A DNA stretch of 39,809 nt from a virus (taxonomy: Duplodnaviria > Caudoviricetes): positions 1 through 39,809 of IMG/VR virus record IMGVR_UViG_3300046001_008474. One strand, written 5' to 3'. The translations under genes were made by a program, and so were the position numbers. This document shows positions 1-39,809 of this stretch, one piece after another. Positions within the stretch are counted from its first letter, which is position 1, and each line of letters begins with the position of its first letter. The notes under the pieces are model-generated. The model worked only from the letters and a program-made list of their open reading frames with translations. It was not told the origin of the DNA and searched no databases.

Positions 1-73
1 AATTAAATCAATTGGCGTTGAAAACACAATTAATGTTTATATTGATTTTTCTGACGAAAAATAAATTTATGGT

Positions 74-104
74 CTCCCCTTTCATTTGATTGGGGGAGTT
101 TTTT
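74..104 (+). terminator. Intrinsic terminator
   Basis: CTCCCC...GGGGAG stem followed by T-run. Confidence 0.7.
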
Positions 105-127
105 GTTTTATGTATATTTATCATTAT

Positions 128-460
128 ATGAGATATCTTGTCACCAAATCAAAGATAAACCAAATCATTCTTAACTACTTGAATGATAATGTATACCCCG
201 ATTATAATTGGGGTCCTGATTTATATGATTTCTATAGGGACGAGATTAGAAAATATAATAGTTATACATTCCCCATTGATGATGAGGAAGCGTATACGTT
301 CTATGGAGAGTACGCCAATGATAAAAATGTCTTGGAAATATCCGAATGGTTATCTAATAAGTTAACGGCACTTTTTGGTGATTATTGGATACCCGTTTTT
401 AATGATTGGTTTGAAGAAAGGTCGGGATTAAAAATTAGTACAACCATTATTGACAAGTAA
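128..460 (+). CDS. Hypothetical protein, leader-motif / 'LFG..WFE' paralogue family
   Basis: Start moved to ATG128 (MRYLVTKSKINQII), just after TATTTAT 115-121; C-terminal LFG...WFE motif. Confidence 0.75.
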   Translation: MRYLVTKSKINQIILNYLNDNVYPDYNWGPDLYDFYRDEIRKYNSYTFPIDDEEAYTFYGEYANDKNVLEISEWLSNKLTALFGDYWIPVFNDWFEERSGLKISTTIIDK

Positions 461-490
461 CATATAAAAAATGGATAAAGAAAAATTATA

Positions 491-497
491 TATTTAT
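491..497 (+). promoter_or_regulatory. TATTTAT putative phage (late-type) promoter; representative of about 25 copies
   Basis: Same heptamer mostly 4-28 nt before starts at 128, 503, 1205, 1716, 2008, 2332, 3103, 3512, 4485, 7062, 7890, 13949, 16566, 17805, 24121, 28351, 32196, 34422, 35389, 36615, and on the - strand before 10070, 19076, 24049, 28277, 30516, 34376. Confidence 0.7.
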
Positions 498-502
498 CTT
501 AT

Positions 503-838
503 ATGAAATTCATTATAACGGAATCAAAAATGTTTTACGTTTTCTCTAAATATATTGAGAAAACACATCCTGAATTATTATCATTAACACAAAATCGTAA
601 AGAAACCGATTATGGGTATTATATCGCCTATTATGACGAATTAGGGAATTATTATTCAATATTCCATTACTTAGTCGAAGAAGATGATGATGGTAATGAA
701 CTACGTTTACTTATCGTAAAAAGTGAGTTCCCATCAGATATTGAAAATATGTTTGGTCGTAAATATTTATCCCTCCTTAAAGAATGGTTTGAGTCCGTCT
801 ATAAACTACCTGTTGACCTTATTGAAGAAAGAATATGA
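503..838 (+). CDS. Hypothetical protein, MKFIITES leader, 'LFG..WFE' family
   Basis: ORF track; leader motif; MFG...WFE. Confidence 0.8.
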   Translation: MKFIITESKMFYVFSKYIEKTHPELLSLTQNRKETDYGYYIAYYDELGNYYSIFHYLVEEDDDGNELRLLIVKSEFPSDIENMFGRKYLSLLKEWFESVYKLPVDLIEERI

Positions 839-1101
839 AATTTATTATCAGAGAAAATAAAATAATTGGAATAATGGACTCTATTTTAAAATTATCTTAT
901 AATCCTGAAACAAGGGAGTTTTATAGTGGTGGAGCGATTGATAGAGTTATTGGTTACAAACATAAAGGTGGGTTTACATATGCAGGGTATTATGTGGATG
1001 ATATGGTATCTAATCTATTCGGTAAAAACGCCGATGAGTGGTTATTAATTTATTTGAAAGAAAAGTTTCCCCATCTAAAAATTAATAAGATAAACAATTA
1101 A
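835..1101 (+). CDS. Hypothetical protein, MKFIIRE leader, 'LFG' family
   Basis: ATGA overlap with previous gene; leader motif. Confidence 0.75.
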   Translation: MKFIIRENKIIGIMDSILKLSYNPETREFYSGGAIDRVIGYKHKGGFTYAGYYVDDMVSNLFGKNADEWLLIYLKEKFPHLKINKINN

Positions 1102-1204
1102 TAATACCGACCGAATCGTCCAAACTCACTTCGTTCGTAATTCAATCCCCCCGCCCCCTTTTTTTCAGAGATAACAATATATTTATATATAAATCAAAAA
1201 CATT

Positions 1205-1639
1205 ATGAAAAAAGTAATAAGACTAACTGAGTCAGATTTAATTAAATTAGTTAACCGAATACTATCTGAAGGGGTGGGTCAAAATAATTTTAAGGTAGGT
1301 CAAAAATTTGATGAGGTTCACAATCGTGGATATATTATGGCCAAATCATATCGTACCGCAGGTTCAGGTGGTGGAGTTCAACTCTATAATGACTTTGTAT
1401 TTAGAAGTCCTAAAGTTGAGAGATTATCTAATAATAGTGTAACATTTAAAATTGATTACGGATACTACACACCAACTGATGTATGGAAAAAAGGCGAGAA
1501 AGAAACTAACTTAAATAATTTTTGTGTAACCGTACCATATAATAAAATCGGGGAGATTCGTAGTAACCAAGTAATGGTTAATCTTTCGAATCCTGAAATA
1601 GGTTCTTATATAGAATCCCCTTGTAAAACATTTAACTAA
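1205..1639 (+). CDS. Hypothetical protein with MKKVIRLTESDL...ILSE leader
   Basis: ORF track; TATTTAT at 1180; terminator downstream. Confidence 0.8.
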   Translation: MKKVIRLTESDLIKLVNRILSEGVGQNNFKVGQKFDEVHNRGYIMAKSYRTAGSGGGVQLYNDFVFRSPKVERLSNNSVTFKIDYGYYTPTDVWKKGEKETNLNNFCVTVPYNKIGEIRSNQVMVNLSNPEIGSYIESPCKTFN

Positions 1640-1661
1640 TATACCCCCTCTTTTAAATTCT

Positions 1662-1692
1662 AACCCCATCTCTAATACAGGTGGGGTTTTTT
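1662..1692 (+). terminator. Intrinsic terminator
   Basis: AACCCCATCT...AGGTGGGGTT + T-run. Confidence 0.75.
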
Positions 1693-1703
1693 GTTTTATA
1701 CAC

Positions 1704-1739
1704 TATTTATCTTATATGAAATTCATTATAACAGAATCA
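1704..1739 (+). repeat. Promoter+leader DNA repeat (copy of 491-526)
   Basis: TATTTATCTTATATGAAATTCATTATAACrGAATCA, 35/36 identical to 491-526; ATGAAATTyATTATAACAGAA also at 2008, 2332, 3512, 4485. Confidence 0.85.
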
Positions 1740-1994
1740 CAAAATAATAGATTATGGTTATTAAGAAGATATGACTTGGTTAGTGAAGCCTTTAAAGAGA
1801 CGGTTAATTATATTAACCCCTGTAAATTTAATTCTTATGATGGATACGAAACAAGATTTGTGATGTATATGATGGATGAATTACATCCCCATTTTTACGA
1901 CATTGAAGGATTTGATTATAATGGAATTAGGGAAGAGTTAATTGAAATGTTTTATGTTGATATAACCGAATCTTATTATAATCGTAGGTGTTAA
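1716..1994 (+). CDS. Hypothetical protein, MKFIITESQ leader (paralogue of 6181)
   Basis: ORF track; RR..L...N.C and terminal Cys shared with 6181. Confidence 0.8.
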   Translation: MKFIITESQNNRLWLLRRYDLVSEAFKETVNYINPCKFNSYDGYETRFVMYMMDELHPHFYDIEGFDYNGIREELIEMFYVDITESYYNRRC

Positions 1995-2007
1995 TGTATT
2001 TATCGAT

Positions 2008-2328
2008 ATGAAATTTATTATAACAGAATCAAAACTTGAAAATGTAATATTTTCTTATATAGACTCCTTATTACATAAAATTGATTTTTATGGTGAAATT
2101 TATTATGTGTATAAAGGAACTAAAGACGGAGTAATTAAATATTCTAAAGGTGGTGATAATTACGTAACTGGTCATATCATACAAGATGTTTCTAATATAT
2201 TTTCTATAGGTCATATTCAGGCTTATTCCCACATTTTAAACTGGGCGAAGAGCAGGATTGATGAAGATATTAAAGGATTTAGAACTAAACCCAATTATAT
2301 TTATGTATCAGATTTTATATTCCCTTAA
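2008..2328 (+). CDS. Hypothetical protein, MKFIITESK leader (paralogue of 3512)
   Basis: ORF track; shares LE.V.F.Y.DS...YG...VYK.T with 3512. Confidence 0.8.
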   Translation: MKFIITESKLENVIFSYIDSLLHKIDFYGEIYYVYKGTKDGVIKYSKGGDNYVTGHIIQDVSNIFSIGHIQAYSHILNWAKSRIDEDIKGFRTKPNYIYVSDFIFP

Positions 2329-2331
2329 TTT

Positions 2332-3060
2332 ATGAAATTCATTATAACAGAATCACAATTTAAAATGTTGTTAGAACAAAAATCTGACAATCTAATGCCA
2401 TTCCAACCAGAAAAATTTGGATATAGAAAAGACGACCCAAAAACTTTAGAACCTGCATTAAAAAAACAATCTGAAACGATTAAAAATATTGCAAATTTAA
2501 ATCCCGATACATTAGTGGACATTGTTTCGATATTATTCGATGGGATTCCTGGAATAGGAAATTTAGTTTCTGCAGGTATAGATATTACACACGCTTTAAC
2601 TTACCTTGGTAGATTTTTTTTAAATAACAACGAAGATTCAAAAATTGAAAATGGGGTTATGGCAATCATAACTTTTGGTTCTACATTTATTCCTATTGGT
2701 GGAAATTCTTTAAACATTATTGCAAGACAAGGAATAAGACAAACAATCAAACAAACACCTAAAGAATTATTAGTTATTGCGAAAAAATTAGGTCTTTACG
2801 ATAAAACAGTTTTTTTATTATCCAAAACAAAATGGAAATATTCTATATTATTGGCATTGGCAAGAATTACCGTTAATACATCATTAGATAATTTTCTTTA
2901 TGACGTATCGAACAAACTTTCCGAACTAAAAAAATACATTATAAATAATTCTTTTGGTAAAATTTATATGCCGGCAATAAATTACATGATATCTTTTTTA
3001 AACGAAATGTTATCTGATTGGGAATTAACAAAAAAATTACAAAAAGGTTACCAAGTGTAA
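2332..3060 (+). CDS. Hypothetical protein, MKFIITESQ..LLEQ leader, pre-toxin-TG-like helical segment
   Basis: DGIPGIGNLVSAGID and FIPIGG motifs. Confidence 0.7.
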   Translation: MKFIITESQFKMLLEQKSDNLMPFQPEKFGYRKDDPKTLEPALKKQSETIKNIANLNPDTLVDIVSILFDGIPGIGNLVSAGIDITHALTYLGRFFLNNNEDSKIENGVMAIITFGSTFIPIGGNSLNIIARQGIRQTIKQTPKELLVIAKKLGLYDKTVFLLSKTKWKYSILLALARITVNTSLDNFLYDVSNKLSELKKYIINNSFGKIYMPAINYMISFLNEMLSDWELTKKLQKGYQV

Positions 3061-3102
3061 AAACAATTTTCATTTATATTTATCGCAAATAAAAAATGAT
3101 TT

Positions 3103-3498
3103 ATGTATATGGTTTATACAAATAAAAAAGAAAAAGAAGAATTTGGAAAGTTATTAACCAAATCTTTAAATAAAAATTTTCCATTCGTTATTGATGTTGA
3201 CGTTTATGAATTAAAATCAACAGACTTCATGTTTGAAATTGGCTGTTATATTGTTGTGTCAAAACAATTTATTATTGATAATGTTAATATGAATTATTCA
3301 GGTAACATTGTATCTCCAAGTGAAATAAGAAATTATGTTAGAAATGGTTTAATACCAACTTACGCATTTAATCTCGCCTCAAAAAAGATTCAATTTAAAA
3401 TTGAAGAATTCATTAAATTGTCTCAGATGTTGTTTTATTCCCTCTATGGAAGTAATGCGACGACTAATACTTATTCAGTTCAATTCAAGATAGTGTAG
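3103..3498 (+). CDS. Hypothetical protein (K.L.K.FPFV family with 7890)
   Basis: ORF track; TATTTAT at 3077. Confidence 0.75.
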   Translation: MYMVYTNKKEKEEFGKLLTKSLNKNFPFVIDVDVYELKSTDFMFEIGCYIVVSKQFIIDNVNMNYSGNIVSPSEIRNYVRNGLIPTYAFNLASKKIQFKIEEFIKLSQMLFYSLYGSNATTNTYSVQFKIV

Positions 3499-3511
3499 TA
3501 TTTATTATTGT

Positions 3512-3853
3512 ATGAAATTCATTATAACAGAATCAAAACTTGAAAAGGTTTTGTTTAAATACTTAGATTCCGTTTTTGAAATCTTAGAATATTATGGAGA
3601 CTATTGGGTTGTGTATAAAGATACTGACCAAGTTATTGCAACCGTATTGGATGGTAATTATAAAATAAGTACTCATGGGTTTAAAGAGATAAATAAAATG
3701 TTTTCGATGGAATCTCCAGAATCTGATTTGTTTTTTTTAGAATGGGTCGAATCAAAAATAGGATTTGAAACTTCAGGTTATTCCCAAACTCCATATATAC
3801 AACGTTTTCCAAGTTATTTCAACGTAAAAAAAGATAATTTTGTAAAACTATGA
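3512..3853 (+). CDS. Hypothetical protein, MKFIITESK leader
   Basis: ORF track; TATTTAT at 3499. Confidence 0.8.
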   Translation: MKFIITESKLEKVLFKYLDSVFEILEYYGDYWVVYKDTDQVIATVLDGNYKISTHGFKEINKMFSMESPESDLFFLEWVESKIGFETSGYSQTPYIQRFPSYFNVKKDNFVKL

Positions 3854-4458
3854 GTGAAGATATAAGAAAGATGATTGATAAAGTTAGACAATTTGATAGC
3901 GATACTGACAATCTTAACATCAAATCAGGGGTAAATTACATATATCAACAACATCCCGAGTTATCAACTATTGGCACACAAGAAGAGTATTCACAATATC
4001 TTGATACTATATTTCCTGACAGTCAAGTAAAGGATATTGTTTATCATAGTACTAATGCTAAAGAGATTGAAGGTGGTGAACTAAGACCAAGCCGTGAAGG
4101 TGTATATGGTTCAGGTATTTATGTTCAAACAAACCGGGAATTTACTAGCAACTTTGGCTCAACTATTTTATCACTAATTATAAACACAAAATCACCATTT
4201 GATTATTATAAAAAAAACGGACAACGTAATGATTTTTTTACTAAAATACTTGAAAAATGGAGAAAAACTAATAAATTCTATTTTGCGGAAGCGGCAAAAG
4301 AAGAATTTCAAGATGAAATTAAAAAAGTTGGATTTGATTCTATTAAGACTGATGAACCAGGTAATAACTCATACTATATTTTATTTGAACCAAAGCAAAT
4401 CCATATATTAGGTATTAAAAATGATATTGAAGGTTTCAAAAAGTTTATTAAAAACTAA
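3850..4458 (+). CDS. Putative ADP-ribosyltransferase-like (ART-PolyVal-type) domain protein
   Basis: VYHST...GVYGSGIY...GFDSI...YILFEPKQI pattern. Confidence 0.55.
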   Translation: MSEDIRKMIDKVRQFDSDTDNLNIKSGVNYIYQQHPELSTIGTQEEYSQYLDTIFPDSQVKDIVYHSTNAKEIEGGELRPSREGVYGSGIYVQTNREFTSNFGSTILSLIINTKSPFDYYKKNGQRNDFFTKILEKWRKTNKFYFAEAAKEEFQDEIKKVGFDSIKTDEPGNNSYYILFEPKQIHILGIKNDIEGFKKFIKN

Positions 4459-4484
4459 GTGTGTTGGAGCCATATTTATTTAAT

Positions 4485-4820
4485 ATGAAATTTATTATAA
4501 CAGAAAATAAAATTATTGATGTTATCAAACATTATCTCGATAGTAAAAACTACAAACAAATTAACGTCCGTGATGCTCTTATATATTTTTATAAAGAAGG
4601 TGAATTTTTAGCTGATATTGTGGTTGACGCTGACATTAAATTTTTAGAACTTAATTTCGAACTTACAAATGAACTTAGAAACTTTTTTTCTATTGACCGT
4701 GGTTTTGCGGTAGAAATAATTCGTTCTTGGATTGAAGATGTGACAGGAATAGAAGAATTGGAGGCTTGGTCTCCATCAGATTATCATAGAAGTACTCTTT
4801 ATCTTCCAAACACTAAATAA
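4485..4820 (+). CDS. Hypothetical protein, MKFIITENK leader, 'FFS..WIE' family
   Basis: Start moved to ATG4485 after TATTTAT 4473. Confidence 0.8.
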   Translation: MKFIITENKIIDVIKHYLDSKNYKQINVRDALIYFYKEGEFLADIVVDADIKFLELNFELTNELRNFFSIDRGFAVEIIRSWIEDVTGIEELEAWSPSDYHRSTLYLPNTK

Positions 4821-4825
4821 AAAAT

Positions 4826-5182
4826 ATGAAATTTGTAATAACTGAAAATAAAATGTCTCAAATAATTCAAAAAGTTATTAATTCGGTTATTAATACATTG
4901 AAAGATTTGAAAGAAGAAGATTGGAGAAATATTCCTGAAGATATTTCATCAGATACTTGGGACGATATTGAACAAGTTTTACATATGAGAATTTCCAACA
5001 TTGAAAAAAAAGATAGTAAGTATGATGTGACTATTGATATTAATTTTGATTCTGTATCAGGAATTCATTTAGACGATATAATGTGGGATGTACAACAAAG
5101 AGTTAGAGATATTACAGGTCTTAACGTAAGGTTTAATGAGGGAAAAATTAGAAATATATATTTAGATTACGGTCAGTTATGA
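4826..5182 (+). CDS. Hypothetical protein, MKFVITENK leader (paralogue of 5854)
   Basis: ORF track. Confidence 0.8.
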   Translation: MKFVITENKMSQIIQKVINSVINTLKDLKEEDWRNIPEDISSDTWDDIEQVLHMRISNIEKKDSKYDVTIDINFDSVSGIHLDDIMWDVQQRVRDITGLNVRFNEGKIRNIYLDYGQL

Positions 5183-5850
5183 ATTACGAAAGATTAGAAA
5201 AAGTTATAGAAAAATTGGCCAACTCGGAACTAACAAAACATGAGTTATCTGAGAATTATTATGGGTTCAAAGCGAACGTGTATCCAACAAAATACGGACT
5301 TCAAGTTTCCGCAATAATATTAACAAAAAAACCATTTAGTCAGAAAGACGCTGACATCTTTCATGTTATTAATAAAGAAATTAAAACCACACTAAAATCT
5401 GCTTTTGGGGACTATGTCGATAATATCTATGCGTCAGTTCAAACTGCGGAAAATTATGAACAAACAAAATGGTGGTTTGAACAACAAAAAAATTTAAATG
5501 AAAATAAAAAAAATATTACCGAACTTGATAGAACTTGGAGAGACCAAAAATATGAAAAAGAGTATAATCGTATAAAAAATAAAATATCAAAACCTGTAGA
5601 AAATATGATAGAATCATATTTTGAGGATGATGATTTTATTCGTCTTTACGATACTGAAGAAAAAAGAATAATAACATATAATAAAAAAACTCAAGAATTA
5701 TATTATAATAGAGATATTGCAGATTACATGTCTGATGTTTTACCTTCGTATCTTTGGGCTAGACATGGGCAACATCTTATATCAGACTTGTTTGAAGAAT
5801 ATTTTCCTGAATATAAAGTAAAAACGGTAACTGCTGCTGGAATGTTTTAA
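5179..5850 (+). CDS. Two-domain hypothetical protein with internal LNE/ITE linker
   Basis: ORF track; C-terminal part resembles the LFG..WFE family. Confidence 0.8.
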   Translation: MNYERLEKVIEKLANSELTKHELSENYYGFKANVYPTKYGLQVSAIILTKKPFSQKDADIFHVINKEIKTTLKSAFGDYVDNIYASVQTAENYEQTKWWFEQQKNLNENKKNITELDRTWRDQKYEKEYNRIKNKISKPVENMIESYFEDDDFIRLYDTEEKRIITYNKKTQELYYNRDIADYMSDVLPSYLWARHGQHLISDLFEEYFPEYKVKTVTAAGMF

Positions 5851-5853
5851 TAT

Positions 5854-6174
5854 ATGAAATACGAATTAAATAAAAAACAATTAGACCAAATAACTAAACA
5901 CATTCAAAGTTTGATTGATACTTCTTTGGAACAAATAAAAGATGAGTCGGAAGATTGGGGTTTGGGGGAAATGGATGATTTGGATGAAATTGATTCTATT
6001 AACGAAATAAAAATAGATAGAGTTGTTCCCTATACGGGTTTAATTGTTTATGTTAATATTCATACAAATTCAAATAGAGAAGAGTTTGAGAATATTATGT
6101 CTGAAATAAACTACAGAGTGTCACAAATTTTACCCACGGTAAAAATATTTGTAGATTCGATTATCGAAAAGTAA
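5854..6174 (+). CDS. Hypothetical protein (degenerate leader MKYELNKKQL)
   Basis: ORF track; similar to 4826. Confidence 0.75.
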   Translation: MKYELNKKQLDQITKHIQSLIDTSLEQIKDESEDWGLGEMDDLDEIDSINEIKIDRVVPYTGLIVYVNIHTNSNREEFENIMSEINYRVSQILPTVKIFVDSIIEK

Positions 6175-6180
6175 TTCACT

Positions 6181-6528
6181 ATGGATATAATTGTTAGTAA
6201 AAAACAATATAAGTCTTTATTAAAAGAAGAATTTGATAATAAAAAAGACAAAATTACATTCTTCAAAAGAAGAATTCAAGATTTAAAAGAACATATCCAT
6301 GAAATAATTGAAGAAGGGCTTTGGCATTTTAATGTGTGTGATTATAAAAATTTAGAATCTTTCATAAGAGAAATGTCAGAAAATAGTGCTTTGACATTTA
6401 TATATTCCTATGACGAACTTGACCAACCAAGAAGTGAAGAGTTTGAAAAAATAATTACGGATTATATATACAACAGATATAAAAAATATCTAACAAAAGA
6501 ATGGGACGAAAAAGAATGTGATGAATAG
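6181..6528 (+). CDS. Hypothetical protein (leader MDIIVSKKQYKSLLKE)
   Basis: ORF track; similar to 1716. Confidence 0.75.
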   Translation: MDIIVSKKQYKSLLKEEFDNKKDKITFFKRRIQDLKEHIHEIIEEGLWHFNVCDYKNLESFIREMSENSALTFIYSYDELDQPRSEEFEKIITDYIYNRYKKYLTKEWDEKECDE

Positions 6529-6553
6529 TTTTGAGAATACAAAACATTTCTAT

Positions 6554-6561
6554 TATATTTG
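6554..6561 (+). promoter_or_regulatory. Bacteroidota sigma70-type -7 element TAnnTTTG; representative copy
   Basis: TATATTTG 4 nt before ATG6566; similar at 10563, 16830, 22061, 22718, 20389-20396(-), variant at 9041. Confidence 0.6.
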
Positions 6562-6565
6562 ACCC

Positions 6566-7030
6566 ATGAGTTTATCCGAAAAAAAACTATTACAAATTAA
6601 CGAAACTTTAAAAGACTTTAAATGTCTTGTACCAAGATATCTTGAAGTAAAAAACAACCAAAACCTTTTGGAGTTATTTTGTTCACGTAATAGAAACCCA
6701 TTATGGGACATTACAAACGTTTCTTATTTTAAAACAGGGTTGATATCGGAATCGGCTAAGAAAGCTCCTGAGAACACAACAGATGACCATTTCATACAAA
6801 GGAAATTATCAATGAGATTGGTAATGGAATCTTTGGTTAATAATCCTAACATGAGTTTGGAAAAATTTGTTGAAATGATAAGAAAGTATTCTTCCACAAT
6901 TGTAATAACAAAAGACGAACACACATTAGTGTCACAAAGAACAAAAAATACGGGCATGTATAATTTCCAAGTTTATAGTAAATTAGGTATTGTAATTGAA
7001 GGTATTGATGATTATACTAAAGGATTATAA
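6566..7030 (+). CDS. Hypothetical protein, possible degenerate HNH-like fold
   Basis: TTDDH...ITKDEH spacing reminiscent of His-Me finger nucleases; weak. Confidence 0.6.
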   Translation: MSLSEKKLLQINETLKDFKCLVPRYLEVKNNQNLLELFCSRNRNPLWDITNVSYFKTGLISESAKKAPENTTDDHFIQRKLSMRLVMESLVNNPNMSLEKFVEMIRKYSSTIVITKDEHTLVSQRTKNTGMYNFQVYSKLGIVIEGIDDYTKGL

Positions 7031-7061
7031 TTTTTCTTCATAATTTCATATTTATCAATAT

Positions 7062-7364
7062 ATGAAATTTATAATTACAGAAAGTAAACTTAATTTGTTC
7101 AAAAATAAATTTTTGAATGATTATCTTGGAAGTGGTGAAAGAAGGTTTGATAGTTTTTTATTAATACCTAATATGGATGATGATGATTATTTTTCGTCAG
7201 AGCCTCATTTTGAATATGATTTTTTTGATGGAAGATTATTTATCAACCGTGATGTAAGACAAAAATTCATTACTTTTTTTGGTACTTCTAAAGAAGAAAC
7301 CGACGATTATATATCCAAGTGGTTTGAAGATAAATTTGAAGTAAACGTAAAATTCACAGCATAA
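7062..7364 (+). CDS. Hypothetical protein, MKFIITESK leader, 'FFG..WFE' family
   Basis: ORF track; TATTTAT 7049. Confidence 0.8.
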   Translation: MKFIITESKLNLFKNKFLNDYLGSGERRFDSFLLIPNMDDDDYFSSEPHFEYDFFDGRLFINRDVRQKFITFFGTSKEETDDYISKWFEDKFEVNVKFTA

Positions 7365-7367
7365 TTT

Positions 7368-7649
7368 ATGACCTATTACGACGCAATAAAAAAATATATG
7401 TTCAAGTATTTGGATAATTTGAAAATGAAAACTCATGAAACTAATGAGCGTATCCAATTTAATGGAAAAAATAAAAAAGACTTATTTTTATATGTTAAAG
7501 AACATAATACTCTTTATTACGACGGACCTACTTTTTACACCTTTTTACAACTTTTCGATTTAATAGAAGATAAAGAAACTCTTCATAAAATAATTAATGA
7601 GTACTTCAAAGAAAGATATCCTGATTTACTTATTGACACTGTGTTTTAA
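7368..7649 (+). CDS. Hypothetical protein, 'LF..YFKE' family member without leader
   Basis: ORF track. Confidence 0.7.
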   Translation: MTYYDAIKKYMFKYLDNLKMKTHETNERIQFNGKNKKDLFLYVKEHNTLYYDGPTFYTFLQLFDLIEDKETLHKIINEYFKERYPDLLIDTVF

Positions 7650-7667
7650 ACAATTAAATTTAATAAT

Positions 7668-7853
7668 ATGACAGAAGAACAAAAAGCGGGAATCTACGGA
7701 AACCTATTAAACGAACATACACGTTTACACAACAGAATCAATGAAATTAAAGGTCAAAACATTGACCTAAATCAAGAACAGATTAGACAGATAAGAGAAC
7801 TCGAAAGACAACAAGTTATCGTAATGAACAAAATCAAAATTTTGATGAGTTAA
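7668..7853 (+). CDS. Small coiled-coil hypothetical protein
   Basis: ORF track; heptad-like sequence. Confidence 0.7.
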   Translation: MTEEQKAGIYGNLLNEHTRLHNRINEIKGQNIDLNQEQIRQIRELERQQVIVMNKIKILMS

Positions 7854-7889
7854 ATATCAAATGTTTCATAACACATTATATTTATTGTT

Positions 7890-8354
7890 ATGGCATTTGA
7901 AGATATAACTAAAAAACAACTAAGAGGTGTTGATTTGGCTATAAAGGCCTTATCAAAAAAATTTCCTTTTGTGGAAGGTTGGAAATTTAGTCATGATTAT
8001 CAAAAATATAATTCAAACTTGTTTATTCATTTAATAGTTGACTACAAAAAAATTGGTGAATATTACGGTGTTGAATTGCAACCATATTATGAAGAAAAGT
8101 TGTTAAAAAATCCTGATTATTTTAAAAGTTCTTTTATAGGTACATTTTTTGAAGGTAATTACACATATGATACTCCTGAATATAAAGAATACATTCATCG
8201 TTGGTGGTCTAGAGCTCAAGACCTAAAAGAATATTTGGAACTTATATATAAAAGTTTACCTGAAGATTTTCAAATGTTATGGTCAACAGAAAGGTTTCCT
8301 GAAAACAAACATCCAATAAGTTTAAACGTTCAAAACTTTGTTCAAAAAAATTAA
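7890..8354 (+). CDS. Hypothetical protein (KKFPFV family)
   Basis: ORF track; TATTTAT 7879. Confidence 0.8.
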   Translation: MAFEDITKKQLRGVDLAIKALSKKFPFVEGWKFSHDYQKYNSNLFIHLIVDYKKIGEYYGVELQPYYEEKLLKNPDYFKSSFIGTFFEGNYTYDTPEYKEYIHRWWSRAQDLKEYLELIYKSLPEDFQMLWSTERFPENKHPISLNVQNFVQKN

Positions 8355-9011
8355 ATGGATAGAAAGCGATATACACAATTACTCAATATTATTATTGACT
8401 CTAAGAACAAAGAAGAGTTAAATAATAATATTCGTCTTGTAAATGAATTTATAAGAGATAATAATTTATCTCCCGACACTCCTGAGTTTAAAAAAATCGA
8501 TACCGTTGTTGGTTTAATGAAAGTTAAAATCAAAAACAAAAGAAAAATGGAGTTTGAAAGTGTACAAGATGAGACGTTACTTGAAGTAAAAAAAAAGGAA
8601 CTCATCTCAATAATTCTTGAATCTGAAGAAAAAAATTATACAGATAAAAAAGACTATACAAAAGCGGCTCAGAAAGTTTTAGAAAAACTTTTACCTAACA
8701 AAATAAAATATGTAAAAGGCTTAGAGGTACTAAGTTGTTTTACGGCTAAAGACGAACATGAGTGGGGAGGAGGTTTTTCTTATACTAATTATATTATCCA
8801 TTTAGACATTAAGTTTTATATTGACAAACAACCTTGGATTGATGCGGGATTTGATATTAATGAAGATGGCACAAATGAAATGTCTAAAATTGCGTACGGG
8901 GAAGATTTTTTTCAAACTTTAAGGGATTCGTCTCACGAAGTTAGAGAATATCTAAGTATTGATTCCATGTATAGAGATTGGGAAGGCACAATGTCTTTCA
9001 AATTAGTTTAA
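8355..9011 (+). CDS. Hypothetical protein with internal ILE-SE linker
   Basis: ORF track. Confidence 0.8.
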   Translation: MDRKRYTQLLNIIIDSKNKEELNNNIRLVNEFIRDNNLSPDTPEFKKIDTVVGLMKVKIKNKRKMEFESVQDETLLEVKKKELISIILESEEKNYTDKKDYTKAAQKVLEKLLPNKIKYVKGLEVLSCFTAKDEHEWGGGFSYTNYIIHLDIKFYIDKQPWIDAGFDINEDGTNEMSKIAYGEDFFQTLRDSSHEVREYLSIDSMYRDWEGTMSFKLV

Positions 9012-9052
9012 AAAAAATTTGTTAGTATAATTTCATTTCATATCTTTACAGT

Positions 9053-9514
9053 ATGAAAAAGATATCAATAACATTCGTTTTAGTTGTTTTAACAACTCTT
9101 GTTTTAGGACAAAAACCTATTAAAAGTTTAACTTACCACGAGGATACTTTACAAGTTCTTAGTTGGGCTTTGGGTATGGATTTTAAAATTGCAAAAGACC
9201 AAAATCTTTTAAAAGATGAGTATGTTTGGAAAACAGACTGTGATGTTATAATTAATTTAGTGTCTAAAACTGTAACATATTATTATGTACCCGAAAAAAG
9301 AGTTGAGCATGTTCTCAAACTCAAGAATTTTAAAACTACTAAAACAAGTTATTTTATTGAATTTGAAGTGGATGGTTATTACCAAAATCAAAAAGTTTTG
9401 ATTTGTGAAAATGAGGATGGTACTTATTCTTCGATAACACAATACGCATTATCAACCAAAGATAAGTTAAGTGCTGCTAACTACGATAGAAATGTAAAAG
9501 TTACTGTAAAATAA
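9053..9514 (+). CDS. Secreted hypothetical protein
   Basis: MKK+hydrophobic signal peptide ending G/Q (Bacteroidota-type Gln start). Confidence 0.75.
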   Translation: MKKISITFVLVVLTTLVLGQKPIKSLTYHEDTLQVLSWALGMDFKIAKDQNLLKDEYVWKTDCDVIINLVSKTVTYYYVPEKRVEHVLKLKNFKTTKTSYFIEFEVDGYYQNQKVLICENEDGTYSSITQYALSTKDKLSAANYDRNVKVTVK

Positions 9515-9542
9515 AAAAAGGGGTTTAAAACCCCTTTTTTTA
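9514..9542. terminator. Bidirectional terminator
   Basis: A7-GGGGTTT/AAACCCC-T7 between convergent genes. Confidence 0.85.
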
Positions 9543-10070
9543 TTATCCCATTCTTTGTTTGAGTAGGTTTTGATAGTAGGTTTGAATATTTTTGGAATCT
9601 CCAGCAATTTCACTTGTTGGTGTCATCAATGTAGTCAAAAATGACGGAGAGTAAGTTAAATAAGGTTTGATTGTTGGATTAGTAGATAGAGAATCAATTG
9701 TTTTCTTCAAAGTTGCCAAATCCATTGGTTGTGATTTTCCTGTTATAGCGTGAACTCTTAAAAACTCAGGTAAACTTCTTAATAATCTAATACCCATCAT
9801 TTGTTCAGGAGTTTGACCTTCTGTTTTTGGAGATAATGGATAAAGATAAGTTCTACCTTGACCAACAATACTTGGTAATTGTTCAAGAGCAACTCCTGCG
9901 GTAAAAGCGTTTAAATCTTGTTCATTTTTAATTTTTGGTAATCTATAAGTTACGTTGTTAATAACAACACCTGTTGTTTGTGTTGGTGCTTTTTGAACTT
10001 GATTACCTTGTTCTTTTAGAACTAAGTTAGTTATTTTTTTTAGTTGTGATTCAGTTATAATATATTTCAT
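9543..10070 (-). CDS. Hypothetical protein, MKYIITESQLKK..LKEQ leader
   Basis: ORF track; TATTTAT on - strand 10086-10092. Confidence 0.8.
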   Translation of the reverse strand: MKYIITESQLKKITNLVLKEQGNQVQKAPTQTTGVVINNVTYRLPKIKNEQDLNAFTAGVALEQLPSIVGQGRTYLYPLSPKTEGQTPEQMMGIRLLRSLPEFLRVHAITGKSQPMDLATLKKTIDSLSTNPTIKPYLTYSPSFLTTLMTPTSEIAGDSKNIQTYYQNLLKQRMG

Positions 10071-10103
10071 GATTATATTTTCTTTATAAATATGTTAAAG
10101 CAT

Positions 10104-10131
10104 AAAAAAACCCTCAATTTTGAGGGGTTTT
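10104..10131 (-). terminator. Intrinsic terminator after DoxX gene
   Basis: CCCTCA/TGAGGG stem with A7 (U-run on - strand). Confidence 0.7.
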
Positions 10132-10137
10132 AATTTT

Positions 10138-10506
10138 TTAATTAGTTAAAGAAGGTAGTTTATGGGTTCTTAAACAATAAGAAGACCATGATAACACACC
10201 AAGTAAGATTGGTATGAATAAACCAGTACCGCCCATCAATGATAGATGAACCGCAACTGCTCCACTCATGTAAGAACCAATTAACACCGCTCCATAGATG
10301 GAAGTTTTTGGAAGAACCAATAAACCAATTCCCAATAATTCAACAACACCTAAAAGTGCCATGTAAGGGGTTAATTTCATAAATTCAAAATTCTTAACCA
10401 TTTCCTCAGTTGCAAATAGTTTAGAAAATCCACTCATTCCTACCATGAATACTGTGATAGCGGTTAGTAACCAACCTAAGTTTTTTAATGTAAGGTATTT
10501 TTTCAT
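10138..10506 (-). CDS. DoxX-family membrane protein
   Basis: 4 TM segments; SG..KL...F, G.VELLG...L..PKT...GA...YM.GAVA.H pattern. Confidence 0.8.
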   Translation of the reverse strand: MKKYLTLKNLGWLLTAITVFMVGMSGFSKLFATEEMVKNFEFMKLTPYMALLGVVELLGIGLLVLPKTSIYGAVLIGSYMSGAVAVHLSLMGGTGLFIPILLGVLSWSSYCLRTHKLPSLTN

Positions 10507-10575
10507 ATTTTTTTATTTTAGATAACTATAAATATGAATTTTGTTTATGTAAATAAATTTCCTATATTTGTCATT

Positions 10576-10830
10576 ATGATAAGAAGTTTAATCACCCTAC
10601 TTTTTTTAATTTTAATTGGATGTAAACCAATGGTTAATAAAAATGACATTCAAAAACAATGTGTTATTGATAGTGTTTATCTCAAAGAAACTAAATCAAC
10701 ATTGGATTTTGATAAAATTTATGTTTATCATACAGATTGTAACTTCAACTTTCACATAAGAAATATAAAAACTTATAAAGTTGGTGATACGATTATTTTA
10801 ACAATAAAAACTTTCGAGAATGAAAAATGA
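10576..10830 (+). CDS. Putative lipoprotein
   Basis: Start ATG10576 after TATATTTG; lipobox LIGC. Confidence 0.65.
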   Translation: MIRSLITLLFLILIGCKPMVNKNDIQKQCVIDSVYLKETKSTLDFDKIYVYHTDCNFNFHIRNIKTYKVGDTIILTIKTFENEK

Positions 10831-11069
10831 AAAGGGAGTATTCGGAAAAAATAATAAAAATATTATTTCCTGAATTGGAGTATGAGATAGACCATTATGA
10901 AATTTTACATCGACAATTTATGGATGAAAATTTTAATTGGGTTGAAGACACACCTTCAATTTTTATTGGTGTTAAAATTATTAATAAACCTGAAATCTAC
11001 AAAGACTCTAATTTGAGTGAAGTGATTTCAGAATATACAGGAAGAGAATATAACATTTATTTAACATAA
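10827..11069 (+). CDS. Hypothetical protein
   Basis: ORF track; overlapping start/stop. Confidence 0.7.
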   Translation: MKREYSEKIIKILFPELEYEIDHYEILHRQFMDENFNWVEDTPSIFIGVKIINKPEIYKDSNLSEVISEYTGREYNIYLT

Positions 11070-11070
11070 T

Positions 11071-11319
11071 ATGACAAGAAAATTTAAAACATTAATCACT
11101 TCAACAGGAGAATATGGTATCATAGATACAAATATTTTTGATGAAATTTTTGTTGCTACAAGCACAATGCCAACTCTTTATGGTATTGAAACAACAATTG
11201 AAGGTTTGGATAACTATTTTGGAAATTATATCTTTGAAAATACCGAAGATAATTTTTCTTGGAAAGACCATGTCCCTTCAGATTGGAAATTAATTGAAAT
11301 TGAAATAAATCATGAATAA
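11071..11319 (+). CDS. Hypothetical protein
   Basis: ORF track. Confidence 0.7.
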   Translation: MTRKFKTLITSTGEYGIIDTNIFDEIFVATSTMPTLYGIETTIEGLDNYFGNYIFENTEDNFSWKDHVPSDWKLIEIEINHE

Positions 11320-11737
11320 AGAAGAATTATTGGAAAGTCTTTATAACAAGTATCTTGAATATACTGTTATGGGAGTAAATGATGGTTTAGATAGGATAGA
11401 AGGGTATTTAGACAATTGTTTAGTCGAATTTGATGGTTACTATGAACATTTTACAAATCCATCATTCCAATACGGGTATAAACCACATACACTAGAAGAA
11501 TTCATCAACAAATGTAAAACAGATACAGAGTTCTCTGAAAAGTGGGGATTAAAGATTGAAGAACGAGAGTTGAGTTTGGAAGAAAGAAGTGATTTAAAAA
11601 ATTCATCTCCTTATTTATATGGTAAACCACAAAATGGAAGACTAATAGATGAACGATTACTGGATAGTAATAAAGTCCCAACCCGACTAATCACAATAAC
11701 ACATAAAGATAAAACAATAGAAAGTTATGAAAATTAA
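11312..11737 (+). CDS. ThyA-insertion-derived hypothetical protein (paralogue of 12184)
   Basis: EEFINKCKTDTEFSEKWG, RELS.EER and PTRLI match ThyA inserts; 55/66 nt identity 11482-11547 vs 14702-14767. Confidence 0.75.
   Translation: MNKEELLESLYNKYLEYTVMGVNDGLDRIEGYLDNCLVEFDGYYEHFTNPSFQYGYKPHTLEEFINKCKTDTEFSEKWGLKIEERELSLEERSDLKNSSPYLYGKPQNGRLIDERLLDSNKVPTRLITITHKDKTIESYEN
11676..11730 (+). repeat. Direct repeat (copy at 12512-12566) ending in junction motif ATAGAAAGTTATGA
   Basis: TCCCAACCCGACTAATCACAATAACA...GATAAAACAATAGAAAGTTATGA; the 14-mer is at 11717, 11936, 12174, 12553. Confidence 0.85.
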
Positions 11738-11939
11738 TAGACCAAAGGATGGTGACTATAGATATAAAACCAAGTTTTTATGGTTACCTAAAAGATTTGA
11801 TGGTGGGTGGTATTGGTTAGAAACTACAACTATTAGACAAATATATTTTTATCATGGACTAAGCCTTGGATGGCATAATGTATGTTTGTCAAACCCAGAA
11901 TCCGGTCTCCCAATAAGTATTGACCCAATTAAAAAATAG
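11727..11939 (+). CDS. Small Trp-rich hypothetical protein
   Basis: KFLWLPK...WYWLE; starts inside the junction repeat. Confidence 0.7.
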   Translation: MKINRPKDGDYRYKTKFLWLPKRFDGGWYWLETTTIRQIYFYHGLSLGWHNVCLSNPESGLPISIDPIKK

Positions 11940-11945
11940 AAAGTT

Positions 11946-12191
11946 ATGAATAAAGAAATTGGAAGATTAGAAGGATATGGTCAGTTAATAACCAAGGATG
12001 GAAAATACTTTGGTCATGGTAATAATGAAGACATACACGAAAGAGAATGGCACGACGACCCAACTAAAGCAATACTATGGAATCTTAATTTAGATAACCC
12101 AAGTAAAGTGGCTTCACCTTACCCAATGGGATTAAACGAGGCAAAACTTATAAAAGTGAAAAAAACTATCATCATAGAAAGTTATGAATAA
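11946..12191 (+). CDS. Hypothetical protein
   Basis: Starts and ends in junction repeats (…IESYE). Confidence 0.7.
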   Translation: MNKEIGRLEGYGQLITKDGKYFGHGNNEDIHEREWHDDPTKAILWNLNLDNPSKVASPYPMGLNEAKLIKVKKTIIIESYE

Positions 12192-12570
12192 AGAACAACA
12201 AGAATTATTGGATGAGGTTTATCAGAATTATTCGAAGGAATACGAAAAAGATAATTCAATAGGAATGTGTCTTTTAGTTGCACGAATAGATGGTAAATCA
12301 ACATATCGTAAACCCAATAAAGAAATGTTTATTGATTTGTGTACTTTTGATACGGAGTTCTCTGAAAGGTGGGGATTAAAGATTGAAGAACGAGAGTTGA
12401 GTAGGGATGAAAGAATTGATTTATATTGTAAGGAATATACTGGCGGTACTAAAGGTAAATATGAACCACCATTTGATGATTTTATTGACGCTAAATTAAC
12501 AACAAGAGATATCCCAACCCGACTAATCACAATAACATACAACGATAAAACAATAGAAAGTTATGACTAA
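12184..12570 (+). CDS. ThyA-insertion-derived hypothetical protein
   Basis: EVYQNYSKEYEK ~ Thy[13 protein letters not shown]; D.EF..WG; RELSRDER; IPTRLI. Confidence 0.75.
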   Translation: MNKEQQELLDEVYQNYSKEYEKDNSIGMCLLVARIDGKSTYRKPNKEMFIDLCTFDTEFSERWGLKIEERELSRDERIDLYCKEYTGGTKGKYEPPFDDFIDAKLTTRDIPTRLITITYNDKTIESYD

Positions 12571-12712
12571 AGAAGAAGCAAAAGACTCACTAATTGAAGT
12601 GCTAATGAATCAAGTAGCAGACTTATCAATGATGTCTAAAATTGAATTAGGTGATGATGTAATCGCTGAAATTAAACGATTAAAAGCTATAATAAATGAT
12701 AAAATTAATTAA
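12563..12712 (+). CDS. Small hypothetical protein (49 aa, not in ORF track)
   Basis: MTKEEAKDSLIEVL...; starts in the junction repeat and fills the gap. Confidence 0.6.
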   Translation: MTKEEAKDSLIEVLMNQVADLSMMSKIELGDDVIAEIKRLKAIINDKIN

Positions 12713-12932
12713 ATGGATATCTCACAAGATGGGATACAAAATCGCAATGATTAAAATTGGTGGTAAAGTACCTGGCATCACAATAGAAGGTGATAAAGAA
12801 TTATTACGCTATGTAGACATTACCGGATACTCTTTTAAGAAAGAACCACTTAAAAGAACATTTACTAAACCAGTAGAGTCTGAACCAATTAAACCACTAA
12901 CGCCAAAACAATTAAAAGAAATTGGGTTATGA
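12696..12932 (+). CDS. Hypothetical protein
   Basis: ORF track. Confidence 0.65.
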   Translation: MIKLIKWISHKMGYKIAMIKIGGKVPGITIEGDKELLRYVDITGYSFKKEPLKRTFTKPVESEPIKPLTPKQLKEIGL

Positions 12933-12950
12933 ACAACCTATATAAACAAT
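12929..12950 (+). repeat. Degenerate copy of the thyA 5' end
   Basis: ATGAACAACCTATATAAACAAT vs thyA ATGAACAACCTAGATAAACAAT (13590); third copy at 13166. Confidence 0.75.
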
Positions 12951-13182
12951 GAAAATCACATACGATAAAAGAACTTATTTTATTGAAGATGGTGATAAGA
13001 AATATGAAGTTGTTCATATTGTAAAACACCCAAACAAAGAGTATGATACAGACACTTATTATTTCTATGAATATAGAGAAAGTGATATCCCAGATGCTTC
13101 TGGTTATTGGCATTTTGAACCATCTGAAGAATTAGTAAATAAAATAAAAGATTATATTAAAGAATATGAACAAACTAGATAA
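12949..13182 (+). CDS. Hypothetical protein
   Basis: ORF track. Confidence 0.7.
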   Translation: MKITYDKRTYFIEDGDKKYEVVHIVKHPNKEYDTDTYYFYEYRESDIPDASGYWHFEPSEELVNKIKDYIKEYEQTR

Positions 13183-13588
13183 AGAACTAATCACACTATC
13201 AAAAAGTGATGTAATGTTTCTTATAGCAAGTGCTATGGGTTATGGATGGAATGAAGCATCTTCACATAGAAGTATTGAAGAATGTAATAAACGAAAAGAA
13301 TTAGAACAAGAAAGATTGCTTGAATGGACCATACATTTATCTAATGGGTTTCTTAAAGAACATACTCATCACAACCCATATGAAATGTATGATGTGAGTA
13401 AGGTTGAAAAATTAAAAGAAAAGTATAACTTTGAATTGATTGATGATGTAACTCATAGGATTAATGATAAACCTTATTTTGTAGAAAGCTACAATTCTGG
13501 TTTAATGCAATTTTTAGAGTCATATAAAGATAAAAAAGTGTACATTTACAGTAAATCATTACCAACTATTAGAGCAATTGTAATTTAA
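13166..13588 (+). CDS. Hypothetical protein starting with thyA-like MNKLDK
   Basis: ORF track. Confidence 0.7.
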
Positions 13589-13589
13589 A

Positions 13590-13910
13590 ATGAACAACCT
13601 AGATAAACAATACACAGACCTACTTCAAGACATCTTAGATAATGGAGTAACCAAGTCCGACAGAACAGGAACTGGAACAATATCAGTATTTGGAAGACAG
13701 ATACGTCATAAGATGAGTGATGGCTTTCCTTTACTCACAACAAAGAAAATGTATTTCAAAGGAGTTGTTACAGAATTGTTGTGGTTCTTAAGAGGGGATA
13801 CATCAATAGAGTATCTCTTGGAAAACGATTGTAATATCTGGACAGGAGACGCGTACCAAGCGTACCTCAAAGAATGTGAAAAATTAAAAAAAGATGAGGA
13901 AAATAAGTAA
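13590..13910 (+). CDS. thyA: Thymidylate synthase, N-terminal fragment
   Basis: [31 protein letters not shown] motifs. Confidence 0.93.
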
Positions 13911-13948
13911 TTTTTATACCCATCACCATATTTATATTAAAAGAGAAT

Positions 13949-14677
13949 ATGGAAACAAAATATTATTTGTATATTAAGACAAGCCCTTTGGGATTAAAGT
14001 ATCTTGGTAAAACAACAAAAAATCCGATTACTTATTTAGGTAGTGGTAAAATTTGGAAACGGCATATTAAAAAACATAGTTTGACTATCGATGATATTAA
14101 AACTGAAATTGTTTTTGAAACAAACGATGTTGATAAATTAATTAAAAAAGGTATAGAATTAAGTAATTTATACAATGTAGTTGAATCAAAAGAATGGGCA
14201 AATTTAAGGGAAGAAACAGGGGATGGTGGAAACACAAGTAAATTTATAGATTTTTCAAATCCTGTTTTTCACAATCCAAGTAGAAGTAAACATTTGAATA
14301 TGTGGTTAAATGAAGTAACAGAAGAAGAGAGAAAGAAAATTTTAAGAGAAAGGATTAGTAAGGTTGACTTTAAAGATAGGGCGAGAAAGGCTAAAGAAAA
14401 TACTGATTGGGAATCGTGGAAAAAATCTATAAAAAATAGAAAAACAGATTATTCTAAATTTTTAAATGATACGCATGAAAAAAATAAAAAACCTGTTTTA
14501 CAATTTGATTTGGATGGGAATTTTATAATGGAACACAAATCAGCTACAGATGCGGTTAAATACCTTAACGTTAAAAAATATAGTGCTAGTACAATAACTA
14601 ATTGTTGTAAAGGAAAAGGTGAAACGGCATTAGGCTATAAATGGAAATATAAAAATATAGAAAATGAAAGCAAATAA
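13949..14677 (+). mobile_element. Free-standing GIY-YIG (Seg-like) homing endonuclease with NUMOD1 C-terminus, inserted in thyA
   Basis: YLY...KYLGKT...YLGSG..W; KPVLQFDLDGNFI...S...A...I..CCKG...GYKWKY; own TATTTAT at 13929. Confidence 0.85.
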
Positions 14678-15578
14678 AAACGATTTACACGAAAGTGGTA
14701 GACCACTCACACAAGAAGAATTCATCAACAAAATAAAAACAGATGATGAGTTCGCTAAAAAGTGGGGTGATTTAGGTCCGATTTATGGGAAGCAATGGAG
14801 AGATTGGACGGTTTATAAAAGTAACGGATATCAATGGTCTGATAGAGAAAAAGATAAGGCGTATTATATTAACAATGGTGTAGAATCAAATGTAGACCAA
14901 ATCGCAAACCTAATCAACGACCTTAAAACAAATCCAGACTCAAGACGTTTAATAGTGAATAGCTGGAACGTTGGACAGTTGTCGGAAATGATTCTTCCAC
15001 CTTGTCATTATGGATTTCAAGTTTACACAAGAGAGCTGAGTGAAGATGAGAGATATGATTTATGTGCAGCGCAGAAAAGCAAAATGACTGCAATATCAGA
15101 AGAAGATTATATCAAATATAATATTCCAACCAGGGCAATCTCATTAATGTTTAATATGAGAAGTACCGATGTTGGACTTGGTCTTGGATTCAATTTGGCC
15201 TCATACGGATTATTATTGATGATGATTGCTAAACAAGTTAATATGGTTCCTAACGAACTGATTTATAATGGAGGTGATGTACATTTATATTCAAATCATA
15301 TTGAACAAGCAAAGGAACAGATTGGTAGAGAAATGAATCACGATGAAAAAGTTAAATACGCTCGTTCATTGTATGGGGATAAAGATTGGTGGAATATCAA
15401 TGATAATAGAGTTTTAGAGATATTACATTCTAACAAAAGAACAAGAGAACCATATCCGTTACCAACAGTAAAATTATCCGATAGAGATGTTAATGATATT
15501 TCAGAATATACTTTGGATGATATTGTTTTAGAAAATTATCAATCACATCCATCCATAAAAATGCCACTTTCTAATTAA
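14664..15578 (+). CDS. thyA: Thymidylate synthase, C-terminal catalytic fragment
   Basis: LGPIYGKQWR, PDSRR, LPPCH, RSTD..LG..FN, GDVHLYSNH, Y.SHP.IK motifs. Confidence 0.93.
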   Translation: MKANKNDLHESGRPLTQEEFINKIKTDDEFAKKWGDLGPIYGKQWRDWTVYKSNGYQWSDREKDKAYYINNGVESNVDQIANLINDLKTNPDSRRLIVNSWNVGQLSEMILPPCHYGFQVYTRELSEDERYDLCAAQKSKMTAISEEDYIKYNIPTRAISLMFNMRSTDVGLGLGFNLASYGLLLMMIAKQVNMVPNELIYNGGDVHLYSNHIEQAKEQIGREMNHDEKVKYARSLYGDKDWWNINDNRVLEILHSNKRTREPYPLPTVKLSDRDVNDISEYTLDDIVLENYQSHPSIKMPLSN

Positions 15579-15677
15579 ATTTAGGGAAACCATTTAACTT
15601 TTTACTTTTATAAGGTGGAGAGTTAAAAGTAAAAATAAAAAATTTGACAATTACAGATATAAATATTAAATTAAGTT

Positions 15678-15920
15678 ATGAAACAAACACCAGAAGAACT
15701 AATAGAAAAAATTAAAAAAATATCTGAAGAGTTTAGAAAAACTGATGAATTTTTTCTAAACAATCCGGATATACCCCAAGAATTAAAAGATGGGTTATTA
15801 AAAATCAGAGAAAAGTTTGATAAAGAAAAACTTGAACAAGATAAATACTTGGAAGATAATAAACATAGAAAAATCAAAGGATATAATCCAGATACATTTA
15901 TGCCAATATATGAAGATTAA
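15678..15920 (+). CDS. Hypothetical protein
   Basis: ORF track. Confidence 0.7.
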   Translation: MKQTPEELIEKIKKISEEFRKTDEFFLNNPDIPQELKDGLLKIREKFDKEKLEQDKYLEDNKHRKIKGYNPDTFMPIYED

Positions 15921-15932
15921 AAAAATTAAGTT

Positions 15933-16100
15933 ATGGAAAACAAAAAATGGACAAGAGAAGATGCTGAACAAAATAAAAATAACCTGTTGGAAGAATTAAA
16001 AAAAATACCTACATCACAAGAAAATTTAGAATGGGTCACAAAAGAACTTAATCAACTTATTGATGAAGAAGAGGTAAGACAAACTAAACCCAACAATTAA
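15933..16100 (+). CDS. Small hypothetical protein (55 aa, not in ORF track)
   Basis: MENKKWTREDAE... open frame filling the gap. Confidence 0.6.
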   Translation: MENKKWTREDAEQNKNNLLEELKKIPTSQENLEWVTKELNQLIDEEEVRQTKPNN

Positions 16101-16112
16101 ATAATATAAATT

Positions 16113-16313
16113 ATGGAAAATAGTAAACAAGCAGGGTCGGTAAACGTGGCCAAAATACAAGAATCTGTAAAGTCAATCGAAATTTTGACATCTCAGTATA
16201 AAAAAAGAAGAATGAGTACTCAAGAGTACATAAAGTTAGTTCATGAGAATTTATCTCATTTAACAACACAAAGAAATTATTTAGATTATTTGAATAGTAT
16301 CGGCCAAAATTAA
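16113..16313 (+). CDS. Hypothetical protein
   Basis: ORF track. Confidence 0.65.
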   Translation: MENSKQAGSVNVAKIQESVKSIEILTSQYKKRRMSTQEYIKLVHENLSHLTTQRNYLDYLNSIGQN

Positions 16314-16314
16314 T

Positions 16315-16551
16315 ATGTTTATACAAATATTACCTGATGAATTAATAGAGGAGTTCAGAGCTCCATGGAAACAACAGTTAATAAAAAATTTGCACATCGA
16401 TTATGCAACTAATGCAATCCATGGTTGGTTTGAACAAAAAGAAGTAATTATTTTCAGATTCAAAGGCTATGGTTGGATTATGGATAATCGAACTTCGGGA
16501 TATAAAATATCGAATGGAGGTGCTGGAATTTTAATTTGTATAGAAGTTTAG
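16315..16551 (+). CDS. Hypothetical protein
   Basis: ORF track. Confidence 0.7.
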   Translation: MFIQILPDELIEEFRAPWKQQLIKNLHIDYATNAIHGWFEQKEVIIFRFKGYGWIMDNRTSGYKISNGGAGILICIEV

Positions 16552-16565
16552 ATATTTATAAAATT

Positions 16566-16817
16566 ATGAAAAAGATTTACTACCTCATCCTGTTCTTAGG
16601 ACTTAATAGTTGTACACCTAAGTACAAAGAATTATTCGATTTAAAATACAAAGAGCATGAGGCTTTGAAAAAGAAATACGAAAATTTACATTACGAGTAC
16701 GTAACAATAAAAGATGAAAAAGAATACTTGAGAGACCAATGTAGAGTTTTCTATATGGAAAAAGAACATCTTAATTTAAAAATAGATTCTTTAAAGAAAG
16801 TAATATTAAAAAAATAA
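16566..16817 (+). CDS. Coiled-coil lipoprotein
   Basis: Start ATG16566 after TATTTAT 16553; lipobox LNSC; heptads. Confidence 0.7.
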   Translation: MKKIYYLILFLGLNSCTPKYKELFDLKYKEHEALKKKYENLHYEYVTIKDEKEYLRDQCRVFYMEKEHLNLKIDSLKKVILKK

Positions 16818-16881
16818 AAAAAATATTCATATATTTGAAAAAAATTGGGGATGCACAAATGAAGATGATGTTGCATTCAGG

Positions 16882-17217
16882 ATGGGGGAAATTTTAATGT
16901 CAAGGGGAACTACAAAATATAAAAAAATTATAAAAGAATATAAAGACGCAACTCCAAAAGAGATTTGGGAAGGTGTTAGAGATAACTTTATATTTGGATT
17001 CTTAGGTGCTATTTTAGTTGTGTTTATTGCAACAAGAACAGATTTAGCTGTTTTGGCAGGATATCTCGTTTATTATTCTTACATGGGTAAAATAGTGAAT
17101 CGTCCCAAATATGTAACAGATTTGGGACAAATGATAGTGTTTCCTGTACCATCAGCTATAGGCGCGTTTACAGGATATAAATTATCATATTATGTTTTAG
17201 AAACTTTTTTAAATTAA
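16882..17217 (+). CDS. Small membrane protein
   Basis: 2-3 hydrophobic segments. Confidence 0.7.
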
Positions 17218-17221
17218 AAAT

Positions 17222-17482
17222 ATGTCAAACAACGATTACGAAAGACAACAATTTTGGGGTGAAGAAATAACCCATAAAACTTCAAAAGAACATGTATTTT
17301 CTGATTATGAGGCCGTTGGAATCTGTGAAGGTTTCATTGAGGAAGAAAATGAAGAAAGAATCATAGCTGCTTGGCAACATCTTGTTGATACAGGAATGGC
17401 TTGGAATCTTCAAGGATGGTTTGGAAGACAAGCTAATTCTATGATAGAAGAAGGTATTTTGAAGAAACCAAAATATAACTAA
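17222..17482 (+). CDS. Conserved phage hypothetical protein
   Basis: WQ.LVDTG.AW.LQG.FGR.A..MIEEG motif, recalled from many phages. Confidence 0.75.
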
Positions 17483-17483
17483 A

Positions 17484-17801
17484 ATGGCGATTATTATCAA
17501 GAAATTTGATACTTTAAGAGACGGTGGAACAATATGTATAGATGCGTGGATACACCATAACGGTGAAACAATTGAAAATGAATCACCAACCGTGAGTATA
17601 GATTACTCAATAAATTCTGATACTGAAGGTGAATGGTTTTTTGGATTGAAAAGTAATGGAGGTAAGTTGATTACCGATGAGGAGTTAAAAGAAAAAATAA
17701 TCAAAGAATTAGAATTTCACGTTAGAAGTCAGACTAGTTTATTACAAAAATTAAAAGAACCTAAAACACCTCCCAATATTGAAACTACCCCATATTTATA
17801 G
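17484..17801 (+). CDS. Hypothetical protein
   Basis: ORF track; LRDGGT motif. Confidence 0.7.
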   Translation: MAIIIKKFDTLRDGGTICIDAWIHHNGETIENESPTVSIDYSINSDTEGEWFFGLKSNGGKLITDEELKEKIIKELEFHVRSQTSLLQKLKEPKTPPNIETTPYL

Positions 17802-17804
17802 TTA

Positions 17805-18191
17805 ATGAAATTGACTATAGTTGATAAGGGTTCGATTATACAAGATAATCCAAACTTGTATGAAAACTTCTTTAAATTTTTACAAAAACAATATCCTTTG
17901 AAAGAAGATGTGACCATCATGTTTTTGAACGAACGAATCGGTCATATGACAACTGGTAGTAGAAGTGGTGATAATGTTATCAAAGTTTTAATTAAAAAGA
18001 GAATTAATAGAGATATTCTCAGAACAATTGCTCATGAATGGGTTCACGAGTATCAAAGAACCATCATGAAAACTGAAATGGGTCCTGATATTGGTGGATT
18101 TAATGAGGATATGGCAAATGCTGAGTCAGGTAAATTAATCAAAATCTTTGAAAAAAAGTTTCCTGATTTGGAAGAGAACATGTATGATTAA
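17805..18191 (+). CDS. Zincin-like metallopeptidase (HEXXH)
   Basis: TIAHEWVHEYQ ... E..A. Confidence 0.7.
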   Translation: MKLTIVDKGSIIQDNPNLYENFFKFLQKQYPLKEDVTIMFLNERIGHMTTGSRSGDNVIKVLIKKRINRDILRTIAHEWVHEYQRTIMKTEMGPDIGGFNEDMANAESGKLIKIFEKKFPDLEENMYD

Positions 18192-18754
18192 AATTTAATC
18201 CAATTCTTTCTATAATCTTTATTTTCAACACAAAACTTAGCGTAATCATTAACAATCGGTCTACCTGTGTTATAACATCCACAAACAATTTTCCAATTAC
18301 CATATTTTCTATAAAGTTTATTTAACAATTTAGTACTTATTTCAATATTCAATTCTATATTATTCTTTAAGTTTTTAACCGAAATCTTTTTTTGTTTTAT
18401 CATGTTTGCCGTAGATGGCATTATTTGCATTGGACCTACCGCACCGGCAAAAGATGTTTGATGAGGTCGGTAGTTCCAATGAAAAGGTCCTTGATATCTT
18501 GTTTCAAGATATGCTATGTTGTAAATGATGTATCTTGGGATTTCGTATTTTTTAGAATATTCTTCTAACAATTCATACATTTCCAAACTATTTGGAGGAT
18601 TGATTAATCCAACACTTCCATCATTCAAAACAACAATATTTTGACTTTTCTCATTATTATATTTCATATAAGAACAACTCAAAATTGTTGTAAGAATACA
18701 AATTGATAAAAGAATTAAAAGTTCTTTTATTGTTACATTATTTTGCGGGTTCAT
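18188..18754 (-). CDS. Lytic transglycosylase (SLT domain), membrane- or lipo-anchored
   Basis: LET catalytic Glu, GAVGPMQIMPSTA, YNTG; N-terminal hydrophobic segment ending ILSC; exact start uncertain. Confidence 0.85.
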   Translation of the reverse strand: MNPQNNVTIKELLILLSICILTTILSCSYMKYNNEKSQNIVVLNDGSVGLINPPNSLEMYELLEEYSKKYEIPRYIIYNIAYLETRYQGPFHWNYRPHQTSFAGAVGPMQIMPSTANMIKQKKISVKNLKNNIELNIEISTKLLNKLYRKYGNWKIVCGCYNTGRPIVNDYAKFCVENKDYRKNWIKF

Positions 18755-19076
18755 TAGGTGTTGTGTTTTCAATCCAAACTGTTTTTGCATATAACTTAAA
18801 AATCATTTTACCAACTGAATCTTGATAAACGGTATAATCTCCTGATTTGGCATCTATAATCATCAAATTGTTATTCTCATCGATTGCCAATCTTACTTGT
18901 GATTTCTTTATTTTCTTAACTTCAATACTAATTTCATTTTTTTCGGAGTTAATTTTTTTATAATAATAACCTATGAAAAAAGAGGCCACGCAAGACGCGA
19001 TTATTATTGAGTAAATTGTTAGACCCTTGATTATTTTTTTAAGGGTTTCTTTGGTTTTTTCTAAGTTAAATTTCAT
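18738..19076 (-). CDS. Single-pass membrane protein
   Basis: N-terminal TM; TATTTAT(-) at 19086. Confidence 0.75.
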   Translation of the reverse strand: MKFNLEKTKETLKKIIKGLTIYSIIIASCVASFFIGYYYKKINSEKNEISIEVKKIKKSQVRLAIDENNNLMIIDAKSGDYTVYQDSVGKMIFKLYAKTVWIENTTPNEPAK

Positions 19077-19106
19077 GTTTTTTTTATAAATAATTGGTAA
19101 AATTAA

Positions 19107-20384
19107 TTAACTAATCAACTTTTTATTACGTTTTTTTCTGTGAAAATTAATAGTAAATCTATGTACTTCATCTTGAATTCTTGCAAGTTGAAAAAAACTT
19201 TCTTCATGTTCCATTTTTATGGACTGACCATTAGTCAAATGTATGGTATCTGACTTGTGGTTGTCATTTTTTGATATTGATATTAAGTCAATTTTGTCAA
19301 ACAAATCAAGTTCTTGAAGTACTTTGATTGCAACGTTTAGTTGACCTTTACCACCATCAATAAGAATCATGGATGGTAGAACACCTTTTTCTTTCATAAG
19401 TCTTTTTAAACGTCTGTTGAGTACCTCATCAAAAGATGCGTAATCGTCAGGACCTTCTACAGTTTTAATATTGAATTTTCTGTATGAATTTTTTTCAGGT
19501 AAACCATTAACATATCTTACAGAACAAGACACTTGACAGTCACCAGCGTGGTGAGAATTGTCAAATGCCTCAACAATTAACGGTGTGTTTTTTAAACCAA
19601 GTTTAGTCTTTAAGTTTTTAGAAAGTTCGATAACATGTTTTACTCTCAAAGGTTCTAAAAGTTTTTTTAGGTCAACAAAATATTCGAGTTTGTGTTTGAA
19701 TTTTTCACATTTCTCAAACTCTAATCTTTTAGAATACTCATTAAGTATTTTTTTTAGTTTGGATTCGATATTATCAAATTTGAATTCAAATAGTTCACGA
19801 ACCATTTTAACATTTTCATGATAAACAAACTTGTCAATATCACCTGAACAAGGAGCGTCACATTTTCCAATGTGAAAGTCTAAACAAGGTCTGAATTTTT
19901 GTGTTTCAATATTTGATTTACTCAAGTTGTAAGAACAAGTTCTAAGACTAATCACATTGTGAATAGTTTCATAAACCTCATAACAAGTGTTACTGTTTGT
20001 AAATTCACCCAAAACTTCAATACCTTCTTCAAGTTTTGGAAATACTTCTAATTTTGGAAAATCACCACCCGTCAAACCAATGTACCATCTACGACTTCTA
20101 TCATCTTTACCTTTAATATTGAATTTTGGACGATATAACTTAATTAAGTCATCTTCAAGTAAAAGAGCTTCACTTTCATTAATAGTTGTTACAAAATCAA
20201 CGTCACGTATTTTTTCACGTAGTACTTTTACTTTTTCATCATCATGGTTTTCCCTGAAATAAGACATGACTCTGTTGGGTAAATATTTAGATTTACCAAC
20301 ATAAATTATTTGGTTTTTCTCATCTTTGAAAAGATAACAACCCGAGGATTTGGGTATTAGGGAAAGTTTTTCTTGAAGAACCAT
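19107..20384 (-). CDS. uvrC: Excinuclease ABC subunit C-like (short, no HhH)
   Basis: GCY...IYVGKSK.L..RV.SYF GIY-YIG; Cys cluster; LEFE UVR; EAFDNSH, YRKFNIK, DDYA, IDGGKGQL, RIQDEVHRF. Confidence 0.9.
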   Translation of the reverse strand: MVLQEKLSLIPKSSGCYLFKDEKNQIIYVGKSKYLPNRVMSYFRENHDDEKVKVLREKIRDVDFVTTINESEALLLEDDLIKLYRPKFNIKGKDDRSRRWYIGLTGGDFPKLEVFPKLEEGIEVLGEFTNSNTCYEVYETIHNVISLRTCSYNLSKSNIETQKFRPCLDFHIGKCDAPCSGDIDKFVYHENVKMVRELFEFKFDNIESKLKKILNEYSKRLEFEKCEKFKHKLEYFVDLKKLLEPLRVKHVIELSKNLKTKLGLKNTPLIVEAFDNSHHAGDCQVSCSVRYVNGLPEKNSYRKFNIKTVEGPDDYASFDEVLNRRLKRLMKEKGVLPSMILIDGGKGQLNVAIKVLQELDLFDKIDLISISKNDNHKSDTIHLTNGQSIKMEHEESFFQLARIQDEVHRFTINFHRKKRNKKLIS

Positions 20385-20439
20385 AAGACAAAGGTAGTAA
20401 ATTTTTTACAATTTACCAACCTTTGAATTAAATTTGTAA

Positions 20440-20865
20440 TTAGTTTACAGATACTACTTCGATATCGAAGAATAATTTTTTTCCTGCTAAAGGATGATTA
20501 GCGTCAATTACAACAGTTTCGTCTTTAATTTCTACAACTCTAACGTTGATAGGACCTTGAGGACCCATACCTTGTAAATTTTCACCGGCTTTAACTCCTT
20601 CAGGAACTTGGTTTTTTGGAATCTCAGTAATTAATTGTTCATTTATTGAACCATACGCTTGGTCAGATTCAATTTCAACTGTTTTTGATTCACCAATGGT
20701 CATATCTATAAGACCCATTTCAAATCCTTTAATTAAACGACCTGTTCCAACAGTTTCGGTTAATGGTTCACGACCTTCATTTCGAGACGAATCAAAGATA
20801 GTTCCGTCTTCAAGTTTACCAGTATAATGAACTGTTACTTTGTCTCCATTTTTAATTTTTTCCAT
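20440..20865 (-). CDS. FKBP-type peptidyl-prolyl isomerase (SlyD/SlpA-like)
   Basis: VHYTGKLEDG.IFDSS, LIKGFE, AYG, DANHPLAGK.L.F. Confidence 0.92.
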   Translation of the reverse strand: MEKIKNGDKVTVHYTGKLEDGTIFDSSRNEGREPLTETVGTGRLIKGFEMGLIDMTIGESKTVEIESDQAYGSINEQLITEIPKNQVPEGVKAGENLQGMGPQGPINVRVVEIKDETVVIDANHPLAGKKLFFDIEVVSVN

Positions 20866-20986
20866 TTTTAAAATATTTTTAAAATGATAGATTAAACTTA
20901 TCGAATAATCAAATATTTTTTTATATATTTGAAATATTATTACAACTGTAAAATACTTATATTAAGAAATCATTAATTTTATAGAA

Positions 20987-21166
20987 ATGACAAACGAAGA
21001 AATTTTAGAAGAAATTTTTCATGAAATTCACAGATTAGGGATGTTTCATGAGTTTTGTGACATAGTAGAAACTATACAAAAAAAGGACATAAAAAAATCT
21101 CACAACGAAATCGCTCAGTTTATTTACCATGACATGATTCAAAATGGCAAAATAAAATCATTTTAA
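20987..21166 (+). CDS. Small hypothetical protein (59 aa, not in ORF track)
   Basis: MTNEEILEEIFHEIH... open frame in the gap. Confidence 0.55.
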   Translation: MTNEEILEEIFHEIHRLGMFHEFCDIVETIQKKDIKKSHNEIAQFIYHDMIQNGKIKSF

Positions 21167-21430
21167 GTCGTAACTCGATACAATTGCAAGGTTATCTGAT
21201 GGGTAACCTGTATATTTCCATGACTCTTCTATTAAGTAATTAAGACCACTTAAACCAACTTCTTCAAACAATTCAATGTTTGTAATTAGTACTTTACAAT
21301 CAACCGATATTTTCTGATTAGTGGTACAATATTTAATATAGTTTACTTCAACTACACTACCTTCACCATATAAGGCCTCCAAATCTTTTAAAAAGATTTT
21401 GTTTAGTAAGACAAATAAACATTTTTTCAT
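21158..21430 (-). CDS. Hypothetical protein
   Basis: ORF track. Confidence 0.7.
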   Translation of the reverse strand: MKKCLFVLLNKIFLKDLEALYGEGSVVEVNYIKYCTTNQKISVDCKVLITNIELFEEVGLSGLNYLIEESWKYTGYPSDNLAIVSSYDLK

Positions 21431-21486
21431 TTAATTAAAAGTAGTTGATTTTATTGAAAAAAAACCATAACATTCTAAAAAAAAAC

Positions 21487-21726
21487 ATGTATTTAAACGT
21501 TATTTTAACAATTTTAGTTTTAGTATTAATCACCATTTCTACCTTAACGGTACTATGGTGGAAAAAATACGGAAAAGAATTATTTTCTTTAATAATAAAT
21601 ATGAAAAACATGAAAGAGAATGTTTCATCATCTAACCCTATGTTACCTGATTTAAACAGTTTACTATCAGATTTTGAATCTATATCAAAAAATTTTAGTA
21701 AATTTGGAAACAATAAAAATTTATAG
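21487..21726 (+). CDS. Single-pass membrane protein
   Basis: ATG21487, TM followed by WWKKYGK. Confidence 0.65.
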   Translation: MYLNVILTILVLVLITISTLTVLWWKKYGKELFSLIINMKNMKENVSSSNPMLPDLNSLLSDFESISKNFSKFGNNKNL

Positions 21727-21728
21727 AA

Positions 21729-21941
21729 ATGGAAATAATTAAATTACAACATGAGTACGAGTGGGTCGTATCGGTTTTGAATTCTTGTACTAATCTTGAC
21801 CAAATTAAAACTTCTGAAAAGTTGTTCAGTAACTTTATATACAAATGGATTGATGATTTGTCTGAAGAAAAAACATTAACATTAAATTGGAACTTCAAAA
21901 AACACGTATCTCAAAAAAAATTGAATTTGAATAGTCAATAG
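21729..21941 (+). CDS. Hypothetical protein
   Basis: ORF track; W...VLNSC...Q motif. Confidence 0.7.
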   Translation: MEIIKLQHEYEWVVSVLNSCTNLDQIKTSEKLFSNFIYKWIDDLSEEKTLTLNWNFKKHVSQKKLNLNSQ

Positions 21942-21972
21942 GAATAATTTTTTTGTTTTATAGTATATTTAT

Positions 21973-22043
21973 TTTCACTATCACTCTCGTCAGGAGAGCC
22001 TATATATAGAAAAAGGGGTTATTTTTTTAAATACCCCTTTTTT
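21973..22043 (+). ncRNA. Candidate small RNA between a TATTTAT promoter and a terminator
   Basis: TATTTAT 21966-21972, CTCTC/GAGAG hairpin, terminator, no ORF. Confidence 0.35.
22009..22043 (+). terminator. Intrinsic terminator
   Basis: AAAAAGGGGT...ACCCCTTTTTT. Confidence 0.75.
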
Positions 22044-22072
22044 ATTTAAAAATAATTTAATATCTTTGTATT

Positions 22073-22636
22073 ATGGAAAATGAAAAAGTTGGTTTTTTAG
22101 AAAATATTAGACTTTGGTGGAAATTTGAAGGAAGATATTACCACAAAGATTTTGTAAATGGGGTTAAGAATCTCATTCGTTGGTTTCCTGTTATATGGAA
22201 AGATAGAGATTGGGATGACCACTTTATTTGGGAGTTAATGATGAAGAAGATTACTTTCCAAGCTAAGTATATTGGAGACCAAGATAGACACACTCGTGCT
22301 AAACGTGATGCTGAAATAATGATGACTTGTGTTAGGTTAATGGAGAGAGTTAAAGAAGAGTACTATGGTACAGAATATATAGATTATCACGAAACTAAAC
22401 ATGAATTTGTTGATTGTGATGTTCCAGGACATAAAATGTTAAAAACAACAGAATTAAGTGAGAGATTTGATGAATATTTTTCAAAGTATCCTAGACTTTA
22501 CAAGAAAATTTTAAGTGAAAATCCTAACGAATCTAAATCAAGAATTGGATTTTTGATGTCAATGGAAAATCACAAAAAGGCAAAAAGGATACTTTTTAGA
22601 TTAATGGAACAATATATAGGAAACTGGTGGGATTAA
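22073..22636 (+). CDS. Conserved phage hypothetical protein
   Basis: WFPVIWKDRDWD ... WWD motifs; TATCTTTG at 22061. Confidence 0.8.
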   Translation: MENEKVGFLENIRLWWKFEGRYYHKDFVNGVKNLIRWFPVIWKDRDWDDHFIWELMMKKITFQAKYIGDQDRHTRAKRDAEIMMTCVRLMERVKEEYYGTEYIDYHETKHEFVDCDVPGHKMLKTTELSERFDEYFSKYPRLYKKILSENPNESKSRIGFLMSMENHKKAKRILFRLMEQYIGNWWD

Positions 22637-22733
22637 AAAAAAATAAAATTATGAAAAAATTTTTAGACAAATATGCGTGGTTAGTAATAACAATTTGGTT
22701 TATTTTGATAATTTCATTATCTTTGATATTATC

Positions 22734-23414
22734 ATGAGAATTACATTTATATCTGACACACATAACAAACATAATCAGATAACAAAAGATTTATTTGGTG
22801 GAGACTTGTTATTACATGCGGGAGACATATCTTCAATGGGTTATAAACATGAAATTACCGAATTCTGTAAATGGTATAATAAGTTGGATAACTACGATAC
22901 CAAAGTATTTATCGCGGGAAATCATGATTGGGGTTTTCAAAAAAACCAAAATGAAACCACTGAACTTTTGAAGTTATATGAAAATATCGTATATCTACAA
23001 GATAATTTACATAATGTAGGTGAAGATAAAATCAAAGTATGGGGAAGTCCTTGGCAACCTGAATTTTTTCAGTGGGCGTTTAATCTACCTCGAAACGGAC
23101 AAGAACTAAAAGAAAAATGGGATTTAATCCCAACAGATACCGATATTCTTGTTACACACGGTCCTGCTTGGGGTTACGTTGATAAAGTACTTGGAACTCA
23201 AAAACCTCTTGGTTGTGAATTATTAATTAATAGAATAAAAGAAATTAAACCCAAAATTCATGTTTGCGGTCACATACACAGTGGATACGGTTATTATTTT
23301 GATGGTAATACTCATTTCATAAATGCTGCAGTATTAGGTGAAAATTATCAATATGAAAATAAACCTTTAACTGTGGAATGGAATCCTAAGACAAATGAAT
23401 TAGAGTTTATTTAA
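22734..23414 (+). CDS. Calcineurin-like metallophosphoesterase
   Basis: SDTH, AGD, GNHD, THGP, GHIH motifs; start ATG22734. Confidence 0.92.
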   Translation: MRITFISDTHNKHNQITKDLFGGDLLLHAGDISSMGYKHEITEFCKWYNKLDNYDTKVFIAGNHDWGFQKNQNETTELLKLYENIVYLQDNLHNVGEDKIKVWGSPWQPEFFQWAFNLPRNGQELKEKWDLIPTDTDILVTHGPAWGYVDKVLGTQKPLGCELLINRIKEIKPKIHVCGHIHSGYGYYFDGNTHFINAAVLGENYQYENKPLTVEWNPKTNELEFI

Positions 23415-23418
23415 AATT

Positions 23419-23448
23419 AAAAATCCCTCAATTAAGAGGGATTTTTTT
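23419..23448. terminator. Bidirectional terminator
   Basis: AAAAATCCCTC/GAGGGATTTTTTT between convergent genes. Confidence 0.8.
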
Positions 23449-24049
23449 ATTTAGATAATAATTCATGAAAGTGTTTAAAATGTTTGATTCTATCGACCAA
23501 ACCAATTTTTCCACCATTAACTCTTTTTGTAACTTCAGTTACCACTGCGTCAGTCGCTCCCTTATCACAAATAGACCAAAGATTATTATTATTGAAAAAG
23601 AACGCCGCAGATGCTAATGGATATTTTGTTGCGACTAAATCAGGATTAGATACACAGTCCTCACCTATAAATTTTGTAAAGTTTGTATAGTTGTTTTTTC
23701 CGGTTAATTGGATGTAACCTCTGCCACGGAATTTGAAACCCTCTTTAGTAGTTTCATCACCATTTCCCATTCTACCACCATAAACTCTAGCAGCGATTTT
23801 TTCAGGGTTTCTTGCGTAAGACTCAGAAAGTGTTCCGGGGAAATATTTCGGAAATATTTTTTTTAATCCGTCTGAAGAATAGTTTAGGTTTTCAGAGACG
23901 GCTTTAAAGTTACCCGATTCATGTGAACATTGTGCTAAGAAGTGAGCTAATCTCAAATCATTAGTAATGTTAAATTTTGTTGCAGTATCCTGGATTTGAT
24001 TGTATACCGCGTCAGGTACGTGACCTTTTAGTTTTTCTATGTTTATCAT
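23447..24049 (-). CDS. Glycoside hydrolase family 19 endolysin
   Basis: AHFLAQCSHESG, ENLNYS, FRGRGYIQLTGKNNY, TKRVNGG..GL.DR. Confidence 0.92.
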   Translation of the reverse strand: MINIEKLKGHVPDAVYNQIQDTATKFNITNDLRLAHFLAQCSHESGNFKAVSENLNYSSDGLKKIFPKYFPGTLSESYARNPEKIAARVYGGRMGNGDETTKEGFKFRGRGYIQLTGKNNYTNFTKFIGEDCVSNPDLVATKYPLASAAFFFNNNNLWSICDKGATDAVVTEVTKRVNGGKIGLVDRIKHFKHFHELLSK

Positions 24050-24120
24050 AAAGTTTTAATTTACAATAAATATCTTAAAATAAAATAAATAGTTAATGAA
24101 ATTTTAACATATTTATTGAC

Positions 24121-26052
24121 ATGTCAAAACATTCTAATTATATTAAAAAATTAAATGAAACTTTAATATTCCAATCACATAATCCTTTATTTTATGAAGG
24201 TAATACTACAGAAGGAGCTAAAGTACTAACTAAAAAAGTTACAGATTCTATAGATGCTGATAGATGTTCAATATGGTTATATAATGAAGATAAATCTGAA
24301 ATAATATGTGAACAATTATATGTTAAATCTGAAAATACTTGGTATCAGAATATAACACTACATAAAAAAGATTTCCAACCTTATTTTTTAGAGTTATTAT
24401 CAAACCCAATTATCATTGCCAATGATGCCGAAACACACCAAGCGACTTCTTGTTTTACCGAAAATTATTTAAAACCTCTTGGGGTAAAATCAATGTTAGA
24501 TGTCCCTGTTATTTATCGTGGAGAAACTATTGGGGTGATTTGTATTGAGTCATTAACATTTAGAGAATGGGATGATGTTGAGATTGATTTTGCACAATTA
24601 TTATCATCTATTTATAGTTTTGCATATTCAATTAAAGAAGGGAATGATTTATTGAGGATAAATAAAGAAACTGAAAATTTTTTAAATAGTGCCGCAATTG
24701 TTTCGGTCACAGATAAAAATGGTAAAATTACATACGTTAATAAAAAATTTGAGGATGTATCTGGATGGTCTTTGGATGAAGTAATGGGTAAAGACCATAA
24801 TATTGTTAACTCAGGGTTACAACCTGATGGTTATTGGGGTGAAATGTATCAGACAGTAATGAAAGGTGAGATATGGAATGATGTTGTTACCAATAAATCA
24901 AAATCCGGAGAATTATATTACGTTGATACATACATTAAAGCAAAATTTAATAAAAATGGTAAGTTAGAAGGATTTTCATCAATTAGACAAGATGTAACGG
25001 AGATTAAGAAAAAGGAAGTGGAAATCCGTAATAGAATGAATGCGATAAATAAATCTAATGCGGTTATTGAGTTTGATTTAGAAGGAAATATTATTTTTGC
25101 CAATGACTTGTTTTTAAACACTATGGGTTATTATTCACAAGATGAAGTAATTGGAAAACACCATAGAATTTTTATAGGCGATGAATATGCAAAAAGTGAC
25201 GAGTATTCTCTTTTTTGGAAAAAATTAAATGAAGGTGTATTGTTTTCTGGTGAAATTGTTAGAATTAAAAAAGATGGGTCTTTAGTACATTTGCAAGCAA
25301 CTTACAATCCTATCGTTGGTATGGATGGTAAGATTTATCGTGTTATGAAAATAGCTACGGATATCACCGAATCTTATGAACAAAAAAAAGAGATTGAAAA
25401 GAAAAATACTTACTTAGAACACGCTGCCAAAATATTAAGACATGATATGCACTCAGGTATTAATACTTATATGCCAAGAGGACTTAGTTCATTAGAACGT
25501 AGATTGAAACCTGAAGATATTGAATCATTAAAGATTGAATCACCCCTTAAAATGATTAAGGAAGGACTTAAACATTCACAAAAAGTTTATAAAGGTGTTT
25601 ACGAGTTTACCAATCTTGTAAAGAAAGATGTTGTATTAAACAAATCTGAATGTAATGTAAAAAACATCCTTATTGATTATTTATCATCAACCGCTTATAT
25701 AAGTCAAGTGGTGTTAGAAGATAATTTACCAACAATCGAAATTAATGAGGCGTTATTTTGTACGGCAGTTGATAACCTAATAAGAAATGGTTTAAAGTAT
25801 AACGACTCTGAAACAAAGTTTGTTAAGATAAGTTATGAGGACGGCTCAATTTTAATACAAGATAATGGTAGAGGGATATCCCAAGAAGATTTTAATTATC
25901 TATCTAAACCATATACAAGAAAAGAAGGGCAAAAAGAATCTGGTACAGGGTTAGGTTTAAATATTTGTGTGGCAATTTTAGAAGAACACGGGTTTATAAT
26001 TACCTGTGAAAAAAATGAAGTTGGAACTAAAATGAAAATAAAAATAAAATAA
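24121..26052 (+). CDS. Cytoplasmic sensor histidine kinase GAF-PAS-PAS-HisKA-HATPase
   Basis: GAF (SMLDVPV..G.ICIE), two PAS/PAC, H-box RHDM, N-box NLIRNGLKYN, DNGRGI, GTGLGL; no TM. Confidence 0.92.
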   Translation: MSKHSNYIKKLNETLIFQSHNPLFYEGNTTEGAKVLTKKVTDSIDADRCSIWLYNEDKSEIICEQLYVKSENTWYQNITLHKKDFQPYFLELLSNPIIIANDAETHQATSCFTENYLKPLGVKSMLDVPVIYRGETIGVICIESLTFREWDDVEIDFAQLLSSIYSFAYSIKEGNDLLRINKETENFLNSAAIVSVTDKNGKITYVNKKFEDVSGWSLDEVMGKDHNIVNSGLQPDGYWGEMYQTVMKGEIWNDVVTNKSKSGELYYVDTYIKAKFNKNGKLEGFSSIRQDVTEIKKKEVEIRNRMNAINKSNAVIEFDLEGNIIFANDLFLNTMGYYSQDEVIGKHHRIFIGDEYAKSDEYSLFWKKLNEGVLFSGEIVRIKKDGSLVHLQATYNPIVGMDGKIYRVMKIATDITESYEQKKEIEKKNTYLEHAAKILRHDMHSGINTYMPRGLSSLERRLKPEDIESLKIESPLKMIKEGLKHSQKVYKGVYEFTNLVKKDVVLNKSECNVKNILIDYLSSTAYISQVVLEDNLPTIEINEALFCTAVDNLIRNGLKYNDSETKFVKISYEDGSILIQDNGRGISQEDFNYLSKPYTRKEGQKESGTGLGLNICVAILEEHGFIITCEKNEVGTKMKIKIK

Positions 26053-26065
26053 AAAAAAGAAAAAA

Positions 26066-26497
26066 ATGATTGATTCAATTTTATTAGTTGATGATGAGGA
26101 TTTATTCCATTTGGTTTTTGAGGATAGTTGTTCCTTATTAGACATTACATTGTCATTAAAAAGTTTAAATAGTTCTGATGAGGCCGCTAAATTATTCGCC
26201 GATTGGCAAAAAAACTCAAATGGTAAACCTGAATGTGTATTCGTTGACCTTAATATTATAGGTTCATCCTTTGATGGTATTGAACTTATCCGTAAGGTTA
26301 ATTTTGAGTATGGTAATAACGTAGTTATAGGTATTATATCTTCGAGTAACGAATCGGAAGAACAAGCTAAGGCAGTACAAGCGGGAGCTCAATTTTGGAT
26401 AATAAAATCTGACGACATTGAACCTCGTTTAGAAGAGTTTAGAAAAGATTACGAAGGTTATAAAAATAGAACCGCACCATTTAAAGTGTATAAGTAA
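26066..26497 (+). CDS. Stand-alone response regulator (receiver only)
   Basis: LLVDDE, FVDLN phosphoacceptor, DGIELIR, ISSS, IIKS. Confidence 0.9.
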   Translation: MIDSILLVDDEDLFHLVFEDSCSLLDITLSLKSLNSSDEAAKLFADWQKNSNGKPECVFVDLNIIGSSFDGIELIRKVNFEYGNNVVIGIISSSNESEEQAKAVQAGAQFWIIKSDDIEPRLEEFRKDYEGYKNRTAPFKVYK

Positions 26498-27174
26498 TGG
26501 TTAAACTCAACAAAGAAACTAAAAACGAATTAATTGAATTATTAAATTCTAAAAGCATTGCTTTAGAAGGTAATATTGTTAAATTATTTGATGCTGAGGG
26601 TGATGTTGAGTTTGAAAAATATTTAAAAACTTGTTCTGAGAAAGATAAAGATAATAGAAAAAAACGTTTAGAAATTACTAAACAAGTTCAATTACAAAAT
26701 AAAGAATTATCCGACCTTAATTTGGAAAATGCAAAAATTATGTCCGAATTACAGACAACTCTTAAAAATGTTGAGGAATCTAAAAATCAAATTGAACTTC
26801 AGAACAGGGAACTCATAGCATGGAAAGAAGATAATGAACGAATGGGTCAGGAACTTAAAGAGGAAATGGCCAAGTCAGAAATTGCTCGAATTGATGCTGA
26901 AAATGCTAAGAAAAACGCCGAAAATGACCTTGATGTTTTACAAAAAAGAACTCAGTTTCAATTGATTAATACAATTGTAAGAATGGCGTTATTTGTAATT
27001 GTTGGTGTTGGTATAGTGACTACGATTTTATATATGACCGCAATCTTTTACAACAAAGACACTCAAATTATCGGTTCAACTTGGAGTAATATGTTTGGTA
27101 TTTTACTAACTAACGCTTTTAGTATTGTTGGTACAATAATGGGTGTTAAATACGCGTCAGAAAAAAAAGATTAA
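26497..27174 (+). CDS. Coiled-coil protein with two C-terminal TM helices
   Basis: Long heptad region, two hydrophobic segments; TAATG coupling to the regulator. Confidence 0.85.
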   Translation: MVKLNKETKNELIELLNSKSIALEGNIVKLFDAEGDVEFEKYLKTCSEKDKDNRKKRLEITKQVQLQNKELSDLNLENAKIMSELQTTLKNVEESKNQIELQNRELIAWKEDNERMGQELKEEMAKSEIARIDAENAKKNAENDLDVLQKRTQFQLINTIVRMALFVIVGVGIVTTILYMTAIFYNKDTQIIGSTWSNMFGILLTNAFSIVGTIMGVKYASEKKD

Positions 27175-27344
27175 CTTTTTTTCTTTCTTTTTTTAGTTTC
27201 AGGTGGTTCAGTTTTATATGTTATTAACACCTCAACTGGATTAATTCGACTTACTTTACTGTTATATTTCCATGTAGAAATGGTAAAGTCGTCTTCATAA
27301 ACGACTTCCCATTTCGTATGGACTGATATATTTTTTTTATCCAC
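27171..27344 (-). CDS. Small hypothetical protein (57 aa, GTG start, not in ORF track)
   Basis: ...KWEVVYEDD...WKYN...PVEV open frame in the gap. Confidence 0.55.
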   Translation of the reverse strand: MDKKNISVHTKWEVVYEDDFTISTWKYNSKVSRINPVEVLITYKTEPPETKKRKKKS

Positions 27345-27361
27345 GATATAAAGTTACAAAT

Positions 27362-28189
27362 TTATTTTGTGACTTCCAAATCCATCATATTCATTTCATA
27401 TGCTCTTGCTAATCGAGTTAAACCGATTCCACCACCGAATCTTTGAAAAAAAGTTAAAGATAAGAATTCTTCTAACTCTTTTTCAACTCTTTCTTTTCCA
27501 AAAAGTTCGAACAATTTATCACAGTATTTACCATTCTCAATGGTATAAAACATTTCTCTCATTTTTCCAACATCACAACTTCTTTCGGCACTTCCAATTG
27601 TTTCTTGACCAAAAAGAATAACGTCAATTTTGTTAAATACATTGTTAGTTCCATGTTTCATGTTCCAAAATGGATTTGTCCTCAACGGAAAATGTTCGAG
27701 TGAAATTACATCACCTATCTCGTGCCACATTTTTGTTTCATGTTCATTTTCTAAAATTTGAGTTTCATATTCCGCACACATACCTTCATAAGTTACGTAT
27801 TTTGGGGTTCCAAAACCTAAGAAAAGTAACAATTCTTTTTCTAATTTTTGTAATTCACTGATACCTCCTTTGGATTCAAATTCAAACATAGGGAAAATTA
27901 ATTCATGACGACCTGGTATTGGATTTTTTTCTTCCCTGTACGAAGTTGAAACACAAAACACGCCTGACCATTCAGGATTCTTTAATAATTCATATTCTAA
28001 CCACATTTGTCCTGTTTGTGGTAATGGCCAAATTTTACCACTATACTCAAATGTTTTAACAGAATGTGGATTTTCACATGCCGCCAAAATTGAGAGTCTT
28101 GATTGTGTTGGTACTTCGATGAATCCTTTCATCAAGAAAAAATACCTTAATTTTTGTACTAATTCATTGTAGATTTTTGTTTGTTTCAT
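27362..28189 (-). CDS. Class IIb aminoacyl-tRNA-synthetase-like catalytic domain (AsnRS2/EpmA-like, no anticodon domain)
   Basis: Motif 1 GFIEVP, motif 2 YREE...GRH..F.MFEFE, ETIGSAER, motif 3 GGGIGLTRL. Confidence 0.85.
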   Translation of the reverse strand: MKQTKIYNELVQKLRYFFLMKGFIEVPTQSRLSILAACENPHSVKTFEYSGKIWPLPQTGQMWLEYELLKNPEWSGVFCVSTSYREEKNPIPGRHELIFPMFEFESKGGISELQKLEKELLLFLGFGTPKYVTYEGMCAEYETQILENEHETKMWHEIGDVISLEHFPLRTNPFWNMKHGTNNVFNKIDVILFGQETIGSAERSCDVGKMREMFYTIENGKYCDKLFELFGKERVEKELEEFLSLTFFQRFGGGIGLTRLARAYEMNMMDLEVTK

Positions 28190-28218
28190 TTTTTTTTGTT
28201 TTTTTTTAGTTTATAGGC

Positions 28219-28242
28219 AAAAAAAATCCTCCCGAAGGAGGA
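28219..28242 (-). terminator. Leader terminator (attenuator-like) with UUCG loop
   Basis: - strand UCCUCC-UUCG-GGAGGA-U8, 29 nt before the aaRS-like start. Confidence 0.8.
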
Positions 28243-28247
28243 CTTAT

Positions 28248-28277
28248 TTACTTTATGTTTTTAAGTTTGAAATTCAT
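28248..28277 (-). CDS. Putative leader peptide MNFKLKNIK
   Basis: uORF between TATTTAT(-) 28287-28293 and the terminator. Confidence 0.5.
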   Translation of the reverse strand: MNFKLKNIK

Positions 28278-28350
28278 ATTTGAGAAATAAATATAACAAA
28301 GTTTAATAAAATAAAGACTTACTTACAAAAAAGTTTATATTTATTGTTAT

Positions 28351-29406
28351 ATGAAAATTATTCTCAAAGAAGACCAATTAAAAAAAATTTTAAATGAAGA
28401 TTTAGGTGTTTCTAGACCTGCAATTGCGTATACAAATTTAATATTTAGAAAAATTCAAGGTGTTGTTTTGGATTTTGTAAAAAACACGGAAAAAAAGAAT
28501 GATAAAAAAATTGAACATTTAGTAATTGGTCTTGATGACATAAAAACTATTTGGCAAAATGATATTGATGATTTTTTAGAATTACCTATTGAGGTTATAA
28601 ATTTAAAAATTGAATTATACAAATCATCAAATAAAAAAAAGGATTTGGTGTTTGGTTCAGGAGGGGGGGCATATCAAGTCGAGGAGAAAAAAACCGGAAG
28701 TTCTTATTTAAAAAGACCAAGTTTATTAATTCCTAAGTACATATTGGACAATCCAGAAGTTAATAAAACTTTAGTATCTAATATAGATTTTCAAGTTTAT
28801 ATTACCGAAAATTATAACGATAATTTTGAAAAAGAATTATTATTTGATGTTAGAGACACCATTTTTCATGAAATGAATCATGTTTTAGAATTTTACAAAC
28901 GAGGTCTTGAGGGGACATCTATCGACCCCCGTTTAACTTATTCGGGAGGTAAAAACTACAATATACCAAAAGAAATATTCCAAATATGGAATCGATTTTT
29001 AACATATTTGTACTACTCAGAACCTTTTGAAATAAATGCAATGAGTCAAGAAATGTATAGTAAAAGATTGAGGATGACATTCGAGGAATTACAACAAGAA
29101 AATTATTATAAAATATCAAAAGAAATGGAATCTTTTGATGCGGATTCATTTTTTGACATGTTGGTATCAAAAATTGAAGAAAGAAGTCCTGATAAAGTTA
29201 TTTATATTCTTGTAAATTTATACAAATGGTTTATGAGAGATTATTTATCAATATCTAAGTCTGAAGGTTTAGAACCAAATAAAAAAATTACATCATCAAA
29301 AGAAATATTGAGTTTGATGAAGAAATTAGAACCAAGAATTCGAAAATCCGGTGACAAACTTCTAAGAAATTTTAGAAGATTATACTCATTAAATCCTGAA
29401 GTTTAA
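28351..29406 (+). CDS. HEXXH metallopeptidase-like protein with MKIILKEDQLKKILNE leader
   Basis: IFHEMNH ... EINA; TATTTAT 28338. Confidence 0.75.
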   Translation: MKIILKEDQLKKILNEDLGVSRPAIAYTNLIFRKIQGVVLDFVKNTEKKNDKKIEHLVIGLDDIKTIWQNDIDDFLELPIEVINLKIELYKSSNKKKDLVFGSGGGAYQVEEKKTGSSYLKRPSLLIPKYILDNPEVNKTLVSNIDFQVYITENYNDNFEKELLFDVRDTIFHEMNHVLEFYKRGLEGTSIDPRLTYSGGKNYNIPKEIFQIWNRFLTYLYYSEPFEINAMSQEMYSKRLRMTFEELQQENYYKISKEMESFDADSFFDMLVSKIEERSPDKVIYILVNLYKWFMRDYLSISKSEGLEPNKKITSSKEILSLMKKLEPRIRKSGDKLLRNFRRLYSLNPEV

Positions 29407-29409
29407 AAT

Positions 29410-29436
29410 AAAAAACCCCTCTTTTGAGGGGTTTTT
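29410..29436. terminator. Bidirectional terminator
   Basis: AAAAAACCCCTC-TTTT-GAGGGGTTTTT. Confidence 0.85.
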
Positions 29437-29438
29437 AA

Positions 29439-29705
29439 TTAATCTTCATTTTTTGTCGCTTCACTTATTTGTTTTTTTGTCTGAGTGAATTTGTCTACAG
29501 AAGACAGACCCAAACATCCAAAAGCTAAAAGTGCCACAGCATCAACCAAATATTGAGCAGGCGCCACATCCGCGGTTGTGAATTGGTTGTGATACATAGT
29601 GACACATAAAGAAAGTGCACACATAATACCTACAAATCTTTTTGAAGATGGATTACCTTTTTCATCTTTGAATAATCCACTAATCCAAGAAATTGTTTTT
29701 TTCAT
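29439..29705 (-). CDS. Two-TM membrane protein, holin-like
   Basis: SSKRF + 2 TM + charged C-tail, 88 aa. Confidence 0.6.
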   Translation of the reverse strand: MKKTISWISGLFKDEKGNPSSKRFVGIMCALSLCVTMYHNQFTTADVAPAQYLVDAVALLAFGCLGLSSVDKFTQTKKQISEATKNED

Positions 29706-29728
29706 TTCTAATTTGTTTTTTTTTTGAT

Positions 29729-29863
29729 TTATCGGCCTTGGCCTCTGTATTTTTTAGGTCTTTCGGTTTTAGGTCCGTAACTTTTTTTAGACTTACCTGT
29801 TCGTTTAACACCAAATGTTACTTTTTGGGTTTTTGTGTCTTTAGATGTTTTTAGTTTTGCCAT
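29729..29863 (-). CDS. Small basic protein ending KKYRGQGR (44 aa, not in ORF track)
   Basis: MAKLKTSKDTKTQKVTFGVKRTGKSKKSYGPKTERPKKYRGQGR. Confidence 0.7.
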   Translation of the reverse strand: MAKLKTSKDTKTQKVTFGVKRTGKSKKSYGPKTERPKKYRGQGR

Positions 29864-29932
29864 TTATCTAATTTATTTTTAAATAAATATTTACTTTTTT
29901 CACTGAAGTATTATATTTTACAAATTTCGCAT

Positions 29933-30012
29933 AAAAAAAGGGGATAGTAGCGAACTTCCCCTTTTTGAGTTATCGTAACGATAACGGTCCTAAAAGTCCT
30001 CAGTTAAGAGGA
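29933..30012 (-). ncRNA. Candidate structured 3' UTR / ncRNA with three hairpins, including a terminator
   Basis: UCCUC/GAGGA, GUUAUCG/CGAUAAC and AAAAAGGGGA/UCCCCUUUUU stems. Confidence 0.4.
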
Positions 30013-30516
30013 TTATTTTTCTTTAATTAAATTCATACATCTTTTTAGATATTCTTTAGTTCTTGGAGTTGGGTCTTGATGTGCAAGTACTTTTTCAATG
30101 TCCCTAACTAATTCTTCACCATGTTCATTTTCTTTATAAAGTTCAATAACTTTATCCATGGCTTTTAAACATCCACCATTAGTTTCATCAAAATAATTTT
30201 TATTTCTGAATGTGTTCAGGTGATTCATAAGATTATATGCAATATTTTCACCACCATCTTTAATATTTGGATGTAAACGTAAAGTTTTTAGAACGTCTAA
30301 GGCATCAACCATTCCTGACACACCTCCATCTCTAACATACATGTCAGAAGTGTAACTTTTATAATCTTTTGCTTTTCCAACAATCTCATCTAATGGAATA
30401 ACATTGTTAGTTAAACATCTCTGTTTAACTTCCTTAGTTTCTCCACCTTCATTTTCTAATAAATGTCTTCTGATTGATTTTTTTATATCTTTTTCGTTTA
30501 TTACAATTTTTTTCAT
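30013..30516 (-). CDS. Hypothetical protein with MKKIVINEKDI...LLE leader
   Basis: ORF track; TATTTAT(-) 30534. Confidence 0.8.
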   Translation of the reverse strand: MKKIVINEKDIKKSIRRHLLENEGGETKEVKQRCLTNNVIPLDEIVGKAKDYKSYTSDMYVRDGGVSGMVDALDVLKTLRLHPNIKDGGENIAYNLMNHLNTFRNKNYFDETNGGCLKAMDKVIELYKENEHGEELVRDIEKVLAHQDPTPRTKEYLKRCMNLIKEK

Positions 30517-30570
30517 GATAATCTCTTTTTGTAATAAATATTTGATAATTGGTAATAATTCAAGAGTAAA

Positions 30571-30765
30571 TTATTCTTCTTTTTCGTTTTCATTTGGTAA
30601 CATAAATTGTAACCAAATATCAAAACACAAATAACAAATCCACCAAATTAAATCATTGATGGGATAATCAAATGGGAATCGTTTGGTCATATAAAGGAGG
30701 TATATAACTTTAACGAATACACCAATTCTAAGAACTATTAATAGTATTGAAATTAATCCTTTCAT
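30571..30765 (-). CDS. Small membrane protein
   Basis: Two hydrophobic segments; ATGA overlap with the kinase gene. Confidence 0.6.
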   Translation of the reverse strand: MKGLISILLIVLRIGVFVKVIYLLYMTKRFPFDYPINDLIWWICYLCFDIWLQFMLPNENEKEE

Positions 30766-31214
30766 AATTTTACCTCAAATCTTTCTTTCATAATTTGTAA
30801 TTTATCATCAGGAACTCCATGAAGGTTTTTACCACCATGACGATTTTCAACAATAACACAAAAAACCATATAACCATAATTTTTTGCCAATTCAAAATAA
30901 GGTTTCATTTCCCATTCTTGGGTGAATGTATTTGAAACGGCAATTTCTCTATAGAATTGGTCATTTATCAAACTATCTTTCATGTAAGTTTCAACCAAGT
31001 CCTGACAATACTTGTGAGCATCCTTCAGTTTGGTAACATCGAAGTTATAATCACCCGTTTCTTTATCGATAAAATACTTATCTGCCTCACATACCAAGAA
31101 GTCATCACCGACTAATTTCTCGGCAAATGTTGATTTACCACTTCCTGGTCAAGGAAGCCCTCTAACAAGGTATAAAACCTTGTCAAAGGGCTTCGAATTT
31201 TCAAATTTTTTCAT
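30762..31214 (-). CDS. P-loop (AAA_33 / polynucleotide-kinase-like) protein with in-frame TGA in Walker A; probably recoded, otherwise a pseudogene
   Basis: MKKFENSKPFDKVLYLVRGLP*PGSGKSTFAE in frame with ORF 30762-31097; AH..CQ, VSNTF, HGVP motifs intact. Confidence 0.8.
31154..31194 (-). promoter_or_regulatory. 18-bp mRNA hairpin abutting the CCU-UGA-CCA site
   Basis: GAAGCCCUUUGACAAGGU-UUUAU-ACCUUGUUAGAGGGCUUC: 16 WC + 2 GU pairs on the coding strand. Confidence 0.8.
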
Positions 31215-31279
31215 AATTAATTATATTTATATATAATCAGGGGTTTACCTGAATTATCAAACAAATATAAATAAAAAAA

Positions 31280-32185
31280 ATGAATGTAGAAACAAAATTA
31301 GAAAGGAAATGTCCAACTTGTGAAAGGATTATAAAGTATTCTAACAAATATAATTTAAATGCTGCACAAAATAATAATAGGGATTGTAAAAGTTGTAGTA
31401 CTAAAAAAAATAGACCCGAAGGTTATAAAGAAAAATTATCAGAAAGGTTTAAAGGTAAAAATAATCCTATGTGGGGTAAAACAGGGAGTTTAAATCCTTT
31501 TTATGGAAAAAAACATACTGAGGAAACTAAACGTAAAATTATTGAAAATAGAAATTATTCATCATATAAGACTGAAAAATTTAGAAAAAAAATTTCAGAT
31601 TTGACCAAAGGAAAAAAAAATCCGATGTACGGAAAAACGGTATATGATGTTTGGTTCAAAAAATATGGAAAAAAAATTGCCGATGAAAAAATGGAAGAAT
31701 TAAAATTAAAACAATCATTTTTAAATTTTGGGGAAAAAAATAAGATGTTTGGTAGACCTTCACCTAAAAATTCAGGTAATGGAATCTGTGGGTGGTATAA
31801 AAATTGGTTTTTCAGAAGTTTACTTGAGTTAAGTTATATGATTAATGTTATTGAAAGATTTAATTTAGTTTGGGAAACGGGTGAAAAAGAAAAGTATAAA
31901 ATAGAATATGAATTCAATGGTGTTAATAGGAATTATTTCCCCGATTTTATAATTGAAAACAAATACATTGTTGAATTGAAACCGAAAAAATTACAAAAAA
32001 CACTTTTAAATCAAAGTAAATTTCTTTACGCTGAAAAATTTTGTTTAGAAAACGGATATAAATTCAAAGTTACAAATATTAAAAATATTAATAAAAAGGA
32101 ATTATTACTATTGATTGATAATGGATTAGTTAATCTTACTAACAAATGGAAACATAAAATTAAACCGAATAATGATATTTATTAA
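31280..32185 (+). mobile_element. Free-standing homing endonuclease: Zn ribbon + NUMOD3 repeats + TnsA-like PD-(D/E)XK nuclease
   Basis: CPTC/CKSC; NPMWGK, NPFYGKKHTEETKRKI, NPMYGK; FRS.LE...YFPDF...VELKP. Confidence 0.85.
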
Positions 32186-32195
32186 TAAAAACAAA

Positions 32196-32762
32196 ATGGA
32201 ATTAGTTAAGAATGTAAGAATTTCAGAAAACTTAAGATATCACTTAGAAAATAATATTACTTTAAATGAAAACATATTTAGAATTTATTCTGAAAAGTAT
32301 TTTGATTTGATTAATGAAGTTAGAGAATTATATGATGAAGACTTAATCAGATTAAATGATGATGATGAGTGGATAGTTGAATCAGACTTAGGTAAGAAAG
32401 TACTTTTGGAAAATGGTGAAGAAGTATGGTTAGACGCCCCAATATATGAGGAAGATTTATGGGAAATCATAAGTGAAGCCAAACATCGTGGTAAGAATGT
32501 TAAATTAAATAGTCCATTTAGAACACCTGGTGGACCTAAAAAGTTTGCAGTTTACGTTAAAACACCTAAAGGAACAATAAAAAAAGTAACTTTTGGCGAC
32601 CCTAATTTAAGAGTTAGAAATGCTAATAAAGGGGCGGCAAAATCATTCAGGGCTCGTCATAAATGCGACCAAAAAAAGGATAGAACAACTGCAGGATATT
32701 GGAGTTGCTCAGTTGGTAGATACGCCAAAAAATTAGGTTTAAAAAGTTCGAAAACATGGTAA
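32196..32762 (+). CDS. Conserved phage protein (basic C-terminal FRARH.C...YWSC domain)
   Basis: KKFAVYVK, VTFGD, SFRARHKC, AGYWSC; acidic N-part ends IISE; start ATG32196 after TATTTAT. Confidence 0.8.
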   Translation: MELVKNVRISENLRYHLENNITLNENIFRIYSEKYFDLINEVRELYDEDLIRLNDDDEWIVESDLGKKVLLENGEEVWLDAPIYEEDLWEIISEAKHRGKNVKLNSPFRTPGGPKKFAVYVKTPKGTIKKVTFGDPNLRVRNANKGAAKSFRARHKCDQKKDRTTAGYWSCSVGRYAKKLGLKSSKTW

Positions 32763-33344
32763 ATGAAAAAACAATCGTTAATTAATTTTTTAAACAAATA
32801 CTTTGAACAAGTTGGTAACCGAAATATCATCGATGAATATTCTATTGACCATGATATTAAAATAACTGTTCATGATATAACAAAAAACAATCTTGGAAGG
32901 ATAAAATTCTACATTGATAGTGACCCGCAAGAATTGGAACATTCGATAGAAGATGATGATTTTAATCCTGTGTCCTTTCCACAAGCGGTTTATGAAGAAT
33001 TTAAAACCGCTTTAGATTTATGTGGGATTAATCTTAGTGGAAATTATTTTCTCTTTAATAAAAGAAGTATTGATAGAGATTTACCTTATGTTCAAGATGA
33101 AATCTCTGAAACAATCAAAATAAGAACTTTTTTGGAGACTGTGGAGGATTCAGAACTAAAATGGCACACCGATAATGAAGATAGACTGATAAAACCAACA
33201 CATAAAACAAATTGGATGGTTCAGTTAGATAATGAATTACCACAAAAACTAAGTGAAAATCATGAAATTTTAATACCTAAAGGTGTTTATCATAGATTGA
33301 TTAAGGGAGTTGGTGATTTAAAAATTAAAGTAAAATTTGTATAA
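32763..33344 (+). CDS. Protein with C-terminal cupin-like domain
   Basis: WH.D.EDR ... IPKGVYHRLIKG. Confidence 0.7.
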   Translation: MKKQSLINFLNKYFEQVGNRNIIDEYSIDHDIKITVHDITKNNLGRIKFYIDSDPQELEHSIEDDDFNPVSFPQAVYEEFKTALDLCGINLSGNYFLFNKRSIDRDLPYVQDEISETIKIRTFLETVEDSELKWHTDNEDRLIKPTHKTNWMVQLDNELPQKLSENHEILIPKGVYHRLIKGVGDLKIKVKFV

Positions 33345-33763
33345 TGTTATCTCAAAAACATATAGATAGAATTAATAAACTAATTTCAGACAAAACTTTT
33401 AATTACAATGGAGGTTTACTTTATGACGTTGAAAAAAACGGTGACGTTGATTTTAAATTTCAAATAAAGGGTTATAAAAAAATGATTTCTGTGGGAGAAT
33501 GGACTGACTATATTGTGGTAGATATTTTGATTACAGGGTTGAATAACGATATAAGCAAATTAATTTTTGGATTTGTCCAAACAAAATTAGATGAATATAA
33601 TTGGAAAGAACATTTCAAAAAAAATTTATACTATTTTGAAAATAGTATTAAAAATTATATTTCAAATGTCTTATCCTATTTTGAGGGTTCTCGTCCAGCA
33701 ATTACAATAGGGGAAATAAAATTTAGTGATAATATTGAACCTTTAAATTTATCTAAGAATTAA
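33344..33763 (+). CDS. Hypothetical protein
   Basis: ORF track. Confidence 0.75.
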   Translation: MLSQKHIDRINKLISDKTFNYNGGLLYDVEKNGDVDFKFQIKGYKKMISVGEWTDYIVVDILITGLNNDISKLIFGFVQTKLDEYNWKEHFKKNLYYFENSIKNYISNVLSYFEGSRPAITIGEIKFSDNIEPLNLSKN

Positions 33764-34376
33764 ATCTTTTGATAATTTTATTAATTAACTCTTTAACTAA
33801 AATACCTGAAACTGTTAATACCCCGAAAGACACTAAACGTTTAGCGATTTCTGAAATTTGTTCACCATCTAAATTAGAACTTGTTGCCATGTCATATAAC
33901 ATTGGTATAATTGGGATAATAAAAGTATAACTCATTATGTTTGTTACTTTATGAAGAGTTATATTTAAAGATTCTATGAAATCAAAAAATGCGTTTTTAA
34001 GTTCTTGACTTTTTTTGAATACTCTTAAAAAAACATCAGATAAACCTTTTTCTTTAATTTTATTTAAGATTTTTTTTACATACTCTTTATTGTCAACATA
34101 GTAACTTGCAATTATTCCTGTTAATAATAAACTGATTTCAATATCAGACATTTCTGATTCTGTATTTTTGATAAAATCATTTAAAGGGCCTACCATACCA
34201 CCAATACTCGCTCCCCATGTTATGGCAAATTGTATGTTAATACCAATTTGTTCTGCGGATTTTTCTAAGATTTCTTTTGTGAAATTATACCCACGTTCTA
34301 TGATAGAGTTGAACTCTTCACTAATTGATTCTGTAATGATAAATTTTTTTTGATGTTCAGTTACTGCAATTTTCAT
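33753..34376 (-). CDS. Hydrophobic protein with doubled leader MKIAVTEHQKKFIITES
   Basis: Start ATG34376 after TATTTAT(-) 34382; several hydrophobic helices. Confidence 0.75.
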   Translation of the reverse strand: MKIAVTEHQKKFIITESISEEFNSIIERGYNFTKEILEKSAEQIGINIQFAITWGASIGGMVGPLNDFIKNTESEMSDIEISLLLTGIIASYYVDNKEYVKKILNKIKEKGLSDVFLRVFKKSQELKNAFFDFIESLNITLHKVTNIMSYTFIIPIIPMLYDMATSSNLDGEQISEIAKRLVSFGVLTVSGILVKELINKIIKRFNS

Positions 34377-34421
34377 ACAATATAAATACTTCAATATATT
34401 TATTATATATTATAAAATTCA

Positions 34422-35045
34422 ATGAGTAGTAAAAGAATAAATCCTGAATTAAATGTTGGAGACAAAGTTGTGTTACTTCACATGGAAGATAAATACACTA
34501 ACATGATGCCAGGTACAAAAGGTGTTGTTACTCGTGTTGAAAAAGTTTTTGGTGTTAAACAATACGGTGTTAAATGGGAAGACGGTAGTAAACTAAGTTT
34601 GTTATCAGATGTTGATGCTTGGAAATTAGATGATGGTGGTAAAAAATTAAATAAAGAAAGTTTTGTTGTTAGTAAAAAAACTATTATAGAAAACAATCAA
34701 GAGCTATTCAACCAACACGAAATATTCATGAATTTCAATATGAAGTTTTTACACAATTATCTAAAAATGATTAGAGATTCATCGATTGTTAACATGTTTG
34801 GTGCAGGACCATATCTCTATATGGGTAGAGAAAGAATTGAAAATGAATTCGAATATAGAGATATTCCATCTGAAGATGAATTTGAAAAAGTTTTAGACCA
34901 TGCAGATGAGGCACAACAAGTAATGATTGCAGGTGTTATCAAAACTTTAAAAAAACAAAATAAAGAGGTCAATCTTGAAAATATTAATAGAGGGTTACAA
35001 AGATATGCCCCAAAAATAGTTAGTGTTTATACGGCATTATTCTAA
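34422..35045 (+). CDS. Two-domain protein: SH3-like (DUF4314-like) + IRDS..NMF domain
   Basis: GDKV.L..M.D...PGTKGVV...VKWEDGS.L.L; family names recalled, not searched. Confidence 0.7.
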   Translation: MSSKRINPELNVGDKVVLLHMEDKYTNMMPGTKGVVTRVEKVFGVKQYGVKWEDGSKLSLLSDVDAWKLDDGGKKLNKESFVVSKKTIIENNQELFNQHEIFMNFNMKFLHNYLKMIRDSSIVNMFGAGPYLYMGRERIENEFEYRDIPSEDEFEKVLDHADEAQQVMIAGVIKTLKKQNKEVNLENINRGLQRYAPKIVSVYTALF

Positions 35046-35327
35046 GATATATTTCCAACCGTTTTTTACTTTCTCAGGTTTTAATTCTAACTCCATAAAA
35101 ATTGCGTTTTGTTCACCTGCGTGAAGTCCTAACACATTAAAGTCAAAATATTCTTCAGCCTCACCTTCTGTCATAAGATGTTTTTCACAAAGTATTTGAA
35201 TAATTTTATGTCTTGAATACACAATTCTTCTTCCATTACCAAATTCTTGAGCAATACCTATAATTGCTTCTTCAAACCCATCCAAAAGAATTGCACCTTC
35301 TGCGTAACTATCTAAATCTACTGTCAT
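35037..35327 (-). CDS. Conserved phage hypothetical protein
   Basis: DGFEEAIIG...VY...EAEEYFDFN..G..GE motif; start ATG35327. Confidence 0.8.
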   Translation of the reverse strand: MTVDLDSYAEGAILLDGFEEAIIGIAQEFGNGRRIVYSRHKIIQILCEKHLMTEGEAEEYFDFNVLGLHAGEQNAIFMELELKPEKVKNGWKYILE

Positions 35328-35388
35328 ATATAAATCATATAGAAAATAATAGTCATTATCAACATATTTATTATTAAAACAAATCAAT

Positions 35389-35976
35389 ATGAACGCATAT
35401 TTTACAAAAATGACCAAAGAAGAAAAAGAAAATATTCTTGACCAACATAAAAAAATATATGATGGTTATGTAACCCAATATGGTCAAAATGTACCACAAC
35501 CTTTATATGTTCAGGATTTTGCAAATGATAAGGGTGGAATCACAATTAATAATAAAGGAGAAGTTACTCAATACAAAAACATGAATATCAATGAAATGAG
35601 ATTCGATGGTAAATCGACTGGTTTATTTGATGAAGATGTTATGTCAGGAGCTAAATTTGAACCTGAAGTTAATATTGAATCTGAAGAAATGGATGAACAA
35701 CTTGATATGATTGGTGATGGTGGTGATGATTTGGAACACGGAACTTTTGGAAAAGAAGAAGAATCTGAAATGTGTTCTCATTGTGGTGGTTTAGGTCATG
35801 ATGACATGACAGGTGAAGAATGTGAGTGGTGTGACGGTACAGGTGAAGAAGGATTTATATCAAAAGACGATGAAGATTTTATTATGTATTCAGATATTGA
35901 TGAAGAAAAAAAGGAACCATTGAAAGAAAGTGTAAATAAAACATTAGATATGTTTAAAAGATTTAAAAAGTTTTAA
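35389..35976 (+). CDS. Acidic protein with DnaJ-type CxxCxGxG zinc finger
   Basis: CSHCGGLG and CEWCDGTG; TATTTAT 35365. Confidence 0.8.
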   Translation: MNAYFTKMTKEEKENILDQHKKIYDGYVTQYGQNVPQPLYVQDFANDKGGITINNKGEVTQYKNMNINEMRFDGKSTGLFDEDVMSGAKFEPEVNIESEEMDEQLDMIGDGGDDLEHGTFGKEEESEMCSHCGGLGHDDMTGEECEWCDGTGEEGFISKDDEDFIMYSDIDEEKKEPLKESVNKTLDMFKRFKKF

Positions 35977-36022
35977 ACTTTTCTATAATTGCAAGATACT
36001 TGTTATAATAAAAAATTATAAA

Positions 36023-36346
36023 ATGCAAATCAAAGATTTAGTTTCATTTTACGTAAATGAAAGTTCCGAAATATTAGAGGTTACATTCAGACTATCATCA
36101 GACTCTGATGATGAGATAAGAACAGGTCAAATTGAAATATCAGAAACCGAGACATTTGGATATGATTTTCTAAACAAATCATCTGAAAGTTATAATCGTT
36201 TGTTTGGTGAAGAATATGAATCTGATAGTGAAGAATTATTTGAAGAAGATGATGAATTAGAAGTGGATGAAATAGAAATAATATCATTTTTAAATGAATA
36301 TTATTTAATTTATCCTGATAAACTACCAACCGCAGAACTTTTTTAA
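36023..36346 (+). CDS. Highly acidic hypothetical protein
   Basis: ORF track; D/E-rich. Confidence 0.75.
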   Translation: MQIKDLVSFYVNESSEILEVTFRLSSDSDDEIRTGQIEISETETFGYDFLNKSSESYNRLFGEEYESDSEELFEEDDELEVDEIEIISFLNEYYLIYPDKLPTAELF

Positions 36347-36594
36347 TGAAAAAAGATATTGATTACATAATTTCATTAATGAAAGAATACACAATTTCAG
36401 AAAATAAAAATGAAATTGGAGAACAAGGTGGAGCTGAAGGTGGCGGAGCGTCATCTGGTGGAGGTGGTGATAAACCCGAATATCCTACCGTTACAAAATG
36501 GTCAAGTGGTAGAAAATTCGGACCTACTTATAATCCCGAAGTTAAAACTTGGACAACAGGTTTAACAAGAGGAAAGGCTAATACTTTATTGTAG
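36346..36594 (+). CDS. Small Gly-rich protein with W..G..(R)G repeats
   Basis: KWSSGRKFGP / TWTTGLTRGKAN. Confidence 0.75.
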   Translation: MKKDIDYIISLMKEYTISENKNEIGEQGGAEGGGASSGGGGDKPEYPTVTKWSSGRKFGPTYNPEVKTWTTGLTRGKANTLL

Positions 36595-36614
36595 ACTTAG
36601 ATATTTATTAAAAT

Positions 36615-37655
36615 ATGATATATAAAAAAAATATTCAAAGTAACAAAGAACTAAATAAAATATTATTATTTATGAACTATGATAGTTCAAAGACTTTGAA
36701 CGAAAATTATAATTTTATTTTTGAACAACCTTTAACTTCAGTTTCAACTCCCTCATCAGGTGGGGTATCACAATATGCTGACCCAAACTATAAAGGTAGA
36801 CGTAGAGGTGGAGGTTTTGGAGAATCAGACGAAATCCCAATAACCGCTAAAGATGTTTCAGACGCTTTGTTAAAAATAAGAGAACTTTTATTTACAACAG
36901 GAGGGATGGTTGCTCAAGTAGTAATTTCAATACTTGGTGCGGAAATAGGTGCTCCTATCGCAATAGCGGCTTTGGATATTGCAATATTAATAAATGATTT
37001 ATCAATAATGATTAATAAATGGGAAGACAAACCATTTGATTCAGAAGAAAATTGGTTTATATATCATTTTAGTACTAATGTTGGGTTTAAAAATTCTGTC
37101 GAAGATATTGCTTTTATTTTGACGGGAGGTTTATTAAAATTATTAGGTAAAACCGCAAAAGGCGCTTGGGAAATGATAAAAAGTTTGTTCGGACCTAAAG
37201 GGTCTTTTAAAACTTGGATAACAAACGGAATTGAAACTTTAAAAAATCTATTAGGTAAGATAGAATTAATACCTAATAATAAAATAAAAAATTGGGTAAA
37301 CTCAAAAAAATTAGAATTTAATAAGGCTTTAGAATTATTACAACAAGAACCTAAAAAAGTTGGTAAATCGGTTATAAACCAAGTACCAAGTGCAATTGCG
37401 GGAGGAATAATAGTTGCAGGTTCAATTGAATGTGTTTTTCCATGGATATTAAATAGACCCGACAAAGAAAGAAAAGAGTTTATAATCAATACAATTATTG
37501 AAGATAATCCTAATTTAAATTTAAAAAATACTCAAAAATTTGTTTTTCCTAATGAAAATTGTTTAAATAAAGAAAGTTCAAAATATATTGAGATAGATGG
37601 AAATCAATTTGGATTTAAAAATCCAAATAAAAATGCTAAAATAGTAAAAATATGA
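36615..37655 (+). CDS. Hypothetical protein with hydrophobic helices (putative virion/ejected protein)
   Basis: Leader ...MNYDSSKTLNE; TATTTAT 36602. Confidence 0.75.
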   Translation: MIYKKNIQSNKELNKILLFMNYDSSKTLNENYNFIFEQPLTSVSTPSSGGVSQYADPNYKGRRRGGGFGESDEIPITAKDVSDALLKIRELLFTTGGMVAQVVISILGAEIGAPIAIAALDIAILINDLSIMINKWEDKPFDSEENWFIYHFSTNVGFKNSVEDIAFILTGGLLKLLGKTAKGAWEMIKSLFGPKGSFKTWITNGIETLKNLLGKIELIPNNKIKNWVNSKKLEFNKALELLQQEPKKVGKSVINQVPSAIAGGIIVAGSIECVFPWILNRPDKERKEFIINTIIEDNPNLNLKNTQKFVFPNENCLNKESSKYIEIDGNQFGFKNPNKNAKIVKI

Positions 37656-38794
37656 AACAAGGATTATTACTTGAAATAGATAGGATTAGTTTTTTAATTA
37701 ATCAAAATGATAAATTAAATTTAAATGAAGCTGGAGGTCAAGTTATAGAGAAATTATTTTTAAGAATAGTTGAAAAAGATGTAATTAAGGGTCTTATGAA
37801 CGATTCTGAAAAAAAATTATTTGAAAAGTTTTTCAAACAAGGTATGAAAAATTTAACAGAATCTGAAATTAAAGATTTATCTAAATTTATATCTAGTGAA
37901 AATGGTAAAAAAATAATTAATGAACTTAAAAAAGAGGTTGAGTCAACAACACTTTCCGCCGAAAAAGCGGCTCTAAATTCTAGAATATCTAAACTTGAAA
38001 AAATTTCAGAATCAAAACCACTTATAACCCCAAAATCAAAGGAAAATATTCTTAAAGGTTTTAAGGAAGGTTGGGACACTCCAAGTTCAATTTTAAAAGT
38101 TGTAAAAGCGGTAACTCCTTTAACCAAAACTAAACTTAACATGTTAACAAAAGACGAAATAAAAAGATTTGCTATGTGGACTACTCTAGGTACAAATGTG
38201 TTACCTAGTGAATTAAAAGATGTAGTTAAAAGATTAGGTTATACCGGGGTAGTAGGAAAATTAGGTGGGGAATGGTTTAAAAGATATTTAAAATTAACGG
38301 GTTTTGTTATGGCATATAATTTTTTAATTACTTTAGCCAAGGATTCAGTTACTCCTGGAGCGGAATATAAAGGTCCAATACAGGCGTTAATTATCAGGAT
38401 GATTAATGCTTTTGAATTCCCAAGTATTAAATGGACGACTCCCGCTTGGATAGTGTTACCCGAAGTTTTGGAACTACTTAATAATTCGTTGATAGGTGTT
38501 CCGTATGAAAGTTTTATAGAGAAACTACAAAATAAGTATAATGAGTATTTGCAACTGTGGTCAAACGCGAAAGAAAAAATTAGTAAAAAATCAATTGTAA
38601 ATAAAGTCAAGTATGATAATACTATTGATGGTTTAATTAAATGGATGAAAGAAGTAAAAAAATTAAATTTAAGTAATTCGGATTTACCATATGTAAAATC
38701 AATAGGTAATAATATCTACACATATGAAGACGCTGACAACAAAGTATATAAATATGAATATACTGGTACAACTTTTAAGGATAAATTAAAATAA
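37652..38794 (+). CDS. Hypothetical protein (leader ends LNE)
   Basis: ORF track; ATGA overlap. Confidence 0.75.
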   Translation: MKQGLLLEIDRISFLINQNDKLNLNEAGGQVIEKLFLRIVEKDVIKGLMNDSEKKLFEKFFKQGMKNLTESEIKDLSKFISSENGKKIINELKKEVESTTLSAEKAALNSRISKLEKISESKPLITPKSKENILKGFKEGWDTPSSILKVVKAVTPLTKTKLNMLTKDEIKRFAMWTTLGTNVLPSELKDVVKRLGYTGVVGKLGGEWFKRYLKLTGFVMAYNFLITLAKDSVTPGAEYKGPIQALIIRMINAFEFPSIKWTTPAWIVLPEVLELLNNSLIGVPYESFIEKLQNKYNEYLQLWSNAKEKISKKSIVNKVKYDNTIDGLIKWMKEVKKLNLSNSDLPYVKSIGNNIYTYEDADNKVYKYEYTGTTFKDKLK

Positions 38795-38811
38795 GTTATT
38801 AATATTAATAC

Positions 38812-39809
38812 ATGAAAATTATTTTTGAGAATAAAAAAAACGTGAGAAAACAAGAAGTATTAGAACAATCTACGAGGGATTCTCGAGAAAGAACTAGAAA
38901 TGACTTCCCTAGTTGGGTAGAACCTGTTAAAAACTGTATTTTACAATATAATGATACTATAGAAAAGGCCAAAGATTCAAATTGGGTTAAACTTATCCTT
39001 AGTAAAGGTGATGAAGCGTATTTTAAAAATGATAAAATGTGGGATTATTGGGTTTCGGGTAATACAACTGACAAACCTGATTATACAGGTACTTGGTCTT
39101 GTGAAGATGGTAATTTATTAATTAAATCTAATGAAGACAAAAAACAATGGACGAAGGATTCTGGTTGGGTTGACCAACCTAAACAAGTACAATTTACAGA
39201 TTGTTCAGGGGATTATAAAAAAGGATGTAAATCTGATAAAATAAAAGAAGTTCAAAGTTGTTTAGGAGTTACTCCAACAACCGGTCAATGGTGGAATAAA
39301 ACACAAAAAGCCATAGAAGAAAAATTTCCTCAATTTAAAGATGGATTTACTGATTCAGACGTTGATGTTATTTGTAATAGAAAACAATCTGCTACAAATC
39401 CTACAGGGACTAATACGACTGTTACACCTCAACAATCAGGTCAACAAACAAAAAAACCTTTTAGTTATTCTGATGTAAAATGGGTACCATTTAAAGAATC
39501 TATAAAATCAAAAAAAGTTTTAAAAGAACAACAATCAAGGTCGGAAACAACAGAATTTTGGGGTAAAGTTATAAATGGAGGTTGTCTTCCATCAAATCAC
39601 AAAAAGATGGGTATTTTTCAGGATGAAAATGAACCTGAAAGAATCGCCTACATGACAAAAGATTTAGATACTGATGAAATATTTTATTGGTTTAGAAACG
39701 GTGTTAAAATTAATAAAGACACAAATGAAAAATCAACATGGACATGTAAGGCGTTAGAAGAATATAAGACAGAATCAACAAAATTTAATGAACTTTTATC
39801 TCAATTTGG
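38812..39809 (+). CDS. Partial multi-domain protein with peptidoglycan-binding-like segment (runs off window)
   Basis: Frame open from ATG38812 to window end; KKGCKSDKIKEVQSCLG...T.KAI; internal KKVLKEQ. Confidence 0.75.
   Translation, partial: MKIIFENKKNVRKQEVLEQSTRDSRERTRNDFPSWVEPVKNCILQYNDTIEKAKDSNWVKLILSKGDEAYFKNDKMWDYWVSGNTTDKPDYTGTWSCEDGNLLIKSNEDKKQWTKDSGWVDQPKQVQFTDCSGDYKKGCKSDKIKEVQSCLGVTPTTGQWWNKTQKAIEEKFPQFKDGFTDSDVDVICNRKQSATNPTGTNTTVTPQQSGQQTKKPFSYSDVKWVPFKESIKSKKVLKEQQSRSETTEFWGKVINGGCLPSNHKKMGIFQDENEPERIAYMTKDLDTDEIFYWFRNGVKINKDTNEKSTWTCKALEEYKTESTKFNELLSQF

What the first reader, a model, noticed from the sequence alone, without database searches (positions are those of the whole stretch)
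30762..31214. Candidate minimal 'stop-hop' ribosomal bypass: CCU-UGA-CCA in a Walker A, preceded by an 18-bp hairpin
Seen: the - strand reads ...GTT AGA GGG CTT CCT TGA CCA GGA AGT GGT AAA TCA ACA (VRGLP*PGSGKST; TGA at 31151-31149), in frame with an otherwise intact kinase. The stop is flanked by two Pro codons. If peptidyl-tRNAPro takes off at CCU and lands on CCA, the product is exactly the canonical GLPGSGKST. Simple readthrough (GLPxPGSGKS) would break the GxxxxGKS spacing. An 18-bp stem (31194-31154) ends at the take-off codon, and its two G-U pairs work only on the mRNA strand. Known: T4 gene 60 bypassing uses matched codons, a stop and 5' stem-loops; hopping over a stop between synonymous codons has been shown in E. 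coli reporters. Inference: a programmed 6-nt bypass element.
Basis: partly seen in the sequence, partly recalled or inferred. Interest (0 to 1): 0.92.

Follow-up and report, generated by a model that had tools for sequence, protein, structure and literature searches.

The report
Six-base ribosome hop in phage kinase
A lake phage's kinase gene is broken inside its ATP-binding loop by six extra bases that start with a stop codon, and over a hundred similar 5-9-base breaks follow a predicted RNA hairpin in related kinase and unrelated helicase genes, often beside a likely selfish DNA-cutting gene; ribosomes most likely hop over the break, which would be a miniature natural version of the phage T4 gene 60 jump.

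Summary
Observation confirmed, and larger than reported. The TGA (31151-31149) splits the Walker A of an AAA_33 kinase, right after an 18-bp hairpin (z -6.2). Public phage contigs gave 118 distinct elements at this same P-loop codon: 86 in kinases, 32 in unrelated UvrD helicases. All read hairpin - CCT/CCG/CCA - stop (TAA, TGA or TAG) - gap of 5-9 nt in total. Fourteen gaps change frame, which excludes readthrough as the shared mechanism. Only 48 landing triplets are Pro codons, but 111 could pair with tRNA-Pro(UGG) through G-U wobble. None ends in C, and take-off is never CCC. The hairpin covaries, and downstream frames stay under purifying selection. Helicase elements carry an HNH nuclease instead. 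Best reading: a hairpin-driven ribosomal stop-hop that likely shields the site from the nuclease, a miniature of T4 mobA/gene 60. No RNA or protein evidence was obtained. This scan's earlier notes report similar short gaps on other DNA (nadD, terL, uvsW); I did not check them.

The parts
31152..31214 (-). ORF1: 21 codons (MKKFENSKPFDKVLYLVRGLP), ending in the take-off Pro. About 9 codons longer than intact alleles; the extension carries the hairpin's 5' arm
   Evidence: nearest ATG 21-23 codons upstream in 64 of the interrupted kinase alleles against 11-13 codons in 34 of 39 intact ones
31154..31194 (-). 18-bp 5' hairpin ending on the first base of the take-off codon; proposed driver that refolds behind the ribosome
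   Evidence: z -6.16; z < -3 in 84 of 86 kinase elements against 0 of 39 intact; compensatory changes
31152..31154 (-). take-off codon CCT (Pro)
   Evidence: CCT/CCG/CCA in 118 of 118 elements, never CCC; the CCN itself was required by my search patterns and classifier, the third base was free
31149..31151 (-). in-frame TGA stop, first half of the 6-nt coding gap
   Evidence: relatives use TAA 62, TGA 41, TAG 15
31146..31148 (-). landing triplet CCA, second half of the gap
   Evidence: relatives: CTA 37, CCA 27, CCG 16, CTT 11, CTG 8, TCA 5, CCT 5, ACA 5, TTA 2, TCG 2
30762..31145 (-). ORF2: GSGKST... 127 codons, the body of an AAA_33 (PNK-like) P-loop kinase; first in-frame start is a TTG at 31097, after the Walker A
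   Evidence: Pfam AAA_33 above cut-off
31280..32185 (+). putative free-standing homing endonuclease (NUMOD3 repeats + TnsA-like nuclease domain), divergent from the kinase; likely mobiliser of the cassette
   Evidence: homologs within 1.3 kb upstream in 12 of 16 interrupted against 0 of 64 intact loci; internally deleted (31375-32051) in L003, which keeps the element
31139..31145 (.). 3' edge of the cassette: intact allele L001 has no mismatch to the window from 31139 down to 30083 and differs above 31139
31262..31269 (-). TATATTTG, matches the Bacteroidota -7 promoter consensus TAnnTTTG (motif recalled, not from a call); possible kinase promoter
   Evidence: sequence
31237..31252 (-). small hairpin in the kinase 5' leader; role unknown

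Best explanation
The six bases TGACCA interrupt the kinase's Walker A and arrived, likely by homing, with the adjacent putative endonuclease gene; ribosomes most likely hop over them. Proposed steps: (1) Shown: CCT is followed by a stop, and a strong hairpin ends on the take-off codon. (2) Inferred: with peptidyl-tRNA-Pro(UGG) on CCU and the stop in the A site, the hairpin's apical part, already outside the ribosome, nucleates. Its GC-rich lower stem (about 11 pairs still in the mRNA exit channel) zips up and pulls the mRNA out, so the ribosome slides 3'. (3) Inferred: the tRNA re-pairs on the first triplet it can pair with (CCA here; CUA, CUG, CUU, UCA and others through G-U wobble in relatives), and decoding resumes at GGA, giving ...RGLP-GSGKST. 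(4) Inferred by analogy with T4 MobA: the insert destroys the endonuclease's target in the conserved P-loop codons, so the cassette can home into intact alleles without killing the gene.
For: Sequence: 118 distinct elements in two unrelated families, 86 AAA_33/PNK-type kinases and 32 UvrD helicases, at the same GxP|G[ST/C]GK junction. All three stops occur. Gaps are 5-9 nt, and 14 are not multiples of 3, with zero-frame readthrough ending within 4-35 codons. No sense-codon insertion was found among 388 kinase/helicase loci. tRNA rule: in 111 of 118, the landing is the first C-containing YY(A/G/T) triplet after the stop, against a background of 9-14% per triplet. No landing ends in C, and take-off is CCC in 0 of 32 helicase elements although CCC is their commonest Pro codon (164 of 512; nominal p 4e-6; 6 of 32 intact alleles, Fisher p 0.024). 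Hairpin: z < -3 in 112 of 118 elements against 1 of 71 intact alleles; the stem ends at -3 to -5 from the stop in 113 of 118. 38 cells with double changes against 9.8 shuffled, 0 of 500 (similar). Stronger on the mRNA strand in 94 of 118. Function kept: dN/dS median 0.15 (kinase) and 0.25 (helicase) between interrupted alleles; sole copy in two complete helicase genomes and in a complete 309-kb phage. Mobility: endonuclease adjacent in 12 of 16 against 0 of 64 loci, HNH in 15 of 30 against 0 of 29 helicase alleles. The 60-nt cassette tracks the endonuclease (rho 0.75) more than the kinase body (0.24), and the insert state is scattered on the kinase tree. Precedent: MobA and the gene 60 insert (bioRxiv 10.1101/2022.08.31.505936); exiting-mRNA pairing as forward driver (bioRxiv 10.1101/2024.12.09.627546).
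Against: No protein, ribosome-profiling or RNA evidence; no RNA contig bridges the site. Seven landings break the rule (ACA 5, TTA 2), and only 48 of 118 are Pro codons, so efficiency may be low. The elements share ancestry, so the 118 are not independent and the p-values are nominal. Independent-pair tests of insert against endonuclease never go the wrong way but are underpowered (median p 0.25 and 0.5). About half the elements lack a detectable nuclease neighbour (23 of 55 kinase, 15 of 30 helicase). dN/dS between interrupted helicases (0.25) is higher than between intact ones (0.06), from different clades and divergences, and part of the divergence may predate insertion. One helicase allele (L511) is frameshifted. 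The G-U strand bias is modest in kinases (82 against 58 pairs). The kinase's essentiality is unknown.
Confidence: 0.8

Rival explanations
1. The 5-9 nt are cut out of the mRNA by a protein-assisted micro-splicing step guided by the hairpin, and normal translation follows.
For: Fits any gap length and any stop. Some of these kinases are themselves PNK-like RNA-repair enzymes and sit by an RNA ligase (L328).
Against: Excision has no reason to require a tRNA-Pro-pairable last triplet, or to avoid CCC and NNC. The gaps are far too short to self-splice. No Rfam match in the window. Helicase phages are a different lineage. No RNA contig spans the site, so this is not excluded directly.
Confidence: 0.07
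2. The endonuclease cassette simply knocks the gene out or truncates it; the hairpin and stop are tolerated damage or a way to switch the gene off.
For: The AAA_33 kinase may be dispensable. One of 32 helicase alleles is frameshifted. Interrupted helicases have a higher dN/dS.
Against: Downstream frames are full length in nearly all loci, with dN/dS 0.08-0.09 in the closest interrupted pairs. The interrupted helicase is the only copy, next to the primase, in complete genomes. Frame-correct landing triplets and a compensated hairpin would not be maintained.
Confidence: 0.05
3. Stop-codon readthrough or recoding (UGA=Trp/Sec), or a prfB-like +1 frameshift driven by the AGGGGG/AGAGGG three bases upstream.
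For: C follows the stop in 103 of 118 elements, a weak termination context (recalled). The kinase elements have prfB-like spacing, AGRGGG-NNN-CCU-UGA-C. Databases hold GLPWPGSGKS proteins.
Against: TAA and TAG are as common as TGA. Readthrough fails for 14 frame-changing gaps and gives P-x-P-G-S-G-K, not G-x4-G-K. A +1 shift is out of frame for 6-nt gaps. Helicase elements have no such purine run. The W forms are gene calls under UGA=W, while the window's other genes end in TGA.
Confidence: 0.04
4. ORF1 and ORF2 are made separately (re-initiation after the stop) and reassemble, as in the MobE-split nrdA.
For: Endonuclease-split genes that complement in trans are described in the Manning & Atkins discussion.
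Against: No start codon lies at the resume site (CCA/CTA/TCA...). The first in-frame start in the window (31097) removes the Walker A Lys-Ser. ORF1 is only 9-27 residues in most alleles.
Confidence: 0.04

Closest known systems
Phage T4 gene 60 50-nt bypass with the MobA homing-endonuclease cassette and its homologs (Manning & Atkins, bioRxiv 10.1101/2022.08.31.505936; Wills et al., bioRxiv 10.1101/2024.12.09.627546)
   Same: Stop directly after the take-off codon; re-pairing of the same tRNA; insert in a conserved motif; travels with an exchangeable endonuclease that is often lost; 5' structure proposed to push the ribosome forward
   Different: 5-9 nt rather than 50; Pro rather than Gly/Asp; kinase and UvrD genes rather than topoisomerase; main hairpin wholly 5' of take-off and strongly conserved (the gene 60 5' SL is not conserved); landing often by wobble at codon positions 1-2; TnsA-like or HNH nuclease; the gene is not split into two ORFs by the nuclease gene
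Streptomyces phage Hau3 and prophage terminase 7-10-nt coding gaps (Antonov et al. 2023, PMC10732093)
   Same: Short gap in a conserved phage protein; bypass shown by an MS junction peptide in E. coli
   Different: A hungry UUA codon rather than a stop; proposed regulatory role; structure surrounds the gap; no endonuclease link in the sections read
Synthetic 'stop hops' in E. coli (Weiss et al. 1987, as reviewed in Atkins et al. 2016, PMC5009743)
   Same: Matched codons flank a stop, 9 nt give one residue: exactly the window's geometry
   Different: Low-level, unstimulated, made in reporters; the 2016 review states no natural in-frame occurrence is known
byps of Magnusiomyces mitochondria (seen only as summarised in the papers above)
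   Same: Mobile inserts bypassed by ribosomes, tolerant of imperfect landing
   Different: 27-55 nt, unused sense codon in the A site, mitochondrial
prfB +1 frameshift site
   Same: Purine run 3 nt before the P-site codon and UGA-C in the kinase elements (prfB layout recalled)
   Different: The net shift is +5 to +9 nt, and the purine run is absent in helicase elements

Membership tests
T4 gene 60 / MobA bypass element | Inserted in the topoisomerase II large-subunit Toprim DxD motif | tested here: not met
   Host genes are AAA_33 kinases and UvrD helicases
T4 gene 60 / MobA bypass element | [quoted passage not shown] | tested here: met
   118 of 118, but the stop is part of my search definition; no sense-codon insertion in 388 loci
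T4 gene 60 / MobA bypass element | Take-off and landing readable by one tRNA | tested here: inconclusive
   Met in the window (CCU/CCA). 48 of 118 are Pro codons, 111 of 118 pair with UGG if G-U is allowed at positions 1-2, 7 do not
T4 gene 60 / MobA bypass element | Take-off / A-site stem-loop inside a long coding gap | tested here: not met
   Gaps are 5-9 nt. A 6-bp CUUCCU/AGGAAG pairing is possible in the window but competes with the 5' stem and is broken in relatives such as CCG-TAACTA-GG
T4 gene 60 / MobA bypass element | 5' stem-loop forming on exiting mRNA | tested here: met
   Predicted in 112 of 118 at z < -3, with covariation; its function is untested
T4 gene 60 / MobA bypass element | Mini-SD about 6 nt 5' of the landing site | tested here: not met
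   Kinase AGRGGG ends 9 nt before the landing and lies inside the stem; none in helicase elements
T4 gene 60 / MobA bypass element | Linked homing endonuclease, often lost later | tested here: met
   the nuclease is TnsA-like or HNH_3, not shown to be MobA
T4 gene 60 / MobA bypass element | Insert protects from nicking; nascent-peptide signal; measured bypass | not testable with these tools
   needs cleavage and translation assays
Pfam AAA_33 P-loop kinase | Score above the curated cut-off | tested here: met
   32.3 bits against 27
Pfam AAA_33 P-loop kinase | Contiguous Walker A G-x4-G-K-S/T | tested here: inconclusive
   Restored only if the 6 nt are skipped; 115 of 120 database homologs have RG-xx-G-x-GK[ST], and 4 are UGA=W calls
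byps / Hau3-type hungry-codon bypass | Unused or rare sense codon in the A site | tested here: not met
   A-site codon is always a stop

The most novel reading that the evidence does not exclude
A general, portable third way for homing endonucleases to invade essential motifs, besides introns and inteins: a roughly 50-nt cassette (hairpin, Pro codon, stop, wobble-landing triplet) that makes ribosomes hop 5-9 nt efficiently. It is used by unrelated nuclease families in P-loop genes of unrelated phages and hosts, and is driven by refolding of exiting mRNA alone. It would be a natural in-frame stop-hop and the minimal system for testing the 'exiting-mRNA driver' model.
Probability: 0.55. Interest if true: 0.9.

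Novelty: new variant of a known kind. Interest (0 to 1): 0.8.

Why it matters
Programmed bypassing is shown at the bench for few natural cases (T4 gene 60, yeast mitochondrial byps, Hau3 terminase), and a 2016 review knew no natural in-frame stop-hop. These elements strip the mechanism to one hairpin, one Pro codon, a stop and one triplet, with 118 natural variants that already vary stop, gap length and landing pairing. That makes the disputed model of exiting-mRNA pairing pushing the ribosome, and the latitude of P-site re-pairing, directly testable. They also show how homing endonucleases can invade P-loops without introns or inteins. In practice such genes are mis-annotated as truncated or as UGA=Trp proteins.

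Tried and rejected
RNA check: four RNA-labelled runs with 7-13% of the words were laid on 30400-31500; no listed piece bridged the site and most were relatives, so this is uninformative. Raw DNA reads over the site were not seen. Rfam: no match in the window. PDB sequence search with an intact homolog: no match. Cellular genomes: of 61 pattern matches only L593 (contig in a Saprospirales MAG) was a real element. A scan with the take-off codon left free gave 15 matches; the 5 with hairpin and kinase frame all had Pro, so there is no evidence for non-Pro versions, at low power. An endonuclease-centred locus search found only the window's own lineage and weak NUMOD3 hits. A de novo scan of the window, all of G006 and G001, most of G007 and G008, and 20 kb of G005 recovered each genome's one known element; other hits looked like noise, and one checked (L734) was an open frame. 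Isolated phage DSL-LC04 has an intact helicase; the 617 kinase matches in cultured phages were not inspected for the gap. Independent-pairs test underpowered. The careful kinase tree did not finish; the quick tree was used. Fixed-column covariation over all kinase elements was rejected because the 5' arm slides in register; two register groups chosen by eye were tested instead, which favours the structure. Alternative genetic code rejected: neighbouring genes end in TGA and all three stops occur.

Full report
Observation. The window is a 39.8-kb AT-rich virus record whose DNA occurs in lake metagenomes. On the minus strand, 31214-30762 reads MKKFENSKPFDKVLYLVRGLP*PGSGKSTF...EVKL*, an AAA_33 P-loop kinase whose database homologs are mostly 138-142 aa and read RG[LIV]PGSGKS. 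An 18-bp hairpin (31194-31154) ends on the first C of the CCT before the TGA; z = -6.16, 0 of 200 shuffles. IMG/VR contigs L002 (99.9% identical over 6.4 kb) and L003 carry the same six bases, so this is not an assembly error.

A family, not a one-off. A protein-based search kept the best 80 of 235 related viral loci: 16 have a stop insert at this codon and 64 are intact. Of these, 388 held a kinase or helicase P-loop: 194 interrupted and 64 intact kinases, 60 interrupted and 70 intact helicases, none with any other kind of insert. After removing identical 40-nt upstream + gap strings there were 86 and 32 distinct elements. Six loci below the score threshold were admitted by hand (L115, L328, L477, L380, L390, L527). 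The ratios are not frequencies, because patterns select inserts. The second family is unrelated: UvrD/Rep helicases of GC-richer phages, interrupted at KVFGPP*..GSGKTT next to a primase. The kinases include stand-alone AAA_33, PNK-phosphatase and kinase-phosphodiesterase forms.

Anatomy. Take-off: CCT 55, CCG 52, CCA 11, CCC 0. Stops: TAA 62, TGA 41, TAG 15. Gap: 5 nt (4), 6 (103), 7 (7), 8 (3), 9 (1); four scans fixed the gap at 6, so the lengths are biased. The 14 frame-changing gaps cannot be read through, since the zero frame closes within 4-35 codons. Last triplet of the gap: CTA 37, CCA 27, CCG 16, CTT 11, CTG 8, TCA 5, CCT 5, ACA 5, TTA 2, TCG 2. Only constrained this triplet, and it gave one element. 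In 111 of 118 it is the first C-containing YY(A/G/T) triplet after the stop, against 9-14% expected per triplet, and two 7-nt gaps skip a YYC triplet to reach it. That is what an anticodon 3'-GGU-5' would pair with, allowing G-U at positions 1-2 (decoding rules from my own knowledge). CCC is the commonest Pro codon in the interrupted helicases (164 of 512) yet is never the take-off (0 of 32; intact alleles 6 of 32). The elements are related by descent, so these p-values are nominal.

The hairpin. z < -3 in 84 of 86 kinase and 28 of 32 helicase elements, against 0 of 39 and 1 of 32 intact alleles. The stem ends 3-5 nt before the stop in 113 of 118. In one register group of 27 sequences the outer helix is 97.9% paired, and 38 cells change on both sides (shuffled 9.8; 0 of 500; slid controls 3-6). 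The window's group of 20 gives 34 against 16.9. It is stronger on the mRNA strand in 94 of 118. A median of 11-12 pairs have their 3' base within 15 nt of the stop, i.e. inside the ribosome at take-off (inference), so the stem can finish forming only if the ribosome moves 3'. Interrupted kinases start about 9 codons earlier than intact ones, which puts the hairpin downstream of the initiation site.

The gene is still used. Interrupted pairs have dN/dS medians of 0.15 (22 kinase pairs; intact 0.12) and 0.25 (76 helicase pairs; intact 0.06, other clades), with 0.08-0.09 in the closest pairs. Some of this divergence may predate insertion. One helicase allele, L511, is frameshifted. The interrupted helicase is the only match in two 100%-complete genomes, and the interrupted kinase the only match in a complete 309-kb genome.

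The missed part: a homing cassette. Window 31280-32185 encodes NUMOD3 repeats and a TnsA-like nuclease. Homologs or remnants lie within 1.3 kb upstream in 12 of 16 interrupted and 0 of 64 intact loci. Among distinct alleles with at least 1 kb upstream: 31 of 55 against 0 of 39; one further element and one intact allele had a GIY-YIG-like neighbour. Helicase elements have an HNH nuclease directly upstream in 15 of 30 against 0 of 29. L003 has deleted 677 bp of the nuclease and kept the element. Intact L001 is identical to the window from 31139 to 30083 but has a different 5' end and no nuclease, placing a crossover in the P-loop codons. Across 24 loci the 60-nt cassette tracks the nuclease (rho 0.75, Mantel p 0.0005) better than the kinase body (0.24). 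The insert state needs 26 changes on a quick tree of 109 kinase bodies, at least 9 forced by well-supported branches. Independent-pair tests never went the wrong way but cannot reach significance.

Mechanism. Shown: sequence, distribution, covariation, linkage. Inferred: pause at the stop, hairpin-driven forward slide, re-pairing of peptidyl-tRNA-Pro(UGG), resumption at Gly, and protection of the site from the nuclease. I put bypass at 0.8. RNA excision (0.07) is not directly excluded, because no RNA contig bridged the site.

Known systems. I read the abstract, introduction, one results section and the discussion of Manning & Atkins (bioRxiv 10.1101/2022.08.31.505936): MobA elements are all in topoisomerase genes, the insert protects from nicking, nucleases are swapped and lost, and the 5' SL is not conserved. 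I read the abstract, introduction and one discussion section of Wills et al. (10.1101/2024.12.09.627546) on exiting-mRNA pairing as driver. From Antonov et al. (PMC10732093) I read the abstract and sections 3.4 and 3.6, on 7-10-nt UUA gaps with MS support. Passages of Atkins et al. 2016 (PMC5009743) state that for natural in-frame stop hopping no occurrences are known. Passages of PMC6815119 and PMC12619734 added nothing specific. Ten full-text searches listed no paper whose title or abstract start describes such short nuclease-linked stop gaps in kinase or helicase genes. The library lacks most subscription papers, and the bioRxiv supplements (Manning & Atkins Table S2) could not be seen. The element works like gene 60 but fails membership (other host gene, no A-site stem-loop in the gap, no mini-SD). 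Earlier AI notes of this scan describe similar 5-7-nt gaps beside nucleases in nadD, terL and uvsW. I saw them after finding the nuclease link, did not test them, and do not count them as support.

Verdict: real, most likely a programmed, nuclease-linked ribosomal stop-hop; a new variant of a known kind; interest 0.8.

Noticed in passing
P0049, P0053, P0063, P0081: Database proteins reading G[LV]PWPGSGKS appear to be these elements called with the stop read as Trp: an annotation artefact that could also inflate counts of 'code 4' phages.
   Followed up: partly
L506:1818-3626, L520:3-1811: Two helicases carry both the hop gap and a weak intein-domain match further on: two kinds of mobile insert in one gene.
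   Followed up: no
L502, L499, L509, L541, L516/L424 just upstream of the stop: In several helicase elements the ATG lies inside or at the hairpin with a purine-rich SD-like run just 5' of it, so ORF1 is only 9-15 residues; the hairpin may also limit initiation.
   Followed up: no
L715:5338-5429 and 7975-8068; L726 (genome G006): A complete element-bearing 309-kb phage has three tRNA-Pro(TGG) calls, two of them 92-94 nt long and away from the tRNA cluster.
   Followed up: no
window 24121-27174: Phage-encoded GAF-PAS-histidine kinase followed by a response-regulator-like ORF and a coiled-coil membrane protein.
   Followed up: no
window 27362-28189 (-) and 19107-20384 (-): A stand-alone class II tRNA-synthetase-like catalytic domain, and a UvrC-like GIY-YIG/RNase H protein.
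   Followed up: no
L388, L458, L378, L352, L319, L383 upstream: In 6 of 27 loci the TnsA-like nuclease is co-oriented and ends 46-92 nt before the stop, close to or overlapping the kinase start; in 21 it is divergent, as in the window.
   Followed up: partly
upstream of L015, L025, L044, L066 and others: A shared leader (..TTCGGTATC...ATACCTCTAA.AATAAATATATG) with a small hairpin precedes many interrupted kinases and belongs to the cassette.
   Followed up: no
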